The notes beneath the pieces are model-generated. The model saw only the letters and a program-made list of their open reading frames with translations, had not been told where the DNA came from and ran no database searches. Position numbers and translations under genes: made by a program. 64,000 bases of DNA from Tubulanus polymorphus (Eukaryota > Animalia > Nemertea), in contig NC_134033.1 of NCBI RefSeq assembly GCF_964204645.1, forward strand, positions 14,578,655 through 14,642,654, given 5' to 3'. Below are positions 1-64,000 of this stretch, one piece after another; positions within the stretch are counted from its first letter, which is position 1, and the number at the start of each line of letters is the position of its first letter.

Positions 1-2268
1 TTGATTAAAAGATTTTTTAAGTATGTACAATTAAGGTAAATTCAATATCTTATGTGAAATTTTCCGAGTGTAGCGTAGATATTTCAGGCCCCGTATATGA
101 CTATTGTTTAACTGAAAATCAAGATATAGATAGGACAATTTACTAATTAACCAATCACTTAGATATTAGCAATCATTCAATACATTATAATGTTTGATGA
201 GAAATTCTTCTGGTGTAAATAAATTAGGGCTCAATATACATATAGGCTGGCTTCACTTGTAACCATATATATCAATTCAACTTTATCGTCGGTTAATAAA
301 CTTAATAGACTTTATAAACATCCAGGCACTTTATAGTATATATTATGTGCCGCCTTACCCATTGCATTAATGAATTTCTCAGCGAAAGATGCATGAAATA
401 GTGTCTAGGGTTCTATCGAGATCTGGGGTGATATATATGGGGAAAACTATGGACTGCTGGTCTTTTAGAAACTGTGATTAGGTCTATGCACTTTGAAAAA
501 TCTAGAATCTGACAAAGCTTTAATTGATTCAAATTATTCCCCAGAGCCATACTCTGTGCATTGTTTTGCGCTATGATTATGGTTTAACTGACAAATATGG
601 CTTAGATATCCACAATTAAGATGAATTCAATATTTCATGAAAGATCGAAAACTCTTTATATGTAATACAGGTCCATGATATAAATGTCGTTAAACTGACA
701 ATTCAAATATAGGTCATATATGTATATATGGGCACATCTGAATCAGCCTTATCGACTTATCAGTATTTCCATCTCCAACCGCTGTGCTTACAGCGACTGG
801 TCATGCTCTTCAATATTGCCAAAATTTACCAACCCTAACTGATTCAAATAATATCTAAAAGCATTACTGTGTGTCAAGTGACGCATAAAAGATATTGTTT
901 AACTGACAATTAGAATATTATAGCTAAGGCTAAGAAAAATTACTCAATCTCATTAACATATGTATTACTTATCTACAATTCAGGTGAATTCAATATGTAT
1001 TGTGAAATTATTTTTAATTCAGTTCCATGGACGTTTAAAATGTAGCTGATACACGTGTATCTGAGCACATTTATTTATGTGTATCTAAGTGAACCTATTG
1101 CGTCTTCATACAGCTGTATTAGTTTTGATACATATTGCCAAAATAATTAAACGCAGATTTACTTCCGATTGAAGGGAAATAAAACAAATCTGTACGTGCA
1201 CAAATACATTCCTGAATTTGGAAGGGGGAATATTTCAATTTCACTGTGTATGTCAGATTGAGAGCCTTATTCTGACAGGATATCCTTAACTTAGGTCTTA
1301 TTCCTCTTGCTAAAAGCTCTCTTTTACTAACCCCTCTCCTTCAAACTATATTCCAGCATCATGTCTTGCACCGCACCAGGGAGGTCCGGTCATAACAAGG
1401 TCTTTCGGTCCTTATACACAGTGTACTATTAAAGGGAAATAAAGATTACATAGCAATTCAGCTAATTTCTAATTTACCACTAAAAATGTGCTTAAATTCA
1501 AATAGTGATGAATTCACCACATCTGAAATTCTACTCATGTAGATTTTCAGGCTCCATATGAATATTGTTCAACTGACAAATGTATAGCTAGTATGATTAC
1601 TAATTAACGGATCGCTTAGATATCTAGAAGATTAATTAAAATCAATTCAACATAATGAATATAAGTGAAAATTATTCAAATAAGGCAACTATACGGTGCA
1701 ATGTTGTCTGCGTCTAACTGGGCCACTTGTATGCGGGATCTGTTGAATCAGTTAGGTTTTGGGGAATTCTGGATTCATCAAACTAGATATCAAAAGCTCT
1801 GATGCAAAATTAGCAGTTTGAAATAGTGATCAATCCAAATTTGTACCGGATCTGAATTTCTTCTCGCGTAGATATTTCAAGCCCCATATAAAGTATTGCC
1901 AGATACAATTTTAATTATAGCTAGGACATTAATTGATTGATATCTAAAGATGAAGATTAATTCAGCATCTTCATATAAGGTAAAAGTGCTCAAATCTAAA
2001 CCATAGGGGTTGATAAAACAACTGTATAATTTAATATTGGTTGATATCTAAAGAATAGGGTGTGTGTCTTGTGCGAGGGATTTATCGAATCTTTAAGGCT
2101 TTTTTTTAATTCTGGATTTGTCAGGTGTGGGAATGATTCAAGGTTTCTTAAATCTGTAGAACCATGTTGTTTATGGGACCAGTGTGCTCAATGCTGGTAG
2201 CACACTCTTTAGCTATAGTTGTATTATCATTATTATCAGATCATTGTATATTTTAGCAGCAATATTAA

Positions 2269-4308
2269 GAATTACTGAAATGGATTAGAATACCATTCAC
2301 TGGGTACAGATGTCATAATCTATGGGTAGAAAACATCCCTAAAGTTTATTAATTAACGATGGAGTTGATTTGATAATACAAATATAGTTCAGTTAGCTGA
2401 CAATAAAAATGTATATAGGGCAATATTACTAGCAGGTTTACACTGTATGATGGGCCTGGGTTTCAATAAAAGCCTACTGGCCACTGGGTGTTTAGCACCC
2501 GAGAAAGAGACACATCAAGAATTAACAAAGATAGAAGAGAAAAACAGTACAAAAACGATTTGATAAGATTTATTATGCATTACTCAATATGTTGTAACTC
2601 TGGTATTCCTAGAGATGACTATAGCTGCTTTAATCGAATTGCTGTTAAACTATAATAATCAACCATTGCTTAGATATCTAGAATATATAGATGAATAACA
2701 ATATGAGTAAAGTTTCATTTAAAAATAATTTAATGATTGACTATTATCAAAATCTATATACCGATCCACATTGCTGATCTTATGTGTGAATTGTCACATT
2801 AATTATGATCAGTGATATTGGAACGGATTTTCTGCTCAAAAGGTTCCTGCTCTTTTCTCCTGCTAAACTGCTACATGTATAATTATCCACTAGTCATAAA
2901 ATGTACAAAATGATCTTCAACCTTGTAATATAGATATCCAAAATCCCGATGTTATAAAATAGGCAGAAAAAAAGTTAACCTTGTAATATAGATATCCAAA
3001 ATCTCGATGTTATAAAATAGGCAGAAAAAAAAAACCTTGTAATATAGATATCCAAAATCAGGATGTATTAAAATAGGCAGAAAAAAATAAACCTTGTAAT
3101 ATAGATATCCAAAATCTCGATGTAATAAAATAGGCAGAAAAAAGTTAACATTGTAATATAGATATCCAAAATCTCGATGTTATAAAATAGGCAGAAAAAA
3201 ATAAACCTTGTAATATAGATATCCAAAATCTCGATGTAATAAAATAGGCAGAAAAAAATAAACCTTGTAATATAGATATCCAAAATCAGGATGTATTAAA
3301 ATAGGCAGAAAAAAAAGTTAACCCTGTAATATAGATATCCAAAATCTCGATGTAATAAATTAGGCAGAAAAAAGAATTAACCTTGTAATATAGATATCCA
3401 AAATCTCGATGTAATAAAATAGGCAGAAAAAGATAAACCTTGTAATATAGATATCCAAAATCTCGATGTTATAAAATAGGCAGAAAAAAAGTTAACCTTG
3501 TAATATAGATATCCAAAATCTCGATGTAATAAAATAGGCAGAAAAAAATAAATCTTGTAATATAGATATCCAAAATCTCGATGTAATAAAATAGGCAGAA
3601 AAAAAGTTAACCTCGTAATATAGATATCCAAAATCTCGATTTTATGAAATAGGCAGAAAAAAAATAAACCTTGTAATGTAGATATCCAAAATCTAGATGT
3701 TTTAAAATAGCAGAAAAAATGTTTAGAATTACTGAAATAGATTAGAATACCAATCAATGGATACAGATGTCACCATCTGTGGGTACATAGGGCAATATTA
3801 CTAACTGTATGATGGGCTTGGGTTTCAATAAAAGGCTACTGTCGCCTGGGATTCAAAGAGAAAGAGACAAATCAAGAATTAACGAAGGTGGAAGAGAAAA
3901 ATAGTAGAAAAACGATTTGATAAGATTTATTATGCATTACTAAATTTGTTGTAACTCTGGTATTCCTAGAGATGACTATAGCTGCTTTAATCGAATTGTT
4001 GTTAAACTATAATAATCAACCATTGCTTAGATATCTAGAATATAGATGAATAACAATATGAGTTGAATTTCATATAGATATAATCTATTAATTGACTATT
4101 ATCAAAATCTACGTATCGGTCCACATTGCTGATCTTGTATGTGAATTGACACGTTCATTATGATCCGTGATATTCGAAAGGATTTTCTGCTCACATGATT
4201 CTGCTCTCTTTTTAGCCCAACTACTAATCAACTAGTCATAAAATGGACAAAATGATCTTCAACCTTGTAATATAGATATCCGAAATCTTGATGTATTAAA
4301 ATAGGCAG
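2269..4308. repeat. Local direct duplication (~2269-2968 and ~3726-4308) enclosing a minisatellite
   Basis: Both copies begin GAATTACTGAAAT(G/A)GATTAGAATACCA and share long tracts, e.g. GTTGTAACTCTGGTATTCCTAGAGATGACTATAGCTGCTTTAATCGAATTG. Both end in the AACCTTGTAATATAGATATCC unit. Confidence 0.9.
2919..3719. repeat. ~59-60 bp minisatellite, about 13-14 copies
   Basis: Unit AACCTTGTAATATAGATATCCAAAATCTCGATGTAATAAAATAGGCAGAAAAAAA(AT/GTT) repeated head-to-tail with no spacers. Confidence 0.95.
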
Positions 4309-4539
4309 TCAACTTAATTGACCCCAATCAGTCGCTTGCCCATTCAGACTGGTTGGAAGATTTTTTAATGAACCACGACCGAATTTCCCAATTACGTACT
4401 TCGACTTTGAAAAAAAAAATTATGTAAACTCGACCGCCGATCACACAACTATATCTGTACTTCTATTTTCGATTTTGAAAAAAAACCACCTGTTTCGCTC
4501 CCGGTGGGTGCGGCAAATTTATAAGGGACACCAACTCGA

Positions 4540-6760
4540 ATCAATCAAATGAAATCTACCAATCAAATAATGATTAGAACAGCCTGCGGAAGAATCAAAC
4601 CAGAAGATCGTCACCGATACTGAACCCAGCAATCTTGAGAGGTAAGTTGATTTTTATGGAAACTATTATGATAAATTCTAAATGAAATATTGCGAGATAA
4701 CAGGATATCTTCTTTTAATCATTGCAGCAAACATGCCAAAAGACGACAGAGAAGAGATGCTGCAGATTCAGCGGCCACGTAGACAGAAAAAGATGATATG
4801 ATGACAGCCCCGAAGACACCATAGCACTGAATTAAACTCACCGACTCAAAGAAGATCGTAGCCGATACTGAACCCAACAATCGTAAACTGTTAGTTGATT
4901 TACATGGAAATTATTATGATTAATGTTATATAAAATATTGCAGGATAACAGGATATCTTCTTTTAATCATTGCAGCTAAATATCAACTATAAGAAAAAAC
5001 CGAGCTTGAGAACAACTACTCGTCCAAAACCAACCAACTGGAAAAGCACACAGATGAGGCCGACTAAAATATACACATCAACCAACCAACTAATAAGATA
5101 ATCGCCAATAATGAACCCAGCAATCATAAAAGGTAACTTGATATAGGCCTACATGGAATTATAGCGATTGATTCTAGATAAAATGTTTTGTCATTACAGG
5201 ATATCTTCTTTTAATCATTGCAGCGAATACGCCAAAAGACGACAGAGAAGAGATGCTGCAGATTCAGCCGCCACTGAGACAGAAAAAGATGATCTGATGA
5301 CAGCCCCAAAGACACCATAGCACTGAATTAAACTCATCGACCAACAACAAACAAGATCATAGCCGATACTGAACCCAGCAATCGTTATTAAAGGTAAGTT
5401 GATTTACATAGAAATTATTATGATTAATGTTAAAAGAAATATTGGGGGAATACAGGATATGTTCTTTGATTCATTTCAGCTGAATCACATCTATAAGGAA
5501 AAGCTCAGCCTGAGATCAACTAGTCATCTAGAATCTACTGATTAAAACCACCTAAACTCAGCGATCTTGAAAGGTAAGTTGATTTACATGGAAATTATTA
5601 TGATAAATGTTATAGCCTATGATATATTGTGTGAATACAGGATATGTTCTTTAATTCATTTCAGCTAAATCAAATCTATAAGAAAGCATTCTTATAGGAG
5701 GCATTTAATTATCAAAATCTATGCCCCGGTCCACATTGCTGATCTGATATATACTCGGCATCTTATTCTACAGTCATTAGTCTCAAACAGTGAGGAACTA
5801 ATGCTGCATCTACAATGAATTATCGGGGGCTAAAACTAATGTTCGAATACACCGAAGACGACAAAGAAGAGATGCTGCACATTCAGCCGCCACCGAGACA
5901 GAAAAAGATGATCTGACGACAGCCCCAAAGACACCATAGCACTGAATTAAACTCATCGACCAATGACAAACAAGATCGTAGGATATGTTCAATTAATTTC
6001 AGCTAAATCAAATCTATAAGAAAGCATTCTTATAGGAGGCATTTAATAATCAAAATCTATGCCCTGGTCCACATTGCTGATCTGATATATACTCGGCATC
6101 TTAATCTACAGTCATTAGTCTCAAACAGTGAGGAACTAATGCTGCATCTACAATGAATTATCGGGGGCTAAAACTAATGTTCGAATACACTGAAAACGAC
6201 AAAAGAAGAGATGCTGCACATTCAGCCACCACCGAGACAGAAAAAGATGATCTGACGACAGCCCTCAAAGACACCATAGCACTGAATTAAACTCATCGAC
6301 CAACGACAAACAAGATCGTAGCCGATACTGAACCCAGCAATCGTTAAAGGTAAGTTGATTTTTATTGAAATTATTATGATTAATGCTAAATGAAATATTG
6401 CGAGATAACAGGATATCTTCTTTTAATCATTGCAGCTAAATTTCAACTATAAGAAAGAACCCAGCTTGAGAACAACTACACATCCAAAATTGACCAACTG
6501 GAAAAGCACACAGATGAGGCCAACTAGATACTCATCAACCCATGGAAATAATAAGATAATCACCAATAATGAACCCAGCAATCATAAAAGGTAACTTGAT
6601 ATACATGGAATCATTACGATTAATTCTAAATAAAATATTTTGTCATTACAGGATATCTTCTTTTAATCATTGCAGCGAATACGCCACAGAAGAGATACTT
6701 AAGGTTTAGCCGCCACTGAGATAGAAAAAGATGATCTGATGACAGCCCCAAAGAAATTCA
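4540..6760 (+). ncRNA. Putative spliced lncRNA or decayed gene built from tandemly duplicated exon-intron modules
   Basis: Seven 85-91 nt intron-like units (GTAAGT/GTAACT/GTTAGT...TTTAATCATTGCAG or TTCATTTCAG) at 4642-4727, 4890-4975, 5133-5223, 5394-5479, 5574-5664, 6350-6435 and 6591-6675. They separate repeated exon-like blocks, mostly 95-170 nt, that contain stops. TATA-like TTTATAAG at 4518-4525; AATAAA at ~7072. Confidence 0.4.
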
Positions 6761-6825
6761 TGATGGATTTCTTCTACAATTGGTGGAGCAGAGACAATGC
6801 GTGTCTTATATATAAACAATTAATC

Positions 6826-6960
6826 AGGAGCAGCTGAGACATTAGTTTATATTATCAACAGTTATTCAGGAGCAGCTGAGACAATAGTGTATATTATCAA
6901 CAGTTATTCAGGAGCAGCAGAGACAATGTGTATCGTCTAAACACTTATTCAGGAGCAGCA
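6826..6960. repeat. ~41-bp tandem repeat, 3-4 copies
   Basis: CAGGAGCAGCTGAGACA...TATATTATCAACAGTTATT repeated. Confidence 0.8.
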
Positions 6961-9432
6961 ACGACAGTAGATTATGTAAAGTATTGATTTATTTTACGTA
7001 TCACCTTTTTACAAACAAGTCCGATAGGTAACATGGGTTTACAAAATTCACTGTCTATTTGAAGAGACAGAATAAACTAAAGAAATAGATTTAATGTTGA
7101 TGAATGAATATTGAAGTTAGATAATTAGGGCTCGGGGCCTGGGAAGGAACTGTTCAGATCTGAAAATTTCAATAAAATGGCATCCTCCTGATTCTTTATA
7201 TTGATTAGGCAAACTGTTTTGATTTGTAAACAGATAAATCATGTCCTTTGTAATGTGACAGTCCCTTCTTTGAGTCTCATATAATCTAAGCTCCATTAAT
7301 TCATGGTATTGATCGTGTACTGTGTCTGAGTTCGACTCATAGATCGGTTGAAATACACCTAAACTGAGATAGAATATCGACAGGATAGTTCAGATAACCT
7401 TCATACTTAGTTGAACATAGCTTTGCATGATTTGTAATAATGGCTTAGTTCATAGGATGAATTGGTCTTTTATTCGATTATTACGGTAATATTAGAATTA
7501 GTGATTCATTTTATATTTCCTGAGTGTGAAAATAATTTGCATAGTCTAAATGTTCAAAAGGGAGAGTGTAGTCAGTAAAACAGTTGCAACTTTTAAACGC
7601 AATAAAGGAAGTTGGTACGTAATTAGTTTGGACTCCTAAACTCGCCAAGCAAGTTTATTGGTTTTGAATAAAGATGTTTTGAAGATGATTCCTTGGCCAA
7701 AAAGTGAAGGGCCGGGCCTTCAGTACAAACTGGCTACGCCACCCGAACATCATCACGTATAGTTAAGGAAAACATAGACTATGATATTAGGCAGTGTTCT
7801 GTGTACAAATAATAAGTTTATATAACAAAGTGTCGATGTATTTTTGATGCCATAATTTTAAGGCCCATTAAAGCGATTTAACTAATGAGTAGAATATCTC
7901 GATTTTCACATAGAGTTTTAGCATTGTGTTTCCATGTAGGTGATCCTAGCTAGTTATATGAAACTTATATCATAGTACATTGTATCCACAGAGGTATGAG
8001 AGGTAATACTAGGAATAATGTAATATAAAGGAATGAATAATAATGGCCAGCAATGATTTTGATCGTTTTGATTTTGTTTATAGCTGTTTTAACTTCTTTC
8101 ATTGTCATCCATATCATAAGGTTGAGTGGCTTTCAATGACCACTTAACTTCAAATCGGGGTGTTTAATAAGGAAACTATTATTTAGGTGCAGCAGTGAAT
8201 TTGTAGCACTTTTTTAAGTGAGGCCATAATTTCACCGCTAAAAAATTCCTGATGATGTAAATATTAATAAATAGTACAAAATACAGAGAACATAATTTAA
8301 AAACAAATTGATAAAAACTACATAACAAAATAAATAATATGAAAAAAACAAATGAAATTATAAAGTAATGAAAAAATAAACAAAACCAACAAACAATTAG
8401 TTAATATAGGCCGTCATCATCAGGAATTTTTTTTAAATCAACTCATCTAATTATTAAAGGGTTCTTCTTTCATAGAAAAACCTTCTCCGTGTTTCCCAAC
8501 CTCTCGAGATCTTTTCTGTTGTTGTTTTAAGCATTCTATCGGCTCAGTAATAAACAAAACAAATAACCATAAACCTTAAATAAATCACACACACTAAAAT
8601 AATATCTGTTTCGATAGAATGCTTCAAATAACTGATGAAAGATCACGCGTCCTATAACCTATGTTTCACACCCTGTCACTGCTGTAACTGTTAATTGTTT
8701 TAGGGCTAATATCGGGGAGAGATACAGTTTACTCTTATTAGAAAAAATGTTAAACAGCTATAAACGTGATTAGTTATCAATCGTAAAATTATTGTCATGT
8801 TTTCTCTAAAATAACGTTGTATCAAATGAGCGAAATGATAATGTTTGAAAATCTTTAGTTAAGACAAGGTGCAGCAAAATTCTAGTTGTCTAGTAAAAAT
8901 GATGTTAATGAAAATGAAATTTAGAACGTTAAGTTAATACTAAGCTTTCCAGGATGACTTAGTAGGATTTGTCTCTAGTTTGAATGCTTTTATGTTACAC
9001 TCTTTTTAAAATACAGTTCATTTGTTAACTAGGAACTTACATGATAATTCCTCGAGTACGTAAATACCTGTCATTTAGCAAGGTTTTGTCATGAGAATAA
9101 AACGACACATACGTTTCATTATTCATGGTAAACTTATCAATTGTCTATAGTTAAGTTTATAGCAACTATCAAACTGAGGCCCTATCAAATAAAGTGGAGC
9201 GGTTCTTTTTATAAATGAGGATTTATGAACAGTGTTCATTAGTATTGTCGGTTTTACAATGTCTATATAAAGTATATTTATTTTTCATAACTCCTACATA
9301 CAATGTTGGACAGGTTTTACGTGCACTATATGGTTATGGAGGATCCAGTGCGAGCCAGCTGGCAGTGCTTAGAATTAAGGCACTAGACTCCTGCGTATAT
9401 GGGCCTGATTCAAATCTGCACAAGAAGCATTT

Positions 9433-9672
9433 CAGGGTCCGATCTAAGGAATGAAAGCCACTTGCCTGGGAGCAAGCATATCTGAAATTTCACTTGCCCC
9501 CTCCAAAAGCTACATGCGCTTCACAGGCAGTCCAATTGGTGTTCGTTGTATCGAATGGGAAAATAGCTTAAAATTGCACTAGCCCGGCGGACAAGTGATA
9601 ATGATAACCTACTTGCCCTGATGAGAATATACTTGTCCCGGGCAATCGAACAAGTGCTTAGATCGGACCCTG
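9433..9672. mobile_element. 240-bp MITE, hAT-like CAGGG ends, 5-bp TSD
   Basis: TIR CAGGGTCCGATCTAAG (9433) / CTTAGATCGGACCCTG (9672). CATTT lies directly on both sides. Confidence 0.8.
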
Positions 9673-11524
9673 CATTTCAAATATCGAAAAAGTTATAATT
9701 GTAGACATCTCAGCAATCAGTTGTTTGTAATTTACTTAGCTCTATTCAAATGGATAGTTGAACAATATCTATATGATGTTACTCCATATAGCTTAATTAA
9801 AAAACCTTCAAAATACTTGGCATTAAACGTAACAATGTGTAGAAAATAACGTTGATAATGTTTGAAAATATCAAAGTTGGAAAAACTCTAGTTATCTTGT
9901 TAAATAATGTTAATGAAAATAAAGATCGATTAGTTAATCTCAAGCTTTCCACAGTGAATCTGTAGGTTTTATCTCTAGTTTTAATGCTTGAATACAGTTC
10001 TGAGTTCACCCATTTGTTGAAATTACATGATACAAAAACAATGTTAATTAAATGAAATTAGATATTGATTATTTGAGAGAGTGAATTTGTGGTTTTATGT
10101 CCAGTTTTAATGTTTATATGTTGGAGATATGTTATGCAGTTTTATGTATAAACAGAATATCCTAAATCTCACATTGTCATTTGAATAGTTGATATGATTG
10201 AATGCTTCATATTTCATGAAATAACCAAGTGTCACTTATGCCCGGCGAGTGACTTCATGAATTGTCAAATTAATAGTCTTAGACATTCAGACTAGTCCCA
10301 ATTGTCGGTGTTTAATGGATCAAAGTTAACAATTCTTTGTTCAATTTTGTTATTTTCCTATTGATTCAAATTGTATGAATCAATTGCAGTTGAAATGTTT
10401 TTGGTGAATAAAACCTTGAAATACCTTGCATGATGTAGCATATGTGATATTAAAAGCTAGTAATTTTATATTTTTGATAATCTAAGTCATTACAAGGCTA
10501 AAAATGATACCTTGTTTTTCTTGATGGGTTGGGCCATTTCATAAATCAATGAAATTTGTAATCAGTTCATTTCTATCTGCCGGGTCTGTTATGGTTAGCT
10601 TGATCACGATTAAAAAAAAGTAATGAAGGCCTAATATAGATAGGCAGCCGGCCAGGTCAACTTTTAAGAGTAAAAAAGTAAATCAGATTGATTCATTAAA
10701 TCTTACGCTTTCCAGAGTATTTTGCCAGGTTTATCTCTGGTTTTAGTGCGGGGAGCCATGGACTCTTACCGTTTAGAGTCCATGGTTGTGGGCCAAAGAC
10801 GTTTCCGTTTTAGAGTCTATGGTTGGAGCATGGACGTATAAACTCTAGTTTATAGTTTATACGTCCATGATTGGATTGTTTTTGAAATACAGTCCACGTG
10901 TTTGAGGAACTTGCATTATAATCCCTCGAGCACAAACCTGGCATTTTGTATAATTGTTGTATGAGAATAAATCTGATTGTTTGCTACTCTTTATTTGCTT
11001 AGTTAATAAGCTACAACTGTGAACTTAGTTAGTTCACCAGTCAGTGGTTTTTTATTATCTTGCAATGCACCTCTTTTTTCAACCCAATATTCCCCGGCAC
11101 GAACAGGGTGCGGAGACGAGGATGTCCGGAAAATATGATAATCGATTATATCATTGGCAATACAGCTTACAACTTTAAACCTGACACTTGTTGACCAGTT
11201 AGAAGCGAGTGTTGAGCTGTCGAAGAGTAATTACGAAATTAGCGATCTTTTTGATTGTCACTTAAGCCATTAGGGGCGGATCCAGACCGTATTAGCCGTA
11301 TTGCCCAATACGGTCTAGAATTTAAAGTAACCTTCGAAATTCCTCGGCAATACTTTTTGATGGCTTCACCACCCGCTAATTTGATTTGTCCACTGATGAT
11401 CGGTTTGATTTTTATATAACGCAGAAGCAGAGGCTGGGAGCACCTAGTATCCTGTGATAGCACTTTTTGGTGCGAAAGTTTATTTTCCTTATGTGTTAAC
11501 ATTACATGATTAACTACACGGCGA

Positions 11525-14500
11525 TTAAGATTTAGATTTAATGCAGTGAATCATTGCCCCGATTGCGCCGATATATCCTTCAAATTTCATAAACCGTGCG
11601 TATACTGGCCAGGCGAAGATCTGAAATTATGAAAAGAATATCTTAGGCAAAGCTATTTCATCGTGATCTTCATCCTGGAGAAAATCTAGATGGAGTTCTG
11701 GAGATGATAGAACAATACGGTATCCGTTTTCAAGGCGAATAACGAGAGAGCAATCCCACGACAATAAATTCGGCCAAAAATGAAAAATTCCGTAGTAAAA
11801 TGGTATATATTTCGAGCAAGGTTTCGGCTAAATATTTAGCCAAAATCGCACGCGTGATGTAATAGTTCTTTTGATGTTGGGCTGAATATATTGTGAGATT
11901 TCTCGCCTTATCCTAGATGGAACATGATTGTGTCCATCGAAGTATTCAAATAATGAAAATGATTTGTTGAATATTAGATGTTGCACACAAAGCAAAAAAA
12001 AAGTATAAAATGGTTAGATCTGCTTTTCGTTCTGTATTTTTCATTCAGCGACTTGAAATAATTACAGTTTCAAGCCGGTGTGAGGTTTTCTAGAAAGTTA
12101 CTTCGAAAATAGGAAATCCAAATAGAGATTTCCGTTTCTCGATGGGATTTAGTTGAAATCTCAAACGACGTAAGAACGATTGATTTTCACGCAGATAGAC
12201 TTCGCCGCTCGAGTCGGATCCTTCGGGGCTTTGGGACCGACTTGAGAGTGATTTCCGTGTTAGATATTAAGTATTTCGTATTCTCTCAAAAACATGCAAC
12301 TCGGGCGGAGTCTTATATTGCATTGCGGCGGGTTCGTTTATCAACTTCGAAAACTGGTAAAACTACGCGCCCGAAAGAACCCGAAAGAACCCGCGAGAGA
12401 CGAGTAAAATATAAATCCCACAATCACGAGATCGAAAAAGTTTTTTAAAATATCGCAAACTATTAAAATTTATTAAGCACCCGAATTTTCGGTTTTACAC
12501 TAAAACAATTATCAAGGAATGAAAACTTGTTCGAAAACTGAGTTGACACCGGTTATCTTACTTACATTCGTGATCATTGGCAGACGATCCCGGATGAATT
12601 GTTTGGCTATTTCGGCTTCGTCGGCGAAGAACGATCCGGCCAGGTAACACTTGTTCAATTTATAGGCTCTAGCGAATGAAAACACCGAATAGACAATGTC
12701 GCTACCGATCATATGTAATAACGATCGGGCCAAATCCTCCTTACGTGGATTCTCCAAATCTGAATCAACATGAGAAAAGGTAACTGGAAATTAAAAACAA
12801 TGTTGCGGCACACGCGTACATCAGGGGCAGATCTAGCCTACCGCTCGAAACTCGGGAGTCTTTCAGGAAAGTTTCTTCCCATCGGAGTGCGCCTATATAG
12901 AACCCGCGCACTGCTGATCGTTAGCGGTAATGGCCGACGAAATGCCCATAAATCGCTTCTGATGGCGTTTTTCAAAATTTTTTTAAGGGGAGGACGCCCA
13001 GACCCCCTTTTTGTGCCTGGATACAGGACTGAGCAGCAATCGGGAACTGAGGCTAGATCCGCCCTGTAGGTTTTTCTACGACTACGCCATTAGTTGGCAA
13101 ATTCACATGACCCTCGAAATTTCCCCTCGAAAAAGTCCCCTCATTTTGTTATGTGTGGCAAATCTCCGGCACTGGTTGGCAAACAAACCATAACGTTACG
13201 CGCAACATGTGCACAATAATCACAAACACTTTTCGTCTAGGTTTAGGGTGGTTAAGATGATATAATATCTTTTGGTAGTATGGCTTTCAGGCGATTAGTT
13301 GCCGACGCTACACCGACTTGTGGACAACTTAATAGTCTTTTTTCTCGAATTTACAGGGCATGTATAAACACGTAATAGCTTACGGTTGGGAGCCTCGTCA
13401 ATCTGATTTTAAAAAATGCCCCTAAATACGATTTATACAAGAAATAAACCTCGAGCGAAACTGTATGATGAATTTCTTAGAATTTAGGTAGAAATTTCGA
13501 TTTCTATAGAAATAGTTCAACTTCTTCTTGTGAAATAAACGAAGTTTACGTACGTTTCATTACGATATTTCCAAACGGCAGAATCTCGTAAACGAATTTC
13601 TCGTTGAAAGACGCCAAGTTCATGTTGGCGTACTCGTCTACATTAAGATCTTTGACGGTCGTCGTACAAACGGTAGAATCACCATTCCTAGCAAATTCCA
13701 TCAGTTCGTCGTAAGTCTACAGCAAACAGAAAATGACAAATTCAGTGACCATCCCAACTGGCAGGTCCCCCCAACCCTTCGAAGAATCCGAATCCTAGAT
13801 CTGCCCTTAATTTGCTAAATAGGCTATCTAAGTCGCCTCCGGTTGAGAAAAAATATCGAGCTTTTCAAATATTCAAATTATCAATATTAGTAGGAATAAA
13901 TTGCGGGGCTGTTTGTATCTATTTTCACCTCAGCTCCGGTTAAGAGTTTTCCTATAGAATGGAACGCCGAGCCTGCTACGAGAGATCCACCAATCATATT
14001 CACGGAACCATCTTCATCGACCTACGTAGAAATATTCATGGTAAATTTCAGCAGTTTATGCTGAAATACCTGTAAAAAAACCTTTGTCGGGTTTTGATAC
14101 GTAAAATGCTAAACAGTGTTAGCATGTCTGTTAAAAAGTGATGTGGACAACGATTATAGGGCCCAACAACAATCTCGACTTACAAGTATGTATCCTAGAC
14201 CGCTACCGCAGAATACTAGCAGAGCTGGAAACGTGTCTTGTTTCTCTCTCATCCTGTGTTCTTCCTCTTCTGTTACTTTGACGAATTTTACGGCATTCAT
14301 CCCGAATTCGGATCTGGTCGGCACAGTCGGGTCCTCGTACGGATACAAATACGCGGATTCATTCAATTCCGTCAACATGTAATGGAGTCCCTTTCCGAAA
14401 CACGCGAATTCGTCCGTTAGATCGTTTTGGCTACGTTTCAGAACCAGTTTTGTCAGAAAGGAACGAGAACGGGACGGTGATTTATTGAGCAGAAAAGGAG

Positions 14501-15130
14501 CTATATATGAATGAATGAATGAATGAATTTCATTTTGCAAAATAAATTGTTACAGCATCATAGAATGTTCATTATGAATAATCGCATGAAATATTTGCCA
14601 ACCTGATGCCTAGTTCACTGCCATATTCATGCAAAAATAACCATCTGCCGATCCCGGTACCAACGACCTTGACGTCTGTTCGATCATCATCTCCGATTAT
14701 CTCTTCACGAATGAAGGTCGCAGCATCGCTTAGGTCAAGGCTACTGAAGGTCACCATTTTTATCTTGACCTAAGATTTTCAAAAAAAGATTTTTATGCGG
14801 AATACCAACAGCGAAACAGGTAATGGATTGGTAACGTAAACAAAGTCAAGGATATACCGTACCTGATTTCGGCCTCCAGCGGTGTAGGCCAACTTGAACA
14901 ACGATCCTCCTAATTGTGAATGAATAGATACATAGGATTAATTTCATCTCATCCTGCAATCCCATGCATTCCAGAATCCTCTGTAAATGTGATTTTAGGA
15001 ACACGGCATGACAAAACTACTTACCTGCGTCAAAAGTATAGATCCTCTTGTCTCCAGGCAACGCCGTCGAAGGCAAAACAAGTTCCTCTTCATTAAAATA
15101 CTTTTTCATTTTGTTCTGGGTCGCCGCCAT
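11525..15130 (-). CDS. PANK4-type pantothenate kinase-like protein, copy A (~370 aa, kinase domain only)
   Basis: Exons 15025-15130, 14863-14909, 14603-14769, 14184-14430, 13929-14021, 13554-13716, 12566-12759, 11525-11620, all GT-AG and in frame. Motifs DAGGSLFKLAY, LTDEFACFGKG, FCGSG, KEDLARSLLHMIGSDI, FMKFEGYIGAIGA. Confidence 0.9.
12822..13066. mobile_element. MITE in intron 6 of copy A
   Basis: TIR CAGGGGCAGATCTAGCCT / AGGCTAGATCCGCCCTG. Related ends at ~11272 and ~13795. Confidence 0.65.
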
Positions 15131-15970
15131 TTTCTATATTGGTTAAACACATAGATATCGATTTTGTTCAGGTTCATAGTCAAAACCCGATGACGCAACT
15201 GATAATCAAACGATCAAATTAGGTTTTTAGATATTACGTGTTATCAGGGTTCAAAGTGTACATAACCAATCTCATTCAATGACTTTCAAGGACTTTTTTG
15301 AGTCCGATTTCAGCACTTTAGATGCCATCTGTTGACAAACGTAAGCACTAGAAAACCAAAATATAGACATTATTTTCTTGTATTTACTTAAAAGTATTTT
15401 CATTGTGTTCATCTGAATCCAAATTTATTGGCATTTATATTTAATAGCGTTAAAGAACTGTAAAAATGTTTTAAACGTTCCCTGAAATGATTTTACAGAT
15501 TTATATCGCACACCAATTGTATCTGTATCGAATATAGAAATATATTGTTTCCCCTTCCACATGACTGTACAAAAAATTCTACAATTTTGCCATGATTGAA
15601 TCACATTACGTAAGGGATTACGTAGCGTGGCCAAGTTACGTCATTACTGACGTAATGTGATTCAATCGTAATAATCTAAACTTATGAAATCAACCTCGGG
15701 GGGACGGACGGCGCTTCAGGGATCGTACATAACCCCTTCCTTCAACACTCTACTATATATTTTGTATCGATACAACTGTAAATATTGTGAACGAAATCCC
15801 ATCTTTAAAAAAAAACAAAAATAAAAACAATAAATTTGATCTCTACGTCGTTCCTATATAACAATTGTATAGATATGAACAATAAATCGATAGTTTTGTT
15901 AAACGCATGCGTTACTTGGTATTTTCCTATCAAGAGCACTCGCCTAATTCGAGGATTCACACACAGAGCG

Positions 15971-16055
15971 TAGACTGGTTGCCGGTCTCTACCTTCAGTT
16001 AGACTATTCTGACTGCGAATGCAGGTGGCGCAGAATTGGACAGGCGACCAGTCTA
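15971..16055. mobile_element. Small MITE
   Basis: TAGACTGGTTGCC / GGCGACCAGTCTA, flanked by near-identical 10-mers ACACAGAGCG / ATACAGAGCG. Confidence 0.55.
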
Positions 16056-16271
16056 ATACAGAGCGTTGAACAGAATAGTTTGAGAAAATGTAAAGACGGT
16101 TCGAGCCTCATAAAACATATATATAAAATACAGACCAACCCCAGAAGTGAAATAAAGAGGTAAACGATTCGGAGGAATATATTATTTCTTTATTTTTCGT
16201 ATCTCGTTGTTTTAACATTTTGAACGACGGTTCGGATTTATTTTTTTAAATTCAGCTACCCGCATTGATTT

Positions 16272-19200
16272 TTATTTCTTAGCTTGAAAATGATCTATTA
16301 TTGCACCCAGTACTCCTATATACCCTTCAAATTTGAGATACCGCGGATAAACCGGCCAGCCAACCGTCTGCAATGTGAATTAAATGAAAATGATGAGAAC
16401 TTTTGTCGTTGACAGGAATGAAACAGGAATTTAAACAGGAAAAAAAGATTAAAATTGATTAAAATGTTGAATAAACTGTGATTTTTTTTAGATTTCGCTG
16501 CATATCAAGCGGTCGCGTGTTTGATTTTGTTTTCCGGAATGAAATGAATCTGTTGAATGTGGGGTTGTGGTTCACTTTTACGTCGTACCAAGAAAAAATT
16601 GCCATCATTTATTGTCTTATGAAATAACGCAAAGAATATGGTTATCCTACTTACGTTAGTGACCGTCGGAAGTCGAGCGAGGTATTGCTTGGCTATATCA
16701 CCTTTGGCGAAAAACGATCCGGCCAGGTAACACTTATTCAGTTTATAGGCTTTAGCTAATCCGAGTACTGTCGTTATCACACTATCGCATACCATGTGTA
16801 ACAGTGACCTCGCTAGATCTTCTTTTCGTGGATTCTTTATACCTATGGATGAAAGACAAATCGGTTGAAAGGAAAGGTAGATGAGGTACCATTGATTCCG
16901 ATAGGTTATAGTTACAGTATGATACTAAACAGTCCTGCAAAATAGCAGTTGATAGACTACCCAGAGGAGGGGGGAAGAAACTTTTGGAAAAGCGCCCTTT
17001 TTGCAAATATTATTGTTATATCCAAAATACCTTTCCTTCTTCGGATATCTCAGCCAACTCACCCCCCCCCCCTCCGATTCAAATGCTGAGTAAGGCTCCT
17101 CTATTTTGACTAACAAATATTCACCATGCGATTTTTTAAGTCTGACCTTTTCGCACTATATTTCCGAATGGAAAAACCTCGAAAACGAAATCGGTTTTCT
17201 CGTTGAAAGCTTGAAGATCCATTTCGGCGTATTCACCGACAGACATATCATCAAGGGTCGTAGTACAAACACGTGAGTCTCCATTCCCGGCAAATTCCAT
17301 CAATTCCTCGTAACTCTATATAACAAAAATATACGGATAAAACTGTTGAGATCCCGAAACGGAGATATAAGCCGTCTGGACGGGTGGACATCTGGTACGG
17401 ACGCTGAGATAAATCAGGGTTCGGATAATTGAACGATTTAGTTCGTTCGACAGTACGCCTATTAGAAATACGTACGCCGTTTTTTGAAAGCTCAGATCGA
17501 AAGAAAGTATGCAACATTTCATGTTACGTCGTATATGCACGTATGCAAGTTACCTTTGCACCTGTCAGAACCTTTCCGAGTGAATGAAATGCTAAACCAG
17601 CAGCCGCAGCACCGCCTACCATGTCAACCGAACCGTCTTCATCGACCTTAACAATTCAAACAAAAGCTGCTATTTTATTTCTGCTGTAATACATTAGATA
17701 ATGTTATTATTCTGCTGTAATACATCGTTAATCGGTTTTGGAAGCTGATGCTGTTTTATGGAACCCCAGTTGTAACTTTGTGCTTTGTGTCATTCCTGTG
17801 TTTTGTCCTTTTTTATTACGAATTGTTTAAATGTCGGGCGCAAGCGTTTTGTAAGTTTTAACTGATTAAAGATTGAATTCGAATTTATAAAGTGTTCGCT
17901 GAAAACAAACCGTGACGTCACACAAAAACGCAGTTTAAATTTTTAATGTATATGCAAATGAACTGGCGTGATACAAAGCAATTGGGCATTATAAAAGTGA
18001 CGTCAAATCGCAGGAAATCAATGTTATACGTTTTATCGATGAACGCATTATTTAGTGTGATGTGGCTAGCAGGAAGCTAGAAACGATGTCGGTCGGTCAA
18101 TTAAGTGTTTTCAATTTCTTACAGCAAAGATTCCCCGCAACGACGGAACTCACCAGTATAAATCCGAGACCACTACCAAAAAACCCGAGCAGAGCCGGAA
18201 ACGAATCCTTTTTCGCTCTCATCGTCAGCTCTTCTTCTTCGGTGACTTTAACGAATGACGAGTTATTCATGCCGAGTTCGGCTCTGCTCGGTACGGTCGC
18301 GTCTTCGTACGGATGTAGATACGCCGGTTCGTCCAACTCTGTCAGCATGTAATGCAATCCTTTCCCAAAACACACGAACTCATCGGTGAAATTGTTGTCT
18401 CTGGAAATGGTAGTGGAAAAGAACTGATTATCATATTGCAGATAACGATAAGGACCTCCCGTCCGATTCTCAGGGCTAACACCCCCTTGGGGTTCCTTCT
18501 TGTCCCTTTTCTTTACAACGCTTTACAATGTAGAAGTACTCTCTTTAACATTTCTTTTTCATTTGTGTAATAGTTATGACTGTATTTTTGTAATGTACTT
18601 TTTAGTTAAGAAATAAACTATTAACAACAATCACAACCGCACTTGATGTTTGGAACAATAATCATTGTTCAAGATATAAAGATAAACTTCGTGGTATTTT
18701 GATATACAATTTTTCCTTTTTACTTGATATCGAATTTGTTGGACAGTTTCTCCATGTTTATTCGGCTGCCGATTCCGGAACCGTAGGCTGTGACGTCATC
18801 CCTCTTTCCGGTTTCGAGTATCTCCTTCTCGATGAAGTTCAAAGCATCGTCGAGGTCATGGTTGCTGAAGGTCACCATTTTAATCTTTACCTGCGCGCGC
18901 GCAGGTTTAACATAAAAAGAACGAAGGTTTTCAAGGTCGAAAATATGACGACGGGCGCATTGGAAACATGGGATATAAGGCATTGCACCTACTACGAGGT
19001 GCAATTAAACATGAACTTACCTGACTTTTGTCGTCTGAACTGACCGCGTAAGCCAGCTTGAACAAAGATCCACCTGATAATCAATTAGATAATCTACTTC
19101 AGTCAATTACCAGGAGGCAGAATTTGACAGGAACATATGGAAAGGGCATGCAGTTCAAAAAGGAAATATCCAAGCTGTACCAGGGGCCTTGAAAATTATG

Positions 19201-19732
19201 AAATTTCAGGGCATCTTAATGCAATGCCCTGGGACTTAAGTGACTAGGCCAATGTCTTGTGCAGCTTGTGCCATGAACAAAATTGCAAGCCATTGTTTTT
19301 CAAAAGACGGAGAAGAATTGCGACGGGAAGCATGTGCTCCTTGTACTCCCGTCCGGATCCACCCTTGGGGCGCTCTAATGATTGTACTTCGTGCAAATTA
19401 TTTCACACTATATTTGCAGATCAAATACATATTTTCATCGATGCTGTGTTCAAGAAAAAAACTGCCATCGTTTATTGCATCTTATCTGAATACGTAAATC
19501 GTTAAGATTGAACTCAGGAAGAAAAGGCTTTAGAACATGTTGAAGTTTGACAGTTTTCAAATGAAACCAAACCGAATACTATATCGAGAGTAATGGAACA
19601 AATGGGCAATCATCGGTCCTTAATAACATACTTACCCATATCATAGGAGAAAATCCGTTTGCCATCGGGCAGCGTCAATGGCAAAACGAGTTCCTCTTCG
19701 TTAAAGTATTTCTTGTGATTAGTTGCCGACAT
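16272..19732 (-). CDS. PANK4-type pantothenate kinase-like protein, copy B (~369 aa)
   Basis: Exons 19636-19732, 19021-19073, 18724-18890, 18154-18400, 17554-17646, 17147-17315, 16655-16842, 16272-16367. Motifs DMGGSLFKLAY, TDEFVCFGKG, FFGSG, VDMVGG, KEDLARSLLH, YLKFEGYIGVLGA. Confidence 0.9.
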
Positions 19733-20626
19733 TATGTCGTTTCTGCCTACGTCGGTGTACTGAATATCTACTACGGGTCCGGTAAGCACTTTTTCACACA
19801 ATCTCGGTGACGCCCTACTGACCGTAATGATAAAACTACACTATCACACACAACACTGATCGCGTGTGGGTTCGGAAACAATTAACTAAACTTTACCAAT
19901 CAGCGATATAACTATATAATGATATATATTGTTCATAACATGAACTTGATTCCATGATTATCTCTACTAATAATATGCGAGCATTTAAAAATCATATAAT
20001 ATGCGAGCATTTAAAAATCATATACGGTGCACTGTAATGCTTTAATTAGGCCCTATATAATTGAAGAAGTCCCATTCGCATTTGTTATTAACTAACAGCC
20101 ATCCTGAGGAGGAATGATGCCGATGGCTGTTAGTCAATAGCCGAAACGTTTTGGATTCATTCACATAAATTTTATCGTATAAAAATTCGAATCGTTGGAC
20201 TTACGGATTAGAGTGTTTTTTCGACTTCTATTGGCCGTATAGTTTCTTCGTATCTGGAAACACCGTAAAGTGTTTCTTAAAGAGATCTTTCACGAACAGG
20301 AAAATACTCTTTGATCTCGACCGCGCAGACAATTAGCCCTAACGCGTGTTGTGGTTTATATCTATTTACGTTTTTCCTATAAAATATAAATATTGCAACT
20401 CTTCGTAGAAATCCCTGAATATCATTTTTAGTACCAAAGGCTTAAAACAGGTTTCGCGCTCTCGTTAGTAGTGTCTTTCATTCCGCAGTGGAGGTCACGA
20501 TAAACTCTTTCTGTGCCATATATATCGCTAAAAAATTATTATCATGATTAGCGAGTGCATGAACGTCAAGTATTAACGCGTCGAGTGCTAGCTGTGCGAG
20601 AAACGTCGAGAAAAACTTACGCAATA
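19733..20626. promoter_or_regulatory. Probable bidirectional promoter between PanK-like copies B and C
   Basis: The two ATGs are ~0.9 kb apart, head-to-head. TATA-like TATAAAATATAAA at ~20378-20390; a 26-bp tandem duplication at ~19970-20021. Confidence 0.5.
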
Positions 20627-22784
20627 ATGGCTACAGCAGCAGCAAAGAACGTTAAGAAGTTTTTCAATGAGGAAGAACTTGAACTACCGCTGGCAATGCC
20701 TAAAGGCAAGAAGCTCTTTTCGTATGATATGGGTAAGTTTCATGGACAAAACTCCGTTGTTGCAACATCAAAATATATACCATATTTGTGTCAATTGGTA
20801 TCAAACTGTTTCCCCGCTAATTAAAAAGTCTATCATTATGTACATTGTGTATGGCGATACATACGTAGTCTCGAAGTAGAGCCAAAAAATTCGAGGACAC
20901 CCCGGTTTTTTGAAGGGCTAAGTGCTCAGTATGTTGAACTACAGCTACGACTAAAATCCTACCGAAATAGATCTATTGTTATTTCGTTAAAAATGTCTCC
21001 AGTTTTCAACCGATTTATTATATTCAGGTGGATCTTTGTTCAAGTTGGCTTACATTGTCAATGCACACGGCGAAAGTAAGGTATTTCATTATCGCGATTA
21101 AGAAGAAGTAATTGAAAAAATTAAACCAAATCCGAGTGTATAGAAAACTGCACATCACGATATTATTGTCCTAGATCATCTAATTACAAGATATTTTCTA
21201 AATTGCTGAATGTTCTATATTTCGTCTAACAAAGACAAAGGTTAAAATGGTAACCTTCGACAACAACAACCTGGAAGATGCTTTGAACTTCATTGAAAAG
21301 GAAATCTTCGGAGATACCGACCGTAAAGATATCATCGCCATCGGGTCAGGCGTCGGTAGCCGTACTTACAAGAATAAAATGGCCGACAGATTCAAAATAA
21401 AGTAATTGAGTGAATTGTGCCAAGCCGACTCCACATTTGGAAGTCGTATCCTTGTTTCGTCTACATATATATATACTTTTCGACGCAGGGACATCAAGTT
21501 AACGGACGAGTTTGTCTGTTTCGGTAAAGGATTTCACTACATGTTGAAAAACATGGACGAGTCGCAGTACGTGTATCCATACACGGATATCCCTGTTCCG
21601 ACCCGCGCCGAAATGGGCATGGGTAACGTACAGGTAACTCACGTAACAGAAGACGAAGAAAAGAAGATGAGAGCGAAGAAGGATCTATTTCCAGCCCTGC
21701 TCGGTTTCTGCGGTAGTGGTATGGCTTTTATGATTGTACGTAACTGATAGTTCTCATATAGTCTAAATCTAGATGGAATGGAAGTGGCGCATTTAAGTGA
21801 AACAATGTTTGTATGTATGATTCTATTTCCTACAGCTCAAAGAAGACGGGACGTTGGATATGGTAGGAGGGACAGCAATGGCCGGCATTGCATTCCATTC
21901 TATCGGCAGACTTTTGACCGGTGCTAAGGTATAGACCTACGTATATGTATTTATTTTGAAACAACTAACCCTTGACTCCTAAACAAATATGATCATGCTT
22001 TTTGATCTGTATAATCTTGGCAGATATTCTATTTTCCGTTACAGAGTTACGATGAACTGATGGATCTGGCTAAGAAAGGCGATTCGACCGTTTGTACGAC
22101 GACTATAGATGATCTCTCCGCAGATGGATACGCCGACATGGACATGAAGACATTCAAAAAGAAAGCGCCATTCGTTTTCGAGGTGTTCGCTTTCGGGAAT
22201 ATAGTTAGAAAAGGTCGTATAGTCTTATAGTAACGTCTTATTAAAAAAGGTCTCGAAACCTGCAAACTAGCATCATCTTAAAAATATCATAAGATCGAAA
22301 TTTCGTTGTTTGCTTTGTGATCAGTAATGCACAACTATTAAGTACTGGGTCCTGAAAGCTGACTAACGAATATCACCGCTTACTTCAGGAATTGAGAATC
22401 CGAAGAAAGAAGATATCGCGAGTTCGTTATTGCACTTGGTTGGTGACTCGATCATGCACACGTCTATGTGCATAGCAACTCCTTATAAAATGAACAAAGT
22501 TTACTACGCCGGTTCGTTTTTCAAAAATAACGACATCGTGAAACAGTACATGACCCGGCTTCCGATGATGACTGTGGTAAGTAGTTGGAATAACACTGTC
22601 CTGAGACCGGACACGGGTAGCGAAGACCACACGTTGCAGTGAAAGGTCTTCTACAAGTTCTTTTCTATGCTTTATATTTTACTTACAGATGGTTGGCTGG
22701 CCGATTCATCCACGGTTTCTGAAGTTTGAAGGATACGTCGGTGTTCTAGGGGCGGTGATAGACTATTTGCAGTCTAACAAATAA
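20627..22784 (+). CDS. PANK4-type pantothenate kinase-like protein, copy C (~372 aa)
   Basis: Exons 20627-20732, 21028-21080, 21235-21401, 21489-21735, 21836-21928, 22045-22213, 22389-22576, 22689-22784. Exons 2-8 have the same sizes and phases as in copies B and D. Confidence 0.92.
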
Positions 22785-24074
22785 TGAAGGTGAAAACCCT
22801 GGACCACGTCAACTTAGTAGTACATATATACTATGATGCAACATTTTAATACAGATGAAGCACACAGTAGATATAGTGTTTGCTATTGCAACTTAAGATG
22901 TTTGATACCAAATACCCATTCTATCAGACCTTAATTCAATTAACTTAAATTTTACTGGAAAAGTCTGTGCAAATGGCTGAGCCCCGAAATTAGCCCATCA
23001 TGTACATCTGGCCTTTCTTTATCTTTGAAATGGCGAAAACCGACTGTTTTATTATGATATAAGAGATGTTGAGGTTCGTCGTAAATATGCCAAAGAAGAA
23101 ATACAATGTACGGGTAAAACCATGATTAAGACGAATTACGTATATATAAACGGAATTACTTCGTTAAGCATGTTTTGTAATTTCTACTTTAAATAATCAA
23201 AATATTATGCATAATGTTCCTAGCCTTAGTTCGTTATTTTTTATGGTTACGAGCATTGCTAGGAAACGGTTTAAGAACGATAGCACGTTCCAGCCCCCGG
23301 CTTGGAGATGTCCTTTTCTCAAATTGTATTTATGTGTGTATATTAATTATTTGTACTTAGAGAGAATAAAGCATTCATTCATTCATTCATTCATTGAAGT
23401 CGTGTCTCTGTGATGATATTTGAGGTGTGGAAACAAATCTACGTGACCAATATCGAATATACCTGTACTGATATACTCAAGTTCTCACTCCTTTAATGAT
23501 GTATGGCATGGAAACGCACAAAAGAAAGATTCCTGTGATATCACTTAAACGGTTCTGTAAGTTCATTTTGACAACTAAATTCCACGATCGAAATGGTTTG
23601 ACGGTAAAATAGTTGTTATTCTCAAAAATGTGTTTAAACCCAAAATTGTGGTCGTGTCACCTCCTGTGATGTGGTTATATCATTTTATGTGACCACAGTC
23701 TGTGAGATCATGATCAGATCGAGACGACAAACAAACCTTACACAGACCACTCATGCGCGATCTATAGATTGACCAAATACGTCGGATTTTGATTGTTCTG
23801 GTACAAACCAGTTTGTGGCCTGTACGACAATAGGTCACGTTGATATTATGTGATGAAGGTAGTGGCCCTACTGAATGTCTGTTCTGTACACGAGAATTTC
23901 AAAATGAAACAACGGGCGGGTAGACGGTGAATTTTTCCTAGGTAATTTAAGTCCATCATTATTACATTTCCTGTGAGAAAAAAAGACCCAGTACCAGAAT
24001 AATTTGATTTGATTAGCATTTTTACAGTTTTCAGGTGCCATGTTTTTTGGTACCAGCTGGGGTCCTATTGTTGG

Positions 24075-24667
24075 ATTATTGTTCCAATTCTTTTACAATT
24101 GAATCCAAATTTTTCATGTGAAAGAAAGGAAAACGAATAGAAACAAATCTCTCGATAGAAATCACTATAACTGTGTAGTTGGGTGCGGACATTGCCTGGT
24201 AATAAAATAGGTTCCGAAATATACACAATGGAAACAATCTACTAGGCAGATAATAGAAATACTTATAGAAATAGTAAAGTGATGGACATAGTTTACTGTG
24301 TTTAGCGAATGTCAGATACGTTTCGTCACATTCTTTATAAAGTCCTAGTAATTACAAAGACTTTCAAATACCAAGGGAATCGCTCTAGCTGGATAAACAC
24401 GTAAAGTTGATCTGAAAACGCGAGAGTTATTATGAGATAGGGGAACGTGTAACGAACTGACTGATATCTGCGACACTTTATCAGTAAAATTAATGTCAGA
24501 AAGTTAAACACACTTCCCGGTGGAAGCAAGAAAACATATTTGAAGAGTCTGTTGTATTTATAAATGAAGTTGGTAAATCTTCTGAAAGCCATGATATAAT
24601 CCGGTGTCTTCACAGCAGTGCGGTATATTCTACGAGTTGTAGTGGTGATAGTGGTTAAATTATCCAT
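24075..24667 (-). pseudogene. Class A (rhodopsin-like) GPCR pseudogene, copy 1
   Basis: MDNLTTITTT...PPGSVFNFLT (TM1), LAFSD (TM2). A 5-nt deletion near 24348 relative to copy 2 shifts the frame; stops follow. Confidence 0.75.
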
Positions 24668-25633
24668 GACAAGAACAGAACTGTTTGATACGACAATCTG
24701 TGTAGTAACTGCTTCTCTCAAATTGTGTGTTACTGCAGAACCACCATTTCAAAATGCTTCCTTCACAGAACACTATATAATCAGCATCGCAACATTTCAC
24801 ACGCTCTGTTGAAATTACCCGTTACATGAGTCGCTCTGAGAGTTACTAAAAATCAAAATAAGCCAAAGCTTCATATTGAAATTCACAGCAGTTTTTAGAT
24901 TTGAATTTATACACATTGCTATTCGCGACCCAGAATTCTTATTTTATGAATGAAGTCGTGTCTCTGTGATGATATTTGAGGTGTGGAAACAAATCTACGT
25001 GACCAATATCGAATATACCTGTACTGATATACTCAAGTTCTCACTCCTTTAATGATATATGGCATGGAAACACACAAATAAGATTCTTGTGATATTACTT
25101 AAACGGTTCGGTAAGTCCATTTTGACAACTAAATGGTTTGACGGTAAAATAGTTGTTATTCTCAACATGTGTTTAAACCCAAAATTGTGGTCGTGTCACC
25201 TCCTGTGATGTGGTTATATCATTTTATGTGACCACAGTCTGTGAGATCATGATCAGATCGAGACGACAAACAAACCTTACACAGACCACTCATGCGCGAT
25301 CTATAGATTGACCAAATACGTCGGATTTTGATTGTTCTGGTACAAACCAGTTTGTGGCCTGTACGACAATAGGTCGCGTTATTGTAACGTGATGAAGGTA
25401 GTGGCCCTACTGAATGTCTGTTCTGTACACGAGAATCTCAAAATGAAACACCAGGCGGGTGGACGGGGTTTTTTTCCTAGGTGATTTAAGTCCATCATTA
25501 TAACATTTCCTGTGAGAAAAAAGACCCAGTACCAGAAGAATTTGATTTGATAGATAATAAGCATTTTTACAGTTTTCAGGTGCCATGATTTTGTGGTACC
25601 AGCTGAGATCGTATTGTTGGATCATTGCCCCAA

Positions 25634-26215
25634 TTATTTTCCAATTGAATCCAAATGTTTCATATGAAAGAAAGGAAAACGAATAGAAACAAATCTCTCG
25701 ATAGAAATCACTATAACTGCGTAGTTGGATGCAGACATTGCCTGGTAATAAAATAGGTTCCGAAATATACACAATGGAAACAATCTACTAGGCAGATAAT
25801 AGAAATACTTATAGAAATAGTAAAGTGATGGACATAGTTTACTGTGTTTGGCGAATGTCAGATACGTTTCGTCACATTCTTTATAAAGTCCTAGATAAGT
25901 AATTACAAAGTCTTTCAAATACCAAGGGAATCGCTCTAGCTGGATAAACACGTAAAGTTGATCTGAAAACGCGAGAGTTATGAGATAGGGGAACGTGAAA
26001 CGAACTGACTGATATCTGCGACACTTTATCAGCAAAATTATTGTCAGAAAGTTAAACACACTTCCCGGCGGAAGCAAGAAAACGTATTTGAAGAGTCTGT
26101 TATATTTATAAATGAAGTTGGTAAATATTCTGAAAGCCATGATATAATCCGGTGTCTTCACAGCAGTCCAGTATATTCTACGAGTTGTAGTGGTGATAGT
26201 GGTTAAACTATCCAT
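25634..26215 (-). pseudogene. Class A GPCR pseudogene, copy 2 (TM1-TM3 open, stop after the ERF motif)
   Basis: Intronless ORF with PPGSVFNFLTIILL (TM1), YLITLAFSD (TM2) and SASNYAVIVISIERFVSIRFPF (TM3, E/DRY-type). Followed by in-frame TAA/TGA and a TM4-like remnant (MLIIYQIKFFWYWVFFL). No TM5-7 found. Confidence 0.8.
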
Positions 26216-27075
26216 GACAAGAACAGAACTGTTTGATACGACAATCTGTGTTGTGACCGCTTCCCTCAAATTATGTGTTACTGCAGAACCGCCATTTCAA
26301 AATGCTTCCTTCACGGAACACTATATAATCATCTCAACACTTCACACGCTCTGTTGAAATTACTACTTACACGAGTTACTAAAAATCAAAATAAACCAAA
26401 GCTTCATATTGAAATTCACAGCAGTTTTTAGATTTGAATTTATACACATTGCTATTCGCGACCCAGAATTCTTATTTTATGAATGAAGTCGTGTTTCTGT
26501 GATGACATTTGAGGTGTGGAAACAAATCTACGTGACCAATATCGAATATACCTGTACTGATATACTCTAGTTCTCACTCCTTTTATGATATATGGCATGG
26601 AAACACACAAAAGAAAGATTCCTGTGATATCACTTAAACGGTTCGATAAGTCCATTTTGACAACTAAATTCCACTTGATCGAAATGGTTTGACGGTAAAA
26701 TAGTTGTTATTCTCAAAATGTGTTTCAACCCGAAATTTTGGTCGTGTCACCTCCTGTGATGTGGTTATATCATTTTATGTGACCACAGTCTGTGAGATCA
26801 TGATCAGATCGAGACGGCAAACAAACCTTACACAGACCACTCATGCGCGATCTATAGATTGACCAAATACGTCGGATTTTGATTGTTCTGGTACAAACCA
26901 GTTTGTGGCCTGTACGACAATAGGTCACGTTGATATTATGTGATGAAGGTAGTGGCCCTATTGAATGTCTGTTCTGTACACGAGAATTTCAAAATGAAAC
27001 AACGGGCGGGTAGACGGTGAATTTTTTCCTAGGTGATTTAAGTCCATCATTATAACATTTCCTGTGAGAAAAAAG

Positions 27076-27583
27076 TTGATACTTAACGATAGTTGTTACA
27101 TAATAATCATAGTCAGTCAAAACAATAAATTGTATAATCGTATAAATTTCGTATTTATGAAATCTAAATATATTTGAATAAAATGTCTTGATTTTATGTG
27201 AAAGTTCGGGATTTTTCTTTCATTGACTCCAGGACGTTTCGTCGTTCATCGCTTATCGCTGTGCGTTTCTTCGTTGCTCTAACTGACATGACAAAAAGTC
27301 GAAGTTTCCTGATTTTGTTGTTGTTGTTGTTATGTAACGATGGGTCTCCATCACTGATTGACAAACGCCACCTAATGTCGGGAGTATGGTACGCGAGAGC
27401 TGAGTTCGACACGCCAAAGAAAACTCTTTTGTCAGAAAGTTAAACACACTTCCCGGCGGAAGTTCTGTTATATTTATGAATGAAGTTGGTAAATCTTCTG
27501 AAAGCCATGATATAATCCGGTGTCTTCACAGCAGTCCAGTATATTCTACGAGTTGTAGTGGCGATAGTGGTTAAATTATCCAT
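27076..27583 (-). pseudogene. GPCR pseudogene, copy 3, rearranged
   Basis: Same N-terminus with a ~20-nt deletion before TM1. TM2-TM3 is replaced by ~350 bp of unrelated sequence (27076-27428). Confidence 0.7.
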
Positions 27584-27876
27584 GACAAGAACAGAACTGT
27601 TTGATACGACAATCTGTGTAGTGACCGCTTCTCTCGAATTGTATGTTACTGCAGAACCACCATTTCAAAATGCTTCCTTCACAGAACACTATATAATCAG
27701 CATCGCAACATTTCACAAGCTCTGTCGAAATTACCCGTTACATGAGTCGCTTTGAGAGTTACTAAAAATCAATCTAAAATAAACCAAAGCTTCATATTGA
27801 AATTCACAGCAGTTTTTAGATTTGAATTTATACACATTGCTATTCGCGACCCAGAATTTTTATTTCATGAATGAAG

Positions 27877-27949
27877 CATTCATTCATTCATTCATTCATT
27901 CATTCATTCATTCATTCATTCATTTATTCATTCATTCATTCATTCATTC
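27877..27949. repeat. (CATT)n microsatellite
   Basis: About 18 copies of CATT. Confidence 0.95.
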
Positions 27950-28209
27950 CAGCTTGAGGAAGTAATGGAAAACCTACTCAATAGTAAACTTACCATGTCA
28001 AGTTCATCATCAAGTTCAATTCATGGAATTCATTAAAAAAAACTACCAATATGGCAGTGGCCTCGTTGAATAAGGAAGACAGACTATTTTATATAGATGC
28101 ATTTTCCAGTATAATCAACGTTTATAACCATATGTGTACAAATGTTAATAGTATAACGATGAAAGATTTGAGTTCCGTAAAAAACCAAGGGCAGGTGCAG
28201 GAAAATCTT

Positions 28210-28352
28210 GAAGCTATTTTGGATTTGAATATACCGATAATTGTACTGAATTGACCGGCAACCAGTCTAACCCCGATATATCGATGACATAGTGCGCACA
28301 TCCTCTCAAAAAATGATTATCAAGATTTATCAAAAATAGGATAAGAGTTATG
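28210..28352. repeat. Dispersed repeat fragment, also at ~33903-34042
   Basis: Shared TTTTGGATTTGAATATA...CAACCAGTCTA..CCCGATATAT...TCTCAAAAAA...ATAAGAG(T/A)TATG. Confidence 0.7.
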
Positions 28353-29124
28353 TATTTTATTTCAAAATAACAAACGCCAAAATTCATAATTTATATCGCT
28401 TTTTTTGAAACGCTTATATTGATGACGTATTGAATACTGGCCTACATCGCACCCTTATATAGTAGTATCATAGTAGGTATCAGTAACGGCCTTTTACGGC
28501 GTCAAAAATAATGTGACGATCGTAGGCTATCAAACATAACGCATTTTGTTCTTTGTTGAAGATATCAAACGACAGGCTTCACCATAAGATTCCCCATACA
28601 AAAATACATCAGTGACGTGAGTTTGATATACGTAGATAGACTGAAAAATAGTGCAGTGTGAAAAGTGCCACGCCCTGCTTGATTATACGTTAACGACATT
28701 GAAAATCAGTTAAATCGCTTAAACGTATGTTATAGATTAATGAGCTCGCTGCAGCGTGTAAAAAATCATTTTCTGAATGTAATTATTTCTCTATTCACAC
28801 AACCTGACAGTAAGCATTTGAAATCCTATTTTTCTTTGTGTGAATTGCCCAACGGCCGAACATTTCAATAATCCAATGGATATCTTTATTTGAATGAATA
28901 GAAACAGGTTTTGCGCACGCTTTATATCATACAGTTTCGAATAATCGTATACGCCGATAATGCCCTTCAATTCACATCAAAGGACGTTACGATTAAATCT
29001 CCTTGTGACTGTTGAAGACTATTATCACAATTAGCATACCGCGCACATGTACGTCAAGTATAAAGAATCGATATCTAGTGCTAGAAGTACTACAGGCGGT
29101 GAGGAAAATATAGAAAATTCTAAA

Positions 29125-31616
29125 ATGGCCGCAGCAGCAGCAGCAGCAGCAACGAATAGTAAGAAGTTTTTCAATGAGGAAGAACTTGAACTACCGTTAG
29201 CGATGCCTAAAGGCAAGAAGCTCTTTTCGTATGATATGGGTAAGTTTCATGAACAACACTCTGTATGGATAGCAGCATATTCAATAACAAAATATTCCTG
29301 TTTTTATTTCTATCTAAATGTATTGTGTTTCATATTCTTTGTCGATTGCGGGAATTGTCATATTATGTGTCTGGAGCTGACTGGATATTTTGACTTGGAT
29401 CAATATGTACGTCATTGAACATATATTATGTATAAATGTAAGAGAAATGAAAAACATTTGAAATATTCTCACAGGCTGCACAAAGTTTCGGTTTAGGACG
29501 AACCCATCATCCATCGCCATGTGATCCCCTGATTCCATGAAACTTTTTTGTGTTCTCTACGTTCTGAATAGACTTTATTTTTCCTTTATCCATCTATCTT
29601 TTTTTACCATTATTCGCCTACCATGTTGATTTTTAGGCGGTTCATTGTTCAAGTTGGCTTACAGTGTCAATGCGGACAAAAACGATAAGGTATTTTTCAC
29701 GAAATTCTATGCAAATAAATAGACTGAATAGATTGATTATTTCTAACTTGCTGAATTTCTTGTACTTTTGTCCGACAAAGGTCAAGATTAAAATGATCAC
29801 ATTCACCAACGAAAACATGGAAGACGCTTTGAGCTTCATCGATAAAGAAATAGTTGGTAAAACCGACCATAAAGATATCATAGCCATCGGGTCGGGCGTC
29901 GGCAGCCGTACTTACAAGAAAAAGATCGCCGAAAGATTAAAAATAAAGTAAGGGCGAATTGGAACGTCATACCAAATGGGTATGTTAAGACAAGAACCCT
30001 TGTCTAACTACGCCACTTTATATTCTCGTGGTGTACACATCTAAATGCAACATTTATCATTCACAAATAAACAATCTAGAATTTCGAACTCTCGCAAGTG
30101 ATCATCGACAGAAGTGAGAGTTCGAAAAGTCGAATCCTGAAATTCAATTTTTGAATGATATATAGATTTTCATTTTGAATTGGTAACCAACATTGTTTTT
30201 ATTGTAAATATTATTACATTAGATTTTCCACGTTCCACGTTTGAGTTTGGCTATTCTGATTATGTTAGCGATTTTCTGTTCGACATACAGGGACATCAAG
30301 TTAACGGACGAGTTTATCTGTTTCGGCAAAGGATTTCACTACATGTTGAAAAACATGGACGAGTCGCAGTACGTGCATCCATACACGGATATCCCTGTTC
30401 CGTCTCGCGCCGACATGGGCATGGGTAACTTACAGATAACTCACGTTACCGAGGATGAAGAAAAGAAGATGAGAGAGAAGAAGGATCTGTTTCCAGCCCT
30501 GCTCGGTTGCTGCGGTAGCGGTATGACTTTTATACTTGTAAGTGCGCGATTCGAATCATATCGAGGACGATAGTAATGATAGTACATGTAGTTACTGAAA
30601 ATGGAGTAATGATTCCGTTTTATATAGGCACAAGAAGACGGTACAATTGACATGGTCGGAGGTTCAGCAATGGCCGGGCTCTCATTCCATTCCATCGGAA
30701 AACTTCTAACCGGTGCAAAGGTATATATATGATCATTTGAAACGAGTAACATTAAAAACCAAAACATGACGAATGCCCTTAACTTGAAGTCTATAGATCC
30801 TCCAGTGCAAACTTGAGCTCACTAGGACAGGTGCACGTGGAATCAGGAATCTGTCTCCACGAGTGGCTCCGGTCGAAATGTATGTTCTATTTCTCCCTAA
30901 CAGAGTTACGATGAACTGATGGATCTGGCTAAGAAAGGCGATTCGACCGTTTGTACGACGACCATGGACGATTTCTCTGTAGAAGAATACGCCGACTTGG
31001 ACATGAAAGCTTACAAAGAGAAGGCTGCGTTCGTTTTTGAAGTGTTCCCATTCGGGAATGTTATTCGAAAAGGTATTAATCTAAGCAAGGTATAATTGGC
31101 ATATTTCCTAAAATCAAATCGATTCGAGAGCTGTAAATACATTGTATAAACCGTTATATACACAATATAGGAATCGAGAATCCGAAAAAAGAAGACGTAG
31201 CTAGTTCGTTACTACATTTAGTTGGTGATTCCATCGCACACTCGACCATGAATCTAACGAGTCCTCATAAATTGAACAAAGTTTACCTCGCCGGTTCGTT
31301 TTTCAAAAATAACGACACATTGAAAGCGTACTTGGCGCGGCTTCCCTTGGTCACAGTGGTAAGTAGAGGAACAGGTTGGAGTTAGGCGGCATCGGAACGT
31401 CGGGCGCACTTCTGAATACATAGAATGCACGGGGACATAACGCGTTTGGTTGTGTGTGTTAGTAGCCGTTCATGTCACTGAATCATCGTTTTTAAGATAA
31501 TTTCAATCTATTTCTTACAGATGGTTGGCTGGCCGATTCATCCGCGGTATTTGAAGTTTGAAGGCTACATCGGCGTCCTAGGGGCGGTGATTGACCACTT
31601 GCAGTCTAGCAAATAA
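29125..31616 (+). CDS. PANK4-type pantothenate kinase-like protein, copy D (~375 aa)
   Basis: Exons 29125-29239, 29637-29689, 29781-29947, 30291-30537, 30628-30720, 30904-31072, 31171-31358, 31521-31616. Closest paralog of copy C; N-terminal poly-Ala encoded by (GCA)n. Confidence 0.92.
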
Positions 31617-32291
31617 TGGGAATGATGCTCTGGACCATGTTGATGTTATCCACGTGGATATACGCATAATTAATATGATGCACCTTGATATTGATGATAT
31701 GCGTATCTTCTCCACAAGCAATTCAGATCTCGGCATTTAACCCAATTTAAGAAGCTTGGGTAGAAGGAATCTACTGCGGGATCTCACAGCATGGAAATTC
31801 AATTTCATCACAAAATGTTCAATTGCACTTTATCATATCTCTCAAACAAAAATAACGTATGTAGACGGCAGTTAGAAATTAAATGTGGTCGCACATTAGG
31901 AAATTAAGGTATACACTGATCTGGGGGTATCGGTAAACTAACGAAATAGGGCACTCAGTGATGTGGGCTGAATTGAAAATTGATTTATAAATACAACATT
32001 AAATGCGATATAAGGCTTTATTCGAAATCCTGTTAATAAATGATCCTCAAACGAAGGTAGCAATAGTTTAAGTATATTTTCAGTGTATTTCAACGGCATC
32101 TCATTTTCCTGTAGAATATGAAACAAATATTTCGGTAATTTATAGAGTTTAAGCTTAAAAAGCTTACGAATTGTGGTTATGAAATAACAGAAACAATAAT
32201 AAAACAAAACTGTTTTTGCAATGCATCAAGTTGATATACGTAGATTCAGCGCTATGAGTTGGCTTGCTTCTAAGTTCGTTGTTCGATTGTT

Positions 32292-35200
32292 TTACGGTTT
32301 GCAAGAGGCGCAGCATCTTTTTTTGTAATGTTGGCAGACGAAAGCTTTGTTGTAATTGATACCGGCTTTGCAGCCGACGCCGACACCTTTGAAATCGATG
32401 AACGTGTCCCCAAACGGACAAGCAGCTAAAAAAAGGAATATTTCTTTGCATCAGTTCCACACATTCGTTCAATTCGGAATTAGTTAATTTCTTATTAACT
32501 CTATAAAGTAGATTCAGAGAACAAATGGAATCGGATCCAGAGGTGTTAGGAAAGCTAACACAAAGGGTGCCGAGCTTTTTTGAGGGGCAGTAAATTTCAG
32601 GAAATGGGTTTTTTCAACGTGAAACGCGACGCTTTCCAATTGAAAAAAGACAGATTTTGAATACTATTTTTGATTACTTGAATAAATCATTCGCGAATGG
32701 ATTACTTTTCATTTTCCAAGAAAACATGAAAATTGTATTTTTGATAATTTTGGGGGTACATTCGCTATCCCTCTCGGCATGGGCCTAGGAATAAAATTCG
32801 TCTGAGGTACTGACAAAGCTCAGGAGCATTGTATGGCGGATGTTGTTACTGTCAAAACAGTAAGTATCAACTGAAAATGGATAGTTTGACTCACGATCTT
32901 GTGTCGTCGGGGCGAGTGACGAAGCCACACATTTGCCGTTCAAACAGATCTTTCCAGCAGCACATGTTGTACCGCGGGCCGCTTTGAAAAAACCGGAAAA
33001 ACACGTTTCTTTTTGGCCGGGTTTCGTCTTCGTACACGATAAAACTTCACAGACGGGCTTGTTCTAAAAAGCAAGAATTTGTTGATCGCAATCAACCAAT
33101 TTCGCGGATAAAATGGACCTCAATTATGCAAAACGACGCAAGACTCCTGAGAAGGAACATTTTGCCTGATTATTACACGGTCAATCCATCCGTTGACGAA
33201 TTCATTTGTCTCCTAGCAAATAGAGCTCGCTATATCAATATCTAAAAATTACGATTGATTCTTTTATTGAAATAATTTAGGTAGAAAACTCCGTCTCAGG
33301 GCGATCGAACCTTAGCTCTCCGAAATTAAATCTTCATTAGGAACATGTCATTTTCATACTCTTATTCCGCTGTCTCATCAAACTGCCATCTGGTAAAATG
33401 TGTATTAAATTGCTTTCCATATCAGACCAGTTTGGCCAGAATTGATAAATATATACTACTTCAAAGGCAAATGGAATTATTAAGGTTATAACAAGGAACC
33501 GGTAAACGGTGCTGACGATAACGTACCTCAACAAAACAGAATTTACTTGTATTGCCAAATTCTTCGTGACATTGTTCCCAGACATCGTATATCAATCCGG
33601 GGTAGTCTTGAGACCAATTGTCGTAAACTACCGCGTTGTTGCTTCCTGTTCCGCTATTCAAACAATTTGCTTGACTACGATATAAAACAAGAAAACCAAC
33701 TCGAAAGTCAACTGACGTCGCCTTGAAAAATAACACATATCTTGCGTAATTGTCGAGAATAGAAGAGGACAATTAATGGCGCTTGAGGTTTTAGTTTGAA
33801 AAATGTTGAAATCTGCCCAACAATGCGGGACCCGTGGGACCGCCTCAAAATGGTGCCTGGTACATGAAAACTTCCCTATTATACAATACAAAGAATCAAT
33901 AAAGTTATTTTTGGATTTGAATATATCGATGATTGAATTAAATTGAGCGACAACCAGTCTAGTCCCGATATATTGATGGCGTAGGGCACATAATCTCAAA
34001 AAACAGTTATTGAAATTCATCAAAAATGAAATAAGAGATATGAAATGTATGAGTTTGTACCGGGTGCCTACTAGAAAGGTCATGCTTACCCGAATGGTGC
34101 TTTTCCATTCTCTATCGATTTCAAAAATGAGTTAACGAGTGTCATCGTGCAAGCGGAAAACGTGAACACAGCCTCCAGATTCTCGGGCTTCAAAGTCGCC
34201 AAAGTGCTCGTCATTATGTTCTGATGATCCTTGCAGTTGTTCTCAGAGCCATCGTGATTTGCCGACAAACTATGCGAATATGTACAATATGTATCAACAA
34301 ATCTCCCCGATTTTTTGCTGTTTCTTACGTTATTCCCTGTTTATTCCCTGACTTTTTTACATCAATGAAATCACATTTCCCGACTATTCCCTGAATTCCA
34401 ATTTAGCGGCCACCTTGAAATAGCGCGTTCCGTGCGGCCACATTTCACTTGAAAATCGTTTTTCGCCACGAAACCTTTAACCAGGCTTGGAGGACCAGGT
34501 TTCGGGGAATGATTTATCCATTATCTTCGATAAAACGCAGGCCTCTATGTACCTATGAAATAGTTCGTGAGTTCCGGTTCGCCACGAATTCAAACCGTTG
34601 TCTTCGACTATTGATACTGACGATGGACCGCACATCGCTGCTAGATATGCTAAACCTACACATAAACCGGAATGAAAAAAAACGATCACCATTAAAAACA
34701 AAAACATTTCCGAGATAACATATAACCTTGAACGAATTAAAAGGCAACCGTTTAGGAGATTTCGGAAATAGCTATCAAGATATAAAGAACGAATCTCATT
34801 TTCGAAAGAACATTCCATACGTACCTACAGTACCATCTGCAGGGTTTGTTTTGTTCCCAGAAATGATATCAAACCTGCGAGATTTGAGAAAAGAATACAA
34901 GCCGTATCGATTCGGCGCTTGTTTTGAACAGAAGGCCACCAAATGACCAGTTTTGAGCTAATCAGCTTCGTGGGACTTACAATGTATACGCCTGTAGATG
35001 ATCGATAGTTTCTCCTTGTTGCTTGACCTGTGATAATTCAGCAGTCATCGAATTTAGAATCGCAGTCGCGTCCACCTGTATCTTCCTCGGGTCGTCGTCA
35101 GTTGGTGTCGTGTTTCCGGGAACCACGTGATCATACGTCATCCGACTAGCGGCCTTCGTCTGCCGGATAAATCATGCAAATTATCGAGAAATCTCTCATC

Positions 35201-38200
35201 CATCTTTCCACTATTTCGTTAGATCAAACATATTCAAAATGATCATGATTATATGAAACAGGCTTATTGACCCTCTGTAAGAGAGCCAGGGGTTAGAAGT
35301 AATCTACGGACTTACAGTTTTGATAATGAATCCTCTGTTCCATAAATAGATTGTCACTCCAGAAATTTTTTTCGCGGCAACGGCCATCTTAAGGAGAGAA
35401 AGAAAACAATAATTCAATACATATAATTCAAACTATAAGTGATTCTTTTGAAAAGAACGTCATTAAACTTTCAGCGCAAAACCGATGATTTAGAATTGCT
35501 TAATTACTGTCGAAAAAACAACTTTAAAAAGGAACGGAATATCCGTGACAATCACCCCGTTAAAGATGTGGTTGAATCTAAAAATGATTTCTTTTTTGGC
35601 TTTTTCTGCGTCGCCTTTCTCAACCAACCAGCTGCGAATAAATTTACAGTGCAAAATTTAACAAAAACTGCATCCGATTATATACAAACATTGACATCTT
35701 TTCAATTGGGATCTATAGTTTCAAGAATGAAAAGATAAGTTGTTGGTGCCTTGGTAAAGGCTTCAGAAAACGAATTCATAATTCAGCCCATGGCATCCTA
35801 TTCGAGACCATACACTGTACTGCAGTGATTGGTCGAGGAAGTAGAGCCCTGCGCTATGATTGGCCGAAGAAGATCGCAAAGTTCGTAAGAGAATATATTG
35901 TCACGCCTGATGATGGCTAATAGGCTTTATCTGCGAAACGTTGCTCAAAATACTTGACATCTTTGGTTGAACTTTTGTGGGATTTCTCTCGTATATTAAA
36001 AGCATATTGTTATTCATCTCGACTCAACTTATGGAAGCGTCAAATCAATAAACGTACGGACAAAATAGTACTTTGTAGGTTAACATAGATTTTATCAAAA
36101 CTATAATGAGCTTTCGCTACGAATGCTACAGCGTCATAATTTACCCGCTGATGAAGCTATACTTTACACCAGTAGCGAAAGCTTGAACTTTTGATGGAAT
36201 CTAGTAAACCTACAAAATAATAGCTATTCTGTCCTCACGTCATCATTCATCAAGAAAATAAGATTTCTTACTGATTATAGATTGTAAAATCAATTACAAA
36301 CATCAATCGTATATCGTATCTTTTACCACCGCTCCTTTTGTCTTTATCTCCCGGATTTTCAGCCGGTGGTTCGGGCGATTTGTCGGTATTTTTGGAGCCG
36401 TCGTCTGGGATATTCCTACGAGTGAATTCGGCCGCCTCTTGACGCAGTATATCGGACAGCAAGTCGGCGGCCGATGTCCGTCGGTCGACGTAGCTCATGG
36501 GTGCAGCGACGTCGTCGTCATTTCTAGTTCCGTTTTCTGGTATATTGCGTCGATTTCTCGCGATTTGAGGTTTTTCCATCGTTACTTTCATACCCGAAAT
36601 AAAAATACTAATCTTATCTCATGTATCATCACAAACATTGCTTAATAACATGTGCTGCCCCTGTTTTATGGAATTACCCTTATTTCACATACTATTGATG
36701 ATATTACTTCTTAAAGAATAAAAACTATTATTATCTTTATTAGTCAATTTTGCATAGAACTGGTAGATATAGCAACTATATAGCTATCGGTGGACGATCG
36801 TACACAAACCTTTTTCGGCGGTCATATCATCAGCGCGTTTCGTTATCAAATGAACGTCGCCATATTTATTCAGAAATCCTCGTTTCTGCAGGAATCGTCT
36901 GCTGATTGGCTGGATGTCGTACAAACTGCGCTTATGCACAAAACTCCCTTCCTGTTTACGAAATGTGTAAGACAATTAAAATATCCCACGAAACAGCTTA
37001 GTATTTTGGAAATTTCCAATGTTTTTTTTCTTTTGTCAATTTCATAAGTACATTATCATCTTTACCATTTTCAATACGAAATACTGATGGATTTTTGGAC
37101 AAAAAGACCCACGAAACAACTTTATAATTGTGGAAAATGATTTCCAATAAATGATTTTAAATTCGCAAATATGTTTTTCTATTTTAATTGCATACATAGG
37201 CAGCTTTTTTCGACTTGTCGTGTATACGTAGCCATCATTTTGCTGATGACGCAATTTCAACTAAATTTCAGGAATCATTTCAGGTTTATATCTTACAATG
37301 GTTCGGATGTTTCTTCCAAACGTGTCTCGATCTCGTCTCACCGAAACGACCGTATCGCCTGATGCATCCTGATACGTTTTACCCTGGAAAAGGATAATGT
37401 AAAGTTGATGCGGGAACACTGCAGTGGAAGTCACGAATAGGTTGTAAGTTTAAAACCCACTATATCTAAAACATGAAACGCAAATTTCATTTATCAAAAA
37501 TCAAAATACACAAGTTTCGAACTATCGCCTTCTGCAGTGAGAATTCGAAACGTCGTGTCTTTTGTTTTATTTTTTTCAAATAAATAACATTTGCTTTTAA
37601 TCTAAAATTCTGCACGAAGTGGGATTTGAACTTATAATCTATTCTCCGCCTCAGAGTGTACGGGATATTCTACTACAAAGAAGTCGATTTCAAGAATTCT
37701 CACCTCCGTATTCATGGACTTCTTCAAATGGCGTTTACTCAGCGGGTCGTAGGTGTATACATCGACCTGGTCGGAAGAGGTGGAGACCGTCCTCAAATCT
37801 AGTTCAACGTCCTTTCCCGCAGCCTCTAACCCTAACCGTAACGATACCGGCGTGGCCGACAGCGTTCTCACCCGCGAAAACGACGAATGTTCTCCGAGGG
37901 AAAAATCGAATACATTTTTAAGTCAAGTTTACTATTGTGGAACCGTGGACTCTTCGACGAGGAGTCCATCTATTATACATGGAACCAAGTATACATATGC
38001 TTCAAGTAATCAGATATCCCCAAAACAGCGCATACCCTTCATGGGGCTTTTTTCTGAGATCGGCCCCTTTCTCGAACCAATAACCATGTGGGCGATGTGG
38101 CGATCTTTGGGAATTTCGTGGAAAACCCGGCTAATTATTTTTTCCAAATGAATGTAAGTTCTTTATTTCATTCTCGTGCAAGTTTTCTGAATAGCCTGAT

Positions 38201-38374
38201 CACATCCCAAATATTATGCGATGGTGAGTATAGCCTATAAGTTATATTGGATCTACTAAAAAATTCGAATTTCTTTTATGCTTAATATTTACCGGCAGCA
38301 TTTGAAGATTGAAGCCCCAGTGATGTTATCTCTATTAAAACTAGCACTAACCACATGCTCGGAAAACAATTCAT
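32292..38374 (-). CDS. Secreted ADAMTS-like M12B (reprolysin) zinc metalloprotease without TSP1 repeats (~640 aa)
   Basis: 14 in-frame exons: 38293-38374, 37704-37891, 37297-37383, 36810-36951, 36272-36584, 35556-35631, 35316-35387, 34981-35159, 34825-34874, 34553-34655, 34090-34269, 33527-33674, 32895-33063, 32292-32425. Signal peptide MNCFPSMWLVLVLIEITSLG; prodomain IEGSFVH..YDIQP; KRYDIRLMFVID; GLAYLAAMC; HELFHSLSANHD with Met-turn NIMT; PGLIYDVWEQC...GTTCAAGKICLNGKC; terminal CCASC. Confidence 0.88.
35907..36188 (+). other. Degenerate hammerhead-ribozyme-like motifs (Penelope-like remnant) in a metalloprotease intron
   Basis: CTGATGA-a-GCTA..TAGC-GAAAGCTT at 36148-36184 and CTGATGA...GAAACGTT at 35907-35942. 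An antisense copy, GAGCTTTCGCTAC...CAGCGTCAT, lies at ~36108-36137. Confidence 0.45.
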
Positions 38375-40785
38375 TTTATATCCTGAAAAAAATCATGGAC
38401 ATCGTCATATTCGTTTTCATGACGAAATATATAGCCTATTATATGCATTATTACTAACCGGACAAGGAATATGATTATACATCCATGAATATCGTCGCTC
38501 ATAAAAATGCTTGTCCTATCCGTAGAAAATTCGTCTAGAAATATGTCCCGTTCGCACGGATCAGAGGTAATTAACTAGCGCGATCTTAATGGCGCCAAAC
38601 TGCGGGGGAACACGTCCGACATGTATCAAGCGCTGGAACGTTTTTTCTCTCGTTGTTGAGAACGTTACTTTTTCATTTGGAACGTATTGAACGTTTTTTT
38701 TTCATTTTTTTTTCGGAACTGCAGTATTTTTAGTGAAACTATATGTGTTACAAGTATCACTTCAAATCCAATCGTTTTGGTTCAAGCGTTCGTTTTCTCA
38801 CGCAAAGGATTTCAGATTACTTGAAGAGAAGCTATCCGACTTCATTCTTACGAGTACTCGCCATAGTAATGAATATGTCGGTTATGATAATTAGGTCTAT
38901 AGAGGCACAAGGCCGGATTTTGTCGAACACGAAATTTTAATTGAAGTTTCTACCCTAATTCCCATTGAAATCGCGATGTCCCGTAAGAGGTAGCGGTACT
39001 GTGGGAGGTGATATACGTATTAGTGGTGGCATTTATTATATACAGCAATGCAGTACGCTGCTCTTCGGGACCATGTCGCGGTACCAAGAATTGATCACTT
39101 CCTCGGGAGGAGGGGTTTATCACATGGTGCCTACGTGCCTAAGAGGGTCAGGAAAATTTTTGGTGCACGGGTCAGAAAATCGGGGGATTATGTCAGCCAT
39201 CGACGAAGTAGAAAGCTCCAGAACAAAAATCCACTCTCAACAACGCAAACAGGATTTCTACATTATTAAAAAGGTTTAATGGCATCATTTTAGTATGATA
39301 TTCATCATGTTATAATAATAATAATAATAATTATAATAATAGTAAATTATTCAATTAACCACTACAACTAATCAATCATCCATTATAATATATTTTCAAT
39401 TAACATTAGCCAACAGAATAGTTGTATACAATCTGTACAGTGCTTCTACTAATTATACCTAGTCATTGATTTATATGTATTTCATTTGAATAATGATAAT
39501 TACATAATCATAATTTCCTAAATAAATTAATAATCTGATTAATAAGTCTGCTGCATACATTTCACAGAACATCTAAAGTAAATAACGCAACGAATTTCTG
39601 CCGGGAGAGCGCGCCCTCTAGCGACGAACGTTTCCGAACGCGGCGCTGCTTCTGGTCGGGATGGACAGGACTGACAATTGGTGTATATAATGGAACAATA
39701 ATCATCGTTCTAAACTCGTAAATTCTGTAATATAATATCTTAACACTTCACAAAAAAAATAACAAACCAACATCACAAGCGACGGGCATTGAATTTTAAG
39801 ATTTCTGCAAAACAAATAAGTCCCCTTCTTCAACTGTCAACTTTTCATAACGTTGAAATAATGTACGACGACGACGACGAACGGCCGTATCATCAGCGAA
39901 TAACTACTCCCTAACGGTGCATTGTTTTCACGCACAAAAATATCAACCCTGTATCGAAGAAGTTGGAACAAGTTAATACAAATAGGACTTCGAGCGACAC
40001 AAAAACCTGTGCATGTTAGTAGATATACAAACAAATCGAACAGGGAGAAAACGAACTAACGAGGCTACGAACATATCTAGGGCCGGTGGACCGCGGCACA
40101 TTGGCCGTCCAGTTCGCATTCAGCCACCCACGCCGAAATATTGCAGCTGCATTGACAATTTTTCTCCAGTTTTTTTTCGTAACCACTGTTTACCAACAAC
40201 GTTGTTGATAAACATCGGTAGCTAGGAGGTGAAAGTGCAGGAGTGTTGTGGTAGCTGTAGCAGTGGATTTTATTTAGGGTAGCTCAATGTGAAAGGACGG
40301 CCAACGTGCCCCGGTCAAACTACCCCCTACCCTTCCGTCTTTCTATTTCATTCATATTTCAAGAGATGAGATAAAACATTGTACATCGAAGAGAATGTGG
40401 AATGAAAATGAATTTCGTTAAACACGTACGCGCGCGCATGCATCACACATCTGACCCATCCCGTCTCTTACTAGAACATTCATTACACTAATTAATGCAG
40501 GCATCAATCTGTAGCCTGGACCGTGCACCCGCTCCTGCCTGTCGTTTCCAGGCTGCAGATCGACGGCCGGTTACAGGCCGAAGATTGATGCCTGTATAGG
40601 AGTTTCACGTAGGTCTATACACGTTATAAATATATGTACAAATAACACACATCGCCATGAACTTTTTTTTTTCAGATGATCACAGAGTGTTTGGTAAACT
40701 ACACACTCGCACGGAACTGGTATTATAAGACTGAAGATATACAGTTGATTTTGTTTCGTTTGACTAACTAGACCGACACTCTTTA

Positions 40786-41039
40786 AGCCTAACCCAGGTC
40801 GCACTAAGATCCGACCTGCGATTCGGTCGTAAGTGCGCTCGAAGGTCGCATACCATCCGATCCGTTGGCAGAGAATATGCCCGAACATTACGATTGTCTC
40901 CGACCAATCTTAACGATATTACCGGGGTAAGTACATTCGTGTAGCAATAATTCCCCCATCTGAATAATCGGCCGACTGACTGCCAATTCCCCACGTCCCG
41001 ACGATAGGGTCGAATCTTGTGCGACCTGAGATATAGGCT
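40786..41039. mobile_element. MITE
   Basis: AGCCTAACCCAGGTCGCACTAAGAT / ATCTTGTGCGACCTGAGATATAGGCT inverted ends. Confidence 0.6.
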
Positions 41040-41523
41040 GTGTACCAGGTCCATTATGTAAATGGAGCAGTTCAGCTGTACCTAGCGCCGGGCAGTTGCT
41101 CTTTTTGCAAATACCGTAAATTCAAATGCTAGGTACAGCCCGTAGGTTGGTATTTTATTACATAGGATTCCGTCAAGATTTTGGAAGAATATCGTTATTG
41201 GTCTTATGTTCATTCATATGACACAGATGGAGGCCTACCTTATCATTATTATTATTACTAATTGGTGAAACTACAACCACTAAGACGATTTCTGAGATAG
41301 GAGCACATGCAAACATAAATATCAATAGTAGACAGATCTTGAATAGATTTTTTTTTAATAGTGCGTGCAACATTCGTTTTTGATAGGTAGTTTGAAGTTA
41401 ATAATCTTGTTCGAAATAGGCTTTTCTTGTTAAAAAGGAAAAGCTTCCTAGAAGAGATGACAACAAAAATATTCAGCGTGTAAACACCATTGAAGTCCAC
41501 CCACACGCACCTGACAGAAAATA

Positions 41524-41578
41524 TTTTTGACCCCGGTATCCTAGGTATTATATAGTACCTAGGATACCGGGTCAAAAA
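41524..41578. repeat. Near-perfect 55-bp palindrome
   Basis: TTTTTGACCCCGGTATCCTAGGTA-ttatatag-TACCTAGGATACCGGGTCAAAAA. Confidence 0.85.
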
Positions 41579-42369
41579 GCTCAGGCCCTGTGCGAGTCCA
41601 CATTACACCAGGTTTTCTGATTTTCACCTCCTAAAGAATCTCCTTAAGTTTTGGGGGCTAATCGTTATAAACTGGATACCAGTTACATATAGTATACCAA
41701 ACAATACTAAGATAATAAATAACACTCAATAAGGATAGATTTAATCAAGCTTAACAAATTAATTCCAATAGTTGAGATCATGGGATAAGTAACTCCTATG
41801 CAAAACGGGTATTTGAAATGATTTTTTTTTTCAAATAAAACTTATGCGAAAAACCGTGCCCAGAGACTAAGATCATTTTCCAACGCTGGAACTGGGAGGT
41901 AATGAGGCTATGGCTGGTTAATGGTCTACGCTGAAATTCCATAATCCTACCCTGTAATGAGAGATCCGCACGGATATTGCAAATAAGTCGAATGATGTGT
42001 GGTGATTGTCTAAATCAACTGAGAGATTGTAAATGTTAAGTACAATCGTTAGTACAATCATTTGAGATTAATAGGGAGGTAAATGTAAATAAATCTTATG
42101 ACTTGATTGATTAAGTAGTGATAAAGACCCATCAACCGTGCTACTATAATAAAGTACTCCAGGAGCTATTTCATAGCTAGAAATCGGCTACGAAATTCAA
42201 TTCAGCTTTCACCTACACGTTTTACAAAAAAAATCTGGCGTTTCAACCATTTTAGTGCAGACCAATTCTTACCCTTAAGTGCTGGAGATAATTTGAAAAT
42301 ATTGGAAAATTCTACCACAGTGCGTTGTATGACAAATTCATGAATTTTTGATGGCGGGCATACTGTTAA

Positions 42370-42490
42370 AGTGCGTCTACACTGCAGTGCGATGTATCGT
42401 TAGTTAATCGTGTTAATAATCAGATGGGACTGCAGCATAATAACAAAGTCCATCACTGAATTATACACTGCACTGCAGTGTAGACACACT
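42370..42490. mobile_element. MITE (PIF/Harbinger-like ends)
   Basis: AGTGCGTCTACACTGCAGTGC / GCACTGCAGTGTAGACACACT. Confidence 0.7.
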
Positions 42491-43379
42491 GAAAGGACTT
42501 CTAGAGATTTGACTGTACATTCCTACTCATAGGCTAAGTCAACAAATCGCGATTGAGGATGGTCATCTGGAACTTTGCCGATAACATATTCTACTACAAA
42601 ATTGACGAAAAGAGAACGTCAGCTTAAACATGTCTAACCTCTACAACATTAAATCAAAACACCGGCTTCTGAACGGTTTCATCATATCGAATGAACATTT
42701 AGACAAGTGATCACTTGAACATAAAGATTGCCTATTGACATATATGGTTTTACAATAAGATCAATGGTTTGAAGAATACTTCGGCCGTGGAAATCGGTCT
42801 TTTGTGGTTTTCGATATAGGTAAACACTCGAAGGGCATTCGTAAAGTACATACTCAAACTTTAGCTGATTTTCAACCCCGGCATGTATATCAAAGCATCG
42901 AAATATCGAAATCGGCTTTTTTAAAATCCCCATAGATGTGTACGTACGTACATCATGAACGACCCGGCCGAAATTGCTCAAGTCGCGCTCCCTTGTTCAC
43001 GGTTGCTCGCAGGCCGTATTGAAAATCATCGACGAAATTCGTAGCTTTAGGTTACGTCGATTTTAGCAGTTTCGAACATCATGGTTCTAACGATAAAATA
43101 AATATAGCCATAAAATCTCCCGTCTGTTCGTTTTAATACTATACAATAATCATTAACATTAACTATCGGATTAAAAAACATCGGCGATGACGATTAAACA
43201 ATTAGATTAAATCATCGGTAATAATAATTACGATAATAGCGATTACTATAATATATCAATCAATTAACAAGGATCATACATAATTCAATAAGTCACTGTT
43301 AACGAATCGGGACACGGTTCAACAGTTCCTGAGTTTCGATTCGACTCGGGAGCCAAAACATTGAAAATGAACTGATTTG

Positions 43380-43780
43380 AATAAGTTTAAAACCCACTTC
43401 AACGGAACCTCGTTAAAACGAACTCGGATACAAAGATTCATCGGATATAACAAATATAGAATTGCGTCCCAAGTAAGAGAATTTGATCAATTCTATACCG
43501 GTTATAACGAACATATTTTCTGGAGAAGTTTGCTGTAACGAGGTTGCACTGTTTATGCAGAATTTGAAACATTAAAAAATGTATTTTACTTATCAAGAAT
43601 TGAAATCAAAATACACCACATTTCGAAATCTCACTAGAGATCTACGTCAGGTGTGACGATGATCACCGTACGATCACTAATCAGAGTCCGAAACCTCTTG
43701 TATTTTGATTTTAATTCTTAACAAATAAAATTTGTTTTCAATCTTTTTAATTCTGTATATACTGGGGTTTAAACTTATCA
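43380..43780. mobile_element. Nested MITEs: pogo/Tigger-like element inside a long-hairpin element
   Basis: Outer ends AATAAGTTTAAAACCC / GGGGTTTAAACTTAT, with inverted arms 43556-43615 / 43700-43758. Inner element GGAACCTCGTTAAAACG...TAACGAGGTTGCACTG. Confidence 0.55.
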
Positions 43781-44197
43781 CATGGTCTTCACGTTAAGAG
43801 AGTGTTCTACCAAACACACAACTGCCGAACCGCGTCCAGATTTTGATTAAGTGATTGAAACTACACTCATTTTTGGTAGAACTTGAACATTTTTGTTGTT
43901 GTTGTTGTCGTTGAAAAAAACCCGTATTTTTTATGTACATTTCGTATTCACAATTTCGGTTTTAAAACAACACGATTTTATTTATATAATATATATATTT
44001 ATAGTATATATATATATATATGTATGTATAGTATACATCGTATAACTAACACGCCTCAACAATGACGACGTTCATCCAGCGAGTTCCCCACGGCGACCGG
44101 GGCGTACCCATGCGACAATAGATGGTTACTATCAGATTTGATTCGTAACGACGCTTTTTAAGATCTGGTTAAGGTCGTATTTACAGAGATTGAGGCA

Positions 44198-44298
44198 TCC
44201 TCCCCCGGCAGGGATTCGAACCTGATGGCATCGCTGGACTCAGCCACGGCACGAAACCCTGCCGCATTAGACAGAAGGCGCATCCCTGCCGGGGGAGG
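44198..44298 (-). mobile_element. tRNA-derived SINE head within an inverted repeat
   Basis: Minus strand reads ...GCCATCAGGTTCGAATCCCTGCCGGGGGAGG (B box). Related copies at 49164-49245 (-), 49356-49420 (+) and ~45541. Confidence 0.6.
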
Positions 44299-44855
44299 AC
44301 GACATTGAGGGTTTTTTTTTACATCGTTCAATAAAAATCCCTCACTCTAAGTAAAGAAAAATGGAATCTACTGAATTTCATTATTCGGAACATTACGCGA
44401 ACTCGCGAAAGGCAATAAACAAACATAAATAGCTACGTCAAATTTTATATACGGAGATCATTCGAAGTGGATGGTTGATATCGAAACCTATTGAAAAACC
44501 AATACGAAAACGACGACACGGAAAAAGATCCAGACAGAAATAAACTTATTTCCAGCAAACTAATCCAGAGGGAAATAACAATTCCATTTCATATACGAGT
44601 CAATTAACTAAAGTGCTCCTATCAAATCATTTCCTGGTTATGAATATTCTCTAGCCGCCTAAATAAACCTTTTGCCGTAACGACGAAGGTTTTGTCCGAT
44701 TAAAGGTATCAGCGACGACCATATTTTACATTCTAGAGAAGTTCGGCGCCGACCAATTTTTCTTTAATTCGGTGTCATGATTCGAATTCCGAGACTGTTT
44801 CGCCATCTATTGAAACGCACGGTACTACATTACGGATTTAAACCACATCGTTCTA

Positions 44856-44946
44856 CAGTAGACCCCGCCTAAACCCGTACATTTGGGGACCTTCATTTTT
44901 CTACTGAATTAGGCCGTATCGACCGGTACCTAGGCGGAGTCTACTG
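44856..44946. mobile_element. Tc1/mariner-pogo type MITE with TA TSD
   Basis: TA|CAGTAGACCCCGCCTA ... TAGGCGGAGTCTACTG|TA. Confidence 0.8.
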
Positions 44947-46341
44947 TACTGTAACTCCCCGACGCGTTGTTTCTACTCTCATCGAGGTTGTTACTTTACA
45001 CTGAGCGATATACGATTCCTAAATATCCATCGATTTTTCTAATTAATAAGATAGTACTCTAATAATTAATATTATCCATAATTAATACTAATAATGATGA
45101 TTATTATTTATTCAAACGACTCGTATGTGTGTGAGTGATGTGGTATTTACACAATGATCTAGTAGAATACATATATACATCCTCTCTTCGGGGAATTTGA
45201 GTCCTCGTGGTCTAGCGACACTCCTGGGTCCTCGTGACACTTTATCAGTCCTCGCGACACTCTACGCCTCGCCATGGCCTCACGAGGACTCATACCATGC
45301 ACGAGTCCTAGTGGCCTTACGACAATTTGCTGAGATTGGAAAGCATTTCATATTCGAGGTTCATCATAATACTTTTTCACTCCCAAACTAATCAAAATCT
45401 TCCAATGCCGCACAATTGTTGCGCGCTTTTTATATACCCGCTAATGTCCTCTAATTAGACCGGTAAGGCCAAGCCGCGAGAATGTGCACCAGACTTGAAT
45501 AAAGTGCGAAGTTTGCCAGGAAAATTGCCAGCCTCACGAGGCCATCAGGTTCAACAAATCCCCGCCAGATAGAACGACATACAGAATGAAGCACCATATT
45601 CATTCCATAGTGATTTTTAATACCGATTTTTTTTTTTCAATCACTTCACAACCACCTTAGTAATTCTCTCGATACAACACCGTCGAAAACATCTACTCGT
45701 AAACTTAACTTCTAACAATCATCACCCCTGCACGTAACCCTTTTCCGTACAAGGAGGCCCGACCTCTGTACACATTGGACGCTTTATCTTGCCTTTGGCT
45801 GCTACTGGCTCGTAATAATTCCGCGATCTTCCCCGTTCAATGCCGTTAAATTCCGAGCTTTTCGGCTTCGAAATTCCCCTGGATTTAGTTACTTTACACA
45901 TATAACACACGTGATCTTCAACACACAGCAGACGACGCATCAAACGTGTTCAACCGATTCTCGGGAATCGCGCGTACACCTTCCCCCGCAGCTGCCGGAG
46001 CAGGGTCTATCAGAACCGTAAACCTCATCGATACGTGACACAGAAATCTTTCCACCGACTACACACACGTACTCACGCACGTACGTACGTACGCATGCAC
46101 GCACGTACGCACACCTTCCCCTGATCGACGACGTTTCTATTCGTTAACAACTAGAATTACGAGAACCGCGACGAAACTCGCTGCGACTATATTTACACGA
46201 TGGTTTCGCGCGAAGGTTTCCGTTTACGAGTATGAGCAACATACGTAGACGTACACAGACGTACGTTTTACATGCGATTAGATTCGATGAGGAGATTTAA
46301 ACCGAGGTCGCGCGGAGTATGACGACGTTTTCCGACGCGGG

Positions 46342-49300
46342 TTAAGTGAGGCCGATACTCGTGCACGATTTCACCGTTCGATACAACCACAACGATATGA
46401 CTAGAGTCGTTAAACAAGACGCCACCTGGTGTCCACGCGATGAAGTATGATTGTTTATGTGTAGACACACGCGGTCTTTCTTCGGTGAGATGAGACGGTG
46501 ACACGGCGTCGTTTGTTTGGCTGCTGCGTGAGCGTGATGATCTACAAAACAAGCAAATATTCATCAAATTAATTTTTTACACATATAGAGGCTAATTGAC
46601 ACATTGGCAGCTGACTACAAGTTATCATGCAGGTTTGGTTTTGCCATCATTGGTTTTGCCATCAATGCCAATTTGACTTATCTCATAGTTTTGGTTTTGC
46701 CTTTAATGCCACTACGAGTTATCTCGTAGTTTTGGTTTTGCCATAAATGCCACTACCAGTTATCTCATAGTTTTGGTTTTGCCATAAATGCCACTACCAG
46801 TTATCTCATAGTTTTGGTTTTGCCATCAATGCTACTACCAGTTATCTCATTGTTTTGGTTTTGCCATAAATGCCACTAAGAGTTATCTCATAGTTTTGGT
46901 TTTGCCATCAATGCCACTAAGAGTTATCTCATAGTTTTGGTTTTGCCATCAATGCCACTACGAGTTATCTCATAGTTTTGGTTTTGCCATCAATTCCACC
47001 GACACAGTTCCTGATTGGCTGGCAATGTGAACAAACGCCTACTTCATTCTCATTACTCATTGGTCAATTTTGAACAATGGCCGACTATGTTATTGCTCCA
47101 TTTCCACCTATGAGATAACTCGTAGTAGTGACTGGGAAGAAATACAGCGGTAGTGAAGCTATTTGAGCCAACATGCTTTCATCATGTTACCCACTAGACT
47201 AAGCTAATACAATATACCTAGATGGCTCCACTATTATTATTTGTAACCCTCATCTTAGAAATTCAATAGCTCTGGTACCGTCCTAATAGAGATACAGTAG
47301 TCAAGAGGTTAACTAACGCGTCTACCAATGAGGCACATTTTGCAGCCAACATGCTTTCATCATGTTACCCACTAGACTAAGCTAATACAATATACCTAGA
47401 TGGCTCCACTATTATTATTTGTAACCCTCATCTTAGAAATTCAATAGCTCTGGTACCGTCCTAATAGAGATACAGTAGTCAAGAGGTTAACTAACGCGTC
47501 TACCAATGAGGCACATTTTGATATTCTAATACACCGGGCCCAATTCTTATAGTCACCACAGACCATATTTTCTCAACTGCAGAACCCTGAGGCTCGCAAA
47601 ACTAACAAGCCTTTAATCTCCAGATCGTAATTACATAGCATAGAATAGAAGATGCCAGCACAACAACCACTATCTCAATCTCCAGTTTATCTGCGGATGC
47701 ACTTAAGAAAGTTTGAAAAACCAATTCATTTCCGCACAGGAAAAGTAAATTTACGCAAAGCCGTTTCTAATCTAACTACGCCGGTTTGATGGACATTCTC
47801 ACGTGGCAACCGATTCAAACGCGGTATTCATCGCGGCATGCTAATTGCGAGGCTGTATGTACCGACAAGCATAGCTCTATATAATAGCATCATAAAAGAG
47901 ATTATATATTTCATAAATATAGTATAAATCGTTTCTCGGGTTAGCTAGCGGTATAGGTATGATTCGTAGTAAATATTTGGTTATAGTATTAACGATATTT
48001 AAACGCTCACATACATTCCATATAAATTTTTTATAATCAATACATACAGGGCATTCCAATACTACAGTTTTAGATAATAGCAAGGCATATGTGGTGGAGT
48101 GGTTTCTATATACAGTAATGTCCGTCGAGGAGTAGTGGCGGTAAATTTCCCCGTGACAATGGGAGGGGGGGGCGAATTACCAGCTAACCCGCCATTTGAC
48201 ATGAAAAGCTTTCAGTCTTACCAAACGTTAAATTTATTTATTTTCGATCAACTTAGAACTGGATTTTAAGGCTCCCGAATACACGTAACATTGTCACAGG
48301 GCACCCACTAAAAATAGATTCATCTTTCTACTCATTGATCGGCATATTTTTCATTAATAATGGATTTATCTTAAGAGAAATGCGTCGAGCATCTATTCAA
48401 CTGACTATAAGTAAACTACCAGTAAATGAGAATGAACTGATTTTATCTTTTAATCGTGGCCACTTTCCACCTAATTACAAATTCCACAAGTTTTCCCTGG
48501 TTTTTCAACACACAAAATTCCCTGAGTGAATCTGCGACAGGTGGAGAAATTCATTGGTTCCAATAAAATGTCACATTCAATTCATTTTTCATGAATCATG
48601 TATTGATAAAGACATGTATAATCGATAGCATATCCATATTTCCAGGGTTTTCCAGGTTTTTTTTGCAAAACGTGTACAATCCCCTCGGCCCTGGGTTCAG
48701 TTCCACAGTTCTGAGTTAAGATTTGACTCAGAGTTAACTCATTGAAAATGAACTAACTTAAACTCAGAGTTAACTCTAACTCACAACTGTGGAACTGGGT
48801 GCTGATTTGTTATCAATCTTTCTGATTCCCCAAGTTTTCAAGGTCACAGACCGCTCAGTGAAGTGTAAATATAGGGTACGGGGTACGCTGGGGGTTTAAA
48901 ACTAGACGAATTATGTTATTAGTAGCGCCCCCTCGAGGACATTACTGTAAACAAGGTTTAAACTACATTCTAGTTGTTATGACGGACGGGGCACATCGAG
49001 ACAGATACATTACCATTGAGTTGAGTATTGTCTAGGTTATGTCTATACGACGAGTCAGCACCTTTCAACGGATAGAAACAATTGAGTTAATTGTTAAATC
49101 AGACGAAAAGAAGACACACTTGCCAGGATCCTACGAGATCCACCTAGACGGCTGTATCGCGAATTCCTCGGCAGGGATTCGAACCTGATGGAATCGCCAG
49201 ACTCTGAACGGGTCTGAAACCTTGCACGATTAGCCCCAGTGCGCATTGATGTTTCATTTTTTAGTCGGCGCTATCTGCGAATTTGCCTCCGTGCTTTTAC

Positions 49301-51308
49301 ATTAATCTGATCTTGGCATCAAAGTTTATGTGCGAATAAGCCGTGTAAGTACCTGCACATTGGGCTAATCGGGCAGAGTATCGCGATGCTATCGGGTTCA
49401 AATCCCTGCGGAGGGAGGATGGATGATTCAAGCTCAACATAAAACTGCAGCGAACAGCTCTTTCTATTTTTAAATCGTAGAATTCCGCTCGAAGCCGTCA
49501 CGTGAGGAATCGCAGATCGGATACCGGCAAGTGAGGAGACAAACTTATAGATACTTGGTATAGAAAATAGACATATAAGAGATAGGAGAACGAATTCAAC
49601 TGAAGATGGACACGATGTTGTACGTACTTCCGAGGACATTACGAAACACGAATCAAGACACACTTCTCGCTGAGTGGGGACTCAAAATGAATCTTAATAA
49701 TAATGAATTAGTAACAGGACTCGCTGCTGACTTGCCAGACGTTCAAATCCCGGCAAGTCGGCAACACAGTAGAATGGAGCTATGAACATCATGCATCTCA
49801 GAACAGGGTGAAAAATAAAAGAGAATCTATGTATATATATATATATATATATATAATAAGGAAATAATTTAAAATAGCGCGAATACTATTGCGACTACGT
49901 ACCTGTGCATAAAAATGTGGGTTCACCAGAATATTGGTCGTCCATAGCAGGCAGCAGATATGGACATCTATTTTCAATCTCAGTACAATAATCCATGCAG
50001 GGTACGATGAGTTGCCCGGCTCTATAATACGGTATGTGATATGCGCATAACCAATCTTTGTATGCTTGCTGTAACGAGATACGCGGATAGGAAAAATATA
50101 GAATCATAACTTCATGAATTTATCAAACACTGAAACATGGAGAGTCTGGTTGAAACGGTTTAATCATACAATTTGGTTGGGTTAAAATCGATATGCTTCT
50201 TGAAGACTGAATTGAATGTTTCGGTTAAACTGCGCCAAATCGACCTAGTCTGTGCACACATGATCAATTCAGGCAGTAGATACAATCGATGTTATTGAAA
50301 ATGTGGCTTTTGATTTGATTTGAGTTCTATGGTTTTACGATACAAGACCCAGTTTTAAGTCATGAAATGGGACTTCCATCCGTCCAGGGCGTGCAGTGTT
50401 CTCCATGTACCGGAATTCTAAAGGGGCAGCATTCAGTGAGGCATACATATGACATTGTGGCTGCTGAATGGGCAAAGCTTTCGATCCCTCAAAAATCCAG
50501 AAAATTAAGCTTAATTTTGGGATGATCTTCTATTTTTCGCATTAGCTCAATATCTTTCAAAGCTATTATCAGCACTGATAGAATATTGACATCCACTCCG
50601 GTAGGGGCAGAAAATATTCTATAAGGGTTGGCCGATTTTCAGAGGGGATGGTGGATGTTAAAAAATGAAAGGGGTGGCTGCCCCTCTTAAATCTGTCGTG
50701 GAGAACACTAGCTTGTTAGGGGGGGGGGGGGCACTGACCTTGCATGTATGACAATTTGATGTATGAATGGCAGAATATGAGGTTTCGCAGTCCGTCCGAT
50801 CCATGATGTTCAAAAACTGGCAGTAAATCTTGTTCACGTAGTTGTCGCGGTCTTCCAAATCTTGAAAACATTGCTTGCATTGTTGATACGAGCCCTTAAA
50901 ACACTGGCTCATCGTGTCGTTCGGGATAACACTATACACCGGATAGTGACCGCAAAACCGTAACGTCGTAGTCCTCGCCAGTTTCGTGCGTTGATCGTAC
51001 CGTTCCGAACGCGAACACATTTCGTCGCTTAAATAACGATTTAGAAAAAGGCACTGACCGTTATCTCCGCGGCGATAGTCGTTATTGTTGTAGTTGCGGT
51101 ACGTTTTGTTGTAATTGTTGGCGGTACGCGGCGTAGGTGGCGCGTTCGGGCACGTCACGCTGAATTCGACCGCCGTGTTCGACAAACCGAAATTGTCCGT
51201 CAGTAGTATTGTGAAGAATAGCAACGAGGCCAGACTGCGGCGCCATCTTTGGAGAACATCGCGTATCGGCTTATATAGTAGAACGCCATATTTAAAAGAA
51301 AGGGGCAT
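46342..51308 (-). CDS. NALF1: NALCN channel auxiliary factor (FAM155/NLF-1/Mid1 family), ~311 aa
   Basis: Exons 50739-51308, 49903-50068, 46342-46541. WRRSLASLLFFTILLTD matches the FAM155 N-terminal hydrophobic segment. Cys-rich domain LRFCGHY...CQF..IMDRTDCETSYS...CHTCKQAYKDWLC...PCMDYCTEIENRCPYLLP...YSGEPTFLC; hydrophobic C-terminus. The last exon is less certain. Confidence 0.88.
46635..46998. repeat. 41-bp minisatellite, ~8 copies, in the last NALF intron
   Basis: Unit GTTATCTCATAGTTTTGGTTTTGCCATAAATGCCACTACCA. Confidence 0.92.
47166..47520. repeat. Near-perfect 178-bp tandem duplication
   Basis: AGCCAACATGCTTTCATC...GAGGCACATTTTG at 47166 and again at 47344. Confidence 0.92.
48692..48803. 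mobile_element. Hairpin MITE
   Basis: CAGTTCCACAGTT.TGAGTTA / TAACTCACAACTGTGGAACTG. Confidence 0.7.
49164..49420. mobile_element. Two oppositely oriented tRNA-derived SINE heads
   Basis: GGCAGGGATTCGAACCTGATGG (minus-strand B box) and TGGGCTAATCGG...GGGTTCAAATCCCTGCGGAGGGAGG (plus-strand A/B boxes). Confidence 0.55.
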
Positions 51309-52617
51309 ATTTTGTAAGTTGAACAGCACACGATGCAGTCTTTACGAGGAAGAACATTTATACTCCGTGCTTCCGCGATCGAAGCCAGCCTGATTGTCGT
51401 ACTGATGAGAATACTGCGAGCCGATCGGTGCGTCGTCGTTGTCGCTATCACCGTCTGTTGCCGGGCAACGGCGCGATAATCGGAGCGACGACGTAGTTCG
51501 CATTCGCGCGCGCGAACATTTCCTGATTTTCAGATCTGCGATTCGGACTTTATTCAGTTCACCGCGCGGAATGGCTGCTGTTCCTTATTTCCTACTTTCT
51601 GCCTTTCTATTAAACCCGATCGGTTTTTTATATTTCTTCCCGCAAACCCGAATCACGACGCACCAATTCCAGGAATATCTAGCATTATCTAAATCACAGC
51701 AATGATCTACACATCAAATGACTGAGGCATCGAATTTACCGATTTAAAGAGAAATATGAATTATAAACCTACAGGCCGCCTAAAACAGGTTATATTTTGT
51801 GGATTTACACCAATCAAGGAGGGGTTCCAACAATGGCCACTCGTTTCGTGCTCTGTGTAAAATGCAGTGGGTCTATTTCGACGACGGTACGGAAAACGAA
51901 ATCGGCAATCTATGAACGGGAGACAAGACTTGCATCGTTTTCGTGGGACCAGTTTGTGTTTGGGTGTGTGTGGTTTGTTTTGTCTGATCGGCAGCGGCGC
52001 AGTTCCTCTCCTCTACATTTCTATCGTGTCATCATCGACGGTGTAGTAGGTGACATCTTCAGTTGTGTAGTAACTCAGTAGCAGCAGCAGTACGGCGGCC
52101 ATTGCAGTTGGATTTTTATAGCACATCCACAGCGCGCATGCTCATTTCATTAATCCAACGACAAATGTTAATGTAGCGCCACCGTCAGATGCCGTGAGCA
52201 GCTGGTCCAGCATCAACGAGCAGCTCTCTGAGCTCCCCTGCTGCGGCCGTCAGATGCCGCGATCAGTCGGTCCGGCCAATTTGTCGAAGAGGTCCCTTCA
52301 GACCGCATTCAAGATCAGTGCCCTGTTACAAAAATAGTTCTATTTTTTAAGTCCCGATTTTATCCGATTCGGAGCATCTGTTATTTTGGCATTAAGTCCC
52401 TGAGGGAACGTTCCGGAAAGCACGTGCGTTTGTTTACATAAAAAAGCGCGCCCTACAATCCGAGCCCTGGGGTTTTGATTGGGCCACTAACGCTTATTAG
52501 TTGCAAATTATATTTTCAACAAGAATGCTGCCAAAAGCAATTGTGCAAATTCTAATTACATGTTGGGTATAAAGACGAATAAAGTTTTAAATTGAATTGG
52601 TCTCAGGATTAGACAGT

Positions 52618-52753
52618 CAGGTGCTGCCCCTATACTCATCGTTAGCGGTGAACACGTGAACTAACTCGGCTCCAAAACACTCCTGCTGTGGCATGCGAGT
52701 AGTGAGTTAGTTCGCAGACTCGCCGTCAACGATATGTATAGGGGCAGCACTTG
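52618..52753. mobile_element. MITE
   Basis: TCAGGTGCTGCCCCTATAC / GTATAGGGGCAGCACTTGA. Confidence 0.7.
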
Positions 52754-52835
52754 ACGGATACGGACTAAACCGATTGAAGTGTTGAATTGAATTGAAACTT
52801 TCTAAAATCAAAAACAACTCGTTTTAGCTGATTCA

Positions 52836-54842
52836 TATGGAAGACCTCAGACGACATACAAGATATGAGATATAACATACGAGATATGAGATGCAACATA
52901 CGAGATACGACATATGACATACGAGATACGACTTATTTACAGTACGGGTGTCCGTCCGCTAGCGCCACCGCAGTGTATGTTTTTTCAATATTTACTGCAT
53001 ATAAATCGTTTAACATGGTGACGCGTACAGTCATCGTCAATTATATGAAAACCAACATAGTCAACATTTTATTCAAACCAGAAATAGATTTCTTTTGGAT
53101 AATGGACACCTGGACCGGACACAACGATATTAGGCCATACTGTGAACACCCTGGACTAGGCGCGCCGCCGGCCGTTCCTCTCCCGCGGGCGACGAAAAGT
53201 TTTTCAAATCACAAAACTAAAAAGATATCAAACTGTTCAAGTTCATAATATTATGCTATTTCTTGTCTTCCTTTGGTCTTAAAACGGCCTGGTGTTCAGG
53301 AGCCGGGGTTCCGGTTACTCAATGCCTGCAGAAAAAATAACTACTGTTCACCGCCCGCCGTAACCGCCTGCTTTTCTGCATCAGAAATCAAAATTCTAAA
53401 AAAAACTCCGCAGCCGGAAATCCCGGCCCCCTTGTACCCCTCATCCGCTGTTTGACACCCCTGCCTGAGTTCTTGAATCCCAAACAACCTGGGAACCCGT
53501 ACATCGCCCTGGTATCCAGATTAAGAACTCCCGTGCTCTCTCTCAAGGTTTGAAATCCCCAGCTAAATTCCATCCCTATCGAGCTACTGGGGCAGACTGG
53601 TGAGTCCACTAGACCAGCCATTGAGAGTCGAGACTGGCCAGTTTTCGCTAACCGCCAGGGCAGTATGCGGTACTGTCTTTCTGAAGCCATAGTCTGGGGT
53701 CCTCCCCTGAAAATTTGTTCAATTTAGGTACTTGTGTATTCTGAGTGCTTTTTGGCTATCTTTCTTTTCTGACATCTTTCATGAAAAGGGCCAATGGCTG
53801 AATCTGAATAACTTTCATAATCGGAGAATCCAATTTAAGATCATTCTTATCAATTGTCATGGTCAGTTTTAAAACTGTTTATTGACAAAAGTACAGGACC
53901 CACATGAATAAGTCTTCAGCAAAACACAACAGCTCTTACATTTGTAAAGATAAGAGATCCATGGAAATATCAAGTAACATTTCTTTAGACCGGGGAATTA
54001 GCGGAACACCGGAACGTTGCTCGTATGGTGCGTTTGCACCCGTCGCAAAAAACGTCGTGATAAATGAAATCAGCTGGACTAGGGCCAGGAGCTGAGAGTG
54101 ATACAATGGAACTCCATTCTGATATTTAATGAATAATTCATTCAATAGATCTATGTTATCTTTAGTATTTTTAATTCATGTCCATGTTTCAATTCATTCG
54201 TTGAAATCATAGTACACTAAACACAGATTCCGCGTGTGTCGGACTTTTTTTTAACTCTTTGGTCATCGGCATTCGTAATATACATACATCTTTCATTTTT
54301 CATCGAAAACCCTCGATCGAACGCGAAGTTTAAACCCTTGACTAGGCGCAATTCTTAGTGACCACCAATTTGAAGGGGCCATGGCTAACTCTTTTTGAGG
54401 GATTTTTGTACACTCAAAAATGGAATTTGAGGCGTTTTTGGTGGATTTAGGGGCTGTAGCCCCGTATTTGGAGCCAACTCGAATCACCGGACCATCGGTG
54501 TCTCACACTACTAAGAGTGGCCGCCCACTGATGTCACAGCGAGAAGCCGGTCCCCGGGAGTGGTTGATCGAATATTTTTAAATATTTTTCGTTTCAAATG
54601 AAACGTTTTTCGCATATTGATATTCATAGTTAATGTATACGCCACTGCCTGCGCACGTGTCGTAGTATACGCCGCAACGCCGAGTAGATGTTGAAAAATA
54701 TACACTGCGGTGGCGCTAGCGGACGGACACCCGTACTGTAAATAAGTCGTATCTCGTATGTCATATGTCGTATCTCGTATGTTGCATCTCATATCTCGTA
54801 TGTTATATCTCATATCTCGTATGTCGTCTGAGGTCTTCCATA
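52836..54842. mobile_element. 2.0-kb non-autonomous DNA transposon with ~150-bp TIRs and 6-bp TSD
   Basis: TATGGAAGACCTCAGACGACATAC...GCTAGCGCCACCGCAGTGTAT at 52836-52980, with its near-perfect reverse complement at ~54699-54842. GATTCA lies directly outside both ends. No transposase ORF. Confidence 0.92.
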
Positions 54843-55046
54843 GATTCAAACAACAAAACGACAAGAAATTTATATGAAAAACATATTTTAGAAAGATGAT
54901 GATTCCATTGAATCGTCGACTGATGCTTGAAAAATAAAAAGTGAAGCATTTTTTGACATTTCTGATTTTTTTAGTTCCATCCATTCAAAAAATCTGGTTA
55001 GGCCTAACTAAATAGTTCGCTTGAGCCAAACTTTGCATTCTAAATA

Positions 55047-58000
55047 ATGATGGAAATGATGAAAGACGATGACGATGAAATAGTTGGGATAACGGCGTTA
55101 TTTACGGGTCTGGCGAAACTGAGTTTGAACGAGGTTATACGCGATGCGAATCTCGGCGTCGATCCGTATCACGAACGACGCGTCGCGTTACGGCGATTGA
55201 AAAAAACTACGTACGACGCTTACTTCGAACAACTCAGACTTCGCAGGTTTGTCAAATTAATTATTAATAATCAATGCTGGTAATAGTTTCACACTGGACG
55301 AGACTTTTCTTGAATATTTACCAATACACCCAGATCACTAGATACCCATTTAACGGGATATTCAATTTGATACTCAGTTCAATTGATACCAAGTTCACTG
55401 GATACCCAGTTGACTGCTTACCCATTTGACCAGATACCCAGTTAGAACTCACTGGATACCCAGTTAGGACTTGATCCCATTTGATCAGATACCCAATTGA
55501 TTGGATACCAAGTAAGGACTGGATACCCATTCGACTAGATCCCTGTTCACTGGATACCTAATTCAGACTGGATACATACCCAGTTCACCGGATACATGTG
55601 AATTTTATTCTGTTTATAGAAATGAACCGTGCGACGCGGCGGCGCGAACCGAGCTGAATATCGGACCGTTTAACCAAGCGTTAGGATACGTCTTCGAGAA
55701 ATTTCGATGCCAACGAAAGTTTGACGAAGCGAACAAGATGGAGGATTTATTGAGTCGACTTCAGTTGTATGAGGGTACGTGTGCAGAGGTGCATCGGGGG
55801 AAGGCCGGGTTCCACAAGAACAGAAAAGGCATTTTTCGGATAAACTAGCCTTCCTTGTCAATGGACCCTAGTGGGGTCCCTCCATCATAACCTGCATATT
55901 GGACTCATCGTATCAGTACCGGTATTTGATATTTTTGAAGAATTGAACCCAAAAAGACGCAAGTTCTGATATGCTGATTGTCAAATTTGCAGGTTTTTTA
56001 CTATTCGGTCTTGAAGAAAGAGGAAACTTGTGGAAAGGCAGGGACCCTGACTTCTGAGACCACCCCCTAAATCCTCCCCTGGTGTGCAAGTTCATTCAAT
56101 TTTGGTTTCACCTAATTGTACATGGTTGCCACAGAACAGGGAAATTGGGAAAAACTTGGGAATTTTGAAATAATAATTCCCAGTTGGAAATATTTGGGAA
56201 TTTCAAAGATTTTCGTCGAATCAGCTGGGAAATATTTGCTGTATTACATTTGCTGAAGGTAACTTTCTTCAGCGATTTCCCTTGAAAATCATCTTAATCA
56301 ACCAGTTACCACTAAGATGTTGACTGTAGAAATTTTGGTATCTGTTCATTTCCGTTTGGATAAATTGAAAAATTACCCATGAAATACTTGGGAAAAACCT
56401 GGGAATTTTTGATTTATCTAACTGTAAGAACCATGGATTTAAGACGTGTGTGTTTTTTGTTCTCTGTTTAGGTGATTCGGGCGCTACTGTTAAATCAGTA
56501 TTATCGATGTTATTGAGTTTAGCCGAAGCAGACGACGATGTTCCGCGAACTGGCGGCGCCCCCTGCCCGATACTCGGAGACGTTCTCATACCCGTCGCTC
56601 AGAAACCGAACGTGTTCGTTATTCCAGATGGCGCTCCGGTCTACGGCGATACGAACGTCCGGCCGTGCCGCGATGATAAATACAATATATCATATACTCA
56701 CTTCCCAGAGTAAGTTCTAGTTGTATATATTGTCTCTTATAAACCATTCTCATCAATTCAGATGAGTTCATCATCGATTCCAGTGTCCAGAGTCTCTACG
56801 ACTCCTTGATTCCTTAAAAATTTCTTCTAAACAGAAAATGTTTTTAAGGATGCTCGAGAATGCCCAAAACTCCTTCAATTTTGAGAAATGTTTGAGTGCT
56901 TATATTGTGGATTGGCTGGTCTGTGTTTTAAGGACCGTATGTGTCTATTTTCAGTTATTTGTTCAATGCTGTTCCACCCATTCAGAACAACAACAACAAC
57001 AACCCTTACATCAAAGATTCCATTGATAAAATGAAGGTAAACTTTATTTATACCTCATTTACCGGTGTTTCTTTAACCCATCCTTTTTGTACACCTTGTC
57101 TTGTAGACCAGGTAGTGTCCCTCTGTCTGAGAATAACAGCCAGTTTCCACTGTTATTTGGTTAAGTAATGGTTTGACACTAAAAGTTAGCAGGGACAATC
57201 CCTATTTTAAGATCAAAAAAAAAAAAAATGAATGTTTTATGACCCAGTAATATCCAGAAGAAGTTTTAAATGGGTGGCTGCCCCTTTCAAACCCCATCTA
57301 ATGGATATTACTGGGACTTAAACCATTCTTACTGTTTGCCCATTCGCCTGCGGCAGATTCACGGGAATTTTGTGTGTTATAACATGGAAAGACCAGGGGC
57401 AAAACTCAGGGAATTTGTAAATGGGCGGAAAGTGGCCGCCCTTTAAATGATATGTTGTATTTTTGTTTGTAGTTGTGTAGTGTATCTCCCGGAATGAGGC
57501 ACCAGCACGCAGCAGCAGCAGCAGCAGCTGACGATGACTCATACTCATTGAGAAACAGACGTACTCTGTTCGGAGCGTTCACCTACGGCGTCGTCGCTAC
57601 GACCGATTTAAACATCAAACTAGAAATTCCCGACATCGACGAGGAAAATCTCGGGTTCGTAAATTACAAAAAAATTCACGATAATCACAAATTTGAGAAT
57701 TTTTCGCTTTCTAAGTAAAAAGACCTCTTTAATATGGCGGATGAATTGATCAGGGCAGCCACTTACATGCGTTCATAATCGATGATATTGAACAGAAAGA
57801 TTATCAATCTGACAATTTTGAGATCCCTTATTGTCTAAATTATGTAAATCCTAAGAATTATCTGTATCAACCGCATTCATTACTGTTTTAACCAATTTAC
57901 CAATTTGGGATTTTTAACAAAGTTCGCTGACCTCTCTCGTAGTAGATAGAATTAATGATATTTTCTCTATCTTGAACCAATTCTAAATCTAATTTTTCAG

Positions 58001-61000
58001 TGATTCTGCATTTCCTAAATATACGGAGGTAAGTGAATTTGAATATGTTGAGTGCTCTGCGTAGAAGGATAGCTTCAGGTTTAAAAGATGATTTTCTTTT
58101 CGTTTCATTAATATTCATCGATGTTCCTTTTTTCATATCCGAAGAAGAATCTCAGGCAACACGAATCGGAAGACGAAGGTTTAGGGACCGATTCGGAATC
58201 GGTATCCTCAGTCGAGTCGAGGATGAAATTGCGATCGCCGTTCTGCGAAGAATTGGATCAGTGGGAACTGGCCTTACTGTATAAACCGAATACTCACTAC
58301 ACCTGGGAAACGAGAGGAAAGTGAGTAAAGTTTTTGATGTAGAAAAAAATTGAAGCATCTGAAAAGTCATGAAAATGCTTGAAAAATTCAGAAAAAGTGT
58401 CCGTCAAAATACTTTGGCCCCTTTTTATGCCTTAAAATGTGCAGCTCAGAATTTATGCATAAGCTATCTGTGTTGAAGTTTAAGAAATTTGATTTTAATG
58501 TTGTGATCAGTAACTGTTTACCGGTATGTTATATTTGATCTTTACATGAAAAATGTGAAAAGTTATGCGAAAAAACTGATTGTAAGAATGTGAAAAAGTC
58601 TGAAAATTCCAGAGTTCATCAATCTGATTCATGGCATTCCTGAATTGGGTCCTATCGAGTGTTCCTCTGCGGTTCTAGCTAAATTATGATTAATTCACGA
58701 CCCATATATTCATCATTTTCAAATTTCAGACCGTCCGAAAAGGAACAACCGTATCTAACCGAGGCCGGACCGGAAGCGTTCGATCACGTGTGTTCAATCG
58801 TTAATGGTTGGTTGAGATTAATAAATCCGGCTACAGTTCACATTAGTGAACGTATTGTTACGATGAGCCAACTGATCAAACATATACAGTACTTACTGGT
58901 CGGAGTGCCTTCTGAAACATTCTCTTTAAACCAGGTCAGTAAAACATACGTATCTTGGTGAGTTCATTAGAATCCAGTGAGTATGTTAGAGTCCAGTGAG
59001 TTCATTGGAATCTAGTGAGTTCATTATGCGTTGTGTTACAAACTCCCTGAATGTAGAATTGAAATATCTGTGCTAATATTCAATTTGTTAGTCTTGTGCT
59101 AAACAGGGTTCCTACGGTCTATCAAATCCCTCAGTCAGATGACCTTAAATTCCAAATTCAATTTTGAGGGAACACATTCAACAAAATACCTAAAATTCTT
59201 AGTGTTAGCCCTCAAATACTCCTCAAATCCTGAAAATATTCCTTGGAAAATATTTGTAATCACACATTTATTAAAAGAACAAGGTCCTTTCATACATTGC
59301 GTCTTTGCTAATTGCTTTGATTGTACACAACACGATGGGTTATACAGCATAGTCTGTTGTCAAACAACAATTGATATATTTACAATTTCAGGCAACTGGT
59401 AAATTTACGATGTACGAAGGCGTTAAAATCTCCGGTTTATCGACGGAGTCGTTGCGCGCGTCGTGTTCGGAATTCATCGAATGCGGTGAGAGTTGTCGTA
59501 AACTCGATCGTTTCGCTCATCAGACGTCGAAACTATCGTTTTACAGTAAGGGTAACGTGTTCCAGGCGTTCGCTCGCGCTATACGCAGATACCTCTACTA
59601 TTACAACACAGCCGTGGCCTCCGTACCGAATCATAAAACCGTGCTCGAGATGAAATGTATGCTGGAAAAACTAATGCGCCAAATCGGGTAAAATGTTTTG
59701 TAAAATTTTTGGGTATCTTTCTGGTTTAACAGGGTGGCCACTTATCTGGACATCAGGGACAGGTCAGGATCAAGTAAAAAAAAAAACAACTTGCATGTCA
59801 GGGAATAGTCAAGGAAAAATTAGGGAGAAGCAAGTCAAATAAAAATGGCCGTCCTATTTAACGGGCCCAATCTCGGCTATCCTTGCTTATTTCTGTCCAA
59901 CTCGTATGTACCACCTTCAAGTCTGTCAACTGTCAAGGGTTCGCGACTGATCTTTCGCATATTTATTGTTACCTCGCTAGGTATTTGGTTGGCTTGTGTA
60001 AACTCGATTCTCTCGGTTCCGGTCAAGAAAGTAACTTCCCGACTGTAAGTTTCTAACTGTGGGAAAGGCCAGTTTAACCCGCGCCCCTCATCTACCTGTA
60101 CGTACGATATCTCGTTATTTCTAGGGGTTGAAATTGTTGATGTATTTGTATGAACACACGCTCGCTAACTGTGCCATGGATCACTATACGATGTTACTGT
60201 ATCTTCTGACGAACTGTTGTGTGCCGTTTACCGTGTAAGTTATTTAACTCATTTAACTGATTGAAAAACTGAAATAATCTCGATTCAAACTGCTCGGAAA
60301 TTTAATCGTGAATATGATTATTTTATGTTTTCAGGTTTTTGAAAGACTGGATTTTCCGTGGCATCTATAAAGATGCGTTCAATGAGTTCATGATAAAAAT
60401 GAATGAAGATCATCTATACAGCCGAGGTACGTGTTGTGTTAGCTGCAGATTTGCCCCGAGTCCTGGGACCATTTCCGAGAAGCTTGAATATTGAAACTTC
60501 TAAATCGACTTCAGTAATGAAGACCCGCGTCGACCACTAACCAGCTAGATGGCGTGTATCAATTGGTCAACTCAATTGAAAATAAAAAGTTCATTTTCAA
60601 TTAACTTTCATCTAAGTTTTGGGCCTCCCCTCATGAAATCTGCAAAGAATCTGAAAAGAAATCCACGATTGTTGTTAGAAATGATACTGATTAGTGAATC
60701 TGGCGTAATCCTTGTTTCTCCTAATCGGTCGGTCATTTTGTAAACTGCAATAAAATTTCTAATCAGTTCATTTCTATAGCTGCCGGGTATGTTATGGCTA
60801 GCTCGATCCTGATTTCAAAAAAGTAATAATGTACAGGGTAGATACGCGGCTGGCCGGGTTGACTTTAAAGCTCAGTAGAAATGAGAAAGAAGGTATCAAT
60901 TTATTTTTAGCTTTAGCCTAAAGTCGTCATTGTTGTTGTGTTTGTAGATAAATTCTACTGGACTCATGGTTATGAACTGCTGCCAGATGAGACGAGCTTT

Positions 61001-64000
61001 TTGGGTAAAATCATGACTGATATCTATTTGTGCGGTAAATCGGTGAATCTGCTAACACTGTGCTGTCCCGATGTGAGTATTAAAAAGTATTTTTTCTTCG
61101 AATTTGGTGAAATTAATCCCGGGGACGACTCGCTGTTTTGCTGCCGGCGGGTGTAGTGGGTTTGAAAGGGTCACCAAATCAAAAAAAATCAAACGAAATC
61201 TACCAATTAGACAGATAAAAGGGTAAATCCCTATTTTAAGATCAAAAAAGAGATGAAACTGGTCAGTTATACTGATAGCTGGGCAGGTTAAGTTGATCCA
61301 GCGTAACTATACAAATCGATAGCATTCTGACCAAAATCAGTCAAGTAGACTTAAAACTTGAGTGCGTTATACTTGCTATATATTGCTTATTAAGCGCAGT
61401 GGACTTTAGCCTTCTATAGACGAGTGCTGGCAGTTGATATCTATAAGTTTTGGTTCGTTTTCTAATTGCAGCATTTCCTGGCCAAGTCTCACCAAGTCGT
61501 ACCGCCGGTGTATATCTGTTTTTCCGAGCAGCACCTTTCGACGATCAACTCGAAATGCCGTCGTTACGTAACCTACATGGAAAACGAAGCGTCCGATAGG
61601 GTGATGACTCGGTAAGTCTGTCCAACTTGATTGGACATCACCGCAGGAAAATCTTTTCAATTCAATTTCATCTTAATTTGTATATTTCTATACCCTTCAT
61701 TTCATTAACCATCACATCATTCTCAATTTCATCATTACAACCAATTTTTGGTGTGTGAAGCCAATTAAGGGTCTACAACGGATTTGGCTAGTCATACATC
61801 TAGCCACATTAAGTGTAAAATTATCATATTTGTCTACTCATTATTGTATTATTTGCTTGTTTATTGGGTTTATGTCGTTTGGATATTGGCCTTACCAAGA
61901 CTACCCTAATGGATTGTTGATTTAACCTAATGATGGGACCTCGGCCTTTGAAGTGTTGCCCGCATACTGTAAACCAGCCAGCAGGACTCGAACCCACTTA
62001 TCACTCAGCGCTGATAGTGAATGCAACAGTATTATGCCTTATCCCACTAAATTATGACTAAATTATTGAAATATGGTAAATATCTATAGGGTTGAAATGC
62101 TGAAAAAAGCTGCTGAGAAGAAGAAAATGCGCGTGATGGAAGCGAGGAAGGAGGCGAATCTGCTAGTTCACAAAGTTCAAGCGAAGAACCTCGAAAAACG
62201 AAAAGCGGCAGACGCGAAAAAACGCGCGGAATTCGCTTTCCTTAAACGTCAAATGGAAAAAGATCTCGTTGTGAGTATTTTGGAATGACACCATTTCCTC
62301 GCATATAATGTCATAGCGGCTAATGGGACCAAAATTGGAAAAGAAACTACAGTCAACCCATATCAGTTACATCAGGGATTGACTGCAGGTTTATAAGTCA
62401 TACAGTTGTGATTGGTTTCTTAACATATTTTTGGGGCAGACAGTTTCAAGATCAGATGTGTGGGTTTTTGATCTGAAATCTTTGCTGAAAATAAATGAAT
62501 AAAATAGATTAATTTGTAGAATTGTTTGATGAAAATTTATTTACAAATGTTTTTTTTTTCTGCAGAGGCGTGCGTCGGCCCAGGAGAAAGAGAAAGAAGA
62601 TGATATAGCGATAATGGCCGTGCTCACTGAACAGGAAGATGCAGTCGATCCAGAACTGAAACGGTTGCAAGAAGAAGCTAAGTATGAAAATTAAACCCAT
62701 TTCAAAAATTTGAGGAGACTAAATACAGTGTAACATTGGTACAATGAACTTTAGGAGACCACAGAGACAATATATTGGTTATAACTGTTGTTTCCAGAAT
62801 TGTCCTATTTGGAATGAAATTCTGTCTGTTTCATGCGATAAATCATTTCATCCAATTCATGAGGTTTCACTGTACTATACCTGAGGCCTACTATTAGTGT
62901 ATCAAACACCATAGAGATCTAAGATTAGATGATTTTGAAAAAAAAGACTATGATACGATTATGTTCGACCACGTTTAAAGGTACTTTTTCATGTCATTTA
63001 TAGGGAAGAATTGGTCGAAAAATACCGTAAACTGATGGAAGAAGCTGAACTTCGCGAACAACGAGCTTTATGGAAGGTGAAACGAGCGAAATTAGCGGAA
63101 GCTCGACGACAGTTCTTCGAATCAGACAAATTACAGGTGAGTTTAAATCATTGCCTCACAAGATTACGAGGTTTGCTTATGATGATGTAGCAGGTTATTT
63201 ACAGATCAGAAAGATGTATTTTTCCCTTCACTGTGGGGAAATCAGGGAATTCTGACTCTTCTGAAGTCAGGGAATTTGAATTTTTAAGGCCTTGCTGGCG
63301 TTGAGTGGCAAAAGAAACCTCTTAATAAGAAACAGCCCCCACTGAGGATGTATGATTTAATCAGGGAATTTTTGGTCAAGGGTCCAGGAAAATCAGGGAA
63401 TTTTGGGTTAACTGATGTGTATGAACCCTTCTGCAGGAAGTTATCAAACTTTGTCAACAATGTCTACTTCACCATTTCAGCATGACATGCCTGATTACAC
63501 AGTCTCTGGCATCGAACCAATAGATGTTGCGAATTTACCTCCCTGGGCGGCAAAACGTCTTACCGACACTAAAGAGGATATGTTGTCGATTGAGAATTCA
63601 GAAGTTCCTGTTTCTGAGATACAGGAGGATAGAAGTTTACCGAAATGGGCTGCTGGTCGCTTAAACACCTCAGCCACAATAACAATTACTGATGAACCCG
63701 TCGATGGGATTCCTGAAATGCCCAATTGGGCTCAAGAACGTCTTCACGAAAGTGTGACGGTGGACGCAGGAATGAATGGTGGAACAGACACAAAGGTAGA
63801 TAGGACAGATGGAACTGTGGATAGAACAGATGGAACTGTAGATATCAGTGTAACAGCTGCAAATATTGTTGAAGGTTCTGTGAATAGCACTGAGCAAGGT
63901 GCGACTACTACCAATGAAGTCGATTCAGATTCTGCGAATGTGAAAGCAGATATGGCTCCGGGAGATGTAAGGGCTTCGGATATGGATAAAGCGAATGTGG
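55047..64000 (+). CDS. TUBGCP6: Gamma-tubulin complex component 6, 5' part (runs off the window)
   Basis: Multi-exon gene, e.g. 55047-55246, 55620-55773, 56472-56709, 56955-57036, ~57473, ~58155-58320, ~58730-58934, ~59392-59687 ... 63481->64000. Motifs ITALF, RRLKKTTYDAYF, RTLFGA, EDEG, WETRG, QPYLTEAGPEAFD, LLVGVPSETFSL, KGNVFQAF...RRYL, LCGKSVNLLTLCCP match GCP6, followed by a coiled-coil and a low-complexity insertion. Confidence 0.93.
55320..55600. repeat. Degenerate short tandem repeats in TUBGCP6 intron 1
   Basis: Many GATACCCA(G) / TTCACTGGATACC units. Confidence 0.7.
60755..60870. repeat. Dispersed repeat, also at ~10555-10668
   Basis: TAATCAGTTCATTTCTAT..CTGCCGGGT.TGTTATGG.TAGCT.GATC shared. 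Confidence 0.75.
61980..62048 (-). mobile_element. tRNA-derived SINE-like fragment
   Basis: Minus strand reads AGTGGGATAAGGCA...GTGGGTTCGAGTCCTGC (A/B boxes) without a canonical cloverleaf. Confidence 0.5.

Follow-up and report, generated by a model that had tools for sequence, protein, structure and literature searches.

Four genes resembling pantothenate kinase (PanK) adjoin one another, two per strand, in the window analysed here, a stretch of 64,000 nucleotides from the ribbon worm Tubulanus polymorphus (Nemertea). All four are intact, and they raise the question of whether their products still phosphorylate pantothenate, act on something else or have lost catalysis. To our knowledge, the type II PanK family members characterised so far fall into two groups, pantothenate kinases and, as in PANK4, dead kinase domains. 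A family in which the phosphotransfer residues are kept under purifying selection while every described pantothenate contact is replaced would be a natural experiment in acceptor change by an ASKHA kinase, and it could lead to a metabolite not yet known from ribbon worms, which are noted for their unusual small-molecule chemistry. If the proteins were pseudokinases, they would represent a second, independent route to a pseudo-PanK, with the catalytic Glu retained. In both cases, the practical value stays modest as long as no activity is known, and the genes themselves are already in RefSeq, annotated as uncharacterised or PANK4-like.

Gene models of the cluster

Each gene has eight exons with GT-AG introns throughout, identical intron phases and a single terminal stop codon (Table 1), which together with the RefSeq matches bears out the original prediction of four intact reading frames with a common structure. 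The models of genes A, B and C agree letter for letter with RefSeq proteins, and that of gene D agrees with isoform X1 except for the start codon, the 375-aa model being X1 minus its 26 N-terminal residues. Isoforms X2 and X3 of gene D are also found in RefSeq, where genes C and D are named "4'-phosphopantetheine phosphatase-like". Genes B and C stand head to head, and the spacer between their start codons is a possible candidate for a shared bidirectional promoter.

Table 1. Positions of the four PanK-like genes, their exons and key codons in the window
Feature	Position	Strand	Length	RefSeq (protein handle)
Gene A	11525-15130	minus	370 aa	XP_074657680 (P0005)
Gene A, exons	15025-15130, 14863-14909, 14603-14769, 14184-14430, 13929-14021, 13554-13716, 12566-12759, 11525-11620	minus		
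Gene A, Met at Arg207 position	13995-13997	minus		
Gene A, catalytic Glu	14409-14411	minus		
Gene B	16272-19732	minus	369 aa	XP_074658065 (P0001)
Gene B, exons	19636-19732, 19021-19073, 18724-18890, 18154-18400, 17554-17646, 17147-17315, 16655-16842, 16272-16367	minus		
Gene B, Met at Arg207 position	17620-17622	minus		
Gene B, catalytic Glu	18379-18381	minus		
Spacer between start codons of B and C	19733-20626		894 bp	
Gene C	20627-22784	plus	372 aa	XP_074658185 (P0004)
Gene C, exons	20627-20732, 21028-21080, 21235-21401, 21489-21735, 21836-21928, 22045-22213, 22389-22576, 22689-22784	plus		
Gene C, Met at Arg207 position	21860-21862	plus		
Gene C, catalytic Glu	21508-21510	plus		
Gene D	29125-31616, or from upstream ATG 29047	plus	375 aa, or 401 aa	XP_074658004 (isoform X1)
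Gene D, exons	29125(29047)-29239, 29637-29689, 29781-29947, 30291-30537, 30628-30720, 30904-31072, 31171-31358, 31521-31616	plus		
Gene D, Met at Arg207 position	30652-30654	plus		
Gene D, catalytic Glu	30310-30312	plus		

Family membership and predicted fold

The assignment to the PanK fold was confirmed by HMMER: the full-length product of gene B scored 122.6 bits (E 2.6e-35) against the Pfam Fumble profile (PF03630), whose curated cut-off is 28.5 bits, and the paralogues P0002 and P0003 reached 133.7 and 158.3 bits. Single exons scored 12-30 bits at colinear profile positions (29.8 bits for exon 4 of gene A). Fumble was the sole Pfam match in the full-length proteins searched, which are stand-alone proteins of about 370 aa. 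A phmmer comparison of gene B with human PANK3 (5kpr) gave an E value of 3.4e-15. The AlphaFold model of gene B (pLDDT 86, pTM 0.86) had yeast CAB1, PANK1-3 and Staphylococcus aureus PanK-II as its top Foldseek matches (TM 0.6-0.83, E 1e-21 to 1e-15). When modelled as a homodimer, the protein obtained an ipSAE of 0.75 compared with 0.00 for the best of three controls, a value that speaks for binding but may only reproduce solved PanK dimers known to the model; in a microbial calibration set, 21 of 30 solved homodimers and none of 23 single chains attained the ipSAE mark. Contact agreement between the runs was at least 79%, the partner pLDDT was at least 75, and the predicted interface takes in residues 197-204, including the Met discussed below, and 267-274 at the end of the flap.

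The wider family

The cluster is not the whole family. In addition to genes A-D, the same genome carries an intronless copy, a further eight-exon copy and a copy that looks degenerate, so that, judged by sequence, the family in T. polymorphus has at least seven genes and is not a four-gene novelty. The Arg at the position of Arg207 is absent from every copy that was read across it. The intronless paralogue is intact, lies on another chromosome and has the look of an old retrocopy; if it is one, it implies that the gene was once transcribed in the germline. In the degenerate copy (contig C6), the third residue of GSG is gone. A transcript from the Tara Oceans metatranscriptome is 62% identical to one of the family copies and retains the Met. 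In the phylogenetic tree, the family formed one clade with support of 100/100 on a long branch away from the canonical PanKs, and gene A had the longest branch of the four (terminal branch of 0.46 compared with 0.15 in gene B). The clade appears to be restricted to nemerteans, a single animal lineage.

Conserved and altered residues

The phosphate loop DxGGSLxK, the GSG loop, the catalytic Glu within TDEF and the C-terminal EGYxG are present in all four genes, as had been predicted. Among the 93 columns that are invariant in five canonical PanKs, 25 are kept in all seven family members compared, including the P-loop Asp, Gly and Lys, Asp137-Glu138, Ser192, Gly210, Gly215, Gly321 and the C-terminal glycines. 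Judged from the alignment, these are the phosphate, catalytic and adenosine positions of the ASKHA fold, i.e., the nucleotide-binding and catalytic skeleton. In the Tara homologue, Ala replaces the last Gly of GSG; otherwise, the P-loop, the Asp-Glu pair and GSG are invariant in the seven members compared.

The changes in the pocket were assessed against the PANK3 residues that touch pantothenate or shut its pocket (PMC8366970, PMC8693618), namely Arg207, which positions the substrate, Ser195, which forms a hydrogen bond with it, and the flap contributed by the second protomer (Tyr254', Tyr258', Val268' and Ala269'). Aligned to PANK3 by phmmer, gene B shows no gaps from the GSG loop to beyond Arg207, with Met197 paired to Arg207, Phe179 to Asn189 and Gly185 to Ser195. 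Both the four-gene alignment and the one with the plant, fungal and the worm's canonical PanKs place Met at the Arg207 position in A, B, C and D, with G/G/A/T at Ser195 and F/F/F/C at Asn189, exactly as originally proposed. Beyond the cluster, Met is found at the Arg207 position in P0003 and P0012 and Ile in P0002, all with Gly at Ser195. All members are altered at Ser195, Arg207 and Tyr254 and in the flap ahead of the FGN motif. Tyr254 has been substituted or deleted, Tyr258 is kept, and a seven-residue insertion with a family-invariant Glu precedes FGN. Canonical invariants outside the pocket are also gone (Asn189, Gly216, Thr217, the NNIG helix and Trp341), and Arg306 is lost as well. All of the altered motif strings that had been listed were recovered, but the proposed register of the TGGGA loop was one off: MAFFT pairs G-S-G-I-G with A-T-G-G-G, so the change is confined to the middle Gly, an invariant residue of canonical PanKs, and the positions beside it. 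The family has invariant basic residues of its own (Arg332, Arg347 and Lys350 in gene B numbering), one of which may act as a substitute in the pocket.

Proposed function and alternatives

The reading that we favour, with a probability of about 0.45, is that the genes form a divergent Fumble/type II PanK clade that still performs ATP-dependent phosphotransfer on an acceptor that is probably not pantothenate, while a canonical PanK covers CoA synthesis. Gene integrity, family membership, the fold, the residue pattern, purifying selection and a predicted dimer are the observed basis, to which we add by inference that the proteins bind ATP, are catalytic and have changed their substrate. Most likely, ATP-Mg would be bound and phosphate transferred through the P-loop Asp and Lys, the Asp-Glu pair and the GSG serine, and the proteins would probably act as dimers in which, as in PANK3, a flap of one chain shuts the partner's acceptor pocket. 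This pocket would have been rebuilt by the exchange of Arg207 for Met (Ile in one paralogue) and of Ser195 for Gly, Ala or Thr, by the loss of Tyr254 and by the flap insertion, which suggests that pantothenate is probably not the preferred acceptor; a different small molecule that carries a hydroxyl but lacks the carboxylate or carbonyl bound by Arg207 would fit better. Since the ATP-handling and catalytic residues are kept and the vitamin pocket is rebuilt, the function is probably other than starting coenzyme A synthesis. More tentatively, this lineage-specific clade may have switched its acceptor and provide the first eukaryotic Fumble-family kinases whose small-molecule acceptor is neither pantothenate nor pantetheine but perhaps an alcohol, neutral or cationic, from the specialised metabolism of nemerteans, by means of the Arg207 to Met exchange, the rebuilt cross-dimer flap and the invariant Glu of its insertion. 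As a counterpoint, the loss of Asn189, which heads the GSG strand, of Gly216-Thr217 in the GGGT loop and of the middle Gly of TGGGA may preclude catalysis if these residues are needed for Mg-ATP handling. Moreover, the family lacks Tyr254; in PANK3, the bond that Tyr254' makes with Glu138 matters for the active state (PMC8366970).

A lack of function, with the genes as decaying duplicates or artefacts of annotation, is close to refuted. One member outside the window, the contig C6 copy, does look degenerate, but the four frames are intact over eight exons with conserved phases, the motifs are conserved across deep paralogy and a related transcript is present in a metatranscriptome. Genes C and D share 79% amino-acid identity, with a dN/dS of 0.24-0.34 at an unsaturated dS of 0.37-0.49; older pairs had a lower dN/dS, but their dS was saturated. 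Purifying selection thus acts on the genes, and the intact frames together with the C-D ratio, which is not near 1, exclude decay. The original proposal of a neofunctionalised kinase rather than decay is therefore supported in part: the genes are not decaying and the substrate pocket is remodelled, but the loss of Arg207 alone is not disabling. HsPanK3 R207W has a lower affinity for pantothenate and acetyl-CoA, is described as less catastrophic than E138V and keeps some activity, and PfPanK1 R295W is still active (preprint 10.64898/2026.01.22.701186), so residual phosphorylation of pantothenate by the family is possible. The proteins might then still phosphorylate pantothenate or pantetheine, as isoforms of low affinity that evade feedback by acetyl-CoA and add unregulated CoA capacity, with which the conserved catalytic machinery and the PANK4-family names of two genes in RefSeq would agree. 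We consider this unlikely, given that every pantothenate contact described is altered (Ser195, Arg207, the Val268'/Ala269' flap, which also has an insertion, and Tyr254'), that the family lies on a very long branch outside the plant, fungal and the worm's own PanKs and that a housekeeping step would not usually be present in seven copies.

A less improbable, though still doubtful, alternative is that the proteins are non-catalytic pseudo-PanKs that keep the fold and perhaps nucleotide binding and dimerisation and have a regulatory or scaffolding role, for instance in complexes among themselves or with the canonical PanK, comparable to the pairing of PfPanK2 with PfPanK1. In its favour, canonical invariants outside the pocket are lost in all members along with Tyr254 and Arg306; it also agrees with the altered GSG loop of the contig C6 copy, the predicted dimer interface and the precedents of amniote PANK4 (PMC8861153) and apicomplexan PanK2 (PMC8366970; preprint 10.64898/2026.01.22.701186). 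On the other hand, pseudoenzymes usually drop the catalytic base or phosphate-loop residues, whereas the equivalents of Asp17, Lys24, Asp137, Glu138 and Ser192 are invariant across members that are merely 35% identical. Asp137 is kept and Tyr254 is lost, unlike in PfPanK2, so the logic of complementary half-sites does not fit.

Comparison with known PanKs

Amniote PANK4 has likewise lost Arg207 (PMC8861153), and RefSeq names genes C and D after its family. PANK4, however, lacks Glu138 and has a C-terminal DUF89 phosphatase, whereas the nemertean proteins keep Glu138 and end about 15 residues past the EGY motif; the only DUF89 match in the genome, on contig C1, has no PanK domain nearby. A PANK4-type pseudo-PanK was rejected because Glu138 is kept in all members and DUF89 is absent. 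The apicomplexan PanK1/PanK2 heteromer also consists of paralogous type II PanKs with incomplete active-site sets, in whose dimer both chains contribute to a composite site (PMC8366970; preprint 10.64898/2026.01.22.701186). In that heteromer, one partner has lost Asp137 and the other Tyr254/258, a complementary pattern, and the substrate is still pantothenate, whereas the cluster paralogues all share the same losses and their pairing cannot rebuild the canonical site. A PanK2-like half-site partner was rejected as well, the pattern in the family being the reverse.

The S. aureus type II PanK (CoaA), a stand-alone enzyme and a proven pantothenate/pantothenamide kinase, is a structural match (TM 0.8 by target) at about 15% identity, in a comparison of fold and overall identity. 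It is insensitive to CoA feedback. Human PANK1-3 (e.g., PANK3, PDB 5KPR) share with the family the Pfam assignment, the predicted fold, the P-loop, Asp137-Glu138, GSG with Ser192, the Gly321 strand, EGY and Tyr258. The homodimer model, with the reservation made above, is symmetric and uses the same helix and flap region. They differ at an identity of about 20% in that the family has Met for Arg207, G/A/T for Ser195, F/C for Asn189, no Tyr254, replaced Arg306 and Trp341, the seven-residue flap insertion and, after the catalytic helix and ahead of the GSG strand, some 14 additional residues (counted by hand). A contrast is provided by the same genome and fold family: the canonical PanK of T. polymorphus (contig C2, ~34.9-37.4 kb) keeps every hallmark, i.e., Asp-Glu, Asn189, Ser195, Arg207, the GGGT loop, Tyr254 and Tyr258, differs from the cluster family in its intron positions and groups with the plant and fungal PanKs, not with the cluster. 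With this canonical gene present, the cluster genes are not needed for CoA synthesis.

Results

Gene models and neighbouring repeats

A search of the window, which lies on contig C9 of the 268-Mb T. polymorphus assembly, with the hand-built gene C protein (tblastn) recovered four colinear eight-exon sets and nothing further, and the cluster of PanK-like genes (A-D) described in the original prediction proved to be real and accurate. All of the introns (28/28) are of the GT-AG type, their phases are equal across the four genes, and each frame ends in a single terminal stop. Genes B and C are arranged head to head with 894 bp between them. In RefSeq, the four genes are labelled either as "uncharacterized" or as "4'-phosphopantetheine phosphatase-like". 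The spliced models were used for the translation, alignment, dN/dS and tree, and the database searches were performed with single exons or database proteins. Transcription is hinted at indirectly by the annotation of three isoforms for gene D in RefSeq, by a retrocopy-like intronless paralogue and by a transcript from Tara Oceans.

Between genes C and D, a unit of approximately 1.55 kb is repeated in tandem; on its minus strand there is an open frame with a weak match to the rhodopsin-type GPCRs (7tm_1, E 0.008), and the copies are probably recently duplicated receptor fragments. The short TTCA-type microsatellites of the window appear as F-I-H-S peptide repeats in the ORF listings and are simple, non-coding repeats.

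Features of the window and relatives of the divergent family (residue 207 in human PANK3 numbering)
Feature	Location	Strand	Description
Gene A	11525-15130	minus	translation exactly RefSeq XP_074657680
Gene B	16272-19732	minus	translation exactly RefSeq XP_074658065
Gene C	20627-22784	plus	translation exactly RefSeq XP_074658185
Gene D	29125-31616	plus	equals RefSeq isoform X1 except for the upstream start of the latter
Gene D in RefSeq	29047-31616		three isoforms
Isoform X1	upstream ATG at 29047		401 aa
Isoform X2			alternative first exon, P-loop Asp removed; 340 aa
Isoform X3			alternative donor truncates after exon 6; 322 aa
1.55-kb unit	23284-27645		three tandem copies, 95-98% identity
TTCA-type microsatellites	27822-27965; near 14480-14540		the latter in an intron of gene A
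P0002, paralogue	contig C3, L001:1423-2517		intronless, intact, 365 aa; 45% identity with gene B; Ile at 207
P0003, paralogue	contig C11		eight exons; Met at 207
Degenerate seventh family copy	contig C6, L016:3437-4856		GSG loop reads G-S-T; Tyr at 207
Tara Oceans metatranscriptome protein	L018/L019, JGI 3300018951, ERR1711860		375 aa; 62% identical to P0003; Met at 207
DUF89/ARMT1-like gene	contig C1, 8.86 Mb (L012/L013/L014)		sole such gene found in the genome

Fold and dimer model

Single exons gave weak but colinear matches to Fumble, the Pfam family of the type II PanKs. Against the PDB, the exon profiles gave only PANK matches that were weak, though colinear, exon 4 alone had no match up to E 1, and the full length was needed for a clear match. 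The full-length gene B protein scored 122.6 bits against Fumble and E 3.4e-15 against PANK3 (phmmer). Its AlphaFold model, which was built from a nine-sequence alignment (pLDDT 86, pTM 0.86), was matched best by yeast CAB1, followed by human PANK3, PANK2 and PANK1 and the S. aureus type II PanK; thus, at the level of the model, the predicted PanK fold was confirmed.

The two-copy model of gene B reached an ipSAE of 0.75, compared with 0.00 for the best of three controls, and its arrangement is PanK-type, which a memory of the solved PanK dimers may explain. In a microbial calibration, 21 of 30 solved homodimers and none of 23 single chains attained the ipSAE mark; among eukaryotes, 17 of 29 solved homodimers did so, but only one of the seven that lacked an older solved relative. 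The runs shared at least 79% of the contacts, the partner pLDDT was at least 75, and the confident interface included residues 182-183 (GSG), 197-204 (the Met together with the strand after it), 206-215, 267-274 (where the flap ends) and the helix 292-308.

Retained and replaced residues

After subtraction of the eight-residue tag offset of chain 5kpr, the phmmer alignment of gene B and PANK3 was gap-free from the strand ahead of the GSG loop to past Arg207, and it placed Phe179, Ser182, Gly185 and Met197 of gene B at Asn189, Ser192, Ser195 and Arg207, respectively. The four-gene alignment and a 12-row alignment that took in two PanKs from plants, two from fungi and the canonical PanK of the worm itself bore out every residue and motif that had originally been listed, except that the first glycine-rich loop differs in register: MAFFT pairs A-T-G-G-G, and not the listed TGGGA, with G-S-G-I-G.

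All seven family members retain 25 of the 93 columns that are invariant in the five canonical PanKs, namely the Asp, Gly-Gly, Leu and Lys of the P-loop, two Gly of the TGGGA loop, Asp137-Glu138, Pro184, Gly191-Ser192, Gly210, Gly215, the Leu-Thr ahead of the helix, the Gly of KGD, Tyr258, Gly273, the Glu-Asp of KEDLAR, Gly321 and three C-terminal Gly/Ala. The positions that have changed in each of the seven members are Asn189, Val194, Ser195, Arg207, Gly216, Thr217, Tyr254, the NNIG helix, Trp341 and His353. In HsPanK3, hydrogen bonds to pantothenate come from Glu138, Ser195, Arg207, Val268' and Ala269', and the Asp137-Tyr258' and Glu138-Tyr254' pairs stabilise the site (PMC8366970). The gem-dimethyl pocket is formed by the flexible flap 250'-269' of the opposite protomer, and the protomers are linked through Arg306', Thr209 and Trp341' (PMC8693618, PMC6199309). 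In the family, these three linking residues are all replaced, and the flap region is remodelled; directly ahead of the FGN motif it carries a seven-residue insertion with a family-invariant Glu. Arg332, Arg347 and Lys350 (gene B numbering) are family-invariant basic residues and, together with Glu265, are candidates for lining the pocket.

Relatives, phylogeny and selection

Relatives were located by a Fumble scan of the worm's own genome, an exhaustive profile search and tblastn. P0002 looks like an old retrocopy that has been kept under constraint, the exon boundaries of P0003 fall at approximately the same protein positions as those of genes A-D, and the copy on contig C6 could represent a pseudogene or else a genuine pseudokinase. 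Among 1.84 billion representatives, the exon 4 profile had only three matches, all from T. polymorphus. Word-index searches returned only the paralogues of this species, a small number of PanKs from plants and fungi, and the Tara transcript, which presumably derives from a nemertean in a planktonic stage or from an animal related to it; a metagenome scan added four distant PanKs, and the ESM Atlas contained only Fumble clusters. Exact look-ups of the gene B and gene C proteins in the assemblies gave no match. The searched collections may lack the genomes of other nemerteans, and hence an absence of the family from other nemerteans cannot be claimed.

In a maximum-likelihood tree that contained no PANK4 sequence, the seven members formed one clade (support 100/100), and the branch between it and the canonical PanKs had a length of about 1.9 changes per site; the order within the clade was ((P0003, Tara), (P0002, ((A,B),(C,D)))), and gene A had the longest tip. 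In the C-D pair, which is the youngest (79% identity at the amino-acid level), dS was 0.37-0.49 and dN/dS 0.24-0.34 across three methods, which signifies purifying selection. For the remaining pairs, dS was saturated and the dN/dS ratios were lower.

Discussion

Genes A-D belong to a subfamily that is divergent, apparently restricted to one lineage and built on a known fold. They are already annotated in RefSeq yet uncharacterised, no description of the family was found in the literature searched, and we consider them to be moderately interesting. Decay is essentially excluded by the whole frames and the purifying selection, in line with the intact copies that were originally proposed. The phosphotransfer skeleton has been kept at 35% paralogue identity and under purifying selection, while all of the pantothenate contacts have changed, and this combination is fitted best by a kinase that would still be catalytic and would phosphorylate an acceptor other than pantothenate; from the sequence evidence, we put the probability of this reading at roughly 0.45.

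Two serious rivals have to be set against it. Several canonical-invariant residues outside the pocket, Tyr254' among them, have been lost as well, and these losses may have compromised ATP handling or the active conformation; the proteins would then be pseudokinases, which we regard as rather unlikely given the retained skeleton. The replacement of Arg207 could also have left a PanK of low affinity or one that is insensitive to feedback. In a 2026 preprint (10.64898/2026.01.22.701186), R207W in HsPanK3 is described, citing Yao et al. 2019, as only lowering the affinity for pantothenate and acetyl-CoA, and the equivalent PfPanK1 mutant as retaining activity. In the family, the change extends to all of the pantothenate contacts, and we judge such a PanK to be the less probable of the two rivals.

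No PanK domain was found within 10 kb of the only DUF89 gene that was located in the genome, and therefore the classical PANK4 fusion may be absent from T. polymorphus. The canonical PanK of the worm, on contig C2, retains every hallmark residue, and its exon boundaries differ from those of the divergent family.
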